Made by a program: the position numbers and the translations under genes
Notes under the pieces: model-generated
Told to the model about the DNA's origin: nothing
The model's database searches: none
The model's input: only the letters and a program-made list of their open reading frames with translations
In this document: piece after piece, positions 1-40,340 of the stretch
Layout of the letters: each line of letters starts with the position of its first letter
Position numbering within the stretch: the first letter of the stretch is position 1
UHGV virus genome: UHGV-0384112
DNA from: a virus
Strand: one strand, 5' to 3'
Length of the DNA: 40,340 nucleotides

Positions 1-50
1 TTAATTATTACATTGACTTCGCTGAAGCTTTCATTCCGATGGTGAGATAA

Positions 51-102
51 CCCCCCCTTAAAATAAATCGCAAATTTTTTGGGGGTGATGAAACGGAGGG
101 GG
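51..102. other. G/C homopolymer runs (C7 at 51-57, G5 at 81-85, G5 at 98-102) in otherwise AT-rich DNA just upstream of terS; candidate cos/packaging-site element
   Basis: Seen directly. It lies between the HNH endonuclease (if the genome is circular) and terS, where cos sites sit in HNH-terminase phages. There is no experimental anchor. Confidence 0.3.
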
Positions 103-152
103 CTGTCAGGAAAAGAGATTTTTTCGAACTTTATCATGAAAGGAGGGCTAAA

Positions 153-467
153 ATGTTTAAAAACGAATTGTCTCAAAATCGCTACAGAGAAAAATTACGC
201 CGCTCTTTAATAAGCCAATTGGAAAGTCAGAAAACAAATATTGAGCCATTCTTAGATAATGTTGATCGTTATATCAGTTTATGGGAAACGGCGATATCAC
301 TGGAAGAAGATATATCCGAGAACGGCATTAGACTGGAGAATGGTAAAAAGAATGAATCAGTAGCGTTGCTTGTTTCTGTCAACAAACAAATGGGATTGAT
401 GTTGGATAAACTTGCCATTACTCCTGAATTGGTAGGTGAAGCAAATGAATCAATTCCTGAGTTATAA
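153..467 (+). CDS. terS: terminase small subunit (P27-family-like)
   Basis: 104-aa ORF immediately upstream of, and overlapping, the large terminase. Size and position are typical. The call rests on synteny. Confidence 0.6.
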   Translation: MFKNELSQNRYREKLRRSLISQLESQKTNIEPFLDNVDRYISLWETAISLEEDISENGIRLENGKKNESVALLVSVNKQMGLMLDKLAITPELVGEANESIPEL

Positions 468-2139
468 GCATATTGAAAATTGGTTCAAAGCTATAGAAGA
501 AGGCACTATCAAGGTATGCAAAGAGCAATTATTGCTAAAAAATTATCTAGAAGAAAGAGTCTTTACTAGAGAAGATATTTACTTCGATAAGCAGATGGTA
601 GAGGATTCAATCAATATACCAGCACAATACTTTCCATTCGAATTAATTCCGTGGGAAAAATTTCTACAATGTTTTATTTATGGTGTTCGATGGAAAAAAG
701 ATAAAACACTAGTGTTCAATAGATATCTTTCATTAATGGGACGTGGTAATGGTAAAACTGGTTTTGCTTCTTGGAACAACTTCTTTCTACTAACCGCTAA
801 ACACGGTATTAAAAATTATGATATTGATATCTATGCCAATAATGAAAGCCAAGCAAAGACTAGTTTTGATGATGTATTTAAAGTAATTAAAGATCATCCT
901 GATTTAGATAAAAAAGTATTTAAAGCTACGAAGGAAGTTATTCAAAATATCGCTACAAACAGCAAACTTCGTTATAACACGGCAAATGCTAGAACAAAAG
1001 ATGGGAAGCGACCAGGTGCAAACCGCTTTGATGAAATTCACGAAAATGAAGATTATTCAATGATAAATGTGGCTACTTCTGGTGGTGGTAAAATTCGAGA
1101 TTATAGAGAATTTTATGATACAACTAATGGTCATGTTCGTGGTGGTCCGCTTGATGACATTATAGAAGAATCAAAAATGATTCTTTCTGGAGAACTTGGA
1201 ATTGACAAGGATGGAGCAGAATTTTCTAGTTTGTTTCCATTTATTTGTCGCTTGGATAACGATAATGAAGTTGATGATCCCGACATGTGGGAAAAAGCTT
1301 GTCCAACTATTAATTACAATGCAGATTTAAAACGGAAAATGTTTCAAGAATACTCTCAAATGCAACGTAATGCTGGTTTAAGACTTACGTTCATGACCAA
1401 ACGAATGAACAGACCTATGGAAGATACACGATTTGCTGTTGCTTCATATGATGATGTTCTGCATACGAAAGAAAAAGAATTTCCTGAAAAAATGGATGAA
1501 GTGATAGGAACAGTCGATTTTGCTGATAGACGAGATTTTGCCAGCGTTGGGTTGCTAGGAAAATACGATAAAGATGTTTATTTTACACAACATACTTTTA
1601 TCCACGAATCAGCCCTTCGATTACAAAACATCAAACGAGAGGTTATAGATATTTCTATAGATCAAGGAAAATCACAGATCGTTCATGGAAAAAATATAGA
1701 AGCTGATTATATTGTAGGTTGGTTTCTTGAAATGAGTAATAAATATTATATTAAAAAAATCGCTATGGATATGTACCGTGCAAAAATATTGAAGCCCGCT
1801 TTAGAAGAAGCAGGTTTTACTGTGGAAATTGTTCGAAGCGGATCTGTTACACATGGTATGTTAAAAGATCTGGTTGATGACCTTTTTATTAATCAACGTT
1901 TATTTTTTGGTGACGATGCGATTATGCGTTGGTATTGCATGAATGTATATGAAGAGCATATTTCTAATGGAAATATACGCTATGAAAAAATAGAACCTGA
2001 AACTAGAAAAACGGATGGCTTTTTTTCATTCCTTCATGGTTTGAATTTTTTAGATGATATTTATGATTCTGCTCCTGTAACAGTCACAAATAGCTCAGTA
2101 GAAAATACAGGAACTGGATTTACTCCTCTAGTATTCTAA
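436..2139 (+). CDS. terL: terminase large subunit (Terminase_1-like ATPase/nuclease)
   Basis: 567 aa with Walker A-like GRGNGKTG. Position between terS and portal. Typical length. Confidence 0.85.
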   Translation: MKQMNQFLSYKHIENWFKAIEEGTIKVCKEQLLLKNYLEERVFTREDIYFDKQMVEDSINIPAQYFPFELIPWEKFLQCFIYGVRWKKDKTLVFNRYLSLMGRGNGKTGFASWNNFFLLTAKHGIKNYDIDIYANNESQAKTSFDDVFKVIKDHPDLDKKVFKATKEVIQNIATNSKLRYNTANARTKDGKRPGANRFDEIHENEDYSMINVATSGGGKIRDYREFYDTTNGHVRGGPLDDIIEESKMILSGELGIDKDGAEFSSLFPFICRLDNDNEVDDPDMWEKACPTINYNADLKRKMFQEYSQMQRNAGLRLTFMTKRMNRPMEDTRFAVASYDDVLHTKEKEFPEKMDEVIGTVDFADRRDFASVGLLGKYDKDVYFTQHTFIHESALRLQNIKREVIDISIDQGKSQIVHGKNIEADYIVGWFLEMSNKYYIKKIAMDMYRAKILKPALEEAGFTVEIVRSGSVTHGMLKDLVDDLFINQRLFFGDDAIMRWYCMNVYEEHISNGNIRYEKIEPETRKTDGFFSFLHGLNFLDDIYDSAPVTVTNSSVENTGTGFTPLVF

Positions 2140-2140
2140 C

Positions 2141-3337
2141 TTGAAAGGAGGTGAGAAAGTGGGGATTTTTCAAAAGGCGGTAGGATACTTCACAAAAAAA
2201 GCAACGGTTCCTTTAGAAGAATACTTTTGTAAATTGCAAGTTGATTTTGTGTATCGAAAATTTGCGATTGAAACTTGTATTGATTTGATTGCAAATGCGA
2301 TGAGTAAAGCGGAATTCAAGTCATATGAAGATGGAAAAAATAAAAAGAATGATCTTTACTATAGGCTGAATGTAGCTCCTAATAAGAAAAATAATGCAAC
2401 AGAATTTAGAAAAAAACTGATCAGGAGATTAATATTCTACAATGAAGTATTGATCGTTTCTCCGTCTAATAATTCTAGCGAAATATTTATTGCGGATAGT
2501 TGGGATGTCACAGAATATGCATTGAAAGATGATGTGTTTTCTCAAGTGCAAATTAACAACATAGTCCTTGATAGAGAATTTCTAGAAAGTGATGTTATCT
2601 ATATAAAATACGCAGATCAACAAATTAGGCAACTAGTCGATGCGTATTATCAAGCGTATGGGAAACTCATTTCTAGTGCCATGAATGTTTACAAGCGCTC
2701 TAACGCTCGTAGATACGTACTGAAAGGGAATTTATTCCGACCGCAAGACAATACAACACAAGATCAAATCAATAAAATGATGACATCACAATTTAAGGCT
2801 TTTATGGAAGCTGATAATGCAGGTGCGGTATTTCAATTACAAAATGAGTACACATTAGAAGATTTCAGCGGAAACTTCCAAAGCAATTCAAGAGATATAA
2901 AAAACTTAATAGACGACATCTTTGAGATGACAGCAGCAGCGTTTCACGTTCCGAAAAACCTACTAAAGGGAGACATGAGTGGGTTATCGGATCAAGTGGA
3001 CGCTTTTTTAATGTTCGAAATCATACCGATTGCTGAACTTATTCAGGATGCGTTTAACGCTAGTCTCTATGAAGTAGAAGAATACTTGTCAGGGAATTTT
3101 GTACGTGTGGATACAACTATGATCAAGATTACTAGCTTCAAAGATTTGGTTGACGCTATTGATGTAGGCATTAGAAATGGAGTATTTACAATCAACGAAG
3201 GAAGAGAACGCGTTGGAAATGATCGCTCTGATAAGGCGATGGCAGATGAAATATTTATAACTAAAAACAATCAACAAGTATCGAAAGGAGGTGAGGCGAA
3301 TGACGACAATGAAAACATTTCTAGCAGTAAAGAATGA
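2141..3337 (+). CDS. portal protein (HK97-family-like)
   Basis: 398 aa, directly after terL and before the prohead protease. Canonical order. Confidence 0.8.
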   Translation: MKGGEKVGIFQKAVGYFTKKATVPLEEYFCKLQVDFVYRKFAIETCIDLIANAMSKAEFKSYEDGKNKKNDLYYRLNVAPNKKNNATEFRKKLIRRLIFYNEVLIVSPSNNSSEIFIADSWDVTEYALKDDVFSQVQINNIVLDREFLESDVIYIKYADQQIRQLVDAYYQAYGKLISSAMNVYKRSNARRYVLKGNLFRPQDNTTQDQINKMMTSQFKAFMEADNAGAVFQLQNEYTLEDFSGNFQSNSRDIKNLIDDIFEMTAAAFHVPKNLLKGDMSGLSDQVDAFLMFEIIPIAELIQDAFNASLYEVEEYLSGNFVRVDTTMIKITSFKDLVDAIDVGIRNGVFTINEGRERVGNDRSDKAMADEIFITKNNQQVSKGGEANDDNENISSSKE

Positions 3338-3986
3338 AGGCGCAGTACCGCAAATTTTTATTCAGGGATTTATTGGTTCTAGTTGGTTCTTTGAAGGGAA
3401 TACTGACAAGGGAATCAAAAATATTTTGGATAGTCTAGGTGATCAAGAAGAAATTGAAGTAGTAATTAATTCAAACGGTGGAGACGTATTTCAAGGGATT
3501 GCTATTGGGAACTTACTTAAGTCAAATAAAGCAAAAGTTAACGTTGTGATTAACGGCTTAGCCGCTAGTGCTGCTTCAATTATCGCAATGGCTGGCGATA
3601 CTATAAAAATCTACAACAATGCACAATTGATGATTCACCGCGCTTCCACATACGGAGAAGGAAATGTCGATGACTTCCGTACGATTGCTGACCAACTGGA
3701 ATCAATTGATAAATCGGTAAAGGCTTCATATAAAACACGATTCAATGGCACAGATGAAGCATTGCAAGAACTTCTTGAAAAAGAATCGTTTATGGATGCA
3801 GAAACAGCTTTGAGTTATGGATTGGTCGATGAAATTATCGATGCAGAAAATAGCTCAGGTACTGAAGCTAAAAAAGAACAAAGCGTTGAAGAAATTTTGA
3901 ATGACGTTAAAGAAAAAAGAGCAGAAAAAATTGCTGCATTTACAGCAGCATTAAATAAAACATTTGGACAAGGAGATGTAAAATAA
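3300..3986 (+). CDS. prohead serine protease, ClpP-like
   Basis: ClpP-like motifs VINSNGGDVFQGIAIGN, GLAASAASIIAMAGD (Ser) and MIHRA (His). Strong RBS GAAAGGAGGTGA upstream of ATG 3300. The ORF track start at 3291 is probably too early. Confidence 0.8.
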   Translation: MTTMKTFLAVKNEGAVPQIFIQGFIGSSWFFEGNTDKGIKNILDSLGDQEEIEVVINSNGGDVFQGIAIGNLLKSNKAKVNVVINGLAASAASIIAMAGDTIKIYNNAQLMIHRASTYGEGNVDDFRTIADQLESIDKSVKASYKTRFNGTDEALQELLEKESFMDAETALSYGLVDEIIDAENSSGTEAKKEQSVEEILNDVKEKRAEKIAAFTAALNKTFGQGDVK

Positions 3987-5146
3987 TGACAGTTAAAAAT
4001 TTAAAAGGTGTAACAGCTGCAAGCGACCAATTGATGAAAGCTTTTAAAGATGGTAACGAAGAATCTTTTAGCGCAGCTATGGTAAGCTTATCTAAGGAAA
4101 TTCAGGATAAAATTTTAGAAGAAGCAACAGCAAAAAATCAAGATCAATTAGTATTAATGAACCGTGGTCAGCGTGTATTAACTACACAAGAAACAAAATT
4201 CTATAACGAAGTAGTGAAAAACGAAGGTTTTGCAGGGGTCGAAGAATTAGTGCCAGCTACTGTATTTGAACGTGTATTTGAAGATTTAGAACAATCTCAT
4301 CCACTATTGCAAAAAATTACTTTTGTTAACACAACTGGTGTAACAGAATGGATTGTGTCACGTGGAGTCAATCCAGCATGGTGGGGTAAACTTTGCGAAG
4401 CTGTTAAAAAAGTTTTAGATAATGGCTTTGATGTAATTAACATGAAGCAGTTCAAGCTATCAGGTTATATTCCTGTATGTAAGGCAATGCTTGATTTAGG
4501 TCCAGTATGGTTAGATCGTTATGTCCGTACTGTTTTAGTAGAATCATTGAGAATTGCATTAGAACAAGCAATTGTTGATGGTACTGGTAAAGATATGCCA
4601 GTCGGAATGATGCGTGACATGAGCAAACAAACTAGCGGAGAATATGCTGAAAAAAAAGCAGAACCTATTACAGCTTTAGATGCTGTAACTATGGGCGGTT
4701 TGATGGCGCGACTATCAAAATTCAATATCGAAGGTGTGAATGATCCGATTTATCGTAATGTGAATCCTTCTGATGTGGTCCTAATTGTGAATCCAACTGA
4801 TTACTGGTCTAAAGTATTCCCAGCTAAGACTGTACTAACTGCTAATGGAGAATACGTACAAGTATTGCCAGTACCAGTTTCAGATTTGCAGTCAACGGCT
4901 GTGCCAGAAGGAAAAGCAGTTATTGGGGTAGCCTCAGATTACTTCATGGGTGTAGGATCTACACTAAAAATTGAAGCTTCAGATGAATACCATTTTGTTG
5001 AAGACGAACGCATTTATCTAGCTAAACAATATGCAAACGGTCAACCTAAACGTAACGATAGTTTCATTGTATTAGATATTAGCGCTTTGGGAACTACTAC
5101 TACAACTACAAAACCAACAACCACAACAACTACAACACAAGCGTAG
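3986..5146 (+). CDS. major capsid protein, HK97 fold, with N-terminal delta/scaffold-like coiled coil and a C-terminal poly-Thr tail (TTTTTTKPTTTTTTTQA)
   Basis: 386 aa following the protease, with translational coupling (ATAATG). Typical size. The C-terminal run of (ACW)n codons at 5093-5146 is seen directly. Confidence 0.8.
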   Translation: MTVKNLKGVTAASDQLMKAFKDGNEESFSAAMVSLSKEIQDKILEEATAKNQDQLVLMNRGQRVLTTQETKFYNEVVKNEGFAGVEELVPATVFERVFEDLEQSHPLLQKITFVNTTGVTEWIVSRGVNPAWWGKLCEAVKKVLDNGFDVINMKQFKLSGYIPVCKAMLDLGPVWLDRYVRTVLVESLRIALEQAIVDGTGKDMPVGMMRDMSKQTSGEYAEKKAEPITALDAVTMGGLMARLSKFNIEGVNDPIYRNVNPSDVVLIVNPTDYWSKVFPAKTVLTANGEYVQVLPVPVSDLQSTAVPEGKAVIGVASDYFMGVGSTLKIEASDEYHFVEDERIYLAKQYANGQPKRNDSFIVLDISALGTTTTTTKPTTTTTTTQA

Positions 5147-5155
5147 GTGATCAGA

Positions 5156-6031
5156 ATGAAGTATATTCTTTGTCAGCCGGCAATCAATCGGTTTAAATGG
5201 GAGCTTGAAGTTTGTTTAACTAATCTGAAGAAACTAGGAATCAAAGATATCGTATTGCTTTTCAGCAGACACGATGATCAGATTCCTATTTTTTTTGAGA
5301 AGGAATATGGTGTTGAAGTTCATGTGTACGATGATCTGCGGGACGACAAAGAGTATATTCCTTCGATTAAACCATATTTATGGTGGAAATATTTAGAAGA
5401 AGATCATTCGCGTGAGGACGACCGATATTTCTATATCGATTCGGATGTCATTTTCAATAAAAGAATTAATTTGCGCAAATTGCCTTCTAAAGATGATGTT
5501 TGGTATTGTAGCGACTGCTGTAGTTATCTAAGTCTTGATTATATTAGAAGCTGTGAAAACGGAGAAAATATTCTAAAAGATATGGCAAACATTGTAAATG
5601 TTACAGTAGAATCTTTGGAAACTATAAACACTAATTCAGGAGGCGCACAGTGGGTTATTAACCGTCCTAAAGCGAATTATTGGAAAAAGGTTTATCTGGA
5701 TTCTAATCGGCTATATCGCTACCTTAGAGGGCAAAAAACAAATATACAAATCTGGACAGCCGAGATGTGGGCACAGCTTTGGAACATGATGTATTTCAAT
5801 ATTGGTCCTAAAGTTCACGAGGAATTAGACTTTTGTTTTGCTACTGATCCAATAGAAAAAGTTAAAGAAGTAAAAATCTTACACAATGCTGGAGTAACAA
5901 CAAACGATGAAGATTTATTTTTCAAAGGGAGATACGTGACTTCTACGCCTTTTGATGAAGATTTATCATTTGTAAACAAGAAAAAATGCTCTTACGCATA
6001 TGTTAAAGCAATTAAGGCGGTGGTTAGATGA
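5156..6031 (+). CDS. putative GT-A fold glycosyltransferase (GT8-like motifs) embedded in the head operon
   Basis: A hydrophobic strand followed by DxD (YFYIDSDVIF). About 60 aa later comes NSGGAQWVINR, which resembles the GT8 NsGv motif, then KILHNAG. RBS AGGTGA precedes ATG 5156. The stop overlaps the next gene start (ATGA), so it is co-translated with the structural genes. Confidence 0.45.
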   Translation: MKYILCQPAINRFKWELEVCLTNLKKLGIKDIVLLFSRHDDQIPIFFEKEYGVEVHVYDDLRDDKEYIPSIKPYLWWKYLEEDHSREDDRYFYIDSDVIFNKRINLRKLPSKDDVWYCSDCCSYLSLDYIRSCENGENILKDMANIVNVTVESLETINTNSGGAQWVINRPKANYWKKVYLDSNRLYRYLRGQKTNIQIWTAEMWAQLWNMMYFNIGPKVHEELDFCFATDPIEKVKEVKILHNAGVTTNDEDLFFKGRYVTSTPFDEDLSFVNKKKCSYAYVKAIKAVVR

Positions 6032-6339
6032 CGCCTGAACAAGTGACTGAAGAATTGCTAATAGCTGTGAAGGATAATATTTACGTTACCTGGAACGAAG
6101 AAGATGAGTCAATTAAAAAGATGATAGCTAAAAATGCTGTTTATCTTCAAAGTAAAGTGAGTACAACACTTTCTTTTTCTCCTGAAAGCTTAGAATACGG
6201 ATTGCTAATCGAAAGATGTAGATACGACTGGAATCGTGCTTTAGATGAGTTTGAACAAAATTTCGCTAGTGAGTTATTAGGTTTCATTCAACATTATGCG
6301 CTACAAGAATATATTGCAGGTGATGTGAATGGCGAATAA
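6028..6339 (+). CDS. head-tail connector protein (gp6-like)
   Basis: 103 aa, first gene after capsid/GT. Synteny with HK97-like head-tail joining modules. Confidence 0.5.
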   Translation: MTPEQVTEELLIAVKDNIYVTWNEEDESIKKMIAKNAVYLQSKVSTTLSFSPESLEYGLLIERCRYDWNRALDEFEQNFASELLGFIQHYALQEYIAGDVNGE

Positions 6340-6682
6340 TCGTAGACTCGAAGAAACATTCAACGATGGTTGGTTAAAGATTTTGACGCAAACTACCAAA
6401 AGAAATGAACTAGGAAAAAAGATTGGTGTAGAAGATACAGAAATCACTTCTTTAAAATTTAGAAATCTTTCCATGAGAGATAGTGATATAACAGCTATGG
6501 ATGCGATGGGATCGAAATTAACTAAGAAAGTAAAGACTCCATTTCATCCAATCGCCAAGAAATTTAATAAAGATCAATATTTTATCGTAATCGATAGTAT
6601 GCGTTACAACGTTATCTATGCCGATTACGATAATTTTTATATCTATTTTTATCTTGAAAGTGTGGGTGAATATGGTGATTGA
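6329..6682 (+). CDS. head-tail adaptor / head closure protein
   Basis: 117 aa, overlapping start and stop with neighbours. Call by synteny only. Confidence 0.45.
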   Translation: MANNRRLEETFNDGWLKILTQTTKRNELGKKIGVEDTEITSLKFRNLSMRDSDITAMDAMGSKLTKKVKTPFHPIAKKFNKDQYFIVIDSMRYNVIYADYDNFYIYFYLESVGEYGD

Positions 6683-7073
6683 TAATTCTAAAGAAAAAGA
6701 ACGTTTAAATAAGCAAATTTCTGCTATCAAAACTTCCTTAGAAGAGCATTTTGGCCTCAAACTCTTTCAAGACTCCGTAGGCGAGGATGAGCTACCTGAT
6801 GATTTTAATTACTTCATTCTCGAAACAGGAGAAATAGAAATGATCACTGAGCCAAAATATAGCGTGGGTCAAAATCTATATCTAACTTTCTATTCAGAAA
6901 ATAGAGAAGATTTAACAGGAGACTCACTAGATATTATTTCATTGATTCAAAATCGTTCGATTCGTTTTCAGAGAATGGATCCCAATCATTTAAAACTAGA
7001 GAACCAAGATCGCTATATCGATCAATTGGTATTTACGTTTAGACGATTATTGAAGAGTGATTGTCATGGCTAA
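6672..7073 (+). CDS. tail-component protein (HK97 gp10-like)
   Basis: In-frame ATG at 6672 overlaps the stop of the previous gene. Call by synteny. Confidence 0.4.
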   Translation: MVIDNSKEKERLNKQISAIKTSLEEHFGLKLFQDSVGEDELPDDFNYFILETGEIEMITEPKYSVGQNLYLTFYSENREDLTGDSLDIISLIQNRSIRFQRMDPNHLKLENQDRYIDQLVFTFRRLLKSDCHG

Positions 7074-7470
7074 AAATAGTTGGGAGCTAAAAATAAATGG
7101 ACATGATGAACTTCTTGTGCGGATGGAACGCTATTCAAGCGAGAGCGAACGACTGATTAACGAAGCATTGAAATCAAAAGGTTCGGCTATTGCAGTGGAT
7201 AGGATTACAGAAAAAATTCCTGTTTCTGAAGCAGATTTAAGAAGAGGGCACCAACACGCAAAAAATAGTCGTCCACTTAAGACTCAATACATTAATTTGG
7301 GTTTCATCATTAGACCTACAAGAAAATTTGAGTATTTAAAATATCCTGATTTGGGGATAGGTACTTCTAAAAGAAATCAGCCGGACGAATTTATGAGAAG
7401 AGGATTAGGTCTTGCACTTGATCCAATTACAGAACTTCTGATTCGTCAATTCGATAAATTAAATAAATAG
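7066..7470 (+). CDS. tail completion/terminator protein
   Basis: ATG 7066 overlaps the previous stop (ATGGCTAA). Positioned immediately before the major tail protein. Confidence 0.4.
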   Translation: MAKNSWELKINGHDELLVRMERYSSESERLINEALKSKGSAIAVDRITEKIPVSEADLRRGHQHAKNSRPLKTQYINLGFIIRPTRKFEYLKYPDLGIGTSKRNQPDEFMRRGLGLALDPITELLIRQFDKLNK

Positions 7471-7481
7471 GGGGAACAACA

Positions 7482-8090
7482 ATGGCTAAAACAAAAACTG
7501 TAGTAACAACGTTCGATAACGTAAGTATCAAACGAATTGCTTTTAATTTTAAGAACGCAGGAAATGCAATCGCAACGAATTGTAATGGACAATTAGATGG
7601 CGAAACAGAAATGCAAACGGTGGTTAAAAAATGTGGAGCGACAGAAGTAAAATCAAAATCTAAACCAATCAATATGACGGTAACAATTACTGCACATGTA
7701 CCGATGGAAGTTTATCGACGTTTCAATGGGTTGAAACAAGATGGACGTATTAAACCAGGCATTTACTCTTACGGTCCTGATTCCGTAGGCGAAGATTTCT
7801 CACTTGCTGCAGAGATCGTGGATGACTTCGAAGAAAATAGAAAGTTAGTTGGTATGTTAGCATGCACTTCGAATACAGGATTAACATTCTCTATTGAAAA
7901 TGGTGCGGATGAAGTAGCTGCGTTAGAACTAGAAACAAAAGTTATGCAAGATGAATTTGGTAAATTTTATCATGAAGCAATTGTTGCAGAACTTGAAGAA
8001 GACTTAACAGATCAATGGATGACGAATCTATCTGCTGATGTGATTAAAAAAACTTCAGTTGTGACAACTACGGCCACTCAATCACAGTAA
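7482..8090 (+). CDS. major tail (tube) protein with a Thr-rich C-terminus (SVVTTTATQSQ)
   Basis: 202 aa with RBS GGGGGAAC. It directly precedes the chaperone-frameshift-TMP block. The Thr-rich tail is seen directly. Confidence 0.65.
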   Translation: MAKTKTVVTTFDNVSIKRIAFNFKNAGNAIATNCNGQLDGETEMQTVVKKCGATEVKSKSKPINMTVTITAHVPMEVYRRFNGLKQDGRIKPGIYSYGPDSVGEDFSLAAEIVDDFEENRKLVGMLACTSNTGLTFSIENGADEVAALELETKVMQDEFGKFYHEAIVAELEEDLTDQWMTNLSADVIKKTSVVTTTATQSQ

Positions 8091-8109
8091 AAAAAACGGA
8101 GGTAGCGAA

Positions 8110-8472
8110 ATGAACGAAGATTACTCAAAAATTGAACTAAACGATGGAACAATTTTGAATTTAGAACCTAAACTGAATATCAAGAAATTATTGATGATCA
8201 ATAGAGATTTTAACACAGACGAGTTTGCAAAAATGACTGTGGGAAAAGGATCCATGGATATTTCTGTTATTCAAGGTGCAAAGGCTGTGTATATTGCTTA
8301 CCGCCAAGCGAACATGACTGATTATATTTCATTCGATGAATTTATCGATAAATGGGATTTTGATATGGCTACTGCCAGCTATATTTATCAATTGATGATG
8401 TTCAAACAAGCACGCGATGCTTATCAAAAAGAATTTGAAAAAGCAAATAAGGAAAAAAAGCTTCAAAAGTAA
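8110..8472 (+). CDS. tail assembly chaperone (gpG-like, short form)
   Basis: 120 aa immediately upstream of the tape measure. It ends shortly after a canonical slippery heptamer. Confidence 0.6.
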   Translation: MNEDYSKIELNDGTILNLEPKLNIKKLLMINRDFNTDEFAKMTVGKGSMDISVIQGAKAVYIAYRQANMTDYISFDEFIDKWDFDMATASYIYQLMMFKQARDAYQKEFEKANKEKKLQK

Positions 8473-8657
8473 AAATTCCAAAGCTCTTAGTTGAAACGTG
8501 GGTCGATGTCTATTCGATGTTGACCGACGTTTTTTCTATGCCTTCAGATTTGGTTTTAAGCGATATCTGTTTAGATGACATTTTGCAAATGGCTTACAAC
8601 AAGAGTGCTTATGAAGGATGGAAAAACTATGCAATAAACCAATCCCAGAAAAACTAA
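8110..8657 (+). CDS. tail assembly chaperone frameshift fusion (gpGT-like), join(8110..8460, 8460..8657)
   Basis: The conserved G/GT arrangement of siphoviruses. The -1 frame ORF was translated by hand (…KKASKVKIPKLLVETWVDVYSMLTDVFSMPSDLVLSDICLDDILQMAYNKSAYEGWKNYAINQSQKN*). Confidence 0.5.
8454..8460 (+). promoter_or_regulatory. programmed -1 ribosomal frameshift slippery site A_AAA_AAG
   Basis: The heptamer sits in the 0 frame (GAA AAA AAG) nine codons before the chaperone stop. The -1 frame stays open from 8460 to a TAA at 8655-8657, adding about 66 aa and ending 16 nt before the TMP start codon. Confidence 0.55.
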
Positions 8658-8673
8658 AGAAAGGAGGTAAAAA

Positions 8674-11600
8674 ATGGCTAAAAAGAGAACAGAAGCAGAA
8701 GTAACTTTCATAGCTAACGATGACGGATTGAAATCTACGTTAAAAGAAATCAGTGCTGAATTAACTAAAAATAGAGCAGAATTAAAACTAGAACAAGCTC
8801 AATTACAACAGACTGGTTCTGAATCAGACAAGTTAGGAAGTAAATTATCTTCTTTAGAAAAGCAGTATGAATTACAAAGTCAAAAAGTTGAAGTAACTAG
8901 CCAACGTTTAGCCAATGCGAAAAAATATTATGGAGAAAATTCCACCGAAGTTCAGAAACTTGAAAGAGAACTGATTAATCAACAAACAGCGCAACAACGT
9001 TTGTCAAACGAAATTGATAAAACGAGTAATGCACTAGCTCAAGCAAAAGGCGAAATACAGACGTACGAGTCTACAATGCAACAGTTGGATAGCGAACAAA
9101 AAAATGTTCAAGCTAGTGCTTCTCTGATTGAATCCGAATACAAAAAATGGCAAGCAACTGCTGGTCAATCAGCTTCTGAAGCCGAGAAATTAGCGAAAGC
9201 CCAAGAATATGTTTCTCAACAATCTGAAAATGCGGAGAAAACGATAGATATCCTAAGACGACAGTTAGAAGCTACACAGTCTGAATTTGGCGCTACATCC
9301 ACAGAAGCAATGCAGATGGAAGCGAAGCTTAATGATGCTGAACGTGAATTTGAAGAGTTAGGACAAGCTGCTAAAAATGTAGATACAACTAACTTGGACG
9401 ATATCGGAAGCAAAATAGATATGAATAATTTAATGGAAGCTTCTGACGTTTTAAGCGACATTGGCGATAAGCTTACAGAATTAGGGAAACAAGCAGTGGA
9501 CTCTGCTAACAGTGTAGGTAGTTCCCAGAGTAAGATACAAGCTAATTTTGGTTTGTCTAAACAAGAGGCTGAAGAATTAACGAATGTAGCCAGAGACATT
9601 TATTATAAAGGTTTTGGAGAATCGTTAGATCAGTCCACAGATGCATTGATTTTGGTAAAGCGTAATTTAGGAGATTTAAATAATCAAGATTTACAAAATA
9701 TCACGGAACAAGCTATGGTCCTAGAAAACACCATGGGCGCTGATATGGATGAAACGTTACGTGGTGTAAATGGCTTAATGGTCAATTTCGGCTTGAGTGC
9801 TCAAGATGCAATGGATTTAATGGTTTCGGGTACTCAAAACGGTTTAGATAAAACGCACGAATTAGGCGACAATATGGCAGAATATAGCCAATTATGGAGT
9901 CAAATGGGATATTCAGCTGATGAAACGTTCGGAATGCTTCAAAATGGTTTAGATGCGGGTGCTTATAACCTTGATAAAGTCAATGACTTAGTTAAGGAAA
10001 TGGGAATATCGTTAACAGATGGTCGATTTGAGCAAAACATGGATATGTTTAGTGAAAGTACTAGAAAAGCTTTTGAAGAGTGGAAAAATGGCGGAGGAAC
10101 ACAAAAAGACGTTATTAATTCCATGATTCAAGATTTTAGCAATATGGATGGTCAATACGACCAATTAAATAAAGCTTCGACAATTTGGTCTGCGCTTGGC
10201 GAAGATAATGCGATGAAAGTTGTCCAATCTTTAACTGATGTTAACCATACATTTGATGATGTTAGTGGATCTGCACAAAAAATGAATGAAGATTCTACTA
10301 CTCCGTTGCAAGAGTTGAACGGGAAAATAGCTGAATTAAAGGATTCATTAGCTCCTATAGGCAACACAATCATAGATGCACTCGAACCAGTAATTGATTT
10401 TCTAGGAAAGATGGCTGATGCGTTTAATAATCTTCCACAACCAGTACAGGATTTCATTGTTGCTATAGGTGGTCTTACAGCAGCATTTGGCATACTGTTA
10501 CCGGCAATACTAGCCGTGTCATATTTATTTGGTCCGATGATGCTTATAATTGGAGGAATTATAGCTGTTATAGCAGGCGTTATTGTGGCAATTAAGAACT
10601 GGGGTGCAATTACTGACTGGTTTAGTGGTTTATGGAAAAAATTTACTGATTGGTTGGGTGATACTTGGGAAAGTATAAAAGACGGAGCCTCATCAGTTTG
10701 GGATGGGGTTAAAGAAACCTGGTCTGGATTTGTAGATTGGGTTCAAGATATTTGGCAAGGAGTTTCTGATTGGTTTGGAGAGCTATGGAGCGGATTAGTT
10801 GAAGGAGCTTCCAACATCTGGCAAGGAGTCCAAGAAACTTGGCAAACATTCGTTGATTGGGTTTCAAATATTTGGAACGGAGTCAAAGAAGTATGGTCGA
10901 TTATTTGGGCAGACATTGTAGGAATTGTTCAAATACCATGGACATTAATAACGTCATTGATTCAAGCTGGTATTAATATTATCGTGGGTATTTTTGATGT
11001 AGCTGGACAGTTATTGGGCGCAGCTTGGCAAGCTGTTTGGACACCTATTTCTGATTTCCTTAAAAATACTTGGGATACTATGACACAATGGATAAGTATC
11101 GCTTGGAATGGGATTGTAACTACATTCCATACTATATTTGATCCAGTAGTGGCATGGTGGAATGGTATATGGACAGCTATTAGTACTACGGCTTCAAATA
11201 TTTGGAATTCAATTAGTGCAACAGCTTCTAGTATTTGGAACAGTATCAAGAATACAATCACTAGCTTGGTACAAGCAGCTGCTACAGTAATTCAAAATAT
11301 TTGGTCAACTGTATCTAGTTGGTTAGGTGGAATTTGGAATTCAATCAGCTCTACAGCATCAAATATCTGGAATAGTGTGACTAGTAGTATAAGCAATGCT
11401 ATAAACGCAGCTAAAAGTGCCATTCAAAGTGTTTGGAATAGTATATCTTCGTGGATTAGCGGAATTTGGAACGGTATCAAAAATACTGCTTTGAATCTTT
11501 GGAATGGAATTACAAGCACTATTAGCTCTAAAGTAAACGATGGAAAAAATGCAATTTCAAGCGGTTGGTCCAATCTAACAGGTATTGTTTCCGACATATT

Positions 11601-12105
11601 CAATAATGTTAAAAGTACAATTGCTAACATATGGGAAGGCATCAAAAAGACTGTTAGCGCTCCAATTGATTGGATTAGAGACAAAATCAGTGGCATTTTT
11701 GATAATTTGAATATTTCTATACCACATATTCCGTTACCGGAATTTATCATGGAAGGCAGCTTTAACCCGCTAAAAGGTCAAATCCCCCATTTGCGTGTAA
11801 AATGGCATGCTAAAGGAGGTATCTTTACTAAACCAACTTTACTAGGTGGAATGAACGGTGTCGGTGAAGCAGGACCTGAAGCAGTTTTACCTTTGAAAAG
11901 ATCTGTTTTGCAAGAAATTGGTGATCGTATCTTGAGTAGCACATCAGTTTCATCTAGGGCACAAACGATTCAACCTGTGAATAACTACGAATTCAATTTC
12001 ACAATTGATGGTAACGCAGATGAGGTTACTATGAAGCAAACAACTCAACAAATCATTGATAGCATTACAAAAATTCAAAATGATAATGCTTCGGCATGGC
12101 GTTAA
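8674..12105 (+). CDS. tail tape measure protein
   Basis: 1143 aa with an N-terminal coiled coil, a central hydrophobic/TM segment and a long Trp-periodic repeat region. It follows the G/GT chaperone. Confidence 0.9.
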   Translation: MAKKRTEAEVTFIANDDGLKSTLKEISAELTKNRAELKLEQAQLQQTGSESDKLGSKLSSLEKQYELQSQKVEVTSQRLANAKKYYGENSTEVQKLERELINQQTAQQRLSNEIDKTSNALAQAKGEIQTYESTMQQLDSEQKNVQASASLIESEYKKWQATAGQSASEAEKLAKAQEYVSQQSENAEKTIDILRRQLEATQSEFGATSTEAMQMEAKLNDAEREFEELGQAAKNVDTTNLDDIGSKIDMNNLMEASDVLSDIGDKLTELGKQAVDSANSVGSSQSKIQANFGLSKQEAEELTNVARDIYYKGFGESLDQSTDALILVKRNLGDLNNQDLQNITEQAMVLENTMGADMDETLRGVNGLMVNFGLSAQDAMDLMVSGTQNGLDKTHELGDNMAEYSQLWSQMGYSADETFGMLQNGLDAGAYNLDKVNDLVKEMGISLTDGRFEQNMDMFSESTRKAFEEWKNGGGTQKDVINSMIQDFSNMDGQYDQLNKASTIWSALGEDNAMKVVQSLTDVNHTFDDVSGSAQKMNEDSTTPLQELNGKIAELKDSLAPIGNTIIDALEPVIDFLGKMADAFNNLPQPVQDFIVAIGGLTAAFGILLPAILAVSYLFGPMMLIIGGIIAVIAGVIVAIKNWGAITDWFSGLWKKFTDWLGDTWESIKDGASSVWDGVKETWSGFVDWVQDIWQGVSDWFGELWSGLVEGASNIWQGVQETWQTFVDWVSNIWNGVKEVWSIIWADIVGIVQIPWTLITSLIQAGINIIVGIFDVAGQLLGAAWQAVWTPISDFLKNTWDTMTQWISIAWNGIVTTFHTIFDPVVAWWNGIWTAISTTASNIWNSISATASSIWNSIKNTITSLVQAAATVIQNIWSTVSSWLGGIWNSISSTASNIWNSVTSSISNAINAAKSAIQSVWNSISSWISGIWNGIKNTALNLWNGITSTISSKVNDGKNAISSGWSNLTGIVSDIFNNVKSTIANIWEGIKKTVSAPIDWIRDKISGIFDNLNISIPHIPLPEFIMEGSFNPLKGQIPHLRVKWHAKGGIFTKPTLLGGMNGVGEAGPEAVLPLKRSVLQEIGDRILSSTSVSSRAQTIQPVNNYEFNFTIDGNADEVTMKQTTQQIIDSITKIQNDNASAWR
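10610..11700 (+). repeat. about 33-bp (11-aa) periodic repeats inside the tape measure (…W..I..G.S..W.GVK.TW…)
   Basis: Dozens of 11-residue units with conserved W/F/I positions (DWFSGLW, DWLGDTW, SVWDGVKETW, DWVQDIW, IWNSISS…). A typical TMP length-ruler repeat. Confidence 0.7.
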
Positions 12106-12132
12106 ACAGGAGAGTATTTCTCCTGTTTTTTT
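12105..12132 (+). terminator. rho-independent terminator/attenuator after TMP
   Basis: Hairpin AACAGGAGA-gtat-TCTCCTGTT followed by a T7 run. Confidence 0.6.
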
Positions 12133-12155
12133 AGTATTAAAAAGGATGTGAAAAA

Positions 12156-12893
12156 ATGACTGATTGTATACATTCTATAATCGATGGATTTCCTGATTAT
12201 TTGCATAAATTGGCTTTAGCTGAAAGACCAACCATACCTTCTCCAAAAAGACAGAGAGTTGAAACTTCTGTTTTAGGTAGGTTAGGTGGCTTAGTACAAG
12301 ATTACTCGTTTGAAGATATGTCGTTTACATTGCACTATAACTATTTAGAGGATGTGGAAGACCATCAAGCGTTCAAGCAATCGTTTTATATCATGCGTCA
12401 TTGGTTAAACTATGCAAAGAAATTAGAATTCTCTGACGATCCCAACGTCTATTACGTTATCCAGACTATCGATATTGGGGATGCAGAAAACGATATTGTT
12501 GAATGGGGAGAGTTCGATGTAAATATTACTGCGAAACCATTCGCAAGAGTTCAAGAAGATGTACCTATAACCGTAGATAAACCACAGTCATTTAACTTGC
12601 TGAATAATAGTTTAGAAGAAAGTTTTCCAAAGATTATCATCACTCCTTCAGCTACTTCATGCCAGTTCATCTTAAATGATTATGTGTTTAGTTTCGAAGG
12701 CTTAGTAGCAGGAACTGATGTAGTCATTGATAGTGATTTGATGCTTTGCTACGAAGAGCAATCGGACGGAGATATTTTAGATCGGTCCAACAAAATGAAG
12801 ACCATGCAATATCCGACATTGCAAGTGGATATCAATCATTTTAATTGCACTGGTTTGAGCAAAATACAAATTTATCGTAACGGGTTAAGGTAG
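12156..12893 (+). CDS. distal tail protein (Dit)
   Basis: 245 aa directly after the TMP. Canonical siphovirus order TMP-Dit-Tal. Confidence 0.6.
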   Translation: MTDCIHSIIDGFPDYLHKLALAERPTIPSPKRQRVETSVLGRLGGLVQDYSFEDMSFTLHYNYLEDVEDHQAFKQSFYIMRHWLNYAKKLEFSDDPNVYYVIQTIDIGDAENDIVEWGEFDVNITAKPFARVQEDVPITVDKPQSFNLLNNSLEESFPKIIITPSATSCQFILNDYVFSFEGLVAGTDVVIDSDLMLCYEEQSDGDILDRSNKMKTMQYPTLQVDINHFNCTGLSKIQIYRNGLR

Positions 12894-12902
12894 GTGAAAT
12901 AG

Positions 12903-15194
12903 ATGATCGATAATTTAATAACTATTTACGATAAAAATGACGCGAATAATTTAGCTGAACATTTATATGATACGCAAGGTTTAGGCGCTTTGTCAGACTG
13001 GTTAACAGCTACTGTTAGCAATAAACTAAACGGAGCCGAGATATTTCAGGGTACTTATTCAATAAACGGAACTAATGCAGATTTGATTGTAGACGGACGT
13101 ATTATTCAGTGTTATGTAGATGAAAATCGAGCAAAACAGCGTCTACGGATTTATTATGCAAAAACTTCTGTAATAGGCAATACGATAGAAGTAAAAGCTG
13201 AACCTATTTTCAATGATATAAGAAAATCGGTGTTGAATAAATATGACAGCGGAACAGAAAAGATCACTGCTACTCAGGCATGGCAAAACGCAAAAGTTTT
13301 AGCGAAACCAGCTATCCCTTCGCAGTTTTCTTTCTCGTCATTAGTAGATACGCTTGCTAATGTGAAGATAGAAAAGGCGAATTTTTTAGAATTCTTTGGT
13401 GGAAAAGAGGGATCTATTCTAGATCGATTTCATGGTGAGTTTCTAAAAGATAATAACACATTACGTCATGAAAAAAGTCTAGGTACGGATCATAAAATCA
13501 AAGCGATTTATACTAAAAACTTAACTGGTCTTGACTTAGAGATTGATGCTCAAAGTGTTTTAGTTGGAGTTTATCCATTCATTAGCAGCTCTTCAGAAGG
13601 AGAAGACGAGATCACTCTACCAGAAGAAGTTATTTTCACGGATTACGTGGATGATTATCCTGCTGGATATGTTTCTTTTGTTGATTTTAAAGACAAAGCG
13701 ACTGATGTAGCCACATTAAGGGAAGCTGCTAAAGACTGGTTGAAAACAAACATAGATAAACAAAAACCACAAGTGAGTGGTTCGATTGAATTAGTACCAT
13801 TGAGGCATCAAAGAGGCTATGAAAAATTTGTTGATCTAGAAAAAGTTTCGATGGGTGACGGAGTAGATGTGTATCATCCACAGTTAAAAGTGAATATGTC
13901 AGCGAGAATTGTGGAATATACGTTTAATGTTCTAACCAATTCATACGATAAATTAGTTGTAGGAAACGTCAAAACAAACTTCTTAGAAAACACAGAGAAT
14001 AATGTCAGCAATTTGATTAATGATGCCATTGATCAATTGAAAAACGGTGGCGAAATCAGTGATTTACTCAATGATATTGTAGATCATCAAACTGATATGA
14101 TTACTGGTCAAAATGGTGGTTATGTTTTATTAGATCCTAAAGAAGCGCCTAGTCGTATTTTGATTATGGACACACCAGATAAGAATACCGCAAGGAATGT
14201 TTTACAAATCAACAATGCTGGTATTGGTTTTTCTAAAACTGGCATTAATGGAACATATGAAACGGCATGGACGTTAGATGGCGGATTCAATGCCTCGTTT
14301 ATTACGGCTGGTGAAATAGTAGGAATTACTATTAGAGGTACTACATTAATTAGTGATGGTGCTGATTATAGAACAAGTATTGCTAATGGCAAAATGACTT
14401 GGTACTCAAAAAAAGTTAACAAAGATATTATGGAGCTAGAAGCACGTGATTATGTAAGTGCTGATGCCGGTATTGTATCATACACCATGAAAACTGGTGG
14501 TGGTTTCATGATTAGAAATCCACAGGGTAACTTGGTTTTTAGTACGTGGGATAATGGTAATAACAGACCGTTTCTATCTTTTGGTGCGCCCAATTTCAGG
14601 TATAGCAATGCTAGTTATGTAACTTCTGGCGACGGTAGTTCTTTAAGCATTAATGGTAGTGCGGGTAACTCATGGGAATTTAAGGTAGCTGGTAGGACTA
14701 TGAAATTTACTAGTGATGGTATGCTAACGTTACCAGGTTGTTTTTTTGGTTCATGGGAAGATGGGAAACTTGCTAGGTTTGAACAATCAACGGTACAAGT
14801 ATATAAAGATTTTACTGTTAGAGGTACTAAAAACTCAACTGTACCAACAGAACATTATGGACAACGACTATTGAACGCTTATGAAACTCCAGAATATTAT
14901 TTCGCTGATTATGGGGAAGCCGTTACAGGTGACAATGGTAAAGTTCGTGTTGATATTGACCCCATGTTTGCTGAAACAGTAAATCTAAGTCGGTATATGA
15001 CACATGTGACACCTACAGAACTAGTTTTGTGTGCTGTTACTCATGAAGATATTGACCATTTCATCATTGAAACTAGTAAGCCAAACGTATTAGTTAGATG
15101 GAATTTAGTGGCACACCGTCTAGGGTATGAAGATATTAGATTAAAAGAGGATACAGCATATGATAGCACAGTGCTTGACCAAAAACGTTTTTAA
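12903..15194 (+). CDS. tail-associated protein / tail endopeptidase-like (Tal)
   Basis: 763 aa following Dit. Canonical position and size. Confidence 0.6.
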   Translation: MIDNLITIYDKNDANNLAEHLYDTQGLGALSDWLTATVSNKLNGAEIFQGTYSINGTNADLIVDGRIIQCYVDENRAKQRLRIYYAKTSVIGNTIEVKAEPIFNDIRKSVLNKYDSGTEKITATQAWQNAKVLAKPAIPSQFSFSSLVDTLANVKIEKANFLEFFGGKEGSILDRFHGEFLKDNNTLRHEKSLGTDHKIKAIYTKNLTGLDLEIDAQSVLVGVYPFISSSSEGEDEITLPEEVIFTDYVDDYPAGYVSFVDFKDKATDVATLREAAKDWLKTNIDKQKPQVSGSIELVPLRHQRGYEKFVDLEKVSMGDGVDVYHPQLKVNMSARIVEYTFNVLTNSYDKLVVGNVKTNFLENTENNVSNLINDAIDQLKNGGEISDLLNDIVDHQTDMITGQNGGYVLLDPKEAPSRILIMDTPDKNTARNVLQINNAGIGFSKTGINGTYETAWTLDGGFNASFITAGEIVGITIRGTTLISDGADYRTSIANGKMTWYSKKVNKDIMELEARDYVSADAGIVSYTMKTGGGFMIRNPQGNLVFSTWDNGNNRPFLSFGAPNFRYSNASYVTSGDGSSLSINGSAGNSWEFKVAGRTMKFTSDGMLTLPGCFFGSWEDGKLARFEQSTVQVYKDFTVRGTKNSTVPTEHYGQRLLNAYETPEYYFADYGEAVTGDNGKVRVDIDPMFAETVNLSRYMTHVTPTELVLCAVTHEDIDHFIIETSKPNVLVRWNLVAHRLGYEDIRLKEDTAYDSTVLDQKRF

Positions 15195-15217
15195 AACGAA
15201 GACAAGGAGGTATATAA

Positions 15218-17344
15218 ATGGCTAGCAGTTTATATAATTTGGCTTTAGATTTCAGCAAAGAATTAAACTACACCAAAGCTATTATGGCTCGTCAAGGTGA
15301 TAAAGGGATTACGGTGACGGTTAAACCGTTTCTAAATGGCTTGCAGATGGATACGAGTGGCGGAACATTTACTTTAAAAGGAACAACACCATCTAACCGT
15401 TACGTAGATAATGTTGCAACTAGTGTAACTAGTGAAGAAGTCACGTTTTCTCTTGATGGCACATTTATGAGTGAAGCAGGATATTATAAACACTGCTACG
15501 TAGAATATAGAAAAGACAATCAAATTTTAACAACGCAAGATATCATTTTTTTCTCACTAGGAGTGTCTGACATTTCGCAAGGCCAAGCCGATGAATATGT
15601 TTCGCAATTAGAAGAGTTGATTCGAAAGTACAACGAAACTTTTGATGCTTTTATGGCTGAAATCAAAGGTAGAGTGGATAGCTTAAATCAACAGATTACT
15701 GATTTAACTGGTCAAGCTAAAACGCTACAAGACAAGTTAGATGCTCTGAAAGAAGAAATTTCTAAGTTAGGTAACTTACAAGTGATGTACAGTAACAGCA
15801 TCGACTTCGGGGACTATGATTATTCGGAGAACCCGAATTTAATGCCATATATTACAGAACCTTGGGTTGGACCTTTGTTAGGTAATGGACATACAGTTAA
15901 AGATAGTGTTAAAAGGGTTATAACTCATACTAAAACTAGAACAGCTAATTCCGGCGACATATTATCGCTTGGCTTAGGTATTCCGTGTACAGCGGAAGCT
16001 AATAATAGGTATCTTATAACCACTTTACGACCATCTACGACATACACATTAAGCGTTACTATGAGTGTCGGTTCAGATTGGACTGGAGAGACCAATACTA
16101 TAGGGGTTAGGCTTAGATATTTAAATGAACAAGGTGGTATAGAACTGCCCATTAATGCATTAATACCAGCAAATGTAGAACGCGATAAAATGGTCACTCA
16201 TACATTTACTGGTATAACAAAAGATAATGTAACTAGCATAACAAACTGTTATGTTGAAATATTCTCACTTAATAGTGAATATAAAGGAACGGTTAGTGTC
16301 AGCTATGACGTTAAGTTAAAAGCACACTACCCTAACTTACTAGATGGCCCTTACTGGTTAGGTAAAGTTCCTTTAGGCGAGAATATTGCTGACCCTACAG
16401 TTGTCTTTCCACACAAAACTAGTGAATATATGGTTTATGGTAGACGCAATACAGAAAACTATATCGCTGACCAAACATATACCATATCAATGAAAGCAAC
16501 TAAACTAACAGTTCAATCGTTTGCCGTGTATATTGCTGCTGGCCGCGTTAAAGTAGGAGACATGAAGCCTACTGAGGGGTTAGCTAATACATGGGAGTTA
16601 ACTTTTACTGTAACTAAGCAACATATAGATAGTGGGGTAACTAATTATCTGGAAATATACCAATACCCGTCAGCTACAAAAGGAGCTGTTCAAATTGAGT
16701 GGCTCAAACTAGAAAAAGGCAATACTCGAACCCCGAATATTAGTGAGTATAAATATCGTGGTACTGGTATGCGTGATTCAAACAATCCAAAAGATTATGT
16801 TTGGGATCTAGCACCAGAATATGTCGAAGATAATTTGGCCACAGATATTAAAATTTCTGAAATTACTGGTAAAGCAAACAATTATACCGATGGGAAAGTA
16901 TCGGAGATTAATTCGCAGTTGACTGCTTCAATTAATGAAGTAGACACCACAGCTAAGGATGCTCAAACAAAAGCGAATGCTAATGCGACTGCTATAGATG
17001 AATTAGACAATAAGATCGATGAACGCATTAATGATACAGCTACTACCACATTAACAGTTACAAACGGGAATACCGGATCAGCAAAGCTTTATCGTGAAGG
17101 AAAAACAGTTTCTATATATTTTGTGGCTTTAAACGGAAAAAGCAGTGGTGGAAATGATTCAACGATACTAACAATTCCAGAAGGCTATCGGCCACCAATT
17201 AGTTTTGAGCAACTGGTTGGCTCGATAGACCGTTCTACTTTGAACAGTGCTCAGTTATCTATTGGTGCAGATGGAGCCATTAAATGGCGAAGAAACTCAA
17301 GTTATGGATCGGATTATACCTTTGCAATTACTTACACGATTTAG
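15218..17344 (+). CDS. baseplate upper / receptor-binding protein (BppU-like N-terminus, central coiled coil, C-terminal beta-rich domain)
   Basis: N-terminus MASSLYNLALDFSKELNYTKAIMARQGDKG resembles the BppU N-domain. There is a coiled-coil stretch around residues 120-190. 708 aa. Confidence 0.6.
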   Translation: MASSLYNLALDFSKELNYTKAIMARQGDKGITVTVKPFLNGLQMDTSGGTFTLKGTTPSNRYVDNVATSVTSEEVTFSLDGTFMSEAGYYKHCYVEYRKDNQILTTQDIIFFSLGVSDISQGQADEYVSQLEELIRKYNETFDAFMAEIKGRVDSLNQQITDLTGQAKTLQDKLDALKEEISKLGNLQVMYSNSIDFGDYDYSENPNLMPYITEPWVGPLLGNGHTVKDSVKRVITHTKTRTANSGDILSLGLGIPCTAEANNRYLITTLRPSTTYTLSVTMSVGSDWTGETNTIGVRLRYLNEQGGIELPINALIPANVERDKMVTHTFTGITKDNVTSITNCYVEIFSLNSEYKGTVSVSYDVKLKAHYPNLLDGPYWLGKVPLGENIADPTVVFPHKTSEYMVYGRRNTENYIADQTYTISMKATKLTVQSFAVYIAAGRVKVGDMKPTEGLANTWELTFTVTKQHIDSGVTNYLEIYQYPSATKGAVQIEWLKLEKGNTRTPNISEYKYRGTGMRDSNNPKDYVWDLAPEYVEDNLATDIKISEITGKANNYTDGKVSEINSQLTASINEVDTTAKDAQTKANANATAIDELDNKIDERINDTATTTLTVTNGNTGSAKLYREGKTVSIYFVALNGKSSGGNDSTILTIPEGYRPPISFEQLVGSIDRSTLNSAQLSIGADGAIKWRRNSSYGSDYTFAITYTI

Positions 17345-17360
17345 AAAAGCGTGAATCGAT

Positions 17361-17510
17361 ATGAAGGCAGCATATAGACCAATTGAACCTTACGGATTCG
17401 AGCAAATCATTGTGAATGATGAAGAACATTTACCGGAAGAATGCACAGAAGTCGAACCACCGATTCCAAATTGGAAACCGAAATTCAATTACTGGGAGGG
17501 AAATAAATGA
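17361..17510 (+). CDS. small hypothetical protein (49 aa)
   Basis: ORF found by hand, MKAAYRPIEPYGF…NYWEGNK. Its stop overlaps the next start (ATGA coupling). Below the ORF-track size cutoff. Confidence 0.35.
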   Translation: MKAAYRPIEPYGFEQIIVNDEEHLPEECTEVEPPIPNWKPKFNYWEGNK

Positions 17511-17953
17511 AAAACATTTGGAAATATGGACGTACTGGCGGAGAGTACGCAGGAAAAGTATTGGACGACATGCTTGTATCCGTTCCTTACACAGATCAGC
17601 CACCGCTTGAAGGAATTCGTGCTGATGGCGAACCGTTAACAATCGCTGATCAAATGTTTGATCCTAAATTGAATCAATGGATTATTTTAGCGAACGCACT
17701 AGATCACAACGATTTAAACAATCTCAAAGCAATGTATGAGTCGTTAGAAAATGAGAACGGCGATTTAAAACAGATCAATGCCAAACTCATGCTAAGCGAT
17801 GTAGCAATTAAACAGGAAAATACTGCATTGAAAGAAAAAGCGGATAGTTTAGCACAAATCAATTCAAAAATGATGCTTGCTTCGTTACAAAATAGCAAAG
17901 ACATTTCAGAAATTAAAGAGCAACTAAATCCAGCTTCAAAGGGAGGTGAGTAG
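17507..17953 (+). CDS. hypothetical tail-fibre-associated coiled-coil protein
   Basis: 148 aa with a coiled-coil C-terminal half. It lies between the receptor-binding protein and the XkdX-like gene. Confidence 0.5.
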   Translation: MKNIWKYGRTGGEYAGKVLDDMLVSVPYTDQPPLEGIRADGEPLTIADQMFDPKLNQWIILANALDHNDLNNLKAMYESLENENGDLKQINAKLMLSDVAIKQENTALKEKADSLAQINSKMMLASLQNSKDISEIKEQLNPASKGGE

Positions 17954-17954
17954 T

Positions 17955-18092
17955 ATGTTTAGTTTTAGCGATGTGAAAATGATGTATGATTGGGGCTGTT
18001 TCACTAACGAACAAGTAATGGTTTTCGTTCCGTTGTGCATTACTGAAGAAAAAGCAGATAAAATCATTAGCAAAGAAGAGAGCGCATCTTAA
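17955..18092 (+). CDS. XkdX-family small phage protein (45 aa)
   Basis: Found by hand: MFSFSDVKMMYDWGCFTNEQVMVFVPLCITEEKADKIISKEESAS. The pattern (W..C.T.E.V..FV……IT.E…I) and the position after the tail fibre match XkdX. RBS GGGAGGTGAG. Confidence 0.5.
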   Translation: MFSFSDVKMMYDWGCFTNEQVMVFVPLCITEEKADKIISKEESAS

Positions 18093-18129
18093 TTGATGTG
18101 CTTTTTATTTTGATTCAAGGAGTTGTCAC

Positions 18130-18423
18130 ATGATTAATTTAGGGGAATGGGGAGCGATAGCAGGATCAATAACCGCTATCGTTTCTTTGATTTTATTAGT
18201 AATAAAACCAATTACTGCATCTTTCTCGAAGATTACTGAGACTCTTTCAAAAGTAAGTCACAATTTAGATTTGCTGACTAAAGATTTAGAATCGAGCAAA
18301 TCAGATCGATTGATGATTCATGAAGAACTAAAGAAACACGATGAAAGATTAGATACACATGCAGAAAAATTGGTAGAACACACGCAACAAATTAAAACTT
18401 TATTTAGGGAGAGAAGAAAATGA
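18130..18423 (+). CDS. lysis-cassette membrane protein (N-terminal TM plus coiled coil; holin-like)
   Basis: One N-terminal TM helix (GAIAGSITAIVSLILLVI). Immediately upstream of, and overlapping, the holin. Confidence 0.45.
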   Translation: MINLGEWGAIAGSITAIVSLILLVIKPITASFSKITETLSKVSHNLDLLTKDLESSKSDRLMIHEELKKHDERLDTHAEKLVEHTQQIKTLFRERRK

Positions 18424-18644
18424 ATAATAAAACGTTCGAAGTACTAAAATGGTTCGCACTGGTAATTATTCCCGCACTAGCTACTTTCGTGGGGTTAGTT
18501 GGTAAAGCGCTCAATTGGCAGTACACAGATATCTGTGTTGTCATCATTACTGGTTTTGGCGCGTTTTTAGGGAGTGTGTTGGGTGTATCAAATCGAACCT
18601 ACAAAATGTTCTCGGCTGAAAGCGAAGAAGGAGGAAACAAATGA
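18420..18644 (+). CDS. holin (two TM segments)
   Basis: 74 aa with two hydrophobic helices and a charged C-terminus. Directly upstream of, and overlapping, the endolysin. Confidence 0.6.
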   Translation: MNNKTFEVLKWFALVIIPALATFVGLVGKALNWQYTDICVVIITGFGAFLGSVLGVSNRTYKMFSAESEEGGNK

Positions 18645-19666
18645 AAAAGAAAATTACTATTACTGCGATGAGCCTGTTAACGGCTCTTTTTTTATTACCC
18701 ATTAATACGTTTGCTTATACTATTAATGACGAGTATAATTTAGCGCCGAATCAAGGAGACTCCAGATTAGCAATTCCTAACAAAATTATTTTGCACGAAA
18801 CTGGAATAGATGCACCAGCAAGAAACGTAGCCGCCAACATGAAAAATAATTATAACGGAAGCAATTCTTATACTACAGATGTTATTGGTGACGGTGGGAT
18901 TGTTTACCGTGTGGGTGAGCAAGGATATGTTTCGTGGGGAGCTGGTAACGCTAATCCTTATGCGCCTGTACAGATTGAATTACAGCGCACATATGATAAA
19001 GCATTGTTTGAAAAAAACTATCGAGCTTATATTGAATATACAAGAGATAGTGCAAAAAAATATGGAATTCCATTGACTCTTGATCAAGGAACTTCTTTAT
19101 TTACAAAAGGAATCATTTCTCATTTGTGGGTGACAAATTATGTTTGGGGGAACCACACAGATCCATATGGTTACTTATCGCAAATGGGAGTTAGCAAAGA
19201 AAAGCTTGCTTATGATTTAGCTCATGGATTTACCGATGAAAATCCAACAACTTCTGAAAACAAGCCTGTCATTGATCCAACACGAGCTGGTGCAGCTAAT
19301 CCTACGCTGACAGATGGAACAAATCACGCCCACATTGATCAGTTTGGGGAAATCGAAAACGCAAACTTGCATGTGGCTGGATGGCACATTGCTAACTATA
19401 AATACGAGTATATTTTCATTATGGACTACAATACTGGGAAAGAATTAGCTCGAGTAAGAGCTGATGGAATTTATAGACCAGATGTAAACCAAGCTTATAA
19501 TACTTCTGGAAATGTTGGTTATCATGTATCTTTCAATATGCGTAATTTTCCTAGTAAGAAAGTCTATGTAATGATGCGGGCAACGAATGATCCAGAGGGA
19601 AACACTAAAGGCGGTGCGCAAGATTTCCATGACAAACGTTGGTATTTAAATATTCCTAAACGATAA
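18641..19666 (+). CDS. endolysin, Amidase_2-like N-acetylmuramoyl-L-alanine amidase with an N-terminal Sec-type signal peptide and a C-terminal wall-binding domain
   Basis: MKKKITITAMSLLTALFLLPINTFA|YT is a signal peptide. IILHETG…SYTTDVIGDGGIVYRVGEQGY…GNANPYAPVQIEL resembles amidase_2/PGRP. Last gene of the late operon. Confidence 0.65.
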   Translation: MKKKITITAMSLLTALFLLPINTFAYTINDEYNLAPNQGDSRLAIPNKIILHETGIDAPARNVAANMKNNYNGSNSYTTDVIGDGGIVYRVGEQGYVSWGAGNANPYAPVQIELQRTYDKALFEKNYRAYIEYTRDSAKKYGIPLTLDQGTSLFTKGIISHLWVTNYVWGNHTDPYGYLSQMGVSKEKLAYDLAHGFTDENPTTSENKPVIDPTRAGAANPTLTDGTNHAHIDQFGEIENANLHVAGWHIANYKYEYIFIMDYNTGKELARVRADGIYRPDVNQAYNTSGNVGYHVSFNMRNFPSKKVYVMMRATNDPEGNTKGGAQDFHDKRWYLNIPKR

Positions 19667-19670
19667 AAAT

Positions 19671-19688
19671 AGCTCCTCGTTGAGGAGC
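19671..19688. terminator. hairpin GCTCCTC-gttg-GAGGAGC after the endolysin
   Basis: Perfect 7-bp stem. The U-tract lies on the minus-strand side only, so its function as a + strand terminator is uncertain. Confidence 0.35.
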
Positions 19689-19702
19689 AGTACATAACTA
19701 TA

Positions 19703-19732
19703 TTGACAACTATAAAAATTATTCGATAAAAT
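19703..19732 (+). promoter_or_regulatory. putative sigma-A promoter (TTGACA-N18-TAAAAT) upstream of the tRNA
   Basis: -35 at 19703-19708 and -10 at 19727-19732, seen directly. Confidence 0.35.
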
Positions 19733-19855
19733 AGTGATGTTATCGCATATCTTCACTATCACCCATAAATAGTCACACTCCAAGCTATGCGATAACAGGT
19801 TTGTTGCCACACATTCTACTGGTTGATTGTTTATGGCTTTATGTGGCAACAACCA

Positions 19856-19929
19856 GTACCCTTAGCTCAGTTGGTCAGAGCAGACGGCTCATAACCGTCC
19901 GGTCGTAGGTTCGAGTCCTACAGGGTACA
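19856..19929 (+). tRNA. tRNA-Met (or Ile2) with anticodon CAT
   Basis: Cloverleaf folded by hand. Acceptor GTACCCT/AGGGTAC, D-arm GCTC-AGTTGGTCA-GAGC, anticodon arm GACGG-CTCATAA-CCGTC, T-arm GTAGG-TTCGAGT-CCTAC, discriminator A. No CCA is encoded. The G1-C72 pair means elongator type. Confidence 0.8.
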
Positions 19930-20015
19930 TTAACGTAGCCATTTGAATCGTTCTGTGTTAGAATTTTTTTGAAGAGTATTATACAAGCTAAAGCTTTTCT
20001 TCATTGCCACTCAAA

Positions 20016-20040
20016 TGAGTGGCTTTTTTATGTATCCTTT
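20016..20040 (+). terminator. rho-independent terminator after the tRNA
   Basis: GCCACTC-aaat-GAGTGGC followed by TTTTTTA. Confidence 0.7.
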
Positions 20041-20152
20041 TATGGATTAATGAAAGGATGTTTCACATAGTTATACTTCTGTATATTTGAAAAGTTTTAC
20101 TTTGATTTTTAAATAGAAAGACATTTGGGTTAAATTGTGAGATAATAATAAA

Positions 20153-20212
20153 GAAGAGTTTAAAGCGCACCCCAAACCACTTCCCCATAAGTGTGTTACG
20201 CTTTAAACTCTT
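20153..20212. repeat. perfect 14-bp inverted repeat AAGAGTTTAAAGCG…CGCTTTAAACTCTT with a 31-nt GC-rich loop
   Basis: Seen directly in the AT-rich non-coding stretch. Function unknown. Confidence 0.5.
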
Positions 20213-20442
20213 TTATATTTGAAGCCATTAAAAAGCATACCATATTTTTGAAAAAAAGTGAGAAAAAAGGCTTACAATTGGAGTGGTAGTTAATTAGTGA
20301 CTTATTTTTGATTTTATAGCACTGATACTATAAAATATAGATATCATCATATTACACAATCTTAATACTAACTTAAAAAATATCTCCTTTCACAAGTATG
20401 GTGATAAAATTCGTTCCGGGCTACCTTTTTAGGTAGCCTACT

Positions 20443-20531
20443 TTAATCTTTATACCTTTCTGGATCAACGAAAGTATACTTTATATAGTCATAACGCCGA
20501 TGATCGCTACGTGCGTCCGGCACGTCAGTCA
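20443..20531. repeat. 89-bp direct repeat, copy 1 (about 97% identical to 23923..24011); 3'-end fragment of the minus-strand gene at 23923..24225
   Basis: Manual alignment with two mismatches. Read on the minus strand it encodes …TDVPDARSDHRRYDYIKYTFVDPERYK plus the stop. It ends exactly at the left end of the IS. Confidence 0.85.
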
Positions 20532-20605
20532 TGAATCGGCTACACTAGACTAGACAGAAAAAATAAGGTGTGTAGAATAATAAAAAACACACTGGAGGAT
20601 TTTTC

Positions 20606-20896
20606 ATGTCAAGACGTCAACGAAGAACCTATTCAAAAGAATTCAAACAACAAATCGTCGATCTCTATCTCGCTGGTAAGCCTCGCGCAGAAATTATTCG
20701 AGAGTATGAGCTTACGCCTTCTTCTTTCGATAAATGGATGAAGCAAGCACAATCAACGGGCTCATTCAAAGAAAGAGACAACTTAACACCAGAACAAGCA
20801 GAATTGATCGCACTAAGAAAGAAAAATAAGCAACTCGAAATGGAGAATGATATTTTAAAGCAAGCGGCGCTGATATTCGGACGAAAAGACAAGTAA
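20606..20896 (+). CDS. IS3-family transposase OrfA (HTH)
   Basis: 96 aa containing the IS3 OrfA leucine-zipper/HTH pattern (KEFKQQIVDLY…LEMENDILKQA). Confidence 0.8.
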   Translation: MSRRQRRTYSKEFKQQIVDLYLAGKPRAEIIREYELTPSSFDKWMKQAQSTGSFKERDNLTPEQAELIALRKKNKQLEMENDILKQAALIFGRKDK

Positions 20897-21768
20897 TTGA
20901 TGCCAACAAGCATAAATATTCCATATCAGCGATGTGCAAAATTCTAAATATTTCTCGTCAAACCTACTATTATCAAGCGAAACCGATCGAAAATGAGTCC
21001 GACTTAGAAGAGATCGTTCAGGAAGAGTTTATTCGAAACCGAAAGGCTTACGGTACCCGAAAATTGAAGAAGTGTTTAGCAAAGCGTGGGCTTCAACTCA
21101 GTCGGCGCCGAATCGGTCGAATCATGAAACGCCGCGGATTGACATCTACCTATACGATCGCTCATTTTAAAGGGCAACGAACAGCTTGTAATGAAGCGAA
21201 AACAGCGAATGTATTAGATCGGACCTTTACACAAGAACAGCCATTGGAAGCCATCGTTACGGATCTTACTTATGTTCGCGTGGGGAAAAAGTGGCATTAT
21301 ATCTGCTTAATACTTGATTTGTTTAATCGAGAAATTATTGGTTATTCCTGTGGTGAGAAGAAAGATGCCTCATTGGTAAAAGAAGCCTTTGGACGGATAC
21401 CGTATTCTTTAACAGACGTCAAGCTTTTTCATACAGACCGGGGAAAGGAATTTGATAACCAAACCATTCATGAGATTCTGAATGGTTTTGGAATTACTCG
21501 TTCATTGAGTAGGAAGGGTTGTCCGTATGATAATGCCGTTGTGGAATCAACCTATAAATCTGTCAAAGTAGAATTCGTGCATCAATACCAATTTGAGACA
21601 CTGGCACAGCTACGTCTAGAATTGTTTGATTATGTGCATTGGTGGAACTATCTACGCTTACATGGCACGTTGGCGTATGAAACACCGATCCAAATTCGAC
21701 AACAGAGATTGGCGAAGCGAATCCTTGATAATGAGCGCGGATCTGATACCTCTGGAGAGGCAGCGTAA
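20851..21768 (+). CDS. IS3-family transposase OrfB (DDE integrase domain); probably expressed as an OrfAB fusion via -1 frameshift near 20884-20888 (A_AAA_AG)
   Basis: The -1 frame is open from 20851, and the first ATG is at 20932. DDE-domain hallmarks such as HTDRGKEF, and the C-terminal pattern LHGTLAYETP typical of IS3 transposases. Confidence 0.75.
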   Translation, partial: YFKASGADIRTKRQVIDANKHKYSISAMCKILNISRQTYYYQAKPIENESDLEEIVQEEFIRNRKAYGTRKLKKCLAKRGLQLSRRRIGRIMKRRGLTSTYTIAHFKGQRTACNEAKTANVLDRTFTQEQPLEAIVTDLTYVRVGKKWHYICLILDLFNREIIGYSCGEKKDASLVKEAFGRIPYSLTDVKLFHTDRGKEFDNQTIHEILNGFGITRSLSRKGCPYDNAVVESTYKSVKVEFVHQYQFETLAQLRLELFDYVHWWNYLRLHGTLAYETPIQIRQQRLAKRILDNERGSDTSGEAA

Positions 21769-21855
21769 TTGAATGATTGTGCTTCTGCCGGAGAAAATCA
21801 GATCCGAGGATGCTCATTGTCAAGGGCAATCGTAGCCATAACACCGCAGCATTCA

Positions 21856-22400
21856 CAACACCTTATAATTTTTGTCAAAAAAAGTGTTGCCATTCCACTT
21901 TTTTTAAATATGCGTTCTCTGCTCTTAAACGAATAACTTCTTCTTCAAGAGACTCATCTTTAAGTTTTTTAGGAATGTTTAGCTTGGAATTCATACTAAT
22001 TTTTCTGCCCCTTTTTTGGCTCTCAAGTGAAGAAGCACCGCCTTCTTCATATTGCTCTATCCATTTACTTAGAGTTCTATTTGAACCGATATTAAATTTT
22101 TTAGCAGTTTCTTGGATAGAAAGACCATTTGTTTCCATATATTCTATAACATCAAGTTTAAATTTTGTAGTGTAGCTTTTGCCACCTCCAACCAAGCCTT
22201 CCCAACCATGATAGTTATAAATCCTTACCCAATGTCTAACCAGTGTACGATTTATTTGATATTTATGTGCAAGATATTTGTAGCCGCCTTCGTTATTTAA
22301 ATAGTCTGAAACTACTTTTTTCTTAAAAACAAATGTATATTTCCGCAAAAAAAGCACCCCTTTTAATTAGATTTCTAGTCTAACTTTTGGGGTGCACATC
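21856..22400 (-). mobile_element. truncated IS3-family (IS150-group-like) element; its orfB was lost or displaced by the neighbouring IS
   Basis: An intact IS150-like orfA with no orfB downstream. The downstream side is occupied by the other IS. There is an inverted repeat GCACCCC…GGGGTGC near 22346-22395. Confidence 0.5.
21875..22357 (-). CDS. IS150-like transposase OrfA (remnant element)
   Basis: 160 aa containing HTH_Tnp patterns (FKLDVIEYMETNGLSIQETAKKFNI). Confidence 0.7.
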   Translation of the reverse strand: MLFLRKYTFVFKKKVVSDYLNNEGGYKYLAHKYQINRTLVRHWVRIYNYHGWEGLVGGGKSYTTKFKLDVIEYMETNGLSIQETAKKFNIGSNRTLSKWIEQYEEGGASSLESQKRGRKISMNSKLNIPKKLKDESLEEEVIRLRAENAYLKKVEWQHFF

Positions 22401-22691
22401 ATTTTTGAGGGGAAGTACATATAGTTGTTGATATAGTTGCTAATATTGTTAGCTAATTTGTTAGTAAAACTGTATACGAATTTAGATAGTAAAAAAACAG
22501 TTTGTTCCTTATATAGAGGCACTTTTACTACTGATTAAATGTCAGATATGCTTACAAATATACTTATAAATATGCTTACAAAATTAGCTAATATTTCCGT
22601 TGACAAAGCTTTGTTACTATTGTTAAACTAAATTGACTAGCAAAAGTGAAACATAAATTTATTAAATAAATGTAAAAATTAGGAGAAATCA

Positions 22692-23099
22692 ATGTCTTAT
22701 AGAGTACAATTAATAATTTCAGAAGATGTAGAAAGTCAGCAATTTGGCACTAATGTTATTAATAAAGTAATTAATCCAGCTCTTTCTATTAATGCGCCTT
22801 TAATTCCTACTGCTTTATCATTTTCTGTAACAGCTGTGGTGTCTGAGATAGAGGATACAGAAAAGATAAAAATAGTAGAAATTGAAGTTTTAAACAAGAA
22901 TGAAAAACAAATTTTTTCTACGGGTGAAGTATCGGTAAGCTTGCCTCCTCAAGTTAACGATATAAACTTTAATATAAACGCCAGAAATGTCTTGGTTGAA
23001 GAAGCAGGAGAGCATTATGCTGTTGTTAAATTTAATGGAACTGAGATTGGAAGGCAAATCTTTGATATCAAGGTCAACAAACCAGTGGAAAAAAATTAA
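22692..23099 (+). CDS. hypothetical beta-rich protein (cassette gene 1)
   Basis: 135 aa with RBS AGGAG 7 nt before the ATG. First gene of the three-gene moron cassette. Confidence 0.5.
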   Translation: MSYRVQLIISEDVESQQFGTNVINKVINPALSINAPLIPTALSFSVTAVVSEIEDTEKIKIVEIEVLNKNEKQIFSTGEVSVSLPPQVNDINFNINARNVLVEEAGEHYAVVKFNGTEIGRQIFDIKVNKPVEKN

Positions 23100-23112
23100 G
23101 GAGACGATACGG

Positions 23113-23514
23113 ATGCTTGATATAGTACCATCAAATACACATCGGAGTGGTAGCTTAATAAATTTTGCTGCGATTTTTGCTTGCGCATCGGTAATTCTAG
23201 CATCTCCAGTTGTTGTGGATGCAAGTTCTACTCCGAAAACTAAAAATGATAATCAACTTGTAATTACTACAAAAAATGAGATTAACACAATTTCAAGTAA
23301 TGATGGCAAAATTTTTGATGTGATAAATACGGTTTTAAAAAGAAAAGCTGAAATCAATATAAAATATGATGAAGATTTAAACTTGTATTTCTTTGTTATC
23401 AAAACAACATCTGAATTGTTTTCCTCAGATTACGATGTTTTGGATACTCTCGATAATGTATTATCTGACTATAAATATATGGGGAAATCTGTAGTAGCAA
23501 CTTTGGGGGAATAA
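23113..23514 (+). CDS. hypothetical membrane-anchored protein (cassette gene 2)
   Basis: RBS AAGGAG before ATG 23113. One hydrophobic helix (LINFAAIFACASVILASPVVV) near the N-terminus. Confidence 0.5.
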   Translation: MLDIVPSNTHRSGSLINFAAIFACASVILASPVVVDASSTPKTKNDNQLVITTKNEINTISSNDGKIFDVINTVLKRKAEINIKYDEDLNLYFFVIKTTSELFSSDYDVLDTLDNVLSDYKYMGKSVVATLGE

Positions 23515-23515
23515 A

Positions 23516-23887
23516 ATGTTTGACTTTAATGAATATTTATCTATTTCCAAACAAATTGAATCAGATGATAAATATAATTCTAAAGAATCTTATAGAAGAA
23601 CTGCTGTTTCAAGAGCATACTACAGTGCTTTTAAAAAATCTGATGAGTATTTGAAAGAAAATTATGATATTATTTATAATGGAAGTAGCGGAAAAGGAAG
23701 CCACCAAACCGTTTGGAATTTGTTTTCAACAGTTAAGGAATTGAATACCTTAGGAATACATAATAGTGGGTATAGAATGTTAGAGAAAAGAAAATGTGCT
23801 GACTATATTCCTAATGAAACCATTACGAAAACAGATATGGCGCTGATGAATCGAGAAGCAGAAAAAATAATAAACAAACTCACCTAA
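23516..23887 (+). CDS. HEPN-like domain protein (cassette gene 3)
   Basis: The start is 2 nt after the upstream stop. Helix-1 motif RRTAVSRAYYSAFKK, a mid His (GSHQTVWNLF) and a C-terminal R-x4-Y (RKCADYIPNE) followed by an acidic helix resemble PF05168-type HEPN. Motif-level only. Confidence 0.4.
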   Translation: MFDFNEYLSISKQIESDDKYNSKESYRRTAVSRAYYSAFKKSDEYLKENYDIIYNGSSGKGSHQTVWNLFSTVKELNTLGIHNSGYRMLEKRKCADYIPNETITKTDMALMNREAEKIINKLT

Positions 23888-23922
23888 TGAATTTCAAGCG
23901 AGTTTGTTTGTTATTTTTTTAT

Positions 23923-24011
23923 TTAATCTTTGTATCTTTCTGGATCAACGAAAGTATACTTTATATAGTCATAACGCCGATGATCGCTACGTGCGTCCGG
24001 CACGTCAGTCA
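23923..24011. repeat. 89-bp direct repeat, copy 2
   Basis: See copy 1. Confidence 0.85.
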
Positions 24012-24225
24012 CGATATCAAACAAAAAGTATACACCCTTCTTCATTCTAGTTTTCGCAGCAGGAATTTTGAAATAGTTCTTATTAGAATAGTAGAGATTG
24101 ATTAATAAGCTATCTTCGATTGCTAAAAAGAAAACTTCTGAATTCCATACTTTATAAAAATCTTTGATAAATCTATTCGAAGGGTCAAATTTAAACCATA
24201 ATTGTGTTTTTCCTTCCATCAGCAT
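23923..24225 (-). CDS. hypothetical protein whose 3' end is duplicated at 20443..20531
   Basis: 100 aa with no recognisable motifs. It contains repeat copy 2. Confidence 0.5.
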   Translation of the reverse strand: MLMEGKTQLWFKFDPSNRFIKDFYKVWNSEVFFLAIEDSLLINLYYSNKNYFKIPAAKTRMKKGVYFLFDIVTDVPDARSDHRRYDYIKYTFVDPERYKD

Positions 24226-24311
24226 AAAAGTTCACCTCAAAAAGAGTATACGAACGAATGTTCTTTTTGTGAAGGCGGAATTTAATATACTGAATAATAG
24301 AAAACAAGTAC

Positions 24312-24508
24312 TTGTGCCAAATTATGTGCCAAAAAAATTCGAATTCAACAAAATGTAAACAAATAGAAAACCTTCTATATTAAGATTTCCTGCAATAACA
24401 AACACAACAGAAGACGTGTAATAGTTAGTCAGGAACGTATAAATAACCCCTGTATCCTTTGCGGTACAGGGGTTTGTTTTGTATTTGTGCCAAAAATGTG
24501 CCAAACTA
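24312..24508. repeat. four copies of TGTGCCAAA in two tandem pairs (24313-24334 and 24487-24508) flanking a hairpin; candidate arm-type integrase-binding sites / attP region
   Basis: Seen directly. Immediately 3' of the integrase gene, where attP usually lies. Confidence 0.4.
24449..24482 (+). terminator. rho-independent terminator (CCCCTGTA-tcctttgcgg-TACAGGGG + TTTGTTTT)
   Basis: Seen directly. It lies between the two TGTGCCAAA repeat pairs. Confidence 0.55.
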
Positions 24509-25675
24509 GTTATCATTTTTATATAAACTATCGAACACAGTATTGATTTTTTCTTTATCCTGATCTTCAAGCTCTCGAACAATATGAAGATAAGTAGACA
24601 TTGTAGTTTCTAAACTGCTATGTCCTAAACGTTTCGATACGCTAAGTATATTTACTCCTTGATAAAGTAAAATAGATGCATGTGTATGCCTTAGTCCATG
24701 CAAAGTAAATTGCTTTTCAATCCCTAATTCTTTTAATTTTTTGCGCAAATATTTGCTGACGGCGTTTGATGAAACTAATCCATTTTTTAAGTTGAAAAAA
24801 ACAAAATTATGAGGGTTTTTGATTTCAAAATTCTCGAATAATTCTTTTTGATTGATTTTAAACTTTTTTAAGAGATCAATCGTATGTTTATCAATGGAAA
24901 TTTTCCTATTTGAAGTTTCGTTTTTTGTTTTTCCCCATTCATTTAATTTATAATTCCATGTTTTATTAATAGTGATGATTTGATCTTCGAAATCGATATC
25001 TTCCCATGTTAATCCTAGAAGTTCAGCAAATCGCATTCCAGTGGCACCAGCAACTAACACGAGCATAGGAGAAGAGTACTGCGCAGAAAGGTTTTCTTCT
25101 ACGAGTTTCATTAAAGATTTAAATTGATCATAATCTAAATATTTATCTTCTTTTGGCTTCAATGAATCTTTTCCTTTGATTACTGCTTTTCTAGTTGGAT
25201 CAAACGGAATTAATCCTTCTTCTACGGCATCTTTCAACGACGCTCTAATATGGTTATTAAACTTAATAACGGTAGATTTTACATGGTCTTTAGCATACTT
25301 ATTTAAAAAGCGTTGATATCCCACTCTATCTAAATCAGAAATCAATACCGCTGGCATATATTTCTTTATGTTCATTAACGTATCTTCGTATTTTCTATAA
25401 GTGATAGGAGATACTGTTCCTTCTTTATAAAGTTGCATCCAATCCTCAAAGTAATCTGATAATAATAGATTTTTGCGATCCCCTTTAAGGCCTTTGTTCA
25501 AGTTATATTCTAATTCGTTGGCGGCATCTTTTGCTTCTCCTTTTGTCTTAAATCCTGATTTTCTTATCTTCGTGTATTTTCCGTCATCTTTTTTGTATGA
25601 AATTTCGTATTGCCAACTATTTCCACGTTTGACTAATCTTGCCATAATTGAATCAGCTCTCTTTCTCTGATACAA
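24506..25675 (-). CDS. int: tyrosine site-specific integrase
   Basis: 389 aa. The C-terminal catalytic region contains R…HGLRHTHASILL…LGHSSLETTMSTYLH (R-H-R-Y). Confidence 0.9.
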   Translation of the reverse strand: MYQRKRADSIMARLVKRGNSWQYEISYKKDDGKYTKIRKSGFKTKGEAKDAANELEYNLNKGLKGDRKNLLLSDYFEDWMQLYKEGTVSPITYRKYEDTLMNIKKYMPAVLISDLDRVGYQRFLNKYAKDHVKSTVIKFNNHIRASLKDAVEEGLIPFDPTRKAVIKGKDSLKPKEDKYLDYDQFKSLMKLVEENLSAQYSSPMLVLVAGATGMRFAELLGLTWEDIDFEDQIITINKTWNYKLNEWGKTKNETSNRKISIDKHTIDLLKKFKINQKELFENFEIKNPHNFVFFNLKNGLVSSNAVSKYLRKKLKELGIEKQFTLHGLRHTHASILLYQGVNILSVSKRLGHSSLETTMSTYLHIVRELEDQDKEKINTVFDSLYKNDN

Positions 25676-25719
25676 TAGGAACTATAAAGAAGCCCATTGT
25701 TTGGGTTTTATTATTTTTT

Positions 25720-25755
25720 GCACATCCTTTTTGCTTGCCGGCGCAAGGATGTGCT
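25720..25755. other. 10-bp perfect inverted repeat GCACATCCTT…AAGGATGTGC upstream of int
   Basis: Seen directly. Candidate terminator or operator. Confidence 0.35.
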
Positions 25756-25943
25756 ATTTGTCGTTTTAATGGTATAATTGGATGTGTATTAGATCATCCA
25801 ATCAGAGGTGTTTATTATGATTAAAGTGATTTTTAAAAGAATAACTGAACTTCCAGAGTTTAGATTATTTGTTGATTATTGGTATGTCTGGTTTTTTATT
25901 GTTGCATTGCTGATAGGTCTAGATGTCATATTAGAAAGAAAAC

Positions 25944-26579
25944 TTAAGTAAGAGTTGAGTTAATAAATTGAATTCCTAAATGAGATATTTTGTAGCCCAT
26001 ATTTTGTTTGCCGACATCACCTAATACTATGGAGCTAATCGTTTTTTCTAACAGACCAAAATCAGATAATCTATTTAAGCTACCATCTATTAGCTCTTGT
26101 GAATAGCCAGACATGCTGATATTTCCAGTGAAATTTTCGTTTCCACGACTCATTAAGCATGCTAACAATTGAATCTCAATCGATGTTAATTGATTCAGTA
26201 CAAGAAGATAATACTCCTCGTTATCCCATGAAGCGTTGTTAATTCGAAGTAAACAATTCTTATAAAGATTTTTATACATATCTATTTTATTTTGTGCCTT
26301 TGATTTTTCTACCTCGTCATTTATCCCTTCGAATATTCCAATGAGTTGGTCCTTGTTCTCTAAGTTGAAAACATCTTCTGGAATTTGATCGCGAATGTTT
26401 TCTAATGATTCGTTTAAATTTTTGTAGAATTTCTCGATGCGTTTGAAACGCTTCTCGTTTTTAGACCCAAAATAAAGTGACTGCACAACGCCACCAATAT
26501 AAGGAATTGCTCCAATACCGCCTTCAACTATTAATTCAAGATATTCTTTTTTGGTTAGTTTTTCATTGCTATTATCCAT
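25944..26579 (-). CDS. hypothetical protein (moron between int and repressor; candidate Abi or superinfection-exclusion protein)
   Basis: 211 aa, cytoplasmic-looking, with no recognisable motifs. Classic lysogenic-conversion locus. Confidence 0.5.
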   Translation of the reverse strand: MDNSNEKLTKKEYLELIVEGGIGAIPYIGGVVQSLYFGSKNEKRFKRIEKFYKNLNESLENIRDQIPEDVFNLENKDQLIGIFEGINDEVEKSKAQNKIDMYKNLYKNCLLRINNASWDNEEYYLLVLNQLTSIEIQLLACLMSRGNENFTGNISMSGYSQELIDGSLNRLSDFGLLEKTISSIVLGDVGKQNMGYKISHLGIQFINSTLT

Positions 26580-26691
26580 AGTTACCTCCTATTTTGTCAT
26601 TTCCTTTACAAGCATTGTGACTCCTGATGGCACTCTTTTGTATAGGTTTTATTATTGTGCACAATCTAACTCTTAGTGGGGCGTGGTTCAT

Positions 26692-27327
26692 TTATTTTTT
26701 ACTTACTTTACTATTAATCATATCCCATTGAGCATAGGATTTTTCTATGTTCGATCCTCTTGAACTAATTTCTCCTGTAAAAGTTACTTTATCGCCCTTT
26801 GTAAAGGTATCAGCATTGTTTAAGTCCTTCGCAAAAATTACATATGAAACTTTAGGTGTTGCAGAAATATCATTCCAACTTTTATCATCGTACTCTTTGT
26901 CTGCTATAATGGCTATTCTAGTAGTCATTGATTCGATAACAGTTCCTTCAAAAGTATATGTTTTACCACTAATATATTTAGTAAAAGCTGTATTTTGCTC
27001 AGTAGCTGGAGTAATAGAATAATAACTATCTAAGAAAGCACCCCAGTCATGATTATTTGTCTCTAAAAATTCTTCAAATTGAGTTAGGCTTTTATTGCTG
27101 CTGTTAGATGTAGTAGTTTGAGTATCAGATGATGAGCTTTCCTGTTTGTTATTGTCATTTGCCTCGTTTGATGAGGAAAGCGAGAAACCTACGGTAGTAA
27201 AAATAATCCCGATAATAAGGAGAATCATAGGTGTTTTCTTATTTGTTTTTTTGATAAATCTTACAATTAACATGATTAAACCTATAATAAATAAAACAAT
27301 ACCAGTAAAACCAAATATACCGTCCAT
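26692..27327 (-). CDS. membrane-anchored surface protein with a Ser/Thr-rich linker and an extracytoplasmic beta-domain (DUF4352-like?)
   Basis: N-terminal TM helices, a low-complexity S/T/N/Q linker and a C-terminal globular domain. Located between int and cI. Confidence 0.5.
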   Translation of the reverse strand: MDGIFGFTGIVLFIIGLIMLIVRFIKKTNKKTPMILLIIGIIFTTVGFSLSSSNEANDNNKQESSSSDTQTTTSNSSNKSLTQFEEFLETNNHDWGAFLDSYYSITPATEQNTAFTKYISGKTYTFEGTVIESMTTRIAIIADKEYDDKSWNDISATPKVSYVIFAKDLNNADTFTKGDKVTFTGEISSRGSNIEKSYAQWDMINSKVSKK

Positions 27328-27360
27328 TAATAGATCCTCTTTCTCTTTTGATATTGAATA

Positions 27361-27822
27361 TTATAAACCAAGCAATTCTTTTTTCTTAAAATCGAATTCT
27401 TCTTGATTAATAATCCCTTCATCTAACAACTCTTTATACTTTTTAATTTCATCTGCACTTGAAATTTGTGTTTCTTTGGAATTATTATCTAATATAGATT
27501 GTTGCTTCTCTATATATTTTTTTAAATTTTCCATTTCATTCCAATATTTTTTTGTAAACATAACGGTGTTTTCATCTTTCGTGGCCGCTAATATACCTCC
27601 GCGACTTTCGTTTCCGCCTAGCAAGGTAAATTGTATATAACCATTACTCATACCTGGTTTTTTTAATTGTACGGCTGATATATTTTTAAAGGGGATAGTT
27701 TTTTCTCCTTTAATACCTTGATTAACTAAATTTATAAATCCTTTTCTAATAATTGAAATAGAATCATCAGTTACTTTAATCAAGGTTTTTCCTGGAGATT
27801 TTATTAAAATCTCTTTTTCCAT
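27361..27822 (-). CDS. bacterial PH-like domain protein with a C-terminal SHOCT motif
   Basis: C-terminus SADEIKKYKELLDEGIINQEEFDFKKKELLGL matches the SHOCT pattern. The N-terminal half is beta-rich and PH-like. Confidence 0.5.
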   Translation of the reverse strand: MEKEILIKSPGKTLIKVTDDSISIIRKGFINLVNQGIKGEKTIPFKNISAVQLKKPGMSNGYIQFTLLGGNESRGGILAATKDENTVMFTKKYWNEMENLKKYIEKQQSILDNNSKETQISSADEIKKYKELLDEGIINQEEFDFKKKELLGL

Positions 27823-27884
27823 TTTTTCTTCCTCATTTCTGTGATATGATTTTTTTTGTAGAAGCTCATATATGAGGAAAGAGC

Positions 27885-27912
27885 CCGTGTTGCAGCACGG
27901 GCTTTTTTAATG
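27885..27912 (+). terminator. terminator hairpin GCCCGTG-ttgcag-CACGGGC + TTTTTTAA
   Basis: Seen directly. It separates the cI/ImmA unit from the moron cluster. Confidence 0.55.
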
Positions 27913-27951
27913 TTTTGCTGAAATCGGTTTTTTTAATAATTCTTGATGTAT

Positions 27952-28395
27952 TCATACATATTGCCTTGCGTAAGAATATTTTTTCTTAAAATAGCATTGG
28001 CAGACAGCATAACAAGTGTATCTGAGCTTATTCTGAATAGAATAATACTCCATAAATTTTTCGAGATTAAACTGAGATTCATCAGTCAGTTCGTTCTCAA
28101 TATAGATATTTAATAAAATTAGAATAGCTATTTTATCTGCTTCTGTTTCAAATTTTGAGTGAAAAGTTGTAGAAGTATCGTACAAAACTGAAAATTCAAA
28201 ATGAGAGGCGCTGAAATGTGCAAGTTCATGAGATAAATGAAAGGCTTCTGCAGTTTCACCGTATAGATTTTCATTCAAAAAAATGATTCTGGGTTTTGGA
28301 TAGTAGAAACCAGGCTCTTTCATCTCCATATAAACTACTTTCAAATTGTATTCGCTCAACATTTCTTTCAATTTCAAATACATACAAACCATCAC
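27952..28395 (-). CDS. ImmA/IrrE-family zinc metallopeptidase (anti-repressor protease)
   Basis: HEXXH motif (FHLSHELAHF) in a 147-aa protein directly downstream of, and co-oriented with, the XRE repressor. Confidence 0.7.
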   Translation of the reverse strand: MMVCMYLKLKEMLSEYNLKVVYMEMKEPGFYYPKPRIIFLNENLYGETAEAFHLSHELAHFSASHFEFSVLYDTSTTFHSKFETEADKIAILILLNIYIENELTDESQFNLEKFMEYYSIQNKLRYTCYAVCQCYFKKKYSYARQYV

Positions 28396-28400
28396 TCCAA

Positions 28401-28721
28401 CTATTCATTTTCCTCTAAAGCTTTAGCAATTGCAATCGCTTTACGCATTGTCTCCTTAGATATTTCTTTTCCATCAAAAGAAAAAACAGTATCGTCTTCT
28501 GATAAATCCACATGTTTAGGGGTTTCTCTTTCTTCTCTACCTAGAAGGTAGTCTACAGAGACATCGAAATAGTCAGCAATCCGACTTAATTCATCTGAAT
28601 TAGGAGTATTATTTTTCCACTTTGCTAGATAACCGTTAGAATATCCAAAATTAATTTCTAACTGCCGTATAGATATCTTTTTCCTCTTCGCCAAGTCTTT
28701 TATTATTTCATAGGTATTCAT
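28401..28721 (-). CDS. XRE-family HTH repressor (cI-like)
   Basis: N-terminal HTH (KRKKISIRQLEINFGYSNGYLAKWKNN). Divergent from the early lytic operon. Confidence 0.75.
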   Translation of the reverse strand: MNTYEIIKDLAKRKKISIRQLEINFGYSNGYLAKWKNNTPNSDELSRIADYFDVSVDYLLGREERETPKHVDLSEDDTVFSFDGKEISKETMRKAIAIAKALEENE

Positions 28722-28781
28722 CGATAAAACAACCTTTCTAAATGTTTACAAAAAAAGTTTAGAAAAATACGCAGAAATAAT

Positions 28782-28810
28782 TTGACTAATTCTGAGTAAT
28801 GAGCTATACT
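28782..28810 (+). promoter_or_regulatory. rightward early promoter TTGACT-N17-TATACT with operator half-site CTGAGTAAT in the spacer
   Basis: Seen directly. The same 19-mer, with 16 of 19 positions matching, recurs in inverted orientation at 28931-28959. Confidence 0.5.
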
Positions 28811-28930
28811 ATATCTTGTAAACAGATTTAACAACTAAAAAGACAACAAAAAACACTATTGATATGTAAATGCAGACCGCCAAGAAAGCTTTAAAATCAA
28901 TGTTTTTATGTCTTATTTAATTATGCTCTT

Positions 28931-28959
28931 AGTATAGAGTATTACTCAGATACTGTCAA
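28931..28959 (-). promoter_or_regulatory. leftward promoter TTGACA-N17-TATACT (minus strand) with the same operator sequence
   Basis: Reverse complement of 28931-28959 gives TTGACAgtatCTGAGTAATactcTATACT. Confidence 0.5.
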
Positions 28960-29019
28960 TTGAATTTAGAAAAAAGTTGTTAAATTTGTTTACGAATATA
29001 AAAGAAAGGAATGAGAAAT

Positions 29020-29796
29020 ATGAACACACCGCAAATTTTTAATTTCGAACAAAACGAAGTTCGGACAATTTTAGTAAATGATGAACCATATTTTGTAGGC
29101 AAAGACGTTGCGAGTGTTTTGGGTTATTCAAACACTAAAGATGCTTTGTCGCGGCATGTAGATTTGGAAGATAAGATGGGGTCGCGAATCACGACCTCAG
29201 GTCAATCAAGAGAGATGACAATCATCAACGAATCTGGTTTGTACAGTTTAATCTTAAAATCAAAACTTCCCTCTGCCAAAAAATTTAAACGTTGGGTAAC
29301 AAGTGAAGTGTTGCCAGCAATTAGAAAACATGGAGGTTATCTAACTCCAGAAAAAGTAGAAGAAGCTTTGCTTAATCCAGATACAATCATTCAATTAGCA
29401 ACTCAACTAAAAGAAGAAAGAACTGGAAGATTAATCGCAGAACAAAAGATTGCAGAGTACGAACCTAAAATCTCCTATTTAGATAGCATATTATCTTCTA
29501 CAGATTCAGTAACAATTAGTCAGATTGCAGCAGATTATGGGATGTCTCCACAACAGATGAATAAATTACTTCATAAACTAGGTATTCAGAAAAAAGTCGG
29601 TAACCAATGGTTATTGTGCAAAAAACACATGAACCAAGGATACACAAAATCTCATACAACTGAGATCCCGAAAGCCGATGGTGGCACTAAAATTGTAATG
29701 AATACCAAATGGACACAGAAAGGGCGTCTATTTATCTACGAATTACTAAAAAAAGAAGGATATTACCCTCAAATGGATTTAGAGGAAATTGGTTAG
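29020..29796 (+). CDS. ant: antirepressor (Bro-N domain plus KilA-C/ORF6C-like C-terminus)
   Basis: N-terminal Bro-N pattern (…VRTILVNDEPYFVGKDVASVLGY…SGLYSLILKSKLPSAKKFKRWVTSEVLP). ATG 29020 has the best-spaced RBS. The ORF track starts at 29011. Confidence 0.7.
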   Translation: MNTPQIFNFEQNEVRTILVNDEPYFVGKDVASVLGYSNTKDALSRHVDLEDKMGSRITTSGQSREMTIINESGLYSLILKSKLPSAKKFKRWVTSEVLPAIRKHGGYLTPEKVEEALLNPDTIIQLATQLKEERTGRLIAEQKIAEYEPKISYLDSILSSTDSVTISQIAADYGMSPQQMNKLLHKLGIQKKVGNQWLLCKKHMNQGYTKSHTTEIPKADGGTKIVMNTKWTQKGRLFIYELLKKEGYYPQMDLEEIG

Positions 29797-29810
29797 AAAG
29801 GAGTTTTAGT

Positions 29811-30014
29811 ATGACTGACATTGCAGAAATCACTCAACGAGATAGAGAAAAAATCAAAGAATATGTCGAAAGTTCAAAGTTCTTAACTTACACCATGCTT
29901 GCTGAAAGATTTGGAATTAGCAAAAGCTACTTATCTTTAATTTTAAACGGTAAAAAGACTTCTGCAGAAGCAAACAGAATTATAGATTCGATTATCACTA
30001 TGTACGAATTGTAA
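29811..30014 (+). CDS. small HTH DNA-binding protein (Cro-like?)
   Basis: RBS AAAGGAG before ATG 29811. HTH-like YTMLAERFGISKSYLSLILNGKK. Confidence 0.45.
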   Translation: MTDIAEITQRDREKIKEYVESSKFLTYTMLAERFGISKSYLSLILNGKKTSAEANRIIDSIITMYEL

Positions 30015-30029
30015 AGGGAGGAACAGCTA

Positions 30030-30368
30030 ATGCAATATCTAGAAGCAAAAATCCCAATTCCAGAAGGCTATGTAATTATCTCCCAAGTGGATTATGAGGA
30101 GTTAAAAAAAGCTGATGATACTGGTAGATGGATGACGTTGCCAGAAGTGCTAGAACGGATTAACAGAAAATATGATTGGTTTACTTCTAGAGTTTTAAAG
30201 AACCCAAGATATAGAAATATTATCGATATCGAGAAAAACAAAAATGGATTTGTCTATTATCCAGTTGAAGGAAGAGACACATATCTATTTTTAAGAAGTA
30301 AAACACTTGAATTTTTAGAAACAAATTTTTCGGAAATCTTAAGGAGGCAAGCGGATGGGAAAATTTAA
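30030..30368 (+). CDS. hypothetical phage protein (DUF771-like?)
   Basis: 112 aa with RBS AGGGAGG. No confident motif. Confidence 0.4.
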   Translation: MQYLEAKIPIPEGYVIISQVDYEELKKADDTGRWMTLPEVLERINRKYDWFTSRVLKNPRYRNIIDIEKNKNGFVYYPVEGRDTYLFLRSKTLEFLETNFSEILRRQADGKI

Positions 30369-30534
30369 TAGAGCGCTAGTGTTCAGCGCACCGCTAATCA
30401 TCTACGCTTTAGGACTTTGGGGAAGCAGGCAAGCGTTGATAGGAACGATTGTTTACATGGTTTGGATTTTTATGGGGCTTGATGAAGCTGAAGCTGAGTA
30501 CAGAGCGAAAAAGCCAACCGAGGGGGCTGACTAA
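30355..30534 (+). CDS. small membrane protein (59 aa)
   Basis: Found by hand with RBS AAGGAGG. Two hydrophobic stretches. Confidence 0.35.
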   Translation: MGKFNRALVFSAPLIIYALGLWGSRQALIGTIVYMVWIFMGLDEAEAEYRAKKPTEGAD

Positions 30535-30576
30535 AAATGAATAGAAAAGAGAAACTAGAATGTATATTACTATTAC

Positions 30577-31092
30577 TCAGTTTAATTCTTTCACTAATTT
30601 CTCTATTGGGAAGTTTGTATTTTTGATATCAACAATTTTGTGGATTTGGGTTCTATTTAGAGTAAATATCATTTTTGTTTGGTGATTAAGGAGTTTATTA
30701 AAATTAATTTTCCCTACTTCAAATGCAAGGTAACAAGATATAGCACTTTTAGGAGGAATATTTAGCGGTACAGCTTCAGAGTATATTCTATTATCATCGA
30801 CTGATCCTCCTTTAGCAATTAATTTCTTAAATGGAGTAGCTGACCATCTGCGGTTTAAGTTAGCGGATGAAAGTTCTAAATTAACTAACATAGCTGGTTC
30901 TGTTGAATAGTTAGAAATGATTACTTTTGTATAAATCATATCTGCAGCGAAGTAAGAAGCATTAAGTTCAACTTCTAGTTGAGGGCGCATTCCTTTTATT
31001 TTTATCCCTGTTAAAAACGTACTCAATATAAAACTTATTATTGACATCCATTGAAAAATTGTTAAGTGAAAAAAATTCAAAATAAACACCAC
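30577..31092 (-). CDS. membrane-anchored protein encoded antisense to the early operon (moron). The start codon is uncertain: GTG at 31092 or internal Met.
   Basis: N-terminal hydrophobic helix followed by a beta-rich domain. On the minus strand there is a TATAAT box about 15 nt upstream, within 31107-31112. Confidence 0.45.
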   Translation of the reverse strand: MVFILNFFHLTIFQWMSIISFILSTFLTGIKIKGMRPQLEVELNASYFAADMIYTKVIISNYSTEPAMLVNLELSSANLNRRWSATPFKKLIAKGGSVDDNRIYSEAVPLNIPPKSAISCYLAFEVGKINFNKLLNHQTKMIFTLNRTQIHKIVDIKNTNFPIEKLVKELN

Positions 31093-31133
31093 CAGTTTTT
31101 AACTAAATTATACCAAAAAGGAGAGAAGAAATA

Positions 31134-31832
31134 ATGCAAGAATTAGTAATTTTGAAAAATAAAGAAGCTGTGACTACGAGCTTACAAGTGGCAGAAAGCT
31201 TCGAGAAAAAACATCAACATGTTTTAAGAGATATTGATGCACTAAAAAAAGATGTGTCCAATTTTGGACAGATGTTTGTAGAAGGTAATGAACCAGATTC
31301 ATATGGCAGAAATCGACGAGTTTTCTTCATTAGTAGAGATGGATTTTTCTTGCTGGCTATGGGGTTTACAGGAAAGAAAGCTATCTACTTCAAACAAAAA
31401 TACATTGAAGCATTCAACGAAATGGAAGATGTTATTCGCAAGAATACTGTTCCTCAAACAATTGAAGATATGATGATCTATCAATTAGAAGAAATGAAAG
31501 ATGTTAAAAAAGATGTTTCCATGCTTAAAGATACTATGCGAATTAGCGGACAACAAGAGTTTGAAATTAAGCAAAAAGGAAATATGAAAGTTATGGGAGT
31601 TCTAGGGGGAAAAGAAAGCCGAGCTTATGAAGAAATCAGCAAAAAAGTATTCTCAAAATTTTGGTCTGAATTTAAACGTACCTTTTCAATCCCAAGATAT
31701 GGCGAGTTACCTCGTAAGAGATTCGATGATGCTGTTTCATTTATTGAAATGTGGTTGCCAGAAACTGCGATCCGTATGGAAATTGATCAACTGAACAGAC
31801 AACAGAGACTTTTTGGTGATGACAATGAATAG
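31134..31832 (+). CDS. Rha-family phage regulatory protein (with ORF6C-like C-terminus)
   Basis: N-terminal pattern LVILKNKEAVTTSLQVAESFEKKHQHVLRDI…GRNRRVFFISRDGFFLLAMGFTGKKA is typical of Phage_pRha. Confidence 0.6.
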   Translation: MQELVILKNKEAVTTSLQVAESFEKKHQHVLRDIDALKKDVSNFGQMFVEGNEPDSYGRNRRVFFISRDGFFLLAMGFTGKKAIYFKQKYIEAFNEMEDVIRKNTVPQTIEDMMIYQLEEMKDVKKDVSMLKDTMRISGQQEFEIKQKGNMKVMGVLGGKESRAYEEISKKVFSKFWSEFKRTFSIPRYGELPRKRFDDAVSFIEMWLPETAIRMEIDQLNRQQRLFGDDNE

Positions 31833-32009
31833 AGCTGAAGCGCTAAGAATAGGGACGGCAATTGCTAATTGCTGGTGGAAATACTATAAACCAATCATCC
31901 TAAGCCAACAACATATTGACAAGCAAAAAGCATGGCAACAAATAAAAAAGTGACTCCGCCGGCAAGCAAAGAGTCACAAAGAAAACACATCATAAGGAGA
32001 TTTTAGCAT

Positions 32010-32351
32010 ATGGAAAAAGAACTTTCCACTCTAGATCAATATTTGATTGATCCTGATTGGGGCAAGCCGAAAATTGAGGAAACAAGTGGTCGAAAAATCA
32101 GACGAAATCTTTTGACGAATGAAGAACTAGCTTGGGATCAAGATGATTTAGGCAACCATGTAACTATTTGGGATCATGTTTATCTTATCCATCTATCGAA
32201 GCATTCGAATAAACCTGAATATATTTACGTCATCGAAGATGGCTTGATTGATGCGCTAGAAGAGTACGACAGAGATAACTTGATTGATATCTCTTATTAC
32301 GGACCAGGTAAGAAATACATTGCTGAAATGGAGGCAGAATTTGATGAGTGA
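32010..32351 (+). CDS. hypothetical protein
   Basis: 113 aa with RBS AAGGAG. Confidence 0.5.
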   Translation: MEKELSTLDQYLIDPDWGKPKIEETSGRKIRRNLLTNEELAWDQDDLGNHVTIWDHVYLIHLSKHSNKPEYIYVIEDGLIDALEEYDRDNLIDISYYGPGKKYIAEMEAEFDE

Positions 32352-33015
32352 AATCAAAGGGACAACGAACTTTGAAAAACTTTTTAGTCGTAAGTTAAAT
32401 AAAATTCTCAAGAAAAAAGGAAATTTTGATTATTTATCTTGGGCTCACGCGTGGGAGATTATGAAAAAGAATGATCCACAGGCAACGGTAACTATTAATG
32501 AGTACAAACACTACAGGGTTGTTTCTGGAACTCATCAAGACTTTCTTGTTGAGGAATATAAACCTTTTCTTATGGATGAAACTGGGACTTATGTATCTGT
32601 CTCAGTAACGGTTAAAGGACACACGGAAACCGAATTATTTCCTGTTTTAGATTATCGAAACCAACCAGTTGTTAAACCAAATGCAATGCAAATCAATAAC
32701 TCATTGAAGCGATGCTTTGTGAAAGCATTGGCTCTACACGGACTGGGATTATATGTATTTCAAGGGGAAGATATTCCAACACCACCTAGAATCGATACAA
32801 AGAAATTAAACATGCTAGAGACGATTCTAGAAGCTTTCAATGAGCAGATGGGTAAAGATATGACCAAAACCTTAATCGAATATGTTAATGAGCAGACAGA
32901 TAAATTAGGGCTCTTAGCTGATAACGTTGAAACTATTGAACAGTTAAGCTATGAGCAATGTGCCTTGATGGAGCGAGCAATAGCAGCTAAGAGAAAAGAA
33001 TTAGATAAGAAGTGA
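32344..33015 (+). CDS. putative single-strand annealing protein (Rad52/Sak-like; tentative)
   Basis: Position in the recombination/replication module. The motif …NAMQINNSLKRCFVKALALHGLGLYVFQGED recalls Sak/DUF1071-type SSAPs from memory only. ATG 32344 follows GGAGG. Confidence 0.35.
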   Translation: MSEIKGTTNFEKLFSRKLNKILKKKGNFDYLSWAHAWEIMKKNDPQATVTINEYKHYRVVSGTHQDFLVEEYKPFLMDETGTYVSVSVTVKGHTETELFPVLDYRNQPVVKPNAMQINNSLKRCFVKALALHGLGLYVFQGEDIPTPPRIDTKKLNMLETILEAFNEQMGKDMTKTLIEYVNEQTDKLGLLADNVETIEQLSYEQCALMERAIAAKRKELDKK

Positions 33016-33020
33016 TATGA

Positions 33021-33707
33021 GTGTTTAAACCATTAATCGATTCATATTCAGCGGTTCTGAAAAAGTTCAAAGGAAAAGACATAAGCGCAACCATCAATGA
33101 GGAAGTGAACATTGATCGACTAAAGACGATGTATGACGGCTACGATGGTGATCGAGTCATTGAAATTCGTTTTATTGATCCTAGACGTTTCACCGTACAG
33201 CAACGAAACTTCATCTATGCGCTGATAGGCGATATTTTTATCGATACAGGCATGCCAACGGACTTCTGGAAGGAATTCTTCTACTTTCGTTTTGAAGGTG
33301 TCACAGGGCGCAAAATAAGCCTGAAAGACGAATCGAATACAACTGTGAGTGATGCCAATGTCTTAGCAAATATCATCTTAGATTTCATCTTTGAACATCA
33401 TATTCCTTTCAAAGAAGGCTATGAGATTTTACCTGCGAATCAAGAATATTACTTCTACAAATGCATCACAAAAAGAGTCTGCTGCATCTGTGGCAAAACA
33501 GGAGCTGACATCGATCACTTTGACAAAGCGCTAGGAAGACGAAAGCGCAAAGAAGTTGATCATGCAGAGTACACATTTGCAGCACTCTGCAGAATCCATC
33601 ACACAGAGAAGCACAAAATAGGTGTGATTAATTTCAAAAATAAATATCAAATCAAAGGGATCAAATTAAACCAGAAAACAATCAAAAAGTTAAATATTGG
33701 AGGGTAA
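33021..33707 (+). CDS. HNH-motif nuclease-like protein
   Basis: C-x2-C…DIDHF…LCRIHHTEKH matches the HNH zinc-finger nuclease pattern. Confidence 0.45.
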   Translation: MFKPLIDSYSAVLKKFKGKDISATINEEVNIDRLKTMYDGYDGDRVIEIRFIDPRRFTVQQRNFIYALIGDIFIDTGMPTDFWKEFFYFRFEGVTGRKISLKDESNTTVSDANVLANIILDFIFEHHIPFKEGYEILPANQEYYFYKCITKRVCCICGKTGADIDHFDKALGRRKRKEVDHAEYTFAALCRIHHTEKHKIGVINFKNKYQIKGIKLNQKTIKKLNIGG

Positions 33708-33709
33708 AA

Positions 33710-34459
33710 ATGACAGAACATCGAAGTTATTATGCGATTATACCAGCCAACGTAAGGTACGACAAAAGACTTAAACCAAATACTAAGTTGTTATACGGAG
33801 AGATAACGGCCTTGTGTAATGAAAGAGGCTTTTGTTGGGCAGGCAATGAGTACTTTGCAGATTTATATGGTGTGAATAAAGAGACCATATCGCGATGGGT
33901 AAGTGATTTGATTAAGTTTGGATACTTGAATCGGGAAATCATTTACAAAGAGGGTACCAATCAAATAATCAATAGGTACCTACGAATTAATCAATACCCT
34001 ATTGACGAAAAACGCAATACCCCTATTGACGAAAAAGTCAAAGATAATAATACATCTATTAATAATACATTTAATAATACAAAAGAATATATAAGAGAGT
34101 TACCGCCTTCGAAAAAATCGAAGGCTAAGCCCGTCCGTCATAAATACGGAGAGTATAAAAATGTTCTTTTGTCAGATGAGCAGATGGAGAAACTCAAAAC
34201 AGAATTCCCTAATGATTACCAAGAGCGAATCGAACGACTGTCAGAGTATTGTGAATCATCTGGTAAGACTTATAAAAACTATTTGGCAACTATTCGAAGT
34301 TGGGCAAGGAAAGAAAAAAGTGAACCTAAGAACGCAAGCAGTGGATACAAGCGCACAGGAAGACGAGAGAAGCTTCCTGAATGGGCAATCGACCAAGAAG
34401 CCTATCTCAAGAAAAAAGCGCTAGAACGAGCTAATAGACAATCAAAAGCACCATTCTAA
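33710..34459 (+). CDS. DnaD-like replisome organizer / replication initiation protein
   Basis: N-terminal Phage_rep_org_N-like pattern (YYAIIPANVRYDKRL…KLLYGEITALCNERGFCWAGNEYFADLYGVNKETISRWVSDL). There is an internal duplication YPIDEKRNTPIDEK. Confidence 0.6.
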   Translation: MTEHRSYYAIIPANVRYDKRLKPNTKLLYGEITALCNERGFCWAGNEYFADLYGVNKETISRWVSDLIKFGYLNREIIYKEGTNQIINRYLRINQYPIDEKRNTPIDEKVKDNNTSINNTFNNTKEYIRELPPSKKSKAKPVRHKYGEYKNVLLSDEQMEKLKTEFPNDYQERIERLSEYCESSGKTYKNYLATIRSWARKEKSEPKNASSGYKRTGRREKLPEWAIDQEAYLKKKALERANRQSKAPF

Positions 34460-34470
34460 GAGGTGGAAAA

Positions 34471-34740
34471 ATGAAGATCGATTATCTAGAACTAATTAAT
34501 GAAATAGCGAATTATAAAAAGGGCGAGGAATTAGACGTCCTGAGAGACGTATATGATCAACTCGAAGAAGCTGGAATTGAAGGAATTAAGAATGATCGTT
34601 CGAGTTGGAGTAAGCTCAGATACTATTTCGCACTTTATATCGATACAACACAATTAAGAAATTTAGCATATACCAAATTACTATTTGTTGATTGTGTTAA
34701 AGGCTTGCAAAAACATCTTAATGAACTTGAGCAGGTGTAA
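34471..34740 (+). CDS. hypothetical protein
   Basis: 89 aa with RBS GAGGTGG. Confidence 0.5.
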   Translation: MKIDYLELINEIANYKKGEELDVLRDVYDQLEEAGIEGIKNDRSSWSKLRYYFALYIDTTQLRNLAYTKLLFVDCVKGLQKHLNELEQV

Positions 34741-34744
34741 TCAG

Positions 34745-34909
34745 ATGGACCTAAAGACATTTACAGCACAGATTGAACTAATGCATCAAGAAGCTTTAAG
34801 ACAAAGTGTATCGTACGAAGACAAGTGGCTCAACACGTTCCATGGCGGACGTGAGAGCGCACTTGATCAAGTACTCAAATTACTGAAAGGAGAATGTCGG
34901 GATGGATAA
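34745..34909 (+). CDS. hypothetical protein (54 aa)
   Basis: ATG 34745. Overlaps the next start. Confidence 0.4.
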   Translation: MDLKTFTAQIELMHQEALRQSVSYEDKWLNTFHGGRESALDQVLKLLKGECRDG

Positions 34910-35204
34910 GAAAGCGGCAATGCAGCGAATTATCGAATTGACTTATTCAGAAGATTGGCAAAATGACAAAGAAGCTGCTTCAGAAGTGATGAGGCTTGGA
35001 AGAGCGATGTGGGCAGACAAGAGCAACAAGCCAAGACCACGAAAAATCGCAATTTGGCACGGTGACAAACTTCTAGTGATAGGGACAGCTGAACAGTTAG
35101 CAAGTCTCACAGGCTTGCACGAGAAAATCGTGAGGAAAAGAGCAAGGTGTGGCTACACAGACGCTAAGAAGAGAACGTTTAGATACGTGGAGGAATCATC
35201 ATGA
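34902..35204 (+). CDS. hypothetical protein, paralog A of the 35359..35664 gene (HTH-like TAEQLASLTGL)
   Basis: About 55-60% identical to the downstream paralog by manual alignment. Confidence 0.55.
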   Translation: MDKKAAMQRIIELTYSEDWQNDKEAASEVMRLGRAMWADKSNKPRPRKIAIWHGDKLLVIGTAEQLASLTGLHEKIVRKRARCGYTDAKKRTFRYVEESS

Positions 35205-35362
35205 CAACAGAAGAAGTGATTCAAATGCGTATTCGAAGCCTTCAGCGTGAGATTGACGATCTGGAACGAACAAAGGCAGTGATGGTCAATGAAACGGCGA
35301 GAAAGGCAATCGATTTGCACATAGAGAATTTAAGAAGGGAAATCCATCGATTGGAGGAATGA
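35201..35362 (+). CDS. small coiled-coil protein (53 aa) between the paralogs
   Basis: Found by hand. ATGA overlaps at both ends, implying translational coupling. Confidence 0.35.
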   Translation: MTTEEVIQMRIRSLQREIDDLERTKAVMVNETARKAIDLHIENLRREIHRLEE

Positions 35363-35664
35363 GCGTGGATAAGAAAGCAGCAATGAAAAGAATTGCTGAA
35401 TTAACCAAGTCAGAATCTTGGCAAGAAGACAAAGAAATAGTTGCAGAAGTCCAAAAGCTCGGTAAATCAATGTGGACTGAAAAGCCCAAACGGAGAACGC
35501 CGAGAAAAATTGCAATCTGGCATGATGACCGAATTTTAGTAACAGGTACTGCTGAACAGTTATCTGAAATTACTGGATTAAGCAAAAACATTATCTGGGA
35601 TAGAGCTAGGAGCTTATGGATTGATTCAAAAGGACGACAGTTTAGGTATGTGGAGGAGAGATAA
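35359..35664 (+). CDS. hypothetical protein, paralog B
   Basis: See paralog A. Confidence 0.55.
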   Translation: MSVDKKAAMKRIAELTKSESWQEDKEIVAEVQKLGKSMWTEKPKRRTPRKIAIWHDDRILVTGTAEQLSEITGLSKNIIWDRARSLWIDSKGRQFRYVEER

Positions 35665-36020
35665 TGGATCTCATTACACAATACAGTGACATCATCCTCA
35701 AGAAAATCATGATGAAGATTCAGAAAGATAAAAAATCAAAAGAACGAGCTGAATTAGTTAAGTTAGAAATGGCTGAAACAGGAGCAGGAGTGCGAAGTAG
35801 CAGGCATTGGAAAGCAGCAGCAAACATTGAATTTTATTACAACGAAATTCAAAAAGGGTTCGATCAGATGCGTGAGCTGGATCGGCAAACAAATTGGAGC
35901 AAGAAACTTCATCAAGATCGTTTCAAATTTGTAGAGAAGTATAAAGAAATATTAGAAGAGTATTTGAGGAGGACAGCAAATGATAAAAAAACTCGTTCAA
36001 TTCAGCATGGATTTATATGA
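35664..36020 (+). CDS. hypothetical protein
   Basis: 118 aa, translationally coupled. Confidence 0.5.
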   Translation: MDLITQYSDIILKKIMMKIQKDKKSKERAELVKLEMAETGAGVRSSRHWKAAANIEFYYNEIQKGFDQMRELDRQTNWSKKLHQDRFKFVEKYKEILEEYLRRTANDKKTRSIQHGFI

Positions 36021-36225
36021 TATCGAATCAGGAGCAACACTATCTGTGGAATCGGACCATCTAATCATAAATTTTGGTGGAAAGCGCCAGATTATTTTGT
36101 GGGTAGTTGATGATGTACTGTTTCCAGAAATTGTTCATGATTTCGAAGAATCAAAAGCGGTTGAGTTTGAAATAGTGAAAAAAGTAATGGAATTGATTGA
36201 AAAATACGAGGAGGACAGCGAATGA
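35980..36225 (+). CDS. hypothetical protein
   Basis: 81 aa. Confidence 0.45.
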   Translation: MIKKLVQFSMDLYDIESGATLSVESDHLIINFGGKRQIILWVVDDVLFPEIVHDFEESKAVEFEIVKKVMELIEKYEEDSE

Positions 36226-36641
36226 TACCGAAGTTTAGAGCGTGGGATAAACGAAAGAACGTAATGAGAGATGTAGCCGTCTTGCATTTTACTAAAAACG
36301 GCAAAACAAACTTTATTGAATATTGGATAAATCCTACCGAATTGAAATCATATCACGTGCGAAACATCGACCTCATGCAATCCACAGGAATGAAAGATAA
36401 GAATGGTGTGGATATATTTGAAGGGGATATAGTATTAGTCAGCGTGCGAAATGGCTTCGATTACTTAGATAATAAAGTCTGTATTGTCAAAAATTCAATA
36501 GATTATTCCGGATTAGTTTGTGCCACTGTTGATGAAGACTTAGAGTATCAAATTTTTAACACAGAGCTGTTTGAAGAATACACGTACGAAGTCACCGGAA
36601 ATATATACGAGAATAGCGAGTTATTGGAGGAACAGCGATGA
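36222..36641 (+). CDS. YopX-family phage protein
   Basis: N-terminus MIPKFRAWDKRKNVM… is the YopX signature. Confidence 0.55.
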   Translation: MIPKFRAWDKRKNVMRDVAVLHFTKNGKTNFIEYWINPTELKSYHVRNIDLMQSTGMKDKNGVDIFEGDIVLVSVRNGFDYLDNKVCIVKNSIDYSGLVCATVDEDLEYQIFNTELFEEYTYEVTGNIYENSELLEEQR

Positions 36642-37195
36642 ATAAACAGGAAGCAATCAAAAAGTTAGAAAGTATTAAAGCGATAGGAAATGATGCAATA
36701 GCTGCTTGCTATAACGAGAGTATAAATTCAGGTATTACGTTAATGAAAAAAATAGACGAACCGCAGAAACCAGTTATTCCACAACTCGTGGCCGGTTGGC
36801 TTGAGAAATCTACGGACCCTTTTACAAAAGCTGAAAAAATAGCGTATTTAATCAAATCTAAAGATGGTGATTCATATTATTTCTGTGATTGGTTTGTACG
36901 AGATGGCATAGTGACGCAAGAGCAAGGAGAAGAATTACTCGCTTGGGCAACAAGACAATCATATGAAACACTATTGAGCCTATACAACGGCTACGAGGTT
37001 GAGAAAGAGCCGTTATGGGCAATAAAGAATGCCGATGGAAACTATCTTACTAAATGTGCTTTATGGGGAAAAGATGGAGTAAATTATAGTTTTGAATGCA
37101 ATCCATCTCATCGATTGCTTTTCACTGATAAAGCAACAGCGGATGCTGCAGCATTGTTGGTGAATGGAACAGTGGAAGAGGTGGTAGAAAGATGA
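36638..37195 (+). CDS. hypothetical protein
   Basis: 185 aa. Confidence 0.5.
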   Translation: MNKQEAIKKLESIKAIGNDAIAACYNESINSGITLMKKIDEPQKPVIPQLVAGWLEKSTDPFTKAEKIAYLIKSKDGDSYYFCDWFVRDGIVTQEQGEELLAWATRQSYETLLSLYNGYEVEKEPLWAIKNADGNYLTKCALWGKDGVNYSFECNPSHRLLFTDKATADAAALLVNGTVEEVVER

Positions 37196-37488
37196 AACTA
37201 AAAGACGGATTTTACGCTAGCAGTCACGGTATCGGCGGTTTAATGCTAGATATGCCGACAAAGAACCCTAAAACACGCAAGAAATCAAAATTCAAAGTCG
37301 GTGACATGGTCCGCTGTGAAGCAGAAGAGTTCGTTTATCCGTTCAGAGGATACGTTAAAAAGATACTGTCAAACTCAGCAATCATTCGTATTGAAAATAC
37401 AATGAAGTGTGATCGTTCGACTGCAAAACACAAGCATTATTTAGCTGTAGCGAGATTAGTTGACATGGAAGTAATCAAGAGCAAATAA
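37192..37488 (+). CDS. hypothetical protein
   Basis: 98 aa. Confidence 0.5.
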   Translation: MKLKDGFYASSHGIGGLMLDMPTKNPKTRKKSKFKVGDMVRCEAEEFVYPFRGYVKKILSNSAIIRIENTMKCDRSTAKHKHYLAVARLVDMEVIKSK

Positions 37489-37561
37489 AAAAAGCCGGAT
37501 CGCTCCGACTGATTCAATAAATCCAACACATTTATTATATCACATAAAGGAGCGGTTTGAC

Positions 37562-37978
37562 TTGATGCAATTGTTACGAGAGGTAGATTTCAAACAGACA
37601 AGATGTAATGCGAGAGATGTGCTGAAGAACTTTCGGCGTTTGGAGCGGATGGCAGGTCGCTCTTTGATAGATATTAAGTCGCCGATTATAACGGATATGC
37701 CGAAGGCACCGAAGCATGGCAATAAGGCAGAAGACGCGATTATTCAGATGATGGATATAGAAACGGAGAGAGATGCGATTCTAGCGGCTTTGATGGCTCT
37801 TAGTCTGATTAGTCGTCAGATACTCTACTACAGCTTCTGTGTGCCAGATAGCTTCTCAAACTACAGAATTAGCCGTGAAGTGGGTTATTCAGAAAGAAGT
37901 ATACAACGGATGAAGTCGGAAGCTCTAATAGAGTTTGCAGAAGCATATAAACACGGAAAAATAATTGCTTATAAATAA
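37562..37978 (+). CDS. arpU: ArpU-family late transcriptional regulator (sigma-like)
   Basis: 138 aa in the last position of the early region before the packaging genes. It carries a sigma-70 region-4-like C-terminus (SREVGYSERSIQRMKSEALIEFAEAY). Confidence 0.7.
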   Translation: MMQLLREVDFKQTRCNARDVLKNFRRLERMAGRSLIDIKSPIITDMPKAPKHGNKAEDAIIQMMDIETERDAILAALMALSLISRQILYYSFCVPDSFSNYRISREVGYSERSIQRMKSEALIEFAEAYKHGKIIAYK

Positions 37979-38030
37979 TTTGGCGGTTTTTTGGCGGAAT
38001 GATGGCGGTTTTTAGACATTTACCAGTGTT
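37979..38030 (+). repeat. three direct GGCGG(T)n repeats (TGGCGGTTTTTTGGCGGAATGATGGCGGTTTTT)
   Basis: Seen directly, immediately after arpU. Confidence 0.3.
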
Positions 38031-38117
38031 ATTATGGTAGTGTCGAAAGATTAGGAAACAGGATCGACAAAATAAACGAAGGGAGGCAATCTCCCTCATC
38101 GTTTTAAACTTCTTCTT

Positions 38118-38262
38118 AGATAGACAGCAACTAATTATGAAGAAAAGGATGTGAATTCAACTCCTCCTAAATTCTTCATCGGTTGCTGTTTATTTTGATT
38201 AGACAGCAGCACTCACAAAACTAAACATGTTCTTGTCGTCTTTCAACTGCTGCTGTCTATTA
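38118..38262. repeat. four copies of the 12-mer ATA[GA]ACAGCA[GA]C (38120-38131 +, 38182-38193 -, 38199-38210 +, 38249-38260 -); a fifth copy at 38965-38976 (-)
   Basis: Counted by hand on both strands. They flank a convergent pair of small genes. Confidence 0.5.
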
Positions 38263-38286
38263 ATTTATGTATTGGAGGGAAGAAAA

Positions 38287-38439
38287 ATGAAATTATCAGT
38301 AGAAGGCACTCCAGAAGAAATACAAGAATTGCTCCAAGCTATTGGTAGTAGCAAGGAGCAAAAGGTAAGTGTTTCTAATTCAGATATTGACGGTATTTGC
38401 AATTGTTTAAACAGAGAAAAAATATCTAATCCTTACTAA
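38287..38439 (+). CDS. small hypothetical protein (50 aa)
   Basis: RBS GGAGGG before ATG 38287. Confidence 0.35.
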   Translation: MKLSVEGTPEEIQELLQAIGSSKEQKVSVSNSDIDGICNCLNREKISNPY

Positions 38440-38723
38440 GAGAAAATATGTTCGTTAATGAATTTCCAATTTTCCTCTGTAGCTCTACCTTGATAATTTT
38501 TTTGCAGTTCACAGATGAATAAGGAATCGTTATTATCAAGTACTGTATTTAATTTTTCACACATTTGATTTGGATTCAAATTAGTTTTAACTAACCAAAA
38601 AGATTTTTGTAGCTTTATATATGCCCCAAATTCTTTTATTATTTCAAATACTTTATCATACTTTTGCCCTGGGTTATTAAGATCATAACTAATCATGTAG
38701 GGTTTATACATGTTGTCTTGCAC
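38436..38723 (-). CDS. hypothetical 95-aa protein with a possible ferredoxin-like Cas2/VapD-type fold (speculative)
   Basis: The beta1 (YMISYDL) - loop - alpha (VFEIIKEFG) - beta2 (AYIKLQKSFWLV) - …DSLFICEL pattern resembles Cas2/VapD at motif level only. There is a TATAAT box about 50 nt upstream on the minus strand. Confidence 0.4.
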   Translation of the reverse strand: MQDNMYKPYMISYDLNNPGQKYDKVFEIIKEFGAYIKLQKSFWLVKTNLNPNQMCEKLNTVLDNNDSLFICELQKNYQGRATEENWKFINEHIFS

Positions 38724-39129
38724 ATCCTTGTTTTATATTTCAGCGGACCACTCGCTGATAAATAAAATTATACGCTTAGTATTTATTTTCACAATATTAA
38801 TTTATCGTAATAACTTTTGAGTAAATAGAACAAAAAACCTGCACTAGTTTCCGCTAGTACAGGCAGTGACTATATCGGTTGATAATCTAGCATATATTGA
38901 AAATAATTGCAAGAAAAGAAATTTATAGTGGTTTATACCAAATTATCAAAGCAATGTTATTTTGTTGCTGTCTATTGTTTTTTAATTATTCACACGATAA
39001 CTAAAGGTGGGTGAAGAGAAATGATTCCATTAATAATTTCAATTTTTGCGCTCTGTCTTAATGTCTATATGATTGGATTTAAAAATGGGCAAAATAAAAA
39101 ATAGTAGCAGCCAAGAATAATTTTATAGT

Positions 39130-39217
39130 GTCACTGTGGCGGAAAGGGTAGACGCTAAGCATGTGTGCTAGGTCAATGCTTCGGCAACCATGCAAGGTTC
39201 GATTCCTTGCCAGCGAC
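39130..39217 (+). ncRNA. tRNA-like element 1 (non-canonical)
   Basis: 5' GTCACTG…3' CAGCGAC acceptor-like pairing with one mismatch. D-arm-like TGGCGG-AAAGGGTAGA-CGC, an AAGCAT/ATGCTT stem with a 13-nt loop, and a canonical T-arm CAAGG-TTCGATT-CCTTG. Confidence 0.3.
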
Positions 39218-39327
39218 ATTAAATGCCTATGACGGTTACGACTACCGAAAAAAGATCGTTAAGAAGCTATACGGTGCTACGTACGGCAATGTAGTAAGTG
39301 TGCTATCTGTACACCACCAAGCTTCGG

Positions 39328-39424
39328 TCACTGTGGCGGAAGTAGAAGACGCAGCGGTAAATGGCGAGTAGCCTCGTGAGAGCCTGGTAAGTTCTCGTGA
39401 GTGGTGCAATCCCACTCCAGCGAC
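39328..39424 (+). ncRNA. tRNA-like element 2 (diverged tandem copy of element 1)
   Basis: It shares GTCACTGTGGCGGAA…GACGC at the 5' side and …CCAGCGAC at the 3' side. T-arm-like GAGTGG-TGCAATC-CCACTC. Confidence 0.3.
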
Positions 39425-39566
39425 TTTAAGCAACCGAGGCATCGGCGGTTTAAAAATATAGGGGTGCGCAATTTCGTACGCGTTTTGTGCATCGTGCAAG
39501 TTACTATTACATATTAGATCACTCTTTGAGTGGTCTTTTTATTTTTGCACAAAGGAGGAAACAACA

Positions 39567-39734
39567 ATGTATAGACCACAATACTTAGAACAGAAGTATG
39601 AAGTAATCACTGTTCATAAAGGTAATGGCGAAAAAGTATATGAGTATAGAAGACCAATAAAGAGCGATACATATAAACGAAAGGAAAACAATGAAGTTAT
39701 TCCATTGTATGGCAAAAGAATAGCTAAGCATTAA
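39567..39734 (+). CDS. small hypothetical protein (55 aa)
   Basis: RBS AGGAGG 8 nt before ATG 39567. Confidence 0.4.
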   Translation: MYRPQYLEQKYEVITVHKGNGEKVYEYRRPIKSDTYKRKENNEVIPLYGKRIAKH

Positions 39735-39759
39735 ATAAGATTGCGAAAGGAGACGGAAC

Positions 39760-40104
39760 ATGACCGAGGAATTCTATAGATGGCTATTACAGTTGACAAG
39801 AGAAGATCGTTTGGTTAAGTTCTATCAGTCTCCTAAATGGCGCAGGCTTAGAGAGAAAGCGATGAAACGAGATCACTATGAATGCCAAGAGTGTAGAAGA
39901 CTAGGTAAGTATCATAGAGTAGAGAACGTTCATCATATAAAGGAAGTCAAGGATAGACCTGACTTAGCTTTAGATTTAGATAATCTTATTTGTTTATGTG
40001 TTGAACATCATAATGAAGTTCATGGCAGATATCTTACAGCATTAGATAAACAAGAGAAGAAGATAGAAAGCTTTGCTAACTTCGATGCAAGTGAAAGGTG
40101 GTAA
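39760..40104 (+). CDS. HNH endonuclease (terminase-associated)
   Basis: CxxC…HHIKEV…NLICLCVEHHNEVHG. Adjacent (in circular order) to terS/terL, as in cos-type HNH-terminase phages. Confidence 0.8.
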   Translation: MTEEFYRWLLQLTREDRLVKFYQSPKWRRLREKAMKRDHYECQECRRLGKYHRVENVHHIKEVKDRPDLALDLDNLICLCVEHHNEVHGRYLTALDKQEKKIESFANFDASERW

Positions 40105-40108
40105 GTGC

Positions 40109-40340
40109 ATGATCATCAATGATAATGGCAGAGAGTATGATACAGAAAAGATTGAAGAGTATTCATCTTATACTCAGGGATTAATTAAACGTTTGATATA
40201 CGTTCGCTATGTAGGTATTAGGGATCTGTTATCAGATAACTGTTGTAGTAAATACAAAGTGAATCAAGTAAGAGAAGCGTTGAATAAAGATAATAACGTC
40301 GAAAGAATAAAAAATGTTTTTGGATATAGTATTGAAGAGA
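40109..40340 (+). CDS. hypothetical protein, 3'-partial (runs off the window end)
   Basis: ATG 40109, open to the last base. If the molecule is circular the frame continues into 1..53 and ends at the TAA at 51-53. Confidence 0.4.
   Translation, partial: MIINDNGREYDTEKIEEYSSYTQGLIKRLIYVRYVGIRDLLSDNCCSKYKVNQVREALNKDNNVERIKNVFGYSIEE

What the first reader, a model, noticed from the sequence alone, without database searches (positions are those of the whole stretch)
5093..6031. Candidate virion O-glycosylation module: a GT8-like glycosyltransferase wedged between capsid and connector genes, plus a poly-Thr C-terminus on the major capsid protein
Seen: an extra 292-aa gene is inserted in the conserved HK97-like head operon. 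It is translationally coupled on both sides: its RBS lies in the capsid stop, and its own stop overlaps the connector start as ATGA. The protein has a beta-strand followed by DxD (YFYIDSDVIF). About 60 residues later comes NSGGAQWVINR, then KILHNAG. These three elements, at this spacing, resemble the GT8 family of retaining GT-A glycosyltransferases. The capsid gene directly upstream ends in TTTTTTKPTTTTTTTQA, and the tail-tube protein also ends Thr-rich (see next finding). Established: some mycobacteriophages carry glycosyltransferases in their structural operons that O-glycosylate C-terminal Ser/Thr-rich extensions of capsid and tail-tube proteins and modulate antibody recognition. Inference: this phage may decorate its virion with glycans by a similar mechanism. 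To my knowledge this has not been described for HK97-like phages of low-GC Firmicutes.
Basis: partly seen in the sequence, partly recalled or inferred. Interest (0 to 1): 0.82.

Follow-up and report, generated by a model that had tools for sequence, protein, structure and literature searches.

The report
Phage sugar-coating enzyme with poly-threonine tags
This Enterococcus faecium phage carries an unannotated glycosyltransferase wedged behind its capsid gene, and it always co-occurs with poly-threonine tails on virion proteins, so it most likely sugar-coats the virus particle, which so far has been shown only for mycobacteriophages.

Summary
ORF 5156..6031 (291 aa) follows the HK97-type capsid gene, whose product ends GTTTTTTKPTTTTTTTQA. 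Its RBS overlaps the capsid stop, and its own stop overlaps the connector start (ATGA).

The comparative evidence is decisive:
- All 60 distinct loci with this gene, plus diverse isolated phages (phiFL1A, iLp84, bIL285, 9183, SA2, Bacchae, phiCTP1, 1706), carry poly-Thr tails on virion proteins. The gene sits directly after one of them.
- In two lineages, phages with capsid proteins 81–99% identical but without the gene lack the tails (11 of 11).
- A blind scan for poly-Thr DNA in IMG/VR found the family in 7 of 120 loci, always immediately downstream of the poly-Thr gene.

This is a new variant of a known kind: virion O-glycosylation using a different enzyme family and portable poly-Thr tags, in Firmicutes phages.

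The parts
3986..5146 (+). Major capsid protein gene (HK97 type, 386 aa); predicted substrate
   Evidence: PF05065 E=1e-16, phrog_10 E=3e-64, TIGR01554. Annotated as major capsid protein in OP745419.
5093..5143 (+). Poly-Thr C-terminal tag of the capsid protein (TTTTTTKPTTTTTTTQA); predicted O-glycosylation sites
   Evidence: DNA homology to GT-less orthologues (E. dispar and others) ends at window ~5090; their capsid proteins end ...NLAPASK. T-run length varies among close relatives.
5145..5152 (+). Shine-Dalgarno AGGTGATC overlapping the capsid stop codon TAG (5144-5146), 3 nt upstream of the ATG
   Evidence: Read directly.
5156..6031 (+). Glycosyltransferase gene (291 aa): GT-A fold, GT8-like, phrog_4417
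5438..5446 (+). DxD motif (D95-S96-D97) after a beta-strand (YFYI); predicted metal and nucleotide-sugar binding
   Evidence: D95 and D97 invariant in A1. In A2, D97 is invariant and D95 at least 90% conserved. Strand E90-93 in the model.
5633..5653 (+). NSGGAQW motif (N160-W166); G163 invariant
   Evidence: Lies at the start of strand E162-169.
5882..5893 (+). HNAG motif (H243, G246 invariant); predicted third metal ligand. K257 downstream is also invariant
6028..6031 (+). ATGA stop/start overlap with the next gene (translational coupling)
6028..6339 (+). First gene of the head-tail connector block (103 aa, phrog_749 'unknown function'); marks the downstream border of the inserted module
   Evidence: The orthologous gene follows the variable slot in GT-less relatives.
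7482..8090 (+). Major tail (tube) protein gene, 202 aa; possible second substrate
   Evidence: phrog_117 E=2e-18.
8052..8087 (+). C-terminal tail of the tube protein, TSVVTTTATQSQ: a Thr-poor minority allele of the poly-Thr tag
   Evidence: 34 of 39 close relatives have SSTTTTTTT(QA/RA/KKA/KKV). GT-less orthologues end ...ADVIKASKQ.

Best explanation
ORF 5156..6031 most likely encodes a soluble, cytoplasmic, metal-dependent GT-A glycosyltransferase. It belongs to an unannotated family structurally closest to retaining GT8 enzymes.

Proposed mechanism: the enzyme is made late in infection, translationally coupled to the major capsid protein. It transfers a sugar from a nucleotide-sugar donor onto the Thr hydroxyls of short poly-Thr tags appended to the C-termini of virion proteins. 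In this window the main target is the capsid protein tail TTTTTTKPTTTTTTTQA. The degenerate tail-tube tail TSVVTTTATQSQ is probably a weaker target. C-terminal extensions of HK97-fold capsid proteins and tail-tube proteins usually project outward, so the result would be a mucin-like O-glycan coat on head and tail.

Enzyme and tag form a portable module. The gene sits directly after a tagged gene, and tags are copied between structural genes by short DNA exchange.

Shown computationally: the gene and its coupling, the fold, the conserved DxD and His, strict co-occurrence and adjacency with poly-Thr tags, absence of tags when the gene is absent, and identical tag DNA on two genes of one phage.

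Inferred: catalytic activity, Thr as the acceptor, alpha (retaining) linkage, donor identity, timing of modification, and biological benefit. The benefit could be an antibody or protease shield, colloidal stability, or adhesion.
For: **Fold**
- AF2 pLDDT 96.5, pTM 0.92.
- Foldseek: 236 PDB hits at E<=1e-3, and the 50 best listed are all glycosyltransferases: WbbM, UGGT, alpha3GalT, GTA/GTB, glycogenin.

**Active-site conservation**
- D97, H243, G246, K257 and G163 are invariant and D95 is at least 90% conserved in 72 representatives 31-47% identical to the window protein.

**Gene implies tags**
- 60 of 60 distinct IMG/VR loci have poly-Thr tails. Capsid-sized (304-387 aa) and tube-sized (196-218 aa) proteins both carry one wherever the locus covers both genes; in short loci only the protein next to the GT gene is seen.
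- The same holds in unrelated head modules and phage types: phiFL1A, iLp84, bIL285; 9183, SA2, Bacchae (a Herelleviridae phage), phiCTP1 and 1706.

**No gene implies no tags**
- Enterococcus prophages with capsid proteins 81-84% identical (4 loci) and two Clostridia relatives lack both the gene and the tails.
- L. casei-group phages CL1, CL2, iLp1308, R24.2 and JNU_P10 have capsid proteins 98-99% identical to GT-positive iLp84. They lack the gene and the tails.
- The homology breakpoint lies at window ~5090, exactly where the poly-Thr stretch starts.

**Blind converse test**
- Of 120 IMG/VR loci with a run of 9 or more Thr codons, 7 contain the family, against about 0.02 expected from 523 hits in 2.9 million contigs.
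- In all 7 the GT gene is immediately downstream of the poly-Thr ORF.

**Tags behave as cassettes**
- Capsid and tube tails of one phage share the same suffix (QA/QA, KKA/KKA, KKV/KKV, SHA/SHA, QG/QG, HHD/HHD, SK/SK). This is 18 of 37 combinations against a permuted mean of 4.7.
- They share identical DNA over about 33 nt.

**Domain fusions elsewhere in the family**
- Fusions point to glycan building on peptide substrates: GT2, Glyco_transf_7C, GT25-like, methyltransferase, radical-SAM/SPASM, and PqqD, a peptide-binding RiPP recognition element.

**Precedent**
- Mycobacteriophage glycosyltransferases modify capsid and tail-tube proteins (Freeman et al. 2023, as summarised in PMC12363180 and PMC11600133).
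Against: - No biochemical evidence exists: no glycan, mass shift or activity has been reported for any phage with this gene.
- No sequence profile (Pfam, NCBIfam, PDB) recognises the protein as a glycosyltransferase. The assignment rests on a predicted structure with TM ~0.5 and 10-13% identity to known enzymes.
- I could not superpose coordinates, so the equivalence of D95, D97 and H243 to the Mn ligands of GT8 enzymes is inferred from motif order and conservation only.
- The window has only one glycosyltransferase and no sugar-activation genes, so any glycan must be simple or rely on host donors.
- The co-variation counts involve related phages and are not independent events. I can point to two clean gain/loss contrasts plus the wide spread across phage types.
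- Other uncultured phages have poly-Thr tails with no member of this family in the 5-15 kb fetched (L101, L154, L201, L119), so the tag is not exclusive to this enzyme.
- In this window the tube-protein tail is Thr-poor.
Confidence: 0.78

Rival explanations
1. The enzyme extends a glycan started by a host O-glycosylation enzyme, or needs a host partner. It would be a secondary rather than an initiating transferase. The poly-Thr tags are still the sites.
Against: The module works in hosts as different as Enterococcus, Lactococcus, Lactobacillus, Staphylococcus and Clostridium, which do not share a known general Thr O-glycosylation system. In small phages it is the only glycosyltransferase. Strict adjacency to the tagged gene fits a self-sufficient pair.
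Confidence: 0.08
2. The protein modifies a host cell-envelope polymer (teichoic acid or cell-wall polysaccharide). It would act as a lysogenic-conversion or superinfection-exclusion factor, like prophage TarP or Gtr systems. The poly-Thr tails would be unrelated flexible linkers.
For: The window is a temperate phage with an integrase at 24506..25675. Prophage-encoded GT-A enzymes that alter receptors are well known (established knowledge). GT8 members such as LgtC act on glycolipids.
Against: - The gene sits inside the late structural operon, translationally coupled to capsid and connector genes. It is not in a moron or lysogeny region.
- It occurs in phages of 86-142 kb (9183, SA2, Bacchae) and in 1706. 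No integrase was annotated in the stretches fetched, but I did not check their lifestyle.
- It has no membrane segment.
- This reading gives no reason for the tails to be lost whenever the gene is lost, or for the gene to sit directly after a poly-Thr ORF in 7 of 7 blind cases.
Confidence: 0.04
3. The protein is a catalytically inactive GT-A-fold chaperone or assembly factor. It would bind poly-Thr tails, for example to keep capsid and tube subunits soluble or to time assembly, without transferring sugar.
For: Adjacency and co-variation show a functional link to the tails, not catalysis. No activity data exist.
Against: DxD, His, the NSGG glycine and a Lys are invariant or nearly so across 866 clusters at 50% identity. 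That is the pattern expected for a working metal- and nucleotide-sugar site. Fusions to other GT, methyltransferase and rSAM enzymes fit an enzymatic pathway.
Confidence: 0.05
4. The enzyme glycosylates phage DNA or a small molecule. Its position is an accident of a permissive insertion slot between the capsid and connector genes.
For: The slot between capsid and connector genes is variable and holds other small ORFs in relatives. Phage DNA glucosyltransferases exist (established knowledge).
Against: The window has no hydroxymethyl-pyrimidine or other base-hypermodification genes. Known phage DNA glycosyltransferases do not appear among the top structural matches. This reading does not explain the tag co-variation or the alternative position directly after the tail-tube gene.
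Confidence: 0.02

Closest known systems
Mycobacteriophage virion glycosylation (Che8, Corndog, Myrna; Freeman et al. 2023, Cell Host Microbe 31:1216)
   Same: Phage-encoded glycosyltransferases modify the major capsid and tail-tube subunits, which reduces antibody recognition (as summarised in PMC12363180, PMC11600133 and PMC12691614). The logic is the same: the virus brings its own enzyme and decorates the two most abundant surface proteins.
   Different: - Different enzyme family. tblastn of the window protein finds 77 phage records, none from Mycobacterium, and no mycobacteriophage protein is among the 50 best BFVD fold matches.
- The mycobacteriophage systems use several enzymes: three tandem glycosyltransferases plus an O-methyltransferase in cluster O. 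Here there is a single gene.
- Here the acceptor is a short, portable homopolymeric Thr tag, and the gene is glued to its substrate gene.
- The hosts are Firmicutes.
CAZy GT8 retaining glycosyltransferases (LgtC, glycogenin, GlyE)
   Same: - The motif order is the same: beta-strand-DxD, then an N-x-G-G/A loop, then H-x-x-G, then Lys.
- Glycogenin and GlyE act on protein substrates. GlyE acts on Ser-rich repeat adhesins of Gram-positive bacteria.
   Different: 10-13% identity. No hit to PF01501 or to any PDB sequence, even with family profiles. Spacing between His and Lys is longer. Donor sugar and stereochemistry are unknown.
O-glycosylated Ser/Thr-rich repeats and linkers (serine-rich-repeat adhesins of Gram-positive bacteria; Thr/Pro linkers of cellulases; eukaryotic mucins)
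   Same: Low-complexity hydroxy-amino-acid stretches serve as dense O-glycan carriers exposed on a surface. Distant family members sit next to 600-2000 aa proteins with many poly-Thr linkers between domains.
   Different: Here the stretch is only 13-20 residues at the very C-terminus of icosahedral-capsid and tail-tube subunits. The enzyme is cytoplasmic and phage-encoded.
RiPP peptide glycosyltransferases with recognition elements (glycocin-type systems)
   Same: Some family members are fused to PqqD, a RiPP recognition element, or to radical-SAM/SPASM domains. This suggests the family recognises short peptide segments.
   Different: Known glycocin transferases (SunS, ThuS) are GT2 enzymes that make S- or O-linkages on small secreted peptides (from my own knowledge). 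The window protein has no such extra domain, and its predicted substrates are structural proteins.

Membership tests
GT-A fold nucleotide-sugar glycosyltransferases | Single Rossmann-like alpha/beta/alpha domain with a central mixed beta-sheet | tested here: met
   [not shown]
GT-A fold nucleotide-sugar glycosyltransferases | DxD motif after a beta-strand, binding the divalent metal and diphosphate | tested here: met
   YFYIDSDV. D95 and D97 are invariant in 45 sequences. In 72 diverse representatives D97 is invariant and D95 at least 90% conserved. Strand E90-93 precedes the motif. Metal binding itself was not tested.
CAZy GT8 / Pfam PF01501 Glyco_transf_8 | Significant match to the family sequence profile | tested here: not met
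   No Pfam hit for the window protein at E<=1. None of 45 members hits PF01501 at E<=10. Family profiles find no GT8 chain in the PDB.
CAZy GT8 / Pfam PF01501 Glyco_transf_8 | Closest structural neighbours are GT8 enzymes; motif order DxD ... N-x-G ... H-x-x-G ... K | tested here: met
   [not shown]
CAZy GT8 / Pfam PF01501 Glyco_transf_8 | Retaining mechanism (alpha-linked product) with a UDP-sugar donor | not testable with these tools
   Needs enzyme assays or NMR of the product.
Phage-encoded virion glycosylation systems (mycobacteriophage type) | The phage genome encodes the glycosyltransferase(s) | tested here: met
   The gene lies in the phage late operon. There are 77 phage records and at least 523 IMG/VR loci with homologues.
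Phage-encoded virion glycosylation systems (mycobacteriophage type) | Major capsid and tail-tube subunits carry the acceptor segment | tested here: met
   Poly-Thr C-tails occur on capsid and tube proteins, present with the gene and absent without it. In this window the capsid tag is clear and the tube tag is degenerate.
Phage-encoded virion glycosylation systems (mycobacteriophage type) | Glycans detected on virion proteins | not testable with these tools
   Needs glycoprotein staining or mass spectrometry. No published data were found for any phage with this gene.
Phage-encoded virion glycosylation systems (mycobacteriophage type) | Enzymes homologous to Che8, Corndog or Myrna glycosyltransferases; multi-enzyme cluster with a methyltransferase | tested here: not met
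   No Mycobacterium phage among the 77 tblastn records or the top 50 BFVD fold hits. The window has a single GT and no methyltransferase among the 20 largest other ORFs scanned. Direct comparison with Che8 gp110 was not possible because the sequence is not held.

The most novel reading that the evidence does not exclude
The most novel reading is a widespread, so far unannotated family of tag-directed protein O-glycosyltransferases. The family has 866 clusters at 50% identity and is found in siphophages and Herelleviridae of Enterococcus, Staphylococcus, Lactococcus, Lactobacillus, Listeria, Clostridium and Bacillaceae. It works with a portable 'glyco-tag': a C-terminal poly-Thr stretch that is copied from one structural gene to another by short gene conversion. 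Any virion protein (capsid, tube, decoration protein, portal, fibre linkers) could thereby be given a mucin-like glycan coat by one small enzyme encoded next to it. Model and candidate-therapy phages such as VPE25, VFW, phiFL1, 9183 and SA2 would then be glycosylated particles.
Probability: 0.6. Interest if true: 0.82.

Novelty: new variant of a known kind. Interest (0 to 1): 0.72.

Why it matters
- **Scope.** If confirmed, self-glycosylation of tailed-phage virions would extend from mycobacteriophages to the phages of major Gram-positive pathogens and dairy bacteria.
- **Annotation.** A family now labelled 'hypothetical' or phrog_4417 'unknown function' would gain a function.
- **Phage therapy.** Glycan coats change antibody recognition and clearance, which matters for Enterococcus and Staphylococcus phage therapy.
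- **Gut and dairy settings.** The coat may affect adhesion to mucus or cell walls and particle stability.
- **Engineering.** A one-enzyme, roughly 15-residue tag system would be a compact tool for displaying glycans on phage particles or other proteins.
- **Testability.** Nature supplies matched pairs: iLp84 against CL1 with ~98.5% identical capsid proteins, and E. faecium against E. dispar prophages. Several carriers are cultured laboratory phages.

Tried and rejected
- **Sequence-based family assignment.** Pfam on the protein and on all 45 aligned homologues, NCBIfam, and phmmer/hmmsearch against PDB sequences with two profiles all returned nothing meaningful. PHROGs gives only 'unknown function'.
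- **Genome-contig scan with the capsid protein.** It returned only 9 loci. That was still enough for a clean control.
- **Second GT, sugar-nucleotide or methyltransferase genes in the window.** None among the 20 largest other ORFs.
- **Compositional signs of recent import.** GC is 0.34-0.36, like the neighbours.
- **Primary mycobacteriophage paper.** PMC10527164 is not held, so details of that system come from papers citing it.
- **Literature.** Ten full-text searches for any report of glycosylated Firmicutes phage virions or poly-Thr tails found none. This covers only the held open-access library.
- **Not attempted.** Structure prediction of the capsid or tube proteins to show that the tails are exposed and disordered; enzyme-peptide docking.
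Full report
**1. What is in the window**

The window is a temperate Enterococcus faecium siphophage. Region 3986..8090 is 99.8% identical to Enterococcus phage 4995_1 (OP745419). The left 20 kb is a standard HK97-type late operon:
- small and large terminase;
- portal (PF04860);
- ClpP-type prohead protease (PF00574);
- major capsid protein 3986..5146 (PF05065, phrog_10, TIGR01554);
- the ORF in question;
- the connector, adaptor and neck genes (phrog_749, 5635, 5910, 5509);
- major tail protein 7482..8090 (phrog_117);
- chaperones and the tape-measure protein.

**2. The observation**

- The capsid protein ends ...LDISALG-TTTTTTKPTTTTTTTQA, and the Thr stretch starts at nt 5093.
- The capsid stop TAG (5144-5146) is embedded in AGGTGATC (5145-5152), a perfect Shine-Dalgarno core, 3 nt before ATG 5156.
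- The ORF ends with TGA at 6029-6031, overlapping ATG 6028 of the next gene (ATGA).
- The product is 291 aa, not 292.
- It contains YFYIDSDVIF (D95/D97), NSGGAQWVINR (160-170) and KILHNAG (H243).
- In the whole window, runs of four or more Thr occur only in the capsid tail.
- The tail-tube protein of this window ends KKTSVVTTTATQSQ, which is only mildly Thr-rich. Among 39 close relatives, 34 end SSTTTTTTT(QA/RA/KKA/KKV) and 5 have the window-like allele.

**3. What the protein is**

Sequence methods are blind to it.
- There is no Pfam hit for it or for any of 45 homologues.
- There is no NCBIfam hit.
- No PDB sequence hit appears, even with two family profiles.
- PHROGs places it in phrog_4417, 'unknown function' (E=2e-156).

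An AlphaFold2 model built on 45 homologues is very confident (pLDDT 96.5, pTM 0.92). It is a GT-A fold.
- The 50 best Foldseek matches against the PDB are all glycosyltransferases, led by retaining GT-A enzymes: WbbM, UGGT, alpha-1,3-GalT, blood-group GTA/GTB and glycogenin (E from 7e-8).
- Against viral models, the best matches beyond family members are proteins named GT8 or glycosyltransferase. No mycobacteriophage protein is in the top 50.

Across 72 representatives that are 31-47% identical to the window protein, D97, H243, G246, K257, G163, W200, M204, Y67 and Y129 are invariant. D95 is at least 90% conserved. This is the pattern of a working DxD/His metal and nucleotide-sugar site.

So the 'GT8-like retaining GT-A' reading holds at fold and motif level. 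Formal membership of GT8 by sequence is not met.

**4. Co-variation with poly-Thr tails**

(a) *Gene present means tags present.*
- A scan of IMG/VR found at least 523 loci with a homologue. The 80 best gave 60 distinct enzyme sequences.
- All 60 loci have poly-Thr C-tails. Where the locus covers both genes, a capsid-sized protein (304-387 aa) and a tube-sized protein (196-218 aa) both carry one. In short loci only the protein next to the GT gene is seen.
- The same holds in isolated phages with unrelated head modules and lifestyles:

| Phage | Poly-Thr-tailed proteins |
|---|---|
| phiFL1A | capsid ...TTTTTKPTTTTTKPTTTTTTTQG; tube ...TTTTTSTTTTTTSSTTTTTTTQASSK |
| iLp84 | capsid, tube and a 125-aa poly-Thr protein |
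| bIL285 | tube |
| 9183 (86 kb) | tube (short Thr runs) and a 161-aa protein |
| SA2 (89 kb) | tube and an 87-aa protein |
| Bacchae (141 kb, Herelleviridae) | three small proteins around the gene |
| phiCTP1 | portal-sized protein, gp11 and gp18 |
| 1706 | capsid and major structural protein, both ending TTTTTTTTTHHD |

- The gene sits directly after the capsid gene or directly after the tube (or another tagged) gene.

(b) *Gene absent means tags absent.*
- Enterococcus prophages in E. dispar, E. nangangensis, Ca. E. murrayae and an Enterococcaceae isolate have capsid proteins 81-84% identical to the window's. They lack the gene. Their capsid proteins end ...NLAPASK or similar, and their tube proteins end ...ADVIKASKQ.
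- Three species genomes that carry the gene have both tails or, in one short contig, the capsid tail.
- DNA homology between the window and the E. dispar prophage stops at window ~5090, three bases before the Thr stretch. The slot up to the connector gene holds other small ORFs there.
- Independently, the L. casei-group phages CL1, CL2, iLp1308, R24.2 and JNU_P10 have capsid proteins 98-99% identical to iLp84 but no GT. Their capsid proteins end ...KVLIPKP (against ...KVLVPTTTTTTTSK) and their tube proteins ...GGSGTGA (against ...GETTTTTTTSK).

(c) *Blind converse test.*
- Scanning IMG/VR for nine consecutive ACN codons gave 120 loci of any kind of virus. Seven contain the family. Expectation is about 0.02, from 523 hits in 2.9 million contigs (Poisson P about 1e-15, and still about 1e-9 if the family is tenfold more common).
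- In all seven the GT gene lies immediately downstream of, or overlaps, the ORF carrying the poly-Thr stretches. Those ORFs are 600-2000 aa proteins with several poly-Thr linkers.

The counts in (a) and (b) involve related phages and are not independent events. The two clean gain/loss contrasts, the spread across phage types and the blind test together make chance or mere linkage very unlikely.

**5. The tags behave as cassettes**

- Within a phage, the capsid and tube tails usually end in the same residues: QA/QA, KKA/KKA, KKV/KKV, SHA/SHA, QG/QG, SK/SK, HHD/HHD. This is 18 of 37 distinct combinations, against 4.7 on average and 13 at most in 10,000 permutations.
- In several phages the two tails are identical at the DNA level over about 33 nt, synonymous positions included. 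One example is CAACAACCACAACAACTACAACGAAAAAAG(C/T)GTA in L031 and L037.
- This indicates gene conversion between the tails, or joint selection by the cognate enzyme. It also explains how a second protein acquires a tag.
- T-run length varies among near-identical phages, as expected for a repeat.

**6. Wider family**

- A full HMM search of 1.84 billion representatives finds 866 clusters (E<=1e-3); 59 of the best 150 are 450 aa or longer.
- Extra domains include GT2, Glyco_transf_7C, a GT25-like domain, a methyltransferase, radical-SAM + SPASM, and PqqD, the peptide-binding recognition element of RiPP pathways.
- These fusions fit an enzyme that builds glycans on peptide segments.

**7. Mechanism proposed**

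The enzyme has no signal peptide or membrane segment, so it acts in the cytoplasm. It is made in step with the capsid protein.
- It would use a host nucleotide sugar; the window has no sugar-activation genes and no second GT.
- It would transfer that sugar to the Thr hydroxyls of the C-terminal tags, probably with retention (alpha linkage) as in its structural neighbours.
- C-terminal extensions of HK97-fold capsid and tail-tube proteins generally lie on the outer surface (established knowledge). With 13 Thr per capsid subunit, this would give a dense mucin-like coat.
- The benefit is not known. Antibody shielding is the precedent (Freeman et al. 2023, as cited). Protease resistance, colloidal stability, or adhesion to mucus or cell walls are equally possible.
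- Activity, acceptor, donor, linkage and benefit are all inferences.

**8. Rivals**

The alternatives are a secondary transferase dependent on a host initiator, a cell-envelope conversion enzyme, an inactive chaperone, and a DNA-modifying enzyme. They are listed with the evidence under the rival explanations. None except the first accounts for the adjacency and the joint gain and loss with the tags.

**9. Comparison and novelty**

The closest known system is mycobacteriophage virion glycosylation. The logic is the same: a phage enzyme acts on capsid and tube. The enzyme family, the enzyme number (one against several plus a methyltransferase) and the host phylum all differ. Here the acceptor is a short portable homopolymeric tag encoded next to the enzyme.

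The closest enzymes are GT8 members, including GlyE of the serine-rich-repeat adhesin pathway.

Ten full-text searches found no report of this family or of glycosylated virions in Firmicutes phages. A November 2025 review cites only the mycobacteriophage study as a natural example. The library holds open-access papers only, so absence is not proof.

I rate this a new variant of a known kind, supported by strong comparative evidence but no biochemistry.

Noticed in passing
window 8052-8087 (compare L009, L031, L037): The tail-tube tag in this window (TSVVTTTATQSQ) is a diverged, Thr-poor allele. It differs from the common SSTTTTTTTQA allele by many substitutions within about 36 nt, while the flanks are near-identical. 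Only 5 of 39 close relatives have it. It may mean the tube is little or not modified in this phage.
   Followed up: partly
L031, L037, L003, L098 (tails of capsid and tube genes): Within one phage the two tags share identical DNA over about 33 nt and change together between phages (QA, KKA, KKV, SHA, HHD, SK). This points to gene conversion between non-adjacent structural genes.
   Followed up: partly
L101, L154, L201, L119 (IMG/VR loci from the poly-Thr scan): Uncultured phages have two to four proteins of 139-382 aa (mostly 170-194 aa) ending in 8-17 Thr, sometimes to the very last residue. No member of this GT family lies in the 5-15 kb fetched. Another enzyme family may serve the same kind of tag.
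   Followed up: no
L173, L193, L127, L183, L145, L152, L194: Proteins of 600-2000 aa have several poly-Thr linkers between repeated modules (each linker followed by LP/AP...Y/C motifs). Each is immediately followed by a homologue of the GT. They look like glycosylated fibre or adhesin-type proteins.
   Followed up: partly
P0160, P0182, P0216; annotation of phage 9183 ORF095 (L094 11233-12102): Family members are fused to PqqD (a RiPP recognition element) or to radical-SAM/SPASM. By eye, P0216 has a C-terminal region resembling LanC-type cyclases, but it has no Pfam hit. The 9183 annotators had noted a PqqD-family homologue. This hints that part of the family works in peptide natural-product pathways.
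   Followed up: partly
L095 14874-15983 (Staphylococcus phage SA2 'assembly protease') and L097 2356-3945 (phiCTP1 gp4, portal-sized): Poly-Thr stretches also occur near the C-terminus of a prohead protease/scaffold-type protein and of a portal-sized protein. The tag is therefore not restricted to capsid and tube.
   Followed up: no
L088 11200-11424, L091 11191-11424, L089 11203-12644: In GT-less Enterococcus relatives the slot between the capsid and connector genes holds other small ORFs (74-77 aa, or several genes). This position is a hot spot for accessory head genes.
   Followed up: no
window 20606-21768: An IS3-family element lies between the lysis genes and the integrase. It comprises a 96-aa ORF plus a transposase with HTH_21 and rve domains at 20932..21768. 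It is also present in OP745419.
   Followed up: partly
window 8674-12105: The C-terminal half of the tape-measure protein is built of many degenerate repeats of a W-x(2,3)-[IV]-x-x-x-[AW] type motif (…IWNGV…, …SWLGGIWNSI…). I did not analyse them.
   Followed up: no
H116, H115 (Enterococcus phages VPE25 and VFW), H109-H113 (nattely, vipetofem): Widely used E. faecalis model phages carry a homologue (~49% identity), annotated 'prophage pi2 protein 34' or hypothetical. They would be convenient systems for testing virion glycosylation.
   Followed up: no

Follow-up and report, generated by a model that had tools for sequence, protein, structure and literature searches.

The window, that is, the whole 40,340-bp stretch of virus genome UHGV-0384112 analysed here, contains a variable accessory interval between an endolysin gene and a tyrosine integrase gene (Table 1). 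The endolysin, which is followed by a terminator-like hairpin (19672-19688), forms the left anchor of this interval. The tRNA downstream was called Met by ARAGORN, and Ile by PGAP for the identical gene in phage 4995_1.

Table 1. Features of the accessory interval and of the flanking phage genes; T-type and C-type denote the two layouts defined in the text
Feature	Position	Strand	Remarks
Endolysin (amidase)	18641..19666	+	Pfam Amidase_2, E=6.4e-13; relatives annotated amidase/PGRP
tRNA, anticodon CAT	19856..19929	+	Rfam tRNA, 71 bits; part of the T-type module
T-type spacer	19930..20441		Non-coding; terminator-like hairpins 20006-20023 and 20418-20439
Repeat copy 1	20442..20531	-	Orphan DUF5960 3' fragment, last 29 codons plus stop, A..C allele; 5' side cut by ISEfa8
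ISEfa8 (IS3 family)	20532..21897	+	1366 bp, apparently intact; 100% identical to plasmid copies
ISEnfa3 stump (IS3 family, IS150-like)	21898..22401	-	504 bp; abuts right end of ISEfa8, by which it is cut
Preg, C-type intergenic region	22402..22691	+	Directly after the lysin stop codon in L074
Three-gene accessory cassette	22692..23887	+	g1, g2, g3; terminator hairpin 23872-23909
Cassette g1	22692-23099	+	DUF6941 / phrog_5881
Cassette g2	23113-23514	+	No family matched
Cassette g3	23516-23887	+	phrog_5176; weak HEPN hint (HEPN_IX, E=0.006)
DUF5960 gene, intact, 100 aa	23923..24225	-	Pfam DUF5960, E=3.5e-18
Integrase-side intergenic region	24226-24505	-	Putative attP
Tyrosine integrase	24506-25675	-	Relatives annotated with a shorter start; right anchor, with the adjoining intergenic region
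Sak-type (Rad52-like) single-strand annealing protein	32284..33015	+	Pfam SSAP_Sak, E=1.3e-33

The limits of ISEfa8 were set from hundreds of plasmid copies. The element is full length and has the terminal inverted repeats of the IS3 family, with a 5'-TG start (TGAATCGGCTACAC... at 20532) and a CA-3' end (...GTGTTGCCATTCCA at 21897). Its orfA (20606-20896) is followed in the -1 frame by orfB (20932-21768), the transposase matches NCBIfam transpos_IS3 (E=1.7e-73), and annotations of the identical copies include a programmed frameshift, as is typical of two-frame IS3 elements. The adjoining ISEnfa3 stump consists of ~500 bp of the transposase-start end, including a truncated orfA, and carries an extra T in the T-run at 21899-21905 that is private to the window.

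Preg begins with the distal half of the C-type lysin terminator (TTTTTGAGGGG), and a homologue (81%) follows the lysin in phage EH-TP1. It contains the promoter-like site TTGACA-18-TAAACT (22600-22629), although such sites are no more numerous in the region than in shuffled sequence. The GC content of the cassette is 30-31%, compared to about 37% in the structural genes and backbone. A composite transposon was considered and rejected, as a single ISEfa8 and the 504-bp stump of a different IS both lie on one side of the cassette.

The direct repeat and its two alleles

Pairwise alignment of 20443-20531 with 23923-24011 gave 87 identical bases out of 89, confirming the ~97% repeat reported in the sequence-only reading; the two mismatches are at 20452/23932 (A/G) and 20455/23935 (C/T). 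A repeat search stretched the match to 20442-20534 / 23922-24014 (93 nt, 3 mismatches, spacing 3480), but the final 3 nt are coincidental, pairing TGA of the ISEfa8 end with CGA of the gene. The meaningful direct repeat is therefore 20442-20531 / 23922-24011, 90 nt with 2 mismatches. Its left edge, 1 nt past the stop codon, is the point where spacer and cassette sequences diverge, and its right edge is the ISEfa8 insertion point. Self-comparison of the window revealed no other long dispersed direct repeat, which excludes chance; the other repeat family comprises in-frame repeats inside a 1143-aa ORF (8674-12105).

The sequence-only reading had already recognized copy 2 as the 3' end of the minus-strand gene at 23923..24225 and copy 1 as an orphan that stops where the IS begins. 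This gene is the intact DUF5960 gene, of which copy 2 makes up the last 29 codons and the stop codon; copy 1 has no gene body upstream, and its right-hand end (20531) adjoins the left inverted repeat of ISEfa8. Both differences between the copies are synonymous, and each variant is frequent among intact DUF5960 genes; the G..T variant of copy 2 is carried by all C-type DUF5960 genes. Since the mismatches correspond to two common natural alleles, the two copies probably derive from two phage lineages.

T-type and C-type layouts in related Enterococcus faecium phages

Two single-copy layouts were found in related E. faecium phages. The T-type layout (lysin-tRNA-spacer-DUF5960; L034 and L077) is the 'empty' configuration for which the sequence-only reading had proposed a search; the spacer abuts the DUF5960 stop codon in most related phages (B1578, EH-TP1, L034, L077 and others). 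The C-type layout (lysin-promoter region-three-gene cassette-DUF5960) occurs free of IS elements in L074. A further C-type locus, L094, harbours a complete ISEnfa3 (1427 bp) whose orientation and junction with Preg are the same as in the window. The window consists of a T-type left arm, ISEfa8 and a C-type right arm. With the segment between the repeats removed, it differs from L077 at 3 positions in 872 nt; L077 carries G..T at both repeat-distinguishing sites and has another base at 24035, and these would be the three differences. L077 is the best match, and no exact deletion derivative of the window was found.

These layouts bear on the simplest sense of 'a second copy of that gene', the wording of the sequence-only reading, namely that DUF5960 was duplicated within a single phage, that insertion of the cassette and the IS elements then separated the copies, and that ISEfa8 finally destroyed the left one. 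The 97.8% identity of the copies would be in keeping with such an origin, but no sampled phage contains two complete DUF5960 genes. Furthermore, DUF5960 is directly bordered by the cassette in C-type phages free of IS elements and by the spacer in T-type phages, which gives a separate single-copy parental context for each of the repeat copies; the closest relatives of the left arm and of the cassette arm differ; and the differences between the copies are established synonymous alleles, unlike random decay. We consider a single-phage origin improbable. That the IS recombined with a second gene copy was read correctly, although, given the two alleles and the existence of both single-copy layouts, that copy was most probably the DUF5960 of another lineage and not a paralogue in the same genome.

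In 76 related loci, the stop codons of the lysin and DUF5960 genes are between 354 and 6110 bp apart, which bears out the suggestion that this is the most variable accessory spot. Other cassettes are found at the same place in relatives, e.g. genes annotated as toxin/XRE/SecB-like. Three kinds of independent partial duplication occur in the interval: the 89 nt joined to ISEfa8 (window type), 124 nt joined to the spacer (L019, L066 and L071), and a duplicated 75-nt tRNA (L003 and L027). The second is an IS-free fusion: a lysin-cassette arm resembling that of L048 ends with 124 nt of the DUF5960 3' end, and a 10-nt microhomology (TTTCTTCATT) marks its junction with the spacer. This fusion is independent of that in the window and of the same kind.

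The window junction is present in at least 10 public records, including phage 4995_1, four E. faecium 'plasmid' records and several IMG/VR prophages. The records come from different laboratories and countries, some span the whole region unbroken, and derivatives of the composite with further IS256 or ISL3 insertions exist. E. faecium is polylysogenic and IS-rich, and short-read assemblers can be misled into collapsing or chimerizing the reads of two prophages. However, the recurrence of the same junctions in independent records, among them the unbroken spans and the IS derivatives, makes an assembly or sequencing artefact negligibly probable, and the misassembly that the sequence-only reading had named as a refutation did not materialize. 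The 89-nt/ISEfa8 junction is identical in all composite loci, indicating a single origin. The T-type loci with the spacer nearest to that of the window (L077, L034) carry G..T and not the A..C of copy 1, which counts against the two-copy model described below and suggests that either the exact T-type donor is unsampled or a gene conversion has happened.

In the composites L005, L006 and L011-L014, the cassette-side DUF5960 follows the C-type in its SNPs, with 1 mismatch to L074 over 320 nt. The DUF5960 gene of the window is chimeric, with the C-type SNP at 24035 and T-type SNPs from 24144 onwards; this switch points to a second crossover within 24036-24143. The integrase of the window is also present in the 'empty' T-type loci L034 and L016.

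The chimeric gene and the two layouts also bear on the possibility that the repeats are att-like duplications left by site-specific integration of the cassette, or that an IS-cassette circle entered by homologous crossover in the 89 nt. A one-copy 'empty' site exists (L034, L077), the insert, like many integrative elements, has direct repeats of a gene 3' end on either side, and a circle formed by repeat-repeat recombination could in principle enter other phages by homology. However, the 3.4 kb encodes no site-specific recombinase, its recombinases being the ISEfa8 transposase and the truncated ISEnfa3 orfA, and the repeat is bounded by an IS terminus on one side and by a gene/module boundary on the other. 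The cassette lacks any repeat in C-type L074 and L094, and the right-hand crossover of the window (24036-24143) lies outside the 89 nt. An origin of either sort is thus highly unlikely.

Origin of the ISEfa8 junction

The flanks of ISEfa8 in the window are TCA (left) and CTT (right), without the 3-bp target duplication found at simple insertions elsewhere (TTG in L100, AGG in L102). The left flank is DUF5960 and the right flank is ISEnfa3 beginning mid-element, and the two therefore belong to different targets. Simple insertion in place was rejected on these flanks, the remainder of DUF5960 being absent from the right side. The lack of target duplication together with the truncation of ISEnfa3 indicates that the flanks stem from different events. 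Each of the two contexts is intact elsewhere: spacer-DUF5960 in L034, L077 and many others, and ISEnfa3-Preg-cassette in L094. In E. faecium plasmids, ISEfa8 copies demonstrably recombine, judging from plasmid L103, in which ISEfa8 has the L104 flank on its left and the L101 flank on its right.

We hypothesize, with a probability of roughly one half, that the repeat was left by an unequal crossover between two ISEfa8 copies in two related E. faecium temperate phages. The parents would have differed in the accessory module that separates the endolysin from the conserved DUF5960 gene, itself located beside the integrase and presumably attP: lysin-tRNA-spacer-DUF5960 in the T-type parent, and lysin-promoter region-three-gene cassette-DUF5960 in the C-type parent. 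The C-type parent would first have gained ISEnfa3 in the lysin terminator loop, the intermediate observed in L094, and then ISEfa8 inside ISEnfa3. A second ISEfa8 copy would have been located in the T-type DUF5960, 89 nt from the stop codon, so that this parent would read ...GTCAGTCA[ISEfa8]TCACGATATC.... If the two copies recombined homologously while the genomes were co-resident or co-replicating, the left arm of the T-type parent would be linked to the right arm of the C-type parent and both accessory modules would be kept in tandem, with the result that the last 89 nt of DUF5960 are present twice. The composite would later have spread, and in the window lineage a further homologous crossover in DUF5960 (24036-24143) would have brought in a different integrase and early region. 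The anatomy, the lack of a target duplication, the two parental layouts, the ISEnfa3 intermediate, the allelic difference and the chimeric DUF5960 are observed, whereas the recombination of two ISEfa8 copies, as opposed to a deletion caused by one, is inferred, as are the place and time of the event.

The same two-phage fusion might have been produced by a single ISEfa8, if the left end of the ISEnfa3-borne copy attacked the T-type DUF5960 in the same molecule or cell (e.g. tandem or cointegrated genomes, a concatemer, or a reactive head-to-tail IS dimer) and about one genome length was deleted or resolved. This route would account just as well for the lack of a target duplication and for the truncation of ISEnfa3, and it would need only one ISEfa8 insertion; the two-copy model calls for two independent insertions in the same orientation and is less parsimonious in this respect. 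A head-to-tail IS junction is a highly reactive intermediate known for the IS3 family, and such an ISEfa8 junction exists in plasmid pUK040_1, with a 3-nt spacer (CCATTCCA-att-TGAATCGG). On the other hand, IS3-family elements usually move by a copy-out/paste-in route via a circle, and adjacent deletions are the less common outcome. Moreover, sampled T-type and C-type phages differ in integrase, so tandem integration at one attB is not an obvious setting.

Searches for the ISEfa8-bearing parents touch both models. The right junction of a simple DUF5960::ISEfa8 insertion, searched with an allele-specific pattern, was absent from IMG/VR, the JGI metagenomes and the GTDB representative genomes, in favour of the single-copy route. 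The left junction ISEnfa3::ISEfa8, which that route also requires, was absent from IMG/VR and the JGI metagenomes. The two-copy model is missing both of its parents in these collections, which cover a small part of the sequenced E. faecium isolates, so that absence is weak evidence. We regard the single-copy route as possible, though rather less probable than the ISEfa8 x ISEfa8 crossover.

A fusion of two phages changes how the 3.4-kb segment between the repeats is to be described. The sequence-only reading took it for a recent insertion or rearrangement. A recent rearrangement agrees with the 100% identity of ISEfa8, the ISEnfa3 stump and the cassette to copies elsewhere; a simple insertion does not, as the cassette is native beside copy 2 in C-type phages. 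From the C-type viewpoint, the added DNA is tRNA-spacer-copy 1. Of the predicted loss or inversion through the repeats, deletion (or amplification) is possible, and inversion is not because the repeats are direct.

Comparison with known systems

PMC6224593 (citing Aziz et al. 2005) describes paratox (prx) of Streptococcus pyogenes prophages as a small conserved right-end gene beside exchangeable toxin genes and a proposed recombination hot spot. With prx, DUF5960 shares a small size (100 aa), conservation, and a location at the extreme right prophage end by attR and variable cargo, and signs of recombination occur within and at the gene. The likeness is positional only: at E<=0.01 a Pfam scan of DUF5960 gave DUF5960 alone, a PDB sequence search returned no match, and its AlphaFold model (pLDDT 40) is too low in confidence for structural comparison. 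By analogy with the paratox model, the DUF5960 3' end and the spacer might serve as a favoured 'linker' for recombination, where Enterococcus phages repeatedly stack or swap cargo, with Sak driving the exchanges and the repeats letting an IS-plus-cassette circle excise and re-enter other phages, but we consider this unlikely. The window cassette is a candidate for the morons or lysogenic-conversion cassettes that Gram-positive siphophages carry from the lysis genes to the att site: it is located between lysin and att and has its own promoter-like site, a terminator hairpin and a lower GC content than the backbone.

IS recombination junctions in plasmids, chromosomes and prophages likewise have an intact IS with perfect ends, no 3-bp duplication and hybrid flanks. 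In the window, by contrast, the partners are two phage genomes, and the product must stay packageable and viable; the crossover points are offset by only ~3.5 kb, and two modules end up stacked, without deletion or inversion.

Temperate-phage mosaicism arises by homologous or relaxed recombination at conserved linkers, involving Rad52-like recombinases (De Paepe et al. 2014, PMC3945230). The window resembles it in having module boundaries at gene borders, a conserved gene flanking variable cargo, a crossover inside that gene (24036-24143) and a Sak/Rad52-like protein; from the role of such proteins given in PMC3945230, the Sak-type protein is a candidate catalyst of these recombinations and of a future repeat-repeat deletion. 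Unlike in typical mosaicism, the primary junction lies in portable homology, the IS, and not in shared phage sequence, which explains the partial gene duplication that remains. We view the window as a case of ordinary IS-mediated mosaicism, a well-understood route by which the cargo genes of temperate phages are reshuffled.

The repeat and the elements around it

The window looks like the full genome of a temperate siphophage of Enterococcus faecium. Its relatives include phage 4995_1 of that species as well as several E. faecium entries of ~38-39 kb that were deposited as 'plasmids'. The sequence-only reading had reported a direct repeat of about 97% identity, and pairwise alignment bore this out, with 87 of 89 bases identical and no gaps between 20443-20531 and 23923-24011. 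A repeat finder returned a longer extent of 93 nt (20442-20534 and 23922-24014, 3 mismatches, spacing 3480). Its last three positions resemble each other by coincidence (TGA at the IS start, CGA in the gene), so the repeat that matters biologically is 20442-20531 and 23922-24011; 76 nt is the longest stretch in it without a mismatch. No other long dispersed repeats turned up when the whole window was scanned. The sole other repeat family consists of short in-frame repeats at 11167-11376 (three, imperfect, 45 nt), within a 1143-aa ORF (8674-12105) taken to be the tape-measure gene.

As had been read from the sequence, copy 2 is the 3' end of a minus-strand gene, namely the final 29 codons and stop of an intact 100-aa gene (Pfam DUF5960, E = 3.5e-18; PHROG 16386), and copy 1 is an orphan with no gene body attached, abutting the insertion sequence ISEfa8. 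Neither of the two mismatches (20452/23932, 20455/23935) changes an amino acid in the DUF5960 frame, and each copy encodes ...ERYKD*. For annotation, the orphan 89-nt fragment should be treated as a scar and not as a gene. The features of the region are collected in the table; the limits of ISEfa8 were derived from hundreds of copies in plasmids, with identities of 99.5-100%.

Features of the endolysin-integrase region and of the recombination genes
Feature	Position	Strand	Remark
Endolysin	18641-19666		
tRNA	19856-19929		anticodon CAT
Spacer	19930-20441		non-coding, 512 bp
Repeat copy 1	20442-20531		
ISEfa8	20532-21897		limits: common extent of plasmid copies and inverted ends
ISEnfa3 stump	21898-22401	-	
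Preg	22402-22691		intergenic, 290 bp
Cassette, three small genes (g1-g2-g3)	22692-23887	+	
DUF5960 gene with copy 2	23923-24225	-	
Intergenic			280 bp, between DUF5960 and integrase
Tyrosine integrase	24506-25675	-	
Sak-type protein	32284-33015		Rad52-like single-strand annealing protein
HNHc nuclease	33021-33707		after the Sak gene

In an Rfam scan of 19600-24600, only the tRNA scored above the gathering threshold. ARAGORN calls it Met, while PGAP labels the identical gene of phage 4995_1 tRNA-Ile, presumably reading the CAT anticodon as lysidine-modified. The Sak-type protein and the HNHc nuclease constitute the phage's own recombination module.

Parental and composite layouts among related phages

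Fifteen segments of the window were mapped onto 80 IMG/VR loci encoding DUF5960, together with GenBank phages and PLSDB records. Eight loci (L034, L016, L075, L076, L077, L079, L082 and L084) have the order endolysin-tRNA-spacer-DUF5960, with the pre-tRNA region before the tRNA and neither cassette nor IS (hereafter T-type). These provide the 'empty' configuration that the sequence-only reading proposed to look for in related prophages, and two of them, L034 and L016, carry the window's integrase at 99-100% identity. An empty site was built in silico by removing 20532-24011 and joining 19856-20531 to 24012-24225 (890 nt, tRNA to DUF5960 start); its best match was L077, with 3 mismatches over 872 nt. 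The tRNA-spacer-DUF5960 region was also matched at ~95% by OR846730 and OR848098 ('Listeria phage LM 4-11-1/4-14-1') and by PQ554527 ('Acinetobacter phage D2SVT'). D2SVT and Enterococcus phage vB_ElaS_B1578 gave equal match extent, identity and score over this region, and on sequence grounds these Listeria and Acinetobacter host labels look doubtful.

The second layout (C-type) is represented in IS-free form by L074, which has the order endolysin-terminator-Preg-g1-g2-g3-35 nt-intact DUF5960, with no tRNA and no spacer. Its endolysin terminator is CCCCTCATTTTTGAGGGG, the right half of which, TTTTTGAGGGG, adjoins the ISEnfa3 end in the window. In another C-type locus, L094, a complete 1427-bp ISEnfa3 lies in the terminator loop, with the orientation and ISEnfa3/Preg junction seen in the window; ISEfa8 and copy 1 are both absent from it. 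On its left the repeat begins 1 nt past the DUF5960 stop, exactly where the T-type spacer and the 35-nt C-type cassette tail cease to align, and on its right it stops at the ISEfa8 insertion point. The repeat therefore spans from the module boundary to the IS end, which fully explains its length. ISEnfa3 recurs, in both orientations, at or in the terminator hairpin of the endolysin in different phages (L037, L062, L067, L089, L094; 22390-22412 in the window), and in L089 a segment comprising ISEnfa3 and the endolysin 3' end is present twice.

The composite layout of the window recurs in phage 4995_1, LR135421, LR135447, CP063541 (with an added ISL3), CP063545, L010, L011-L014 and L091. Later IS arrivals in the composite comprise an IS256-like element in L010 (a transposase gene read from a 392-aa ORF) and ISL3 in L007 and L012. 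The copy 1/ISEfa8 junction is identical in all composites and copy 1 carries A..C at the two mismatch sites in every one, which points to a single founding event. A fragment of 113 nt, 97% identical to integrase-internal window 24590-24703, occurs in L010 (1617-1729) and also in L015, L022, L025 and L086. It lies at the right end of integrated prophages, just past the terminator following DUF5960, where window 24485-24589 (105 nt) is absent; it resembles either what is left of an integrase in the host flank or an attachment site overlapping int.

Joining at ISEfa8 and a second crossover

Both alleles of the repeat, A..C (copy 1) and G..T (copy 2), are frequent among intact DUF5960 genes, and G..T is present in every C-type DUF5960 gene. 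Two phage lineages, and not a duplication within one genome, are thus probably behind the two copies. Of the earlier proposal that an IS had landed in or recombined with a second copy of the gene, recombination of the IS with a second DUF5960 copy stands, but that copy was most probably not in the same genome, as alleles and layouts point to two lineages.

Simple ISEfa8 insertions carry 3-bp duplications (TTG in L100, AGG in L102). The window copy is flanked by TCA and CTT, with no target duplication, and to its right lies ISEnfa3 sequence and not the rest of DUF5960; its two sides therefore come from separate insertion sites. The ISEnfa3 stump matches full copies at 100% identity and breaks off mid-element exactly at the right end of ISEfa8. 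The 3.4-kb segment had been read as a recent insertion or rearrangement: rearrangement is upheld, while simple insertion is set aside, given the missing target duplication and a cassette that is native beside C-type DUF5960. A composite transposon was rejected because only one IS is complete, and an attachment site or integrative element because the segment has no recombinase and C-type phages have the cassette without the repeats. Past the right end of ISEfa8 the window has C + 7 T (21898-21905), whereas all complete ISEnfa3 copies checked have C + 6 T, as apparently do the other composites (inferred from BLAST coordinates); the extra T is either a homopolymer change private to the window or a sequencing error.

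We favour homologous recombination between two ISEfa8 copies as the mechanism, at a probability of roughly one half, because IS-IS recombination is the commonest source of IS copies with hybrid flanks and is directly visible for ISEfa8 in plasmids. Plasmid examples come from E. faecium: L103 has an ISEfa8 copy whose left flank is that of L104 and whose right flank is that of L101, which is direct evidence that ISEfa8 copies recombine among themselves. A T-type and a C-type phage genome would have exchanged unequally at ISEfa8, one copy lying in the T-type DUF5960 and the other in the C-type ISEnfa3. The T-type parent would have read ...GCACGTCAGTCA[ISEfa8]TCACGATATCAAAC..., a simple insertion with TCA duplication, and the C-type parent ...GGTTTCTAACTT[ISEfa8]CTTTTTTAAAT... 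within ISEnfa3. The IRR-N0-6-CGATATCAAACAAAAA junction had no matches in IMG/VR, JGI metagenomes and GTDB genomes, nor did CAAGGTTTCTAA-N0-6-IRL in IMG/VR and JGI metagenomes, collections with few E. faecium isolates; the window's own left ISEfa8 junction likewise had none in GTDB genomes. The main alternative, which we rate somewhat less probable, needs a single ISEfa8 copy: with its left end it would have attacked the DUF5960 gene of a genome joined to it or resident in the same cell, and the DNA in between would have been removed. Plasmid pUK040_1 (L098, NZ_CP091578.1, ~1417-1445) contains a head-to-tail ISEfa8 junction, CCATTCCA-att-TGAATCGGCTACAC, with a 3-nt spacer, representing a tandem dimer of the IS or a circle-type junction. 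Head-to-tail IS junctions are a reactive form known in IS3-family elements.

Under either mechanism, one crossover between replicating concatemers and subsequent packaging would yield a viable phage exceeding the T-type parent by ~3.5 kb in length. The Sak-type protein may have taken part in the exchange; Rad52-like recombinases of temperate phages drive exchange between short or diverged homologies (PMC3945230).

A fusion of a T-type left side with a C-type right side predicts C-type DUF5960 beside the cassette. This is found in the composites L005, L006 and L011-L014, whose cassette-side DUF5960 shows the SNPs of the C-type and differs from L074 at 1 of 320 nt. In the window, DUF5960 is C-type at 24035 and T-type, as in L077 and L034, at 24144, 24148, 24151, 24168, 24184 and 24187, beyond which follows an integrase of the L034/L016 type. 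Other composite phages cover the structural half of the window to 59-96% at 97-99% identity, and its early region to only 25-55%. The SNP switch, the integrase and the early-region coverage together point to homologous exchange within 24036-24143, by which the composite block was shifted to a different lysogeny/replication backbone. Between the variable cargo and the variable integrase modules, DUF5960 serves as a conserved linker. In phage 4995_1 (L001, OP745419.1; 5823-5975) the counterpart of window 24070-24276 is missing, leaving a truncated DUF5960, and copy 2 is A..C; in L091 (485-574) copy 2 is a chimeric G..C. Both may reflect conversion between repeat copies or further exchange.

Cargo, plasticity and comparison with known systems

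The low-GC cassette has a promoter-like TTGACA-18-TAAACT at 22600-22629, although such sites are no commoner in the region than in shuffled sequence, and a terminator hairpin at 23872-23909; as sequence features these are consistent with a moron. Searches of the cassette and DUF5960 against Pfam, PHROGs, NCBIfam, PADLOC and PDB sequences gave DUF/unknown families and weak hints only. The g1 product (22692-23099) matches DUF6941 and phrog_5881, g2 gave a weak HamC/DUF3223 match (E = 2.5e-4) and nothing else, and g3 (23516-23887) matches phrog_5176 with a weak PADLOC HEPN_IX match (E = 0.006); sequence search found no PDB relatives of g1 or g3. The N-terminal helix of g3, ...SRAYYSAF..., was read by eye as HEPN-like. 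A role of the cassette in defence or abortive infection is conceivable, although no match reached significance. Relatives have different cassettes at the same place, with genes annotated as toxin, XRE and SecB-like. An AlphaFold2 model of DUF5960, built from a 17-sequence, Enterococcus-only alignment, had a mean pLDDT of 40, too low to use. No mention of DUF5960 was found in the literature, and the titles and abstracts on ISEfa8 with prophage, which were genome surveys, do not describe this junction.

The view that this is the most plastic accessory spot of the window is supported by further IS arrivals, independent scars and an interval from endolysin stop to DUF5960 stop that ranges from 354 to 6110 bp (median 2.45 kb, 76 loci), at ~775 bp in T-type loci and 4255-4256 bp in composites. 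In L019, L066 and L071, an endolysin-cassette arm 98.5% identical over 2258 nt to L048-like phages closes with 124 nt from the 3' end of DUF5960 (L048-like allele), followed by the spacer from position ~58. The fusion point is a 10-nt microhomology, TTTCTTCATT, and a second, intact DUF5960 follows with no IS (2135-2258 and 2698-3000 in flipped L019); this is a partial DUF5960 duplication of independent, IS-free origin. In L003 and L027 the tRNA segment (75 nt, 97% identical copies; 3257-3331 and 5268-5342 in L003) is doubled around ~1.9 kb of cargo, a further scar of module stacking within this interval.

Loss or inversion of the segment by recombination had also been envisaged. Inversion is excluded because the repeats are direct; deletion is possible in principle. 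Recombination between the repeats would delete 3480 bp (ISEfa8, ISEnfa3 stump and cassette) and restore a T-type layout with intact DUF5960, carrying A..C if formed within the 76-nt identical tract. No exact deletion derivative was present among the sampled loci. The closest, L077, carries G..T and differs from the window at 24035, which would account for all three of its mismatches. Segment loss by this route is plausible.

The structure is already present in many public sequences; its value lies in a clean stepwise reconstruction. Cargo gain by a temperate phage of a hospital pathogen can be traced from an IS-free parent through an ISEnfa3 parent to an ISEfa8-joined composite and a further crossover. 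Here the IS probably served as portable homology, letting two phages merge accessory regions into a product with both the tRNA module and the three-gene cassette, and the endolysin-to-DUF5960 interval is flagged as a cargo hot spot in this E. faecium phage group.

In its role DUF5960 is most closely paralleled by paratox of S. pyogenes prophages, a small conserved gene that sits at the right prophage end beside exchangeable toxin genes and is a proposed recombination hot spot (PMC6224593). A Pfam scan and PDB sequence search detected no homology between the two; the resemblance is one of position only. No new mechanism is revealed: the finding is of a known kind, IS-mediated recombination on top of the ordinary modular mosaicism of temperate phages.

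Follow-up and report, generated by a model that had tools for sequence, protein, structure and literature searches.

The window, the whole 40,340-nucleotide stretch of DNA analysed here, comes from a temperate phage of Enterococcus faecium and carries a cassette of three coupled genes (22692-23887, + strand) between the endolysin and integrase genes (Table 1). As proposed in an earlier note made from the sequence alone, the three genes are tightly packed and co-directional, with gaps of 13 nt between genes 1 and 2 and 1 nt between genes 2 and 3, and each has its own Shine-Dalgarno-like sequence (AGGAG, AAGGAG, and GGGGG, respectively). The proposed placement between the lysis module and the integrase, beside insertion sequence debris, was borne out as well, since the endolysin-integrase interval also holds one complete IS3 element and one IS3 fragment. 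The cassette has a promoter-like site and a terminator of its own; the latter is a hairpin with T-runs on both sides, likely a bidirectional terminator. An Rfam scan of the window gave a tRNA as its sole match.

Table 1. Features of the cassette and its surroundings in the window
Feature	Position	Strand	Description
Endolysin	18641-19666		Amidase_2
tRNA-Met	19856-19929	+	CAT anticodon; part of an alternative allele of the post-lysin slot
Left repeat copy	20442-20534		3' remnant of a second DUF5960 gene, truncated by IS3 insertion
Complete IS3-family element	20532-21897	+	orfA 20606-20896, orfB 20932-21768; imperfect 41-nt terminal inverted repeats
Second IS3-family element, fragment	21898-22398	-	orfA only (21875-22357, -)
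Cassette upstream non-coding region	22399-22691	+	25% G+C
12-nt tandem repeats, two sets	22419-22464 and 22546-22582		Within the cassette upstream region
Promoter-like site	22600-22629		TTGACA-18 nt-(TG)TAAACT; within the cassette upstream region
Gene 1	22692-23099	+	135 aa; DUF6941 family
Gene 2	23113-23514	+	133 aa; N-terminal hydrophobic segment and C-terminal alpha-beta-beta-alpha-beta domain
Gene 3	23516-23887	+	123 aa; HEPN domain, AF0298-like branch of PF05168
Hairpin	23872-23909		Flanked by T-runs; lies between gene 3 and the convergent DUF5960 gene
Right repeat copy	23922-24014		Inside the intact DUF5960 gene, forming its 3' end
Intact DUF5960 gene	23923-24225	-	100 aa; convergent with the cassette; PF19385, E = 3.5e-18
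Tyrosine integrase	24506-25675	-	

The trio was found in five other loci, at 39-64% identity to the window for gene 3, 27-41% for gene 2, and 18-53% for gene 1. In two of them (L110-112 and L113) it comes immediately after an endolysin gene, and the two endolysins are unrelated; in the remaining loci (L003, L004, and L008) it lies in other, non-phage-looking contexts. The order gene 1-gene 2-gene 3 is strictly kept, and even where gene 3 is only 39% identical, genes 2 and 3 remain translationally coupled or overlap, the overlap being 8 nt in L110 and L113. A word-indexed protein search with all three genes returned close relatives only. Because the identical gene order returns in independent loci at such divergence of gene 3, the trio is a conserved unit beyond chance, and it is a conserved and mobile operon.

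Gene 3 had been suspected of being HEPN-like from an AYYSAF motif, a His in mid-protein, and an R-x4-Y motif, with a profile or structure search named as the check. Both kinds of search found the similarity. Gene 3 by itself matched nothing in Pfam at E ≤ 1; its family profile matched the solved structures 9xbd (E = 6.8e-11) and AF0298 (2hsb; E = 4.2e-5), and PF05168 was matched by 53 of 94 gene-3 relatives, with a best E value of 2.9e-9. The AF2 model (pLDDT 97.7, pTM 0.91) has seven helical segments, and its best Foldseek match was again 2hsb (probability 1.00, TM-score 0.64), followed by HepT, sacsin HEPN, and ST0689. HEPN proteins made up 17 of the top 18 matches, the exception being 1wty, a nucleotidyltransferase-like protein of Thermus. 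In an alignment of the 94 family members, the motifs SRAYYSAF, His63, and R92-x3-D96-Y97 (key residues R28, R33, Y35, Y36, H63, R92, D96, and Y97) show little or no variation, R92, H63, D96, and Y97 being invariant. Given these profile matches, PF05168-matching relatives, structural matches, and AF0298-like residues, gene 3 encodes a genuine HEPN protein and falls in the AF0298-like branch of PF05168.

Like other members of that branch (HEPN-T, PF05168; 2hsb, 9xbd), the protein is a helical bundle of about 120-130 aa with SRAYY in a long helix; it keeps the Arg of Rx4-6H, has Asp where that motif has His, and carries another conserved His farther upstream, between helices 2 and 3. It differs from them in being sub-threshold in Pfam, in having non-nucleotidyltransferase partners, and in being phage-borne. 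The motif reads R92-K-C-A-D96-Y97, with no canonical His 4 to 6 residues after the Arg, and H63 is placed in the AF2 model at the end of the loop before helix 62-72. It has been described for AF0298-like proteins that D stands in place of the motif H and that the conserved upstream H may give an alternative active site (PMC3710099). Gene 3 is predicted to be a metal-independent RNase effector, an activity that would depend on the proposed alternative His63, since the canonical His of Rx4-6H is missing. Our literature search found no paper linking 9xbd or UPF0332 to HEPN and no relevant paper on HEPN in Enterococcus prophages.

Gene 1 belongs to the DUF6941 family (PF22091; E = 3.9e-7, 30.9 bits, above the cut-off of 27) and matches phrog_5881 at E = 2.4e-32; its orthologues score 37.7-64.3 bits against PF22091. 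No signal peptide was detected in gene 1, nor any export signal in gene 3. Relatives of gene 1 were sought in several collections: a search of one genome per species gave none, three queries of IMG/VR gave only identical E. faecium prophages and two distant loci, and metagenome contigs gave six loci, five of them identical. No paper mentioning DUF6941 was found. DUF6941 also occurs without HEPN in phages phiMH1, 38502, StB12, and AP45, where the next gene encodes a coiled coil that carries a hydrophobic, membrane-anchor-like segment. These pairs share with the cassette the first gene (18-37% identity to gene 1), the tight coupling of the downstream gene, and, in three of the four phages, the post-lysin slot; they differ in lacking a HEPN gene and in having the coiled coil in place of the gene-2 fold.

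A single N-terminal transmembrane helix had been claimed for gene 2, and with it a membrane link for the whole system. Residues 16-36 are indeed hydrophobic to a transmembrane grade (averaging 2.1 on the Kyte-Doolittle scale over 19 residues), but the same segment reaches just 1.2-1.4 in more distant orthologues, so the assignment is secure for the closest clade only. Every gene-2 orthologue has a signal-anchor- or signal-peptide-like N-terminal segment. In L110 and L113 it resembles a Sec signal peptide, and the gene-2 domain there would therefore be extracellular, apart from the cytoplasmic HEPN protein. The C-terminal domain (aa 62-133) was modelled confidently as alpha-beta-beta-alpha-beta and the preceding linker poorly; the domain shows low-scoring fold similarity to membrane-tethered ring-building, BON, and SpoIIIAH-type domains. 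A relationship to HamC/DUF3223 was considered on account of a weak PADLOC match to HamC2 (E = 2.5e-4) and rejected as chance, the match being absent in four orthologues.

The wider HEPN family to which gene 3 belongs comprises 778 cluster representatives. Among 79 of its genome loci, 77 have an ORF abutting the HEPN gene upstream, and 73 of these 77 ORFs fall into one non-MNT family, here called X, which has a core of about 117 aa and the motif DPE...L.I.T...EA...L..FD..WW and gave no match in Pfam, PADLOC, or, searched with the X profile, the PDB. The X-HEPN modules, laid out like a type II toxin-antitoxin pair with the upstream gene in the antitoxin position, are chromosomal rather than phage-borne, scattered over Acidobacteriota, Chloroflexota, Cyanobacteria, and Armatimonadota. 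These modules (L012-L089 and L114-L118) resemble the cassette in having a HEPN protein of the same family (25-36% identity) whose start is abutted or overlapped by the partner gene, and differ from it in that X lacks the hydrophobic N-terminus, a DUF6941 gene is missing, and the modules are mostly chromosomal and from other phyla. Since the wider HEPN family normally forms a two-gene module with X, the cassette is a variant of that module and not without relatives.

Gene 2 holds the position of X beside the HEPN gene. The X HMM did not detect gene 2 (E of about 1). Alignment with hhalign was colinear from end to end at a pairwise P of 0.004-0.05, with a probability of 1-8%, which is below database significance. 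The FG.NVSY..YD.D and VVTLE motifs are common to gene 2 and one X member (L117; pairwise BLAST E = 0.003), and the predicted order of secondary-structure elements, alpha-beta-beta-alpha-beta, is identical in X and the gene-2 domain. At this level of sequence similarity, gene 2 is not demonstrably homologous to X.

The cassette had also been said to match no named system. This stands insofar as no model in PADLOC-DB v2.0.0 describes the three-gene system, and it needs qualifying insofar as the cassette is a variant of the two-gene X-HEPN module. In the same database gene 1 had no match at all, and gene 3 matched HEPN_IX at E = 0.006 over 32 residues only; among the 94 gene-3 relatives, 25 matched HEPN_IX and 8 matched PDC-M05B, these being domain-level matches. 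The HEPN-MNT systems (type VII; HepT/MntA, SO_3166/SO_3165) likewise have a small HEPN gene immediately downstream of a small partner, and HepT superimposes on the gene-3 model with a TM-score of 0.62-0.67. Moreover, the invariant Tyr beside the Arg motif recalls the AMPylated Tyr of the HEPN-MNT motif RX4HXY; Y97 of gene 3, however, is placed as Rx4Y, and the cassette has no modifying enzyme. The cassette differs from HEPN-MNT in having three genes instead of two and no MNT: neither gene 1 nor gene 2 matched nucleotidyltransferase families, and gene 2 is without the conserved G[SG]...DxD of MNT, D86 alone being conserved. Type II toxin-antitoxin systems are similar in layout only, with coupled small genes and the partner upstream. 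Prophage-encoded HEPN abortive-infection proteins are known, namely, HepS of Gifsy-1 and Tha (PMC13043305). By analogy with these HEPN effectors in prophage accessory slots, the putative gene-3 RNase would be expected to stay silent until infection; unlike the cassette, HepS consists of one protein, which has a canonical RX4-6H motif, and no sequence relationship to it was detected.

Taken together, the HEPN identity of gene 3, its coupling to gene 2, and the gene order suggest a candidate function, which we hold with a probability of roughly 0.45: a module of the toxin-antitoxin-like or abortive-infection kind whose effector is a HEPN RNase. The cassette would then be a self-contained lysogenic-conversion operon in the post-lysin slot of Firmicutes temperate phages. 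Gene 3, as an AF0298-type HEPN RNase, would be the toxic effector; gene 2, translationally coupled to it, would be the cognate neutralizer or an adaptor of the RNase and, in the E. faecium clade at least, might hold the complex at the membrane; and gene 1 would be a third component, a regulator or sensor. Upon infection or stress, the RNase would be released and the cell arrested, as in toxin-antitoxin-like abortive infection, and the module could double as prophage addiction. From these features of the genes and their relatives, we infer that gene 3 is a toxic RNase neutralized by gene 2, that gene 1 acts as a sensor, and that the module works against phages. Several observations count against this reading: gene 3 lacks both a direct Pfam match and the canonical His, the similarity of gene 2 to X is not significant, gene 2 begins with a Sec-like signal peptide in L110 and L113, neither gene 1 nor gene 2 has a PADLOC model, and L095 carries the cassette in disrupted form.

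Possible, if doubtful, is a broader reading in which DUF6941 is the common sensor or regulator of undescribed Firmicutes prophage immunity modules with swappable effectors, and gene 2 is a divergent X antitoxin. The effectors would be either a membrane-anchored coiled coil, in the two-gene form, or a membrane-tethered adaptor with an H-less HEPN RNase, in the three-gene form. Family X would, on the same reading, be a large undescribed family of non-MNT HEPN antitoxins.

The cassette might instead be purely an addiction (toxin-antitoxin) module that stabilizes a prophage or island and plays no role against other phages. The toxin-antitoxin-like layout with tightly coupled genes 2 and 3, the chromosomal scatter of the two-gene X-HEPN modules, and the non-phage contexts of the trio in L004 and L008 are consistent with it. 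We nevertheless consider it unlikely: the trio sits in the temperate-phage post-lysin slot in the window, L100, L110-112, and L113; DUF6941 pairs with different downstream proteins, a pattern more typical of defence systems; and simple addiction needs no third gene.

An H-less PF05168-type protein could also be a non-toxic nucleotide- or RNA-binding regulatory subunit, with the operon serving phage or host physiology such as RNA processing or lysis/lysogeny control. This also appears unlikely. The invariance of R92, H63, D96, and Y97 in 94 diverse members speaks for an active or modification site that has been conserved and has not degenerated. In addition, the cassette is absent from a close phage relative, vB_ElaS_B1578, and is disrupted, and hence dispensable, in at least one prophage (L095), which together place it outside the core phage life cycle.

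In lactic acid bacteria, accessory genes of prophages typically include those for Sie and Ltp proteins. Gene 2 as an exported or surface-anchored superinfection-exclusion or cell-surface protein that blocks adsorption or DNA entry, linked to its neighbours by chance and unrelated to the role of HEPN, agrees with its N-terminal segment, its low-score fold likenesses, and the membrane-anchored partners that follow DUF6941 in four other phages, but is improbable, because the strict gene order and the lasting coupling of genes 2 and 3 argue for one functional unit and genes 1 and 3 carry no export signal.

If the cassette functions as the proposed toxin-antitoxin-like or abortive-infection module, it would represent a new HEPN immunity or toxin-antitoxin architecture, in which an H-less HEPN of the AF0298 branch is under the control of non-nucleotidyltransferase partners, and it would open a first route to the function of DUF6941 and of the widespread X family. 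It could also influence the host range of phage therapy in E. faecium, a clinically important species, given that it is carried by E. faecium prophages and that the gene-1 and gene-3 proteins represent clusters of 293 and 167 member sequences, respectively.

The slot itself has a history that bears on an 89-bp direct repeat once thought to bracket the cassette. A direct repeat does exist; it is 93 nt long, with copies 97% identical and 3480 nt apart, but it encloses the IS3 element and the IS3 fragment along with the cassette and is no boundary of the latter. In the IS-free allele of L100, the order is endolysin, terminator, cassette, DUF5960, and integrase, and homology of the window with L100 starts exactly at 22399, where the outer end of the IS3 fragment adjoins the cassette upstream region. 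The tRNA block is also present in vB_ElaS_B1578, and in L095 it continues into a DUF5960 gene. The repeat is thus a DUF5960 3' end that stayed behind when two slot alleles were fused via IS3 elements. We rejected an origin as an att site or transposon boundary, because the repeat is a DUF5960 tail, IS3 truncates the left copy, and one allele of the slot is free of IS elements. The annotation of phage 4995_1 gives the complete IS3 element a frameshifted transposase. The comparison of alleles shows IS3 elements shuffling the accessory genes of these phages.

The window represents an Enterococcus faecium-type temperate siphophage (Table). Enterococcus phage 4995_1 (OP745419) matches its cassette region with 99.5% identity, and all three cassette genes are annotated as "hypothetical protein" in that phage. 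The earlier note's description of three tightly packed genes was confirmed: the products are 135, 133, and 123 amino acids long, the intergenic gaps are 13 nt and 1 nt, and a Shine-Dalgarno-like sequence precedes each gene. The G+C content is 29 to 32% in the cassette, 25% in the region upstream, and 35.4% in the whole window. Upstream of the promoter-like site, 12-nt tandem repeats occur in two sets of about three units each (ATATAGTTGCTA, ATATGCTTACAA; 22419-22464 and 22546-22582) and could be candidate operators or regulator binding sites. The stretch from the integrase to ImmA/IrrE includes three more accessory genes on the minus strand (25944-26579, 26692-27327, and 27361-27822). They encode a 211-aa protein with weak PADLOC matches only (CARF_TM, 3.2e-4; LeoBC, 1.4e-3), a 210-aa protein whose sole match, to an NfeD membrane domain (PF24961), is weak (E = 5.3e-4, under the Pfam cutoff), and a DUF4429-SHOCT protein.

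Table. Features of the window and of the loci compared with it
Location	Feature	Coordinates (nt)	Remarks
Window	Structural genes		5' of endolysin in window order
Window	Amidase_2 endolysin	18641-19666	
Window	tRNA-Met	19856-19929	
Window	Complete IS3	about 20532-21897	
Window	IS3 orfA fragment	about 21898-22398	Strand opposite to complete IS3
Window	Promoter-like site, TTGACA-18 nt-(TG)TAAACT	22600-22629	5' of cassette
Window	Three-gene cassette	22692-23887	
Window	Hairpin, T-runs flanking	23872-23909	Common to cassette and convergent DUF5960 gene
Window	DUF5960 gene	23923-24225	Minus strand, convergent with cassette
Window	Tyrosine integrase	24506-25675	
Window	Further accessory genes, then ImmA/IrrE and repressor		Beyond integrase
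L003	Trio, gene 3 identity 64%		Adjoins SRAP/DUF5960/UmuC-like cluster
L004	Trio, gene 3 identity 61%		Adjoins chromosomal-looking genes
L008	Trio, gene 3 identity 41%		Adjoins permease gene
L110-L112	Trio, gene 3 identity 41%		Right after Amidase_2 + SH3 endolysin, before holin-family gene
L113	Trio, gene 3 identity 39%		Right after CHAP endolysin
Leuconostoc phiMH1	DUF6941 pair		After lysis genes
Lactococcus 38502	DUF6941 pair		After lysis genes
Staphylococcus StB12	DUF6941 pair		After lysis genes
Aeribacillus AP45	DUF6941 pair		Adjoins recombinase
L090; L091; L119; L120	DUF6941/coiled-coil pairs of phages phiMH1, 38502, StB12, and AP45	3495-4411; 3477-4516; 3459-4267; 3447-4479	
L012-L089	X genes	Ending at ~3995-4005 in each	ORFs upstream of HEPN

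Gene 3 had been proposed to encode a HEPN protein, and this assignment was borne out. By itself, gene 3 had no match in Pfam and one weak, short match in PADLOC (HEPN_IX; E = 0.006; aa 17 to 48). An exhaustive profile search recovered 778 cluster representatives of its relatives (E ≤ 1e-3). In an alignment of 94 of these, R28, R33, Y35, Y36, H63, R92, D96, and Y97 were invariant, and 53 of the 94 matched PF05168 (HEPN; best E = 2.9e-9). The family profile also matched the solved HEPN structures 9xbd (6.8e-11), its Y-to-F variant 9xbc (1.1e-9), and AF0298 (2hsb; 4.2e-5). An AlphaFold2 model built from the 94-member alignment (pLDDT 97.7) had 2hsb as its best Foldseek match; the others among the top 18 were HEPN proteins, including HepT, the sacsin HEPN, and ST0689, with the sole exception of 1wty, a Thermus nucleotidyltransferase-like protein. 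Probabilities of the leading matches were near 1 and TM-scores reached 0.67, while E-values were modest, as expected with small helical bundles. In the AF0298-like HEPN-T branch, the Arg of the Rx4-6H motif is retained, its His is replaced, often by Asp, and a second strongly conserved upstream His may form an alternative active site (Anantharaman et al., PMC3710099); the residue pattern of gene 3 is that of this branch. Thus, profile, model, and residue evidence together support the HEPN call, and catalytic activity is predicted. A 509-nt contig filed as Stenotrophomonas sp. 278 (NZ_RHPP01000334.1) encodes gene 3 residues 5 to 123 with 100% identity. The contig name gives a coverage of about 1x, and this copy is likely contamination of that assembly.

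The order DUF6941, gene 2 homolog, HEPN is found again in five other loci or groups of loci (Table), where identity to the window is 27 to 41% for gene 2 and 18 to 53% for gene 1, and genes 2 and 3 are separated by a 1-nt gap or overlap by 8 nt. Judged by these comparisons, the trio is a conserved, self-contained, mobile operon, and its recurrent home is the accessory-gene slot after the endolysin in temperate phages of Firmicutes. About 800 nt 3' of the trio in L111 (6205-7179) lies a metallo-beta-lactamase-fold gene matching Anti-Pycsar Apyc1 (PF23023), which may be either an anti-defense gene or an RNase Z-like gene of the host.

Gene 1 scored above the Pfam threshold for DUF6941 and matched phrog_5881 (E = 2.4e-32); DUF6941 was not named in the literature searched. 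In four phages lacking the HEPN gene, DUF6941 is followed by a tightly coupled coiled-coil gene, whose product bears a hydrophobic, membrane-anchor-like segment. These pairs constitute a two-gene relative of the cassette. Defense systems often show a conserved first gene whose downstream neighbors vary; with four examples at hand, the swappable partners of DUF6941 provide only a lead.

For gene 2, no family was found in any library searched. The N-terminal transmembrane helix ascribed to it holds for the E. faecium clade, in which the hydrophobic segment is transmembrane-grade, but the segment is weaker in the orthologs of L008, L110, and L113 and more signal-peptide-like in the latter two; its topology is therefore uncertain. 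Residues 62 to 133 were modeled as an alpha-beta-beta-alpha-beta domain (pLDDT 92 to 95), and the ortholog comparison found no conserved nucleotidyltransferase motif. We surveyed 79 genome loci encoding gene 3 relatives, mostly from Acidobacteriota, Chloroflexota, Cyanobacteria, and Armatimonadota, and gene 1 and gene 2 had no relatives in any of these loci. In 77 of them, an ORF runs up to the HEPN start or overlaps it, and 73 of these 77 ORFs form one family, X (core of ~117 aa; motif DPE...L.I.T...EA...L..FD..WW), with no match in Pfam, PDB, or PADLOC. Unlike the partner in HEPN-MNT systems, X is not a minimal nucleotidyltransferase (MNT); it looks like a non-MNT partner of AF0298-type HEPN in several phyla and appears to be undescribed. 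Three-gene versions with a different first gene exist as well, since in L009 and L117, both of low G+C, a gene of another family lies 5' of X-HEPN. These first genes (298-915 and 3-377, respectively; pairwise E = 9e-4) represent an unrelated third family. Gene 2 occupies exactly the position of X relative to HEPN, and its predicted secondary-structure order agrees with the X conservation pattern. hhalign aligned the C-terminal domains of gene 2 and X end to end, with a pairwise P of 0.004 and a probability of only 8%, and L117 X and L113 gene 2 both carry FG.NVSY..YD.D and VVTLE (pairwise E = 0.003). Homology between gene 2 and X is plausible on these grounds.

We favor, with a probability of about 45%, a toxin-antitoxin-like, probably abortive-infection module, in which the HEPN protein would act as an RNase effector, gene 2 as its cognate partner, membrane-tethered in the window's clade, and DUF6941 as a third, regulatory or sensing component. 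The main weaknesses of this reading are that gene 3 lacks the canonical catalytic His, that the link of gene 2 to X is unproven, and that gene 2 is ambiguous in its topology. A cassette serving addiction only is clearly less probable, and a nontoxic gene 3 HEPN involved in regulation or RNA handling slightly less so again. An exported gene 2 product acting in surface exclusion is improbable. Both HEPN effectors and toxin-antitoxin systems with HEPN are well established. The combination of DUF6941, gene 2 protein, and AF0298-type HEPN had no match in PADLOC v2 or the searchable literature, in agreement with the earlier note's claim that no named system fits, and the cassette is a solid candidate for cloning rather than a categorical surprise. 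For the favored abortive-infection module, prophage-borne HEPN precedents are HepS and Tha (PMC13043305).

The direct repeat thought to bracket the cassette is present (93 nt; 20442-20534 and 23922-24014; 97% identity) but was ruled out as its boundary, because the intact DUF5960 gene forms the right copy with its 3' end and the left copy is the same tail severed by the left end of IS3. The repeat is thus the duplicated DUF5960 tail. The slot allele of the IMG/VR contig L100 is free of IS elements (endolysin, terminator hairpin, cassette, DUF5960, integrase), and its homology to the window begins exactly at 22399, at the end of the IS3 fragment. The other allele, in vB_ElaS_B1578, comprises endolysin, other genes, tRNA-Met, and DUF5960, and the cassette is absent. 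In L095 the slot is degraded and rearranged: the cassette is broken off after the gene 2 start, and the tRNA-Met-to-DUF5960 block of vB_ElaS_B1578 lies after it. The cassette is therefore dispensable for the phage. Taken together, these related prophages show that the window carries both slot alleles in tandem, joined via two IS3 elements. The L095 region (IMGVR_UViG_2870046823_000002, 3714-6640) contains ~1.3 kb without a match to the window between the broken cassette and the tRNA-Met block with DUF5960. DUF5960, which occurs without the cassette in vB_ElaS_B1578, adjoins it in the window and in L003 (2534-2833), there within an SRAP/UmuC-like (IMS) cluster. The sequence right after the endolysin stop is present twice in diverged form, at 19668-19696 before the tRNA block and at 22399-22421 before the cassette, and marks the left boundary common to both alleles.

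Follow-up and report, generated by a model that had tools for sequence, protein, structure and literature searches.

The lactococcal DNA-injection blocker Sie2009, encoded by orf2 of Lactococcus phage Tuc2009 in the gene order int-sie-repressor, combines a transmembrane (TM) anchor with a PF12869 domain (43.3 bits), and its function has been demonstrated experimentally (PMC7693887). Abi-alpha (EF2833 of Enterococcus faecalis V583 prophage 6; Abi_alpha/DUF4393) is a prophage-encoded enterococcal abortive infection (Abi) protein that causes premature lysis of infected cells (PMC6356687). The Ltp protein of Streptococcus thermophilus phage TP-J34 is a surface-exposed superinfection-exclusion lipoprotein that is encoded in the lysogeny module and expressed by the lysogen.

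Two further types of locus are useful for comparison. The lambda RexA/RexB pair, encoded by the repressor gene and expressed in the lysogen, consists of a cytoplasmic sensor and a membrane component whose activation collapses the membrane potential; RexB has four TM helices, and rexA and rexB are co-directional. Type I toxin-antitoxin (TA) loci of Firmicutes, such as par/Fst of E. faecalis pAD1 and bsrG/SR4 and txpA/RatA of Bacillus subtilis prophage elements, encode a convergent hydrophobic peptide with a charged tail.

The DNA examined here is a stretch of 40,340 nt from the virus genome UHGV-0384112 (hereafter the window), which represents a very common Enterococcus faecium prophage of the temperate siphophage type. 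Several observations given below support the view that the interval between int and the repressor genes is a slot for lysogeny-module cargo (morons). The slot is bounded on one side by a conserved hairpin located 3' of ImmA and on the other side by int, and its content comprises four genes arranged as three independently swappable cassettes. The features of the region are as follows.

24506-25675, minus strand: tyrosine integrase (PF00589, 2e-32; likely start ATG 25645), edge of the slot opposite the hairpin
25668-26589, unstranded: cassette of ORF-C and the peptide gene, one recombination unit, 89.4% identity to L002/L003
25720-25754, unstranded: 10-bp perfect inverted repeat GCACATCCTT-N15-AAGGATGTGC, just upstream of the putative peptide promoter; a T-rich stretch comes next on the plus strand
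25770-25778, plus strand: promoter-like element of the extended -10 type, TGGTATAAT, 39 nt ahead of the peptide ATG, predicted from sequence
25778-25801, plus strand: predicted inverted repeat in the peptide 5' UTR
25804-25808, plus strand: predicted ribosome-binding site (RBS) AGAGG of the peptide gene
25817-25951, plus strand: gene for a 44-aa peptide with the motif ELPEFRLFVDYWYVW, a single TM segment and a basic tail, converging on ORF-C with an 8-nt 3' overlap
25944-26579, minus strand: ORF-C, 211 aa, with a Gly-rich N-terminal motif (residues ~17-52), a helical bundle that resembles Abi_alpha below threshold, and a winged helix at the C-terminus (family alignment and AF2 model)
26676-27911, minus strand: cassette of ORF-A and ORF-B, one recombination unit, 95.5% identity to L010/L012
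26692-27327, minus strand: ORF-B, 211 aa, with two TM helices, a Ser/Thr linker and an ectodomain of three helices and an OB fold (AF2 model)
27361-27822, minus strand: ORF-A, 153 aa, with DUF4429 (PH-like; PF14472, 8e-10), a linker and a C-terminal SHOCT bi-helix (PF09851, 4e-8)
27877-27908, unstranded: conserved GC-rich hairpin at the edge of the slot just past ImmA, a canonical terminator on the plus strand only
27952-28721, minus strand: immunity operon, neighboring and outside the cargo (HTH_3, Peptidase_M78, phrog_87)
27952-28395, minus strand: ImmA/IrrE metalloprotease (Peptidase_M78)
28401-28721, minus strand: cI-type HTH repressor (HTH_3)

An initial annotation of this DNA had reported three minus-strand ORFs as a cluster between the integrase gene and cI. 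The ORFs are present at the coordinates that it gave, and each is preceded by a Shine-Dalgarno sequence. The interval was also chosen correctly, with the amendment that the ImmA/IrrE gene separates the cluster from cI. The proposal that the int-cI interval is a site for lysogeny cargo was borne out by close relatives that have the same int (97-98% identity) and carry other cargo. For example, phage 4995_1, whose 379-aa integrase is 98% identical to that of the window, has a DUF4352 surface protein as the cargo of the same slot. The peptide gene was absent from the gene list of the initial annotation and is the fourth gene of the slot.

Comparison with relatives placed mosaic junctions at positions 27911, 26676, 26589, and 25668. 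Prophages L010-L015 carry only ORF-A and ORF-B in the slot, and in L010/L012 this cassette abuts the int segment with 15 nt between them and ORF-C absent. Homology of the other cassette to L002/L003 extends from the ORF-C RBS to a point upstream of int, and the gene that precedes it in these prophages belongs to the Ltp family rather than being ORF-A and ORF-B; indeed, the slot of L002-L004 holds an Ltp-family gene (PF07553) plus ORF-C. Moreover, ORF-A, relatives of ORF-B, and ORF-C are each found alone in the slot of some prophages. The three genes had originally been described as a cluster. In the sense of one system this description does not hold, because each gene occurs without the others, and a single three-gene system was rejected on the distribution of the genes across related prophages.

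ORF-B probably works like Sie2009, as judged by analogy. Its gene is located between the repressor genes and int and is co-oriented with the repressor, which is the position of Sie2009 in Tuc2009, and relatives of ORF-B occupy this slot on their own. The AlphaFold model (pLDDT 85 overall, >95 for residues 80-211) has TM helices at residues 4-26 and 33-49, a disordered Ser/Thr-rich linker at residues 50-73, and then three helices and a beta-barrel. Hydropathy reaches 2.9 in the membrane region, and the positively charged loop RFIKKTNKK suggests that the C-terminal domain is outside. The Ser/Thr linker and outside beta-domain had thus been recognized correctly in the initial annotation, and the single N-terminal anchor gives way to two TM helices in the model. 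Foldseek matches include 3f1z, 4qy7, and the OB domains of Lys/AspRS, and the best matches among small proteins are the tRNA_anti-like lipoprotein 3f1z and the DUF3221 protein YobA (4qy7).

At the profile level, ORF-B matches phrog_19175 (1e-49) and the "Sie-like" phrog_8545 (8e-6, residues 25-186), and "Sie-like" PHROGs are matched by nine (phrog_8545) and five of 48 family members. The hhalign comparison of the ORF-B family with Sie2009 gave an E value of 9e-4 but a probability of just 23%. ORF-B falls below the Pfam thresholds for PF12869 and DUF3221, only one of 48 relatives matches PF12869 (4e-4), and a sequence-profile search found no PDB relative of the family. ORF-B shares with Sie2009 its gene site, small size, N-terminal anchor, Ser/Thr-rich linker, and, in its model, an extracytoplasmic OB fold, along with this weak profile similarity. 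It differs in having two TM helices rather than one, in an additional three-helix segment ahead of the barrel, in missing the PF12869 threshold that Sie2009 reaches, and in the genus of its host. As a surface-exposed, membrane-anchored OB-fold protein, ORF-B would act after adsorption to keep the DNA of superinfecting phages from entering the cell, as Sie2009 does.

The earlier likening of ORF-B to Sie and Ltp proteins can be kept for the former, on grounds of position, anchor, linker, and fold, and not for the latter. ORF-B lacks a lipobox (there is no cysteine in the N-terminal region) and has no PF07553 match, and Ltp has a helical repeat fold whereas ORF-B has an OB barrel. What the two have in common is the type of protein, given that Ltp is also a surface-exposed exclusion product of a lysogeny module, and location, given that in the sister prophage L002 the gene that precedes ORF-C belongs to the Ltp family.

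ORF-C matches neither Pfam nor PHROG and gives no significant PADLOC hit, and a sequence-profile search found no PDB relative of its family. It had been described as free of motifs, which is correct with respect to Pfam domains. However, the family has a near-invariant Gly-rich N-terminal motif, with 17 of 23 invariant columns falling within residues 8-52, and a C-terminal winged helix. The AF2 model (pLDDT 76) yields winged-helix structural matches to AbfR2, PadR, and MarR. Like Abi_alpha genes, which are mostly carried by Firmicutes prophages, the family was seen only in mobile contexts, namely prophage ends, a phage replication module, and a plasmid-borne integrative element of Pediococcus.

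The supported assignment for ORF-C, at the level of sequence profiles, is that of a sub-threshold relative of Abi-alpha. PF14337 (Abi_alpha) is matched by half of the family (16 of 32 members) in a consistent register, with a best score of 27.4 bits against a cut-off of 29, and the matches cover just the first half of the model (positions ~6-101 of 196). The protein encoded in the window has no PF14337 match even at E<=1, and the UniRef name for its exact sequence is DUF4393. PDB entry 3H35, which is cited in the Abi-alpha paper (PMC6356687), is absent from the top 50 Foldseek matches of the ORF-C model. Both Abi-alpha and ORF-C are encoded by prophage-borne enterococcal genes. Abi-alpha is 272 aa in length compared to 211 aa for ORF-C, which has its own N-terminal Gly-rich motif and C-terminal winged helix and frequently occurs beside the convergent gene for a membrane peptide; the Abi-alpha paper describes no such peptide (PMC6356687).

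Several proteins were considered as bona fide Abi_alpha comparators and rejected. The gp03 protein of phage phiNM1 has no Pfam match and no similarity to ORF-C, and it is not the same protein as the DUF4393 protein named in a proteomics preprint. EH-TP1 gp36 and the IME197 ORFs are 26-27% identical to ORF-C and are not Abi_alpha by Pfam. Because none of the proteins tried served as a bona fide comparator, the link between ORF-C and Abi-alpha stays below threshold.

On at least 1000 E. faecium contigs, the peptide gene that converges on ORF-C carries the annotation "hypothetical protein." A chance ORF or an artefact of the overlap with ORF-C was rejected as an explanation, since the gene lies mostly outside ORF-C and its protein product shows conservation among homologs with as little as ~25% identity. 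A homolog occupies the same convergent, overlapping position beside ORF-C relatives of 29-100% identity, and the coding overlap ranges from 8 to 60 nt across lineages. In Lactococcus phage BK5-T a homolog lies directly 3' of the endolysin gene, and homologous genes end the lysis cassette of BK5-T-like phages. The element at 25770-25778 is predicted to be the promoter of the peptide gene, and TGnTATAAT is also found upstream of this gene in the other int-proximal lineages (L002, L060/61/64, L056). The inverted repeat at 25720-25754 could be either a terminator-like structure or an operator; its stem is identical in L002 and its loop is different.

ORF-C and the peptide are paired in seven of 13 lineages, in int-proximal and lysin-proximal contexts as well as in the Pediococcus plasmid element, and the peptide is absent from seven control loci that lack ORF-C. 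The pairing is not obligatory, because six of the 13 ORF-C lineages have no adjacent peptide and because lactococcal phages have the peptide in the absence of ORF-C. A site 3' of lysin that both genes merely share was rejected as an explanation, given that the pair also resides beside int in four lineages (the E. faecium type of the window, the L056/L091 type, the L060 type, and the Pediococcus plasmid element L176).

By analogy with known systems, ORF-C and the peptide are probably an abortive-infection module. Cytoplasmic, winged-helix ORF-C would be the sensor or regulator and the peptide would be the membrane effector, such that infection would lead to a disturbed membrane and badly timed lysis. 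A more specific version of this proposal, in which the pair is a previously undescribed two-component Abi module with an effector derived from a lysis cassette (the YW-motif peptide) and an Abi-alpha-like winged-helix sensor or regulator, is tentative and has a rather low chance of being correct. In this version, ORF-C might act by a protein contact of its invariant Gly-rich N-terminal part, by binding to a promoter, or by antisense control at the 3' overlap.

RexA/RexB offers a working analogy for this module, with the differences that RexB has four TM helices and the peptide one, and that the rex genes are co-directional and the genes here convergent. No relation in sequence or fold was found. 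Type I TA loci likewise encode, on mobile elements, a small hydrophobic peptide whose tail is charged and whose gene overlaps a convergent partner at the 3' end. The partner in those loci is a small RNA, whereas here it is the gene for a 211-aa protein, and an Rfam search detected no known antitoxin RNA at the locus.

ORF-A is the most widespread occupant of the slot. A PH-like N-terminal half and a SHOCT C-terminus had been anticipated. Two domains score above Pfam gathering cut-offs, DUF4429 with 39.6 bits (cut-off 25), followed by SHOCT with 33.2 bits (cut-off 27), and all 48 scanned family members match both. The protein has no TM segment (maximum hydropathy 0.63), and a sequence-profile search found no PDB relative of the family. 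Several phage records label homologs as "PH domain-containing protein," and weak matches to bPH_5, bPH_3, and PH_30 appear in just four of 48 members (three of 48 for bPH). The predicted role of SHOCT is to anchor attached domains at the inner leaflet of the membrane (PMC11237479), and bPH proteins form oligomeric rings (PMC3581485). ORF-A resembles the bPH and SHOCT proteins in that a PH-like domain is combined with a short bi-helix at the C-terminus, and it differs from bPH proteins in that DUF4429 is a separate Pfam family. ORF-A would be a cytoplasmic, membrane-proximal protein that is targeted to the membrane by its SHOCT bi-helix.

Relatives of ORF-A number at least 291 in IMG/VR and are present in 63 cultured phages. 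The family is widespread in the repressor/ImmA-to-recombinase slot of Firmicutes phages, including lysogeny modules from Enterococcus, Staphylococcus, Streptococcus, and Lactobacillus, and the gene order cI-ImmA-A-...-int is found repeatedly in phages ranging from those of Enterococcus to phiMR25 of Staphylococcus. Elsewhere, relatives are neighbors of Abi_2 and SIR2_2 genes. By this association, ORF-A is probably another exclusion or Abi factor expressed by the lysogen. DUF4429 (PF14472) is mentioned in no paper found, and so it is context alone that points to a role for ORF-A in defense.

The region was also compared to collections of named systems. The initial annotation had matched none of the genes to such a system with confidence and had proposed a PADLOC search. 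With PADLOC-DB v2, there was no significant match for the three proteins or for the ORF-C family. The best E values (3e-4 to 4e-3) were for unrelated models and were not consistent across family members, and because these matches are weak and inconsistent, no named system applies. An NCBIfam search gave no match, and a permissive Rfam search of positions 23800-29100 returned only chance-level, hairpin-derived matches.

Expression of the cargo had previously been argued from a terminator between cI and the cluster. The hairpin is real (-26.3 kcal/mol on the plus strand, where a U6 tail follows), but on the gene-sense strand it has a predicted stability of -16.5 kcal/mol and the tail CUCUUUCC. 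With its U-run on the opposite strand, it is ruled out as an insulating terminator of the cargo, and the argument from terminator separation to lysogen expression fails. For the same reason, read-through from cI-ImmA is plausible. The same hairpin is found 3' of different ImmA genes and 5' of different cargo (L001, L010-L015). A scan of positions 24300-29200 gave its best sigma-70-like promoter match at 28959-28931 (TTGACA-17-TATACT, 11/12) and no convincing sigma-70 promoter upstream of ORF-A; the 19 promoter-like sites of the region show no excess over shuffled sequence (24.8 expected). We infer that the cargo genes would be expressed in the lysogen by transcription that starts at the cI-ImmA promoter and reads through the U-less hairpin, with the peptide transcribed from its own promoter. 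An analogous case is phiNM1, in whose lysogens protein was detected for almost all genes co-oriented with cI (bioRxiv 10.1101/2025.10.23.684294).

Each of these assignments has a competitor. That all three (or four) genes form one multi-component defense system acting jointly is suggested by their shared orientation, by gaps of just 33 and 112 nt, by the co-occurrence of identical sequences in many E. faecium genomes (L046-49, L095-98), and by the adjacency of ORF-A and ORF-B in one divergent prophage, L126. We consider joint action highly improbable. The ORF-A and ORF-B cassette exists without ORF-C just 15 nt from the int segment, ORF-C is found without ORF-A or ORF-B beside an Ltp, lysin, or replication gene, and ORF-A and ORF-B each occur singly in the slot elsewhere. 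Even in L126, identity to the window proteins is 46% for ORF-A and only 24% for ORF-B, which suggests that the two assort independently. ORF-B could instead be a lysogenic-conversion surface protein with a function in adhesion, envelope stress, or immune exposure. The OB fold is generic, its nearest structures (3f1z and YobA) have no known function, phage 4995_1 devotes the slot to a DUF4352 surface protein, and the prophage is widespread among E. faecium genome assemblies. This idea seems to us not very likely when set against the agreement in position, size, anchor, linker, and fold with the experimentally shown Sie2009 (PMC7693887), the repeated matches of family members to "Sie" PHROGs, and the presence of a known Sie family, Ltp, between ImmA and ORF-C in a sister prophage.

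For ORF-A, the question is whether it serves the switch itself, either as an accessory of cI-ImmA (e.g., a membrane-linked adaptor that modulates ImmA-dependent repressor cleavage) or as a helper in integration or excision. In many unrelated phages the gene directly follows ImmA or an XRE-type HTH gene and precedes the recombinase, the start of a relative in a Bacillaceae element overlaps an HTH_3 gene by 4 nt, and the hairpin before ORF-A, as it lacks a U-run on the gene-sense strand, could be part of the cI-ImmA transcript. A switch function is nonetheless distinctly unlikely: many prophages with a similar cI-ImmA pair lack the gene (4995_1, L002, L035, L036), one relative resides on a chromosome without any phage genes, and others lie beside Abi_2 and SIR2_2 genes. 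The pair of ORF-C and the peptide might likewise serve the prophage, as a TA-like addiction module that stabilizes it or as a lysis-timing module that tunes its own lysis. The peptide would then be a type-I-like hydrophobic toxin held in check by the convergent ORF-C transcript or protein, in keeping with its small size, single TM segment, and basic tail, the overlapping 3' ends of the two convergent genes, the apparent strong promoter and structured 5' UTR, and its place as the last lysis-cassette gene in lactococcal phages. We regard this alternative as doubtful because ORF-C relatives keep their conserved motif in the six lineages without the peptide, because of the similarity of ORF-C to Abi_alpha, and because other exclusion genes surround the module. 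The Abi and TA interpretations are compatible in that many Abi systems are TA-like.

On balance, we favor with some reserve the overall interpretation that this cargo slot, with its three mobile cassettes and four genes, most likely provides the lysogen with separate anti-phage layers. The original suggestion of candidate exclusion or Abi genes survives with respect to the type of slot, the likeness of ORF-B to Sie2009, and the sub-threshold relation of ORF-C to Abi-alpha, with the single cluster and the Ltp comparison removed. Judged from sequence, the interval appears to be an ordinary and expected type of locus, carrying lysogen-expressed Sie/Abi cargo, and the new part would be the module of ORF-C and the peptide.

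The locus offers three separately testable candidates, namely ORF-B, ORF-C with its peptide, and ORF-A. If the proposed role of ORF-B is true, enterococci would have in it a DNA-entry blocker of the Sie2009 type, and none is described for them in the literature found. Likewise, if ORF-C and the peptide function as proposed, they would supply a mechanistic handle on the unexplained premature lysis caused by the Abi-alpha family, and ORF-A stands for an uncharacterized family of phage lysogeny modules. E. faecium ranks among the major hospital pathogens and is targeted by phage therapy, and the exact sequences of ORF-A, ORF-B, ORF-C, and the peptide are each found on at least 1000 public contigs of this species. 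If these genes exclude phages, they would influence which therapeutic phages succeed.

The phage in the window is a ~40-kb circularly permuted temperate siphophage of the Enterococcus faecium type, and its nearest cultured relative is Enterococcus phage 4995_1. All three minus-strand genes claimed for the interval between integrase and cI (ORF-A, ORF-B, and ORF-C) lie at exactly the coordinates first proposed, each with an upstream Shine-Dalgarno sequence, and at least 1000 public contigs, named as E. faecium, carry each exact sequence. The initial annotation was correct in placing these ORFs between int and cI, but omitted the ImmA/IrrE gene that borders them. The observation itself is confirmed, and its interpretation is supported in part.

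Features of the cargo slot and its flanks
24506-25675, tyrosine integrase (int; PF00589, 2e-32), one flank of the three-ORF interval
25720-25754 and 25778-25801, inverted repeats near the peptide gene
25770-25778, TGnTATAAT element upstream of the peptide gene, seen in int-proximal lineages
25817-25951, plus strand, peptide gene (44 aa, MIKVIFKRITELPEFRLFVDYWYVWFFIVALLIGLDVILERKLK), convergent with ORF-C and overlapping its 3' end by 8 nt
25944-26579, minus strand, ORF-C, 211 aa
26692-27327, minus strand, ORF-B, 211 aa
27361-27822, minus strand, ORF-A, 153 aa
27877-27908, hairpin at the left slot edge, recurring 3' of different ImmA genes and 5' of different cargo
27952-28395, ImmA/IrrE metalloprotease of the immunity operon, the other flank of the interval
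28401-28721, cI-type HTH repressor, in the immunity operon with ImmA/IrrE
28959-28931, cI promoter-like site, 11/12 matches

Superinfection-exclusion (Sie) or abortive-infection (Abi) cargo in the lysogeny module of Gram-positive temperate phages is a well-known kind of locus. Phage 4995_1 keeps int (98% identity) and cI-ImmA (84%), and a single DUF4352 gene fills its interval. In a set of E. faecium prophages (L010-L015), ORF-A and ORF-B are the sole interval content, and window 27911-26676 is 95.5% identical to these loci, with the int segment 15 nt further on. In a second set (L002-L004), to which window 26589-25668 is 89% identical, ORF-C comes after a gene of the Ltp family (PF07553), which is known for superinfection exclusion. 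Because A+B stands alone in the first set and ORF-C follows the Ltp-family gene in the second, the window is, by sequence comparison, a junction of two cassettes, A+B and C, linked via 86 nt of unique sequence. A reading of the three genes as one joint defence system is contradicted by this independent distribution (A+B without C, and C without A+B), and we reject it. In other Enterococcus prophages (L017/L018/L020 5537-5851 and L031-L034), a 104-aa gene lies directly before int; the slot with this gene holds either an ORF-A or an ORF-B homologue, so the two are interchangeable there.

A terminator had been proposed to separate the cluster from cI. The hairpin is present and is a canonical terminator on the plus strand (-26.3 kcal/mol, U6 tail). 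In the gene sense, its 8-bp stem is followed by CUCUUUCC, and since this contains no U-run, the hairpin would be a poor insulator against transcripts from the cI promoter-like site. Read-through from that site into the cargo is plausible. Because the cargo is co-oriented with cI, the hairpin lacks a U-run in the gene sense, and the peptide gene has its own promoter-like element, we infer that the cargo is expressed in the lysogen. The staphylococcal prophage phiNM1 offers a parallel, as its genes co-oriented with cI were nearly all seen as protein in the lysogen (bioRxiv 10.1101/2025.10.23.684294). Plus-strand transcripts ending at the hairpin (window 27792-27911) would be antisense to the ORF-A start; Rfam matches to small antisense or toxic RNAs in the hairpin region were at chance level (E 0.04-0.8). 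Immediately past the hairpin, ahead of ORF-A, is a 12-bp perfect palindrome, CTCATATATGAG (27862-27873, minus strand), whose arms are retained as CTCA/TGAG in phage 4995_1 and which may be an operator.

In the AlphaFold model of ORF-B, built on 48 diverse relatives (pLDDT 85; >95 over residues 80-211), two TM helices (4-26, 33-49) lead into a disordered Ser/Thr linker at 50-73, after which come three helices and then a beta-barrel. Given the positive charge of the loop that joins these two helices, the C-terminal domain is placed on the outer side of the membrane. In Foldseek searches the barrel comes out as an OB fold; among small proteins it best matches the tRNA_anti-like lipoprotein 3f1z and YobA (4qy7), a DUF3221 protein, and Lys/Asp-tRNA synthetase anticodon-binding domains are also matched. 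Sie2009 of phage Tuc2009, a membrane-associated protein that prevents DNA injection (PMC7693887), is likewise encoded between int and repressor, and follows the same layout of TM anchor, Ser/Thr linker, and then a domain that in Sie2009 is tRNA_anti-like (PF12869, 43.3 bits). Sequence similarity is weak and recurrent: ORF-B matches the “Sie-like” phrog_8545 at 8e-6 (residues 25-186), two superinfection-exclusion PHROGs are matched by 9/48 and 5/48 family members, and the family compared with Sie2009 by hhalign scores E 9e-4 (probability 23%). Because position, layout, and OB fold are shared, ORF-B probably works like Sie2009, and we regard it as a new member-like case of that architecture and a possible member of the Sie2009 family. 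The Ltp half of the proposed Sie/Ltp likeness fails because ORF-B has neither the lipobox nor a match to PF07553 of that family.

ORF-A, originally called a PH-SHOCT protein, exceeds the Pfam thresholds for SHOCT (33.2 bits) and DUF4429 (39.6 bits), and both domains occur in 48/48 relatives scanned. The PH-like part is more weakly supported, by weak bPH_3 or bPH_5 matches in few of the 48 and by the label “PH domain-containing protein” on homologues in some phage records. Presumably, DUF4429 belongs to Pfam's PH clan. No TM segment was found in ORF-A, and a literature search found no mention of DUF4429. A proposed role of SHOCT is the tethering of domains to the inner membrane leaflet (PMC11237479), and bacterial PH domains are described as assembling into rings of oligomers (Xu et al. 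2010, cited in PMC3581485). From these features we infer that ORF-A is a cytoplasmic membrane-proximal oligomer, co-expressed with the immunity genes. By sequence, it is a member of a widespread but unstudied family, with 379 matches in a protein search, at least 291 in IMG/VR, and representatives in 63 cultured phages, including 27 of Staphylococcus and 17 of Streptococcus. A 64%-identical homologue lies alone between ImmA and a tyrosine or serine recombinase, and S. aureus phage phiMR25 has the order regulator, metalloprotease, orf3 (the ORF-A homologue), orf2, int. In a Bacillaceae mobile element with an FtsK/SpoIIIE gene (L025 3795-4465), the homologue begins with a 4-nt overlap with a 69-aa HTH_3 gene, near SIR2_2, YolD, and WYL genes, an arrangement typical of defence or toxin-antitoxin-like pairs.

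ORF-C had been described as lacking any motif, which proved incorrect. A near-invariant N-terminal motif, E-x-G-I-G-x-I-P-x-[VI]-G-x3-Q-x2-Y-F-G-x2-N-E-K-R-F-K-R-[IV]-E-x-F-Y, holds 17/23 invariant columns of the family in a region of low model confidence (pLDDT 38-47). Next come a helical bundle and, at the C-terminus, a confidently modelled winged helix that resembles Lrs14/AbfR2, PadR, and MarR regulators. The family is small (41 matches, chiefly Enterococcus and Carnobacterium), with only five carriers among GTDB species representative genomes: a Lactococcus MAG, Lactiplantibacillus, Latilactobacillus, Oceanobacillus, and Trichococcus. Pfam Abi_alpha is matched in consistent register, over the first half of the model, by 16/32 members, all sub-threshold (best 27.4 bits, cut-off 29), and not by the window's ORF-C itself, whose exact sequence UniRef labels “DUF4393 domain-containing protein.” Abi-alpha (EF2833, E. 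faecalis V583 prophage 6), also prophage-borne in Enterococcus, aborts Picovirinae phage infection via premature lysis by an unexplained mechanism (PMC6356687).

The single-TM peptide encoded opposite ORF-C is found on at least 1000 contigs, and its E. faecium annotation is hypothetical protein. Homologues occupy the same convergent overlapping place beside ORF-C relatives that are 29-100% identical to ORF-C, and the family has invariant L12, Y21, W22, and W25, then the TM segment and a charged tail. The peptide accompanies ORF-C relatives in 7/13 lineages: near int in the window, in the L056/L091 Lactiplantibacillus type, and in the L060 type; near the lysin in L005/L050/L090 and in Carnobacterium L040/51/52/63; and, as a third context, on an integrative element (L176) of a Pediococcus plasmid. 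Seven control loci that lack ORF-C were all free of it. The pairing is frequent, not obligatory. The C-peptide module is the one feature of the locus for which no description was found in the literature examined, in which the peptide itself was not a search subject.

Other loci deserve mention. Flanked by the lysis genes on one side and the attachment site/int on the other is a second cargo block (22692-23887, plus strand) of three genes, all of which phage 4995_1 also has, labelled hypothetical:
22692-23099, plus strand, DUF6941 protein (phrog_5881)
22987-23514, plus strand, ORF without assigned function
23516-23887, plus strand, 123-aa protein (phrog_5176) with a weak PADLOC HEPN_IX match (E 0.006)

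A tRNA-Met (CAT) at 19856-19929 (plus strand) is just downstream of the presumed endolysin ORF (18641-19666). Amid the plus-strand early genes, a 171-aa minus-strand ORF with a hydrophobic N-terminus (30577-31092) may be a further lysogen-expressed membrane protein; phage 4995_1 carries a hypothetical gene of 221 aa at the equivalent site, likewise oriented. BK5-T ORF30 (L045 3693-5309; 538 aa), between lysis cassette and int, follows the peptide gene and an annotated terminator and has its own annotated promoter. Its motifs appear SIR2-like by eye, and it is possibly another defence cargo gene.

Our reading of the interval is that it provides three independent layers of lysogen protection. 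ORF-B would form a surface layer that blocks DNA entry, ORF-C and the peptide a module like Abi-alpha, perturbing the membrane or the timing of lysis once infection is sensed, and ORF-A a membrane-proximal layer whose action we leave unspecified. Each layer has a rival. ORF-A could be a lysogeny-switch accessory that modulates the ImmA switch rather than excluding phages; among 71 near-full-length IMG/VR loci, an XRE-type HTH gene is upstream in at least 35, ImmA upstream in at least 14, and a same-strand recombinase downstream in at least 24, counts that are lower bounds given the small reference set. Other family members adjoin Abi_2 (in Carnobacterium) or lie on a Lacticaseibacillus chromosome in a neighbourhood without phage genes. 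ORF-B could be a surface factor without a phage-related role. ORF-B relatives are also sole occupants of the repressor-int slot, the position it shares with Sie2009. ORF-C and the peptide could form an addiction or own-lysis module. In lactococcal BK5-T-like phages the peptide is the last gene, directly after the endolysin and with no ORF-C nearby, as seen in BK5-T itself and in at least 10 further related contigs of IMG/VR. Read as three layers of protection, the locus overturns no expectations, and what it offers is three clean candidates of clinical relevance for experimental work.

What the first reader, a model, noticed from the sequence alone, without database searches (positions are those of the whole stretch)
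38118..38980. Dispersed 12-mer ATA[GA]ACAGCA[GA]C in both orientations framing a convergent pair of small genes, one with a Cas2/VapD-like fold pattern
Seen: five copies of the 12-mer (38120, 38182 rc, 38199, 38249 rc, 38965 rc). The copies at 38199 and 38249 form an inverted pair around the RBS and start of the 50-aa gene. Between the repeat groups lie two convergent, overlapping small ORFs: 38287..38439 (+) and 38436..38723 (-). The 95-aa minus-strand product has a beta-alpha-beta layout with the YDL and DSLFICEL elements found in Cas2/VapD-type nucleases. This is a speculative, motif-level call. The whole block sits between the late activator ArpU and the packaging genes. The repeats may be binding sites for a regulator (ArpU?), iteron-like elements, or part of a small mobile or addiction module.
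Basis: partly seen in the sequence, partly recalled or inferred. Interest (0 to 1): 0.55.

Follow-up and report, generated by a model that had tools for sequence, protein, structure and literature searches.

The report
Late-leader hairpins flanking Cas2-like moron
The repeated 12-mers are the two strands of a conserved hairpin in the untranslated leader of an Enterococcus phage's late operon, and between hairpin copies sits an inserted, backwards-facing gene for a stand-alone Cas2/VapD-type protein: real and tidy, but a new member of known kinds, not a new system.

Summary
The 10-nt core occurs 5 times in 856 bp and nowhere else in the 40-kb phage genome (0.31 expected).

The 12-mers are not ArpU sites, iterons or transposon ends.
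- ArpU's sites are the three TTGGCGG direct repeats at 37980-38008. They are identical to the sites validated experimentally in phiFL2A.
- The 12-mers are the basal stems of two tandem hairpins, at 38120-38193 and 38199-38260. They lie about 80 nt into the inferred ArpU-dependent late transcript.
- A hairpin sits at this position in every one of 54 distinct related leaders, behind four different activator or promoter modules.
- Substitutions inside the stem are all G·U on the sense strand. More distant relatives show compensatory changes.
- Homology between phages breaks exactly at the 3' arm.
- The lone fifth copy (38964) is a leftover 3' arm at the far end of an inserted cassette.

The 91-aa minus-strand protein is a confident Cas2/VapD-superfamily fold: pLDDT 92.8, top PDB matches all Cas2, invariant Asp10 and Ser37. 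It is just below the curated Cas2 cut-off. It has no Cas1 or CRISPR array nearby and has its own promoter facing the lysogeny direction.

The 50-aa neighbour marks a hotspot for reverse-oriented genes. It is not a specific partner of the Cas2-like protein.

The functions of both the hairpin and the protein are inferred.

The parts
37565..37978 (+). arpU, the late-gene activator
   Evidence: TIGR01637 phage_arpU, E 1.2e-45; phrog_248.
37980..38008 (+). Three TTGGCGG direct repeats spaced 11 bp apart: the ArpU binding sites
   Evidence: Sequence; TRF period 11. They are identical to the phiFL2A repeats, which reporter assays and EMSA showed to be required for ArpU activation and binding (PMC3753634). 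The box type co-varies perfectly with the ArpU C-terminal 45 aa.
38027..38035 (+). Extended -10 (TGtTATTAT) of the inferred ArpU-dependent late promoter
   Evidence: Sequence. The same geometry (boxes, 21 nt, TGnTAATAT) is found in phiFL2A and is conserved in relatives. The transcription start site is inferred, not mapped.
38080..38096 (.). Leader hairpin 1 (AGGGAGGCAATCTCCCT), terminator-like on both strands
   Evidence: It is conserved, or replaced by other hairpins, at the same place in relatives.
38120..38193 (+). Class-A hairpin (74 nt). Its arms are 12-mer copies 1 and 2, and its apex carries AAGGATGTGAATTCAACTCCT.
   Evidence: (I2). There are 40 or more variants of 69-89 nt at the same leader position. 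The sense-strand fold is more stable in 33 of 40 variants.
38199..38260 (+). Class-B hairpin (62 nt). Its arms are 12-mer copies 3 and 4, forming a 12-bp perfect stem with a poorly structured 36-nt interior.
   Evidence: (I8). It replaces class A as the only hairpin in L073, L106, L084 and L107.
38287..38439 (+). orf50, a small late-direction gene (phrog_10973) with the N-terminal motif IxxLLQAIGSSxEQ
   Evidence: The family has 280 clusters. In three of three sampled contexts it is followed tail-to-tail by a reverse gene, but that gene varies.
38436..38711 (-). Stand-alone Cas2/VapD-superfamily protein (91 aa, phrog_1090)
38740..38794 (-). Promoter and 5' UTR of the Cas2-like gene: -35 TTGTGA (38794-38789), -10 TATAAT (38772-38767), and a 5' UTR hairpin (38740-38758)
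   Evidence: and the sequence. The same block drives unrelated reverse genes in L106, L141 and L054.
38837..38864 (-). Minus-strand intrinsic-terminator-like hairpin upstream of that promoter, part of the conserved reverse 'platform' (38724-38963)
38964..38975 (+). Solo fifth 12-mer (GTTGCTGTCTAT), a 3'-arm remnant at the right junction of the inserted cassette
   Evidence: L120 has a hairpin followed directly by the sequence that follows this copy in the window. L007 has the next cassette head after it. Solo copies in 10 or more loci are all in 3'-arm orientation, with no solo 5' arm. Some are 5'-truncated hairpins.

Best explanation
The window is a complete temperate Enterococcus siphovirus genome. 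terS and terL are at the left end and HNH is at the right end.

1. Late promoter. Directly after arpU lie three TTGGCGG ArpU boxes and an extended -10. This is the late promoter. The boxes are shown by analogy with phiFL2A; the start site is inferred.

2. The 12-mers. The late transcript opens with a structured leader. The 12-mers are the two strands of the basal stem of hairpins in that leader: class A at 38120-38193 and class B at 38199-38260. I conclude they act as RNA, in cis, on the late transcript.

3. Hairpin function. The most likely role (inferred, about 0.3) is a processing or stabilising element. It could be cut in its double-stranded stem by an RNase III-type enzyme, or it could protect the 5' end. 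Either way it would separate the leader from the first downstream cistron.

4. Cassette junctions. The hairpin is conserved among otherwise mosaic phages, so its 3' arm is where homology ends and where different cargo cassettes are joined. Recombination between phages, which the phage's own Sak annealing protein would favour, leaves extra 3' arms or half-hairpins in front of downstream cassettes. The fifth copy at 38964 is such a scar.

5. The cargo here. One such cassette holds orf50 (late direction) and a reverse-oriented Cas2/VapD-fold gene. That gene is driven by a portable sigma-70-type promoter 'platform', which carries other reverse genes in related phages.

6. The Cas2-like protein. 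It has the catalytic-position Asp and Ser but no Cas1 or CRISPR context. It points the same way as the integrase and repressor genes. It is most likely a nuclease made in the lysogen and used in phage-phage or phage-host conflict, not in CRISPR adaptation (inferred).

The confidence of 0.55 is for the whole package. The anatomy alone (leader hairpin, not an ArpU site, cassette junction, Cas2/VapD fold) I put at about 0.85. The specific functions I put at about 0.3.
For: Anatomy and conservation
- Five copies are confined to 856 bp.
- The exact inverted pair occurs in 79 IMG/VR loci.
- A hairpin starts 108-114 nt after the last ArpU box in all 54 distinct leaders of close ArpU relatives: 36 exact, 12 with two or fewer substitutions, and the rest diverged.
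- The same hairpin follows ArpU(TGGCGG), ArpU(GTAGGG) and two other upstream modules.

Hairpin, not a duplex protein site
- The distance between arms varies from 36 to 65 nt. Three unrelated inner stems (ATGAAGAA/TTCTTCAT, AACTAA/TTAGTT, TTAAGAA/TTCTTA) all keep complementarity.
- Compensatory changes occur in L205 (C-G to U-A) and in EG-TP1 (A-U to G-C and U-A to A-U, read).
- 92.9% of cells are paired, against 19-68% when the partners are slid. The covariation score exceeded all 500 shuffles.

RNA on the sense strand
- All 14 one-sided changes at interior pairs 2-10 are G·U or U·G. None is A·C.
- The sense fold is more stable in 33 of 40 class-A variants.
- The one copy outside a late leader has the same orientation as its flanking genes.

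Processing context
- PMC3753634 reports extensively processed late RNA.
- In phiFL2A the published 5' end (a G 118 bp before terS) falls 2 nt after a tRNA-Arg in the leader.

Junction role
- Homology breaks right after ...GYTGCTGTCTAT.
- The L120, L007, L009 and L106 comparisons show the junctions directly.
- There are no solo 5' arms, while 10 or more loci have solo 3' arms.
- The window encodes a Sak single-strand annealing protein at 32284-33015. Rad52-like recombinases drive relaxed recombination in temperate phages (PMC3945230).

Cas2-like protein
- It has its own promoter.
- In Tetragenococcus it is reverse-oriented inside the early lytic operon, co-oriented with int and cI. Other loci show it in the early region beside antirepressor and cro genes.
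Against: - No transcript data exist for this phage. The promoter, the start site and the transcription of the hairpin are all inferred.
- The R11/Y2' pair behaves as if the two arms assort independently: A·C was seen 2 times against about 3 expected (my count).
- For the class-B hairpin the antisense strand folds better, -28.1 against -20.5 kcal/mol. Its 13-bp stem is short for RNase III.
- Over the whole 249-nt leader, sense and antisense fold equally well.
- Half-hairpins at cassette heads cannot fold, so they cannot share the proposed function.
- phiFL2A has ArpU boxes but no 12-mer hairpin, so the hairpin is not needed for ArpU action as such.
- Nuclease activity, the target and expression in lysogens are all untested for the Cas2-like protein. 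It falls below TIGR01573's cut-off and misses Pfam entirely.
Confidence: 0.55

Rival explanations
1. The leader hairpins (hairpin 1 plus the 12-mer hairpin) are a cis-acting read-through or antitermination element, like the put RNAs of HK022. They would let ArpU-initiated polymerase pass the conserved terminator-like hairpin in front of the packaging genes, and pass the convergent reverse genes.
For: - A canonical terminator-like hairpin with a T-run (39516-39536) lies between the inferred late promoter and p9904/HNH/terS. It is conserved at that place in many relatives.
- PMC3753634 found no read-through from an upstream Pcad promoter without the Ltr protein, yet found Ltr-dependent expression of a terS fusion across the same region.
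- There is no room for a terminator between the arpU stop codon and the boxes.
- Two stem-loops lie about 40-150 nt into the transcript.
Against: - phiFL2A, where those experiments were done, lacks the 12-mer hairpin.
- No put-like or other Rfam family matches.
- The terminator may simply be leaky, or it may act as a 5' UTR stabiliser.
- Class A and class B share only the stem.
Confidence: 0.12
2. The 12-mers are duplex-DNA binding sites for a phage or host protein, such as small terminase or another regulator. That protein would loop or occupy the region downstream of the late promoter.
For: - The stem sequence itself, not only the pairing, is strongly conserved.
- Class A and class B share only the arms.
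- The copies occur in both orientations near the packaging genes.
Against: - The spacing between arms varies from 36 to 65 nt, which is not phased to the helix.
- Inner stems co-vary, and more distant relatives change the arm sequence while keeping the pairing.
- Interior mismatches are all G·U on one strand.
- No copy occurs at the cI/cro switch or anywhere else in the genome.
- The cos site is expected between HNH and terS at the window ends, 1-2 kb away.
- Upstream activators and downstream genes both vary while the hairpin stays.
Confidence: 0.1
3. The hairpins are terminators or insulators. They would stop early (arpU) transcripts from entering the late genes, or stop the reverse Cas2-like transcript from running back into arpU.
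For: - PMC3753634 infers a terminator in the ltr-terS intergenic region.
- Hairpin 1 looks like a terminator, with the better U-tail on the minus strand.
- The 3' arm is followed by U-rich sequence (CUAUUAAUUUAU).
Against: - The terminator scan did not call the 12-mer hairpins.
- Their loops or interiors of 36-65 nt and the interrupted U-tract are atypical for terminators.
- They lie downstream of the inferred late start site, so they would also stop late transcripts.
Confidence: 0.1
4. orf50 plus the Cas2-like gene would be a toxin-antitoxin or addiction pair, or a small mobile element, whose own inverted repeats are the 12-mers.
For: - The Cas2/VapD fold is a known toxin fold (PMC6452270).
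- The convergent pair recurs in other genome positions (L012, L016, L018, L145).
- Perfect 12-bp inverted repeats at 38120 and 38964 bound the block (I3).
Against: - Most hairpin-bearing phages lack the Cas2-like gene, and distant Cas2-like loci lack the 12-mer.
- orf50-like genes are followed by unrelated reverse genes elsewhere.
- The two genes are convergent and belong to opposite expression programmes, unlike type II TA operons.
- The hairpin is present at only 1-2 copies per Enterococcus genome.
- No transposase is present.
Confidence: 0.05

Closest known systems
CRISPR-associated Cas2 (TIGR01573 / PF09827)
   Same: - Ferredoxin-like b-a-b-b-a-b fold of about 90 aa.
- Invariant Asp at the end of beta1 and a Ser at the beta2-beta3 turn. 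These are the metal or active-site positions in E. faecalis Cas2, as described in PMC10491678.
- Ten Cas2 profiles match, and the top structural hits are Cas2.
   Different: - It is below the curated cut-off (23.0 against 24.5 bits), and there is no Pfam hit.
- There is no cas1 gene and no CRISPR array.
- It ends in a C-terminal helix, not the beta-strand that docks Cas1 (PMC10491678).
- It is phage-borne, reverse-oriented, and has its own promoter.
BPSL1038 (7vxr), a Cas2/VapD nuclease sub-family
   Same: - Best TM-scores of all hits (0.74-0.78).
- A stand-alone protein with a b-a-b-b-a-b-a layout and a C-terminal helix.
- An Asp on beta1 plus Ser/Thr at the beta2-beta3 turn.
   Different: - Only 15-16% identity.
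- Its signature D11(X20)SST is absent. Here the pattern is D10(X26)S37 in the context QKSFW.
- BPSL1038 is chromosomal in Burkholderia and is not phage-borne.
VapD toxins (VapXD type II toxin-antitoxin)
   Same: Same superfamily and fold, a small stand-alone nuclease on mobile DNA (PMC6452270; 6zi1 hit).
   Different: - The structural match is weaker (E 0.03, TM 0.49).
- There is no co-directional antitoxin gene.
- The neighbour is convergent, and it also accompanies unrelated reverse genes.
RNase III processing hairpins between cistrons of phage transcripts (T7 R sites, SP82 early mRNA). This comparison rests on my own knowledge.
   Same: Sequence-conserved long imperfect hairpins recur in untranslated stretches of a polycistronic phage transcript, just upstream of ribosome-binding sites.
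   Different: - Cleavage is untested.
- Class B has only a 13-bp stem.
- Only one or two full hairpins occur per genome, all in the late leader.
Integron attC sites
   Same: Imperfect hairpins of variable length (62-89 nt here, 57-141 for attC). The arms are conserved, the centre is free to vary, and the sites sit at cassette boundaries.
   Different: - The RYYYAAC/GTTRRRY core sequences are not matched.
- There is no IntI integrase. The only tyrosine recombinase is the phage integrase 13 kb away.
- Many junction copies are half-hairpins.
- The cassettes carry their own promoters.
ArpU/Ltr binding repeats (PMC3753634)
   Same: They lie in the same intergenic region downstream of arpU.
   Different: Those sites are three 7-nt direct repeats immediately after the stop codon. 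In the window these are TTGGCGG at 37980-38008. The 12-mers are inverted, lie 110 nt or more further on, and do not co-vary with ArpU.

Membership tests
Cas2 (CRISPR adaptation) | Ferredoxin-like b-a-b-b-a-b fold of about 90 aa | tested here: met
   AF2 pLDDT 92.8, strands and helices E3-10 H18-28 E30-35 E38-43 H47-54 E63-68 H79-89. The top Foldseek PDB hits are 4es1/2/3, 7f84, 1zpw, 3exc and 7mi4.
Cas2 (CRISPR adaptation) | Conserved Asp at the C-terminal end of beta1 | tested here: met
   D10 is invariant in 19 sequences, within the SYDL motif. It lies at the end of strand 3-10. Residue-level superposition was not done.
Cas2 (CRISPR adaptation) | Passes curated family thresholds (TIGR01573, Pfam CRISPR_Cas2) | tested here: not met
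   TIGR01573 scores 23.0 bits against a cut-off of 24.5. There is no Pfam Cas2 hit at E<=1.
Cas2 (CRISPR adaptation) | Encoded next to cas1 and a CRISPR array | tested here: not met
   The neighbours are ArpU, orf50, non-coding elements and HNH. There is no CRISPR-like array in the window. No cas genes were seen in the contexts sampled.
Cas2 (CRISPR adaptation) | C-terminal beta-strand that docks onto Cas1 | tested here: not met
   The model ends in helix 79-89. The requirement is as stated in PMC10491678.
VapD toxin of a type II TA pair | Co-transcribed cognate antitoxin gene | tested here: not met
   The neighbour is convergent. The orf50-like family also precedes unrelated reverse genes.
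VapD toxin of a type II TA pair | Growth-inhibiting nuclease activity | not testable with these tools
   Needs expression and nuclease assays.
BPSL1038 sub-family | D11(X20)SST active-site motif | tested here: not met
   The family has D10 and S37 (X26) and no SST. The motif is as defined in PMC10491678.
ArpU/Ltr operator | [quoted passage not shown] | tested here: not met
   The 12-mers are inverted, start 142 nt after the stop codon, and are identical behind both ArpU C-terminal types. The TTGGCGG repeats at 37980-38008 do meet the definition.
Iterons / replication origin | Tandem direct repeats at or next to a replication initiator gene | tested here: not met
   The arrangement is inverted and the region is far from the replication genes. 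Tandem repeats lie inside the initiator-like gene at 33953-34081.
MITE / small mobile element | Many dispersed copies per genome in either orientation, with target-site duplications | tested here: not met
   There are 1-2 hairpin loci per Enterococcus species genome. Orientation and position relative to the late promoter are fixed.
Integron attC | R''/R' core sites (RYYYAAC...GTTRRRY) and an IntI integrase | tested here: not met
   The arms CAGCARC/GYTGCTG do not fit the core consensus. The only integrase is the arm-type phage integrase at 24506-25675.
Intrinsic terminator | Short GC-rich hairpin with a loop of 3-8 nt, followed directly by a U-run | tested here: not met
   The scan did not call them. 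Interiors are 36-65 nt and the tail is CUAUUAAUUUAU.
Structured cis-acting RNA hairpin | Pairing kept through compensatory and wobble changes, with strand asymmetry | tested here: met
   plus EG-TP1. The sample is of close relatives, so support is moderate.

The most novel reading that the evidence does not exclude
The leader hairpin would be a dedicated cassette-capture site, working like an integron attC in a phage late-operon leader. Circular or linear cargo carrying one 12-mer arm would recombine at the folded hairpin. This would build arrays of morons, including reverse-oriented defence-type genes such as the Cas2-like nuclease, each bounded by a 3' arm.
Probability: 0.05. Interest if true: 0.85.

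Novelty: new member of a known kind. Interest (0 to 1): 0.45.

Why it matters
1. It relocates the ArpU operator and late promoter of this phage group to 37980-38035. It also shows that the long gap between arpU and terS is a structured, probably processed leader. The phiFL2A 'start site' in the literature coincides with the 3' end of a tRNA, which bears on how Ltr/ArpU/RinA-type late control really works. The open question is promoter activation alone versus read-through of leader terminators.

2. It defines a precise, conserved junction, the hairpin's 3' arm. There Enterococcus faecium-group prophages swap accessory genes, including a portable reverse-promoter platform. That junction is a practical handle for finding lysogen-expressed cargo.

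3. It flags a large unannotated family of stand-alone Cas2/VapD-fold proteins: about 3,800 clusters at 50% identity, absent from Pfam. In the contexts examined here the members sit in temperate phages and prophages. The family is a candidate nuclease class for phage-phage or phage-host conflict.

Tried and rejected
- Rfam, at gathering threshold and at E<=10 over 37950-39600: nothing credible for the hairpins or the tRNA-like elements.
- Literature search for the 12-mer strings: only unrelated primer sequences.
- PDB sequence searches: the top hits were Midasin AAA segments, a local b-a-b resemblance with per-domain E of 0.19 or worse. I treated these as spurious. Cas2 7mi4 reached only E 0.088 with the profile.
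- BFVD fold search: no annotated viral relative.
- Pfam for both small proteins: only sub-threshold noise.
- cos or pac site: rejected. The window starts at terS/terL and ends after HNH, so cos is expected at the window ends.
- CI operator: rejected. There is no copy at the cI/cro region.
- orf50 as a specific partner or antitoxin of the Cas2-like protein: considered because the pair recurs and several partners end in ..PY. I dropped it after finding orf50-like genes next to unrelated reverse genes.
- Fetching distant ArpU loci from IMG/VR: this returned only 97-100% identical ones. They were useful for prevalence but not for deep covariation.
- Acceptor-stem covariation in the tRNA-like elements: position 4 assorts independently.
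Full report
**1. Observation**

The window region 38118-38980 was read directly.
- ATARACAGCARC has four exact matches, at 38120(+), 38182(-), 38249(-) and 38964(-). Expectation is 0.04, and no shuffle out of 100 reached four.
- The copy at 38199(+) is TTAGACAGCAGC, one mismatch.
- The 10-nt core gives exactly these five hits in the 40,340-bp window against 0.31 expected.
- The two small ORFs exist and overlap at their stop codons.

Two details need correction.
- The fifth copy starts at 38964, not 38965.
- The 38199/38249 pair ends at 38260. That is upstream of the RBS (38274-38279) and the ATG (38287) of the 50-aa gene. The pair does not enclose them.

**2. Genome context**

The window is a complete temperate siphovirus genome. 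It contains:
- terS (Terminase_4, 153-467), terL and portal at the left end;
- an amidase, then a tRNA-Met;
- integrase (24506-25675), an M78 peptidase and an HTH repressor, all on the minus strand;
- Rha, a Sak annealing protein (32284-33015) and a replication initiator-like gene with internal tandem repeats (33953-34081);
- arpU (37565-37978);
- an HNH endonuclease (39760-40104) at the right end.

With HNH at one end and terS at the other, cos is expected at the window ends and not at 38.1-39.0 kb. This rests on established knowledge of HNH/P27-type cos phages.

The relatives are Enterococcus phages: 4995_2 and vB_ElaS_B1578, plus two records labelled Acinetobacter and Listeria that share this region at about 80-84% identity.

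**3. Where ArpU binds**

Three TTGGCGG repeats with 11-bp spacing follow the arpU stop codon directly (37980-38008). After 21 nt comes an extended -10, TGtTATTAT (38027-38035).

phiFL2A has the same three repeats, the same 21-nt gap and TGcTAATAT. For phiFL2A, Quiles-Puchalt et al. showed two things (PMC3753634):
- the three 7-nt direct repeats just distal to arpU are required for ArpU-dependent activation;
- ArpU binds them in EMSA, and the Ltr C-terminus sets the specificity.

In my loci the repeat type correlates perfectly with the last ~45 residues of ArpU:
- TGGCGG goes with ...VPDSFSNYRISREVGYSERSIQRMKSEAL...
- GTAGGG goes with ...DVNKHSNYEIGQLIRGYGEKNVEKLKSIAL...

The N-terminal ~92 residues are nearly identical in both types. 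The 12-mer hairpin is the same behind both types. It also follows two other upstream modules that lack these boxes. Hence the 12-mers are not the ArpU operator.

**4. What the 12-mers are**

Copies 1 and 2, and copies 3 and 4, are the arms of two tandem hairpins.

An exact-pattern scan of IMG/VR found 79 loci with such an inverted pair. Most of them lie about 145 bp after an ArpU stop codon.

Of 80 loci fetched through ArpU (97-100% identical), 75 have the boxes. All 54 distinct downstream sequences carry a hairpin starting 108-114 nt after the last box:

| Group | Distinct leaders |
|---|---|
| Exact pattern | 36 |
| Two or fewer arm substitutions | 12 |
| Compensatory C-G to U-A change (L205) | 1 |
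| More diverged | 5 |

The conserved order of the leader is:
1. boxes;
2. extended -10;
3. AGTGTCGAAAGATTAGG...;
4. hairpin 1 (38080-38096 here);
5. CATCGTTT..AAGCTTCG;
6. the 12-mer hairpin;
7. variable cargo.

Two hairpin classes share only the stem.
- Class A is 69-89 nt, with the apical motif GGATGTG..CA(A/G)CTCC.
- Class B is 62-63 nt.

The scan of one genome per species found the pair essentially only in Enterococcus: durans, lactis, villorum, thailandicus, spodopteracolus and one unnamed species. There are one or two loci per genome. That rules out a dispersed MITE.

**5. Hairpin or duplex site? RNA or DNA?**

Three observations argue for a folded hairpin and against a protein site on duplex DNA.
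- The distance between arms ranges from 36 to 65 nt.
- Three unrelated inner stems keep complementarity in different size classes.
- Phage EG-TP1 (ArpU 64% identical) has a hairpin at the same place, 9 nt before the same tRNA-like element. Its basal stem is different (AAGACGGC.../...GCCGTCTT), with two compensatory changes relative to AGACAGC/GCTGTCT. Its apex (GGAGTTGAATTCACTCC) is similar.

On 34 distinct arm pairs, 92.9% of cells pair, against 19-68% when partners are slid. The covariation score exceeds all 500 shuffles.

Strand asymmetry favours RNA on the sense strand.
- At interior pairs 2-10, all 14 one-sided changes give G·U or U·G on the arpU-sense strand. None gives A·C.
- The sense fold is more stable than the antisense fold in 33 of 40 class-A variants, with means of -30.4 and -27.4 kcal/mol.

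Some results cut the other way.
- Pair 11 behaves as if the arms assort independently.
- Class B folds better in antisense.
- The whole 249-nt leader folds equally well on both strands.
- The sequences are close relatives, so events are few.

I therefore rate 'RNA hairpin on the late transcript' as well supported but not proven.

**6. The fifth copy and the 'framing'**

Homology among phages breaks immediately after ...GYTGCTGTCTAT. At least ten different sequences follow it.
- L120 has a class-A hairpin followed directly by TGTTTTTTTTAATTATTCACACGATAACTAAAGG... In the window this sequence follows the fifth copy (38976 onward). Relative to L120, the window therefore carries an insertion bounded by direct copies of the 3' arm.
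- In L007 the same solo copy is followed by the cassette head TAATTTATGTATTGGAGGG and a second orf50-like gene.
- In L006, L009, L010 and L011 the Cas2-like cassette abuts the tRNA-like element with no fifth copy.

Across 84 distinct loci, solo copies downstream of the hairpin occur in ten or more. All are in 3'-arm orientation, and none is a solo 5' arm. In L059, L065, L105 and L107 the 'solo' copy is visibly a 5'-truncated class-A hairpin (apex plus 3' half) sitting in front of the next gene's RBS.

The simplest reading is that the conserved hairpin is the homology anchor at which cargo is exchanged, and that the extra arms are recombination scars. The phage's Sak protein belongs to the Rad52-like recombinases, which are shown to drive relaxed homologous recombination in temperate phages (PMC3945230). 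The mechanism of exchange is inferred.

**7. The cargo**

Window 38724-38963 is a conserved reverse 'platform'. It consists of:
- a minus-strand terminator-like hairpin (38864-38837);
- a -35 TTGTGA, a 16-nt spacer and a -10 TATAAT (38794-38767);
- a 5' UTR hairpin (38740-38758).

In other phages the same block drives unrelated reverse genes: a 45-aa zinc-ribbon protein (L106), a 313-aa protein (L141) and a 75-aa protein (L054).

The Cas2-like gene is thus one of several alternative reverse-oriented morons with a sigma-70-type promoter. It points the same way as int and the repressor gene. In a Tetragenococcus prophage it sits, again reversed, inside the early lytic operon and is co-oriented with int and cI. 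In other loci it lies in the early region beside antirepressor and cro genes. This orientation suggests expression in the lysogen (inferred).

**8. The Cas2-like protein**

- Family assignments: phrog_1090, E 6e-36, function unknown. No Pfam family. Ten PADLOC Cas2 profiles, best E 4e-8. TIGR01573 cas2 at 23.0 bits against a cut-off of 24.5.
- Homologues: 24 clusters in Lactobacillales by the word-indexed search. A profile search of 1.84 billion representatives gives 3,782 hits at E<=1e-3 and 945 at E<=1e-10, nearly all about 90 aa.
- Conservation: the alignment has invariant S8-Y9-D10-L11, S37, D59, D62 and F65.
- Structure: AF2 gives pLDDT 92.8 and pTM 0.83, with the layout b1(3-10) a1(18-28) b2(30-35) b3(38-43) a2(47-54) b4(63-68) a3(79-89).
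- Structural matches: Foldseek against the PDB returns Cas2 from B. halodurans, Leptospira, Thermus, Sulfolobus, S. pyogenes and Cas4-Cas1-Cas2 complexes. The highest TM-scores (0.74-0.78) are to BPSL1038. VapD is weaker.

D10 sits at the end of beta1 and S37 at the b2-b3 turn. PMC10491678 equates these positions with D13 and S43 of E. faecalis Cas2 and with D11/SST of BPSL1038. The model ends in a helix, not the C-terminal strand that Cas2 uses to bind Cas1. There is no cas1 gene or CRISPR array nearby.

It is therefore a member of the Cas2/VapD superfamily (PMC6452270). It is not a CRISPR Cas2, not a BPSL1038 orthologue (no SST motif), and not a canonical VapXD toxin.

**9. The 50-aa neighbour**

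Its family (phrog_10973; N-terminal MKLTIEGTPEEIKELLQAIGSSKEQ) has 280 clusters.

The convergent, stop-overlapping arrangement with the Cas2-like gene recurs in other genome positions. This first suggested a two-gene system. However, three orf50-like genes sampled from the partner's side are each followed tail-to-tail by a reverse gene, and only one of those is Cas2-like. The others are an unrelated 117-aa protein and an unrelated 68-aa protein.

The orf50-like gene therefore marks a hotspot for reverse morons. A specific functional pairing is not supported, and a toxin-antitoxin reading is unlikely.

**10. Mechanism**

What is shown:
- the copies, the hairpins and their conservation;
- the position of the hairpins relative to the ArpU boxes;
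- the junction behaviour;
- the fold of the protein.

What is inferred:
- The late transcript starts near 38042.
- The hairpins act in cis on it. I favour a processing or stabilising role, for three reasons. First, PMC3753634 reports that late RNA is extensively processed. Second, in phiFL2A the published 5'-RACE end (a G 118 bp before the terS ATG, which is L142 position 3591) lies 2 nt after the 3' end of a tRNA-Arg embedded in the ~790-nt leader. This suggests a processed end and not a true start site. Third, class-A hairpins form long imperfect helices immediately 5' of ribosome-binding sites.
- An antitermination role is a live rival. A conserved terminator-like hairpin (39516-39536) sits between the promoter and the packaging genes. 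The same paper saw no read-through from an upstream promoter without the Ltr protein.

**11. Verdict**

The finding is real and now largely explained. It consists of a conserved late-leader hairpin that doubles as a cassette junction, and a stand-alone Cas2/VapD-fold moron. Neither the hairpin nor this protein family is described in the libraries I could search. Both are new members of known kinds, and their functions remain to be tested.

Noticed in passing
window 39130-39221 and 39327-39428; also L143 3153-3243 and many other loci: Two tRNA-like units start with GTCACTGTGGCGGAA and end with a T-arm-like hairpin (GCAAGGTTCGATTCCTTGC or GAGTGGTGCAATCCCACTC) plus CCAGCGAC. ARAGORN and Rfam do not call them. 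They recur in relatives with variable inserts, 90-290 nt in all. The T-arm stems differ by compensatory changes (CAAGG/CCTTG, AGTGG/CCACT, CAATG/CATTG). Acceptor position 4 shows no covariation. In the minimal leader layout they start 9 nt after the 12-mer hairpin.
   Followed up: partly
L142 (phiFL2A) 3515-3591: A tRNA-Arg(ACG) lies inside the arpU-terS leader. The 5'-RACE 'transcription start' published for phiFL2A is a G 118 bp upstream of the terS ATG, which is position 3591. That is 2 nt after the tRNA's discriminator base, so it is probably a processing site (PMC3753634; sequence). The true late start is more likely next to the ArpU boxes, about 620 nt further upstream.
   Followed up: partly
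window 39516-39546: A canonical terminator-like hairpin (AGATCACTCTTTGAGTGGTCT plus a T-run) lies directly before the RBS of the phrog_9904 gene. It sits between the inferred late promoter and HNH/terS and is conserved in many relatives. Late transcripts must pass it.
   Followed up: partly
window 39021-39104 (+): A 27-aa hydrophobic ORF (MIPLIISIFALCLNVYMIGFKNGQNKK) has a good RBS and follows the solo 12-mer. It is conserved in L003, L004, L008 and L120. It could be a small membrane peptide or a type-I-toxin-like peptide.
   Followed up: no
window 38837-38949 (-): The conserved block between the solo 12-mer and the minus-strand terminator carries promoter-like hexamers (TTGATA...TATAAA). It could give an antisense small RNA of about 50-90 nt ending at the 38864-38837 terminator.
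   Followed up: no
L106, L141, L054; L228-L232: The same reverse promoter platform and the orf50-like 'landing pad' accompany unrelated reverse-oriented genes: a 45-aa zinc-ribbon protein and proteins of 313, 117, 75 and 68 aa. This looks like a hotspot for lysogen-expressed accessory genes in Enterococcus and other Lactobacillales prophages.
   Followed up: partly
L049, L054, L058, L060, L067 and others: A third upstream module replaces the ArpU boxes. It has repeated TATACC/TACTACC motifs but keeps the same -10, leader and hairpin. A fourth module keeps only hairpin 1 and what follows it. This implies other activator families feed the same leader.
   Followed up: no
L063, L066, L068, L072, L087, L096, L116, L121: One identical 88-nt class-A hairpin copy lies near the ends of prophage contigs, outside any late leader. 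It sits between small membrane-protein genes and near an IS3-type transposase, co-oriented with its flanking genes.
   Followed up: partly
GenBank PQ554527.1, OR846730.1, OR848098.1: Records labelled 'Acinetobacter phage D2SVT' and 'Listeria phage LM 4-11-1 / 4-14-1' match the Enterococcus phage arpU and leader region at about 80-84% nucleotide identity. D2SVT scores identically to Enterococcus phage vB_ElaS_B1578. The host labels look doubtful.
   Followed up: no
window 38436-38711 (protein residues 33-71): There is a local sequence resemblance to the Walker-B to sensor-1 stretch of Midasin AAA domains. The full-sequence E is 2e-6 through repeated weak domains, with per-domain E of 0.19 or worse. 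I judged it a spurious b-a-b similarity.
   Followed up: yes
P0046 (1507 aa): A Cas2-like domain (residues 365-450) is embedded in a large protein that also has Baseplate_J and CBM_5_12 domains. It is either a fused tail protein or a gene-calling artefact.
   Followed up: no
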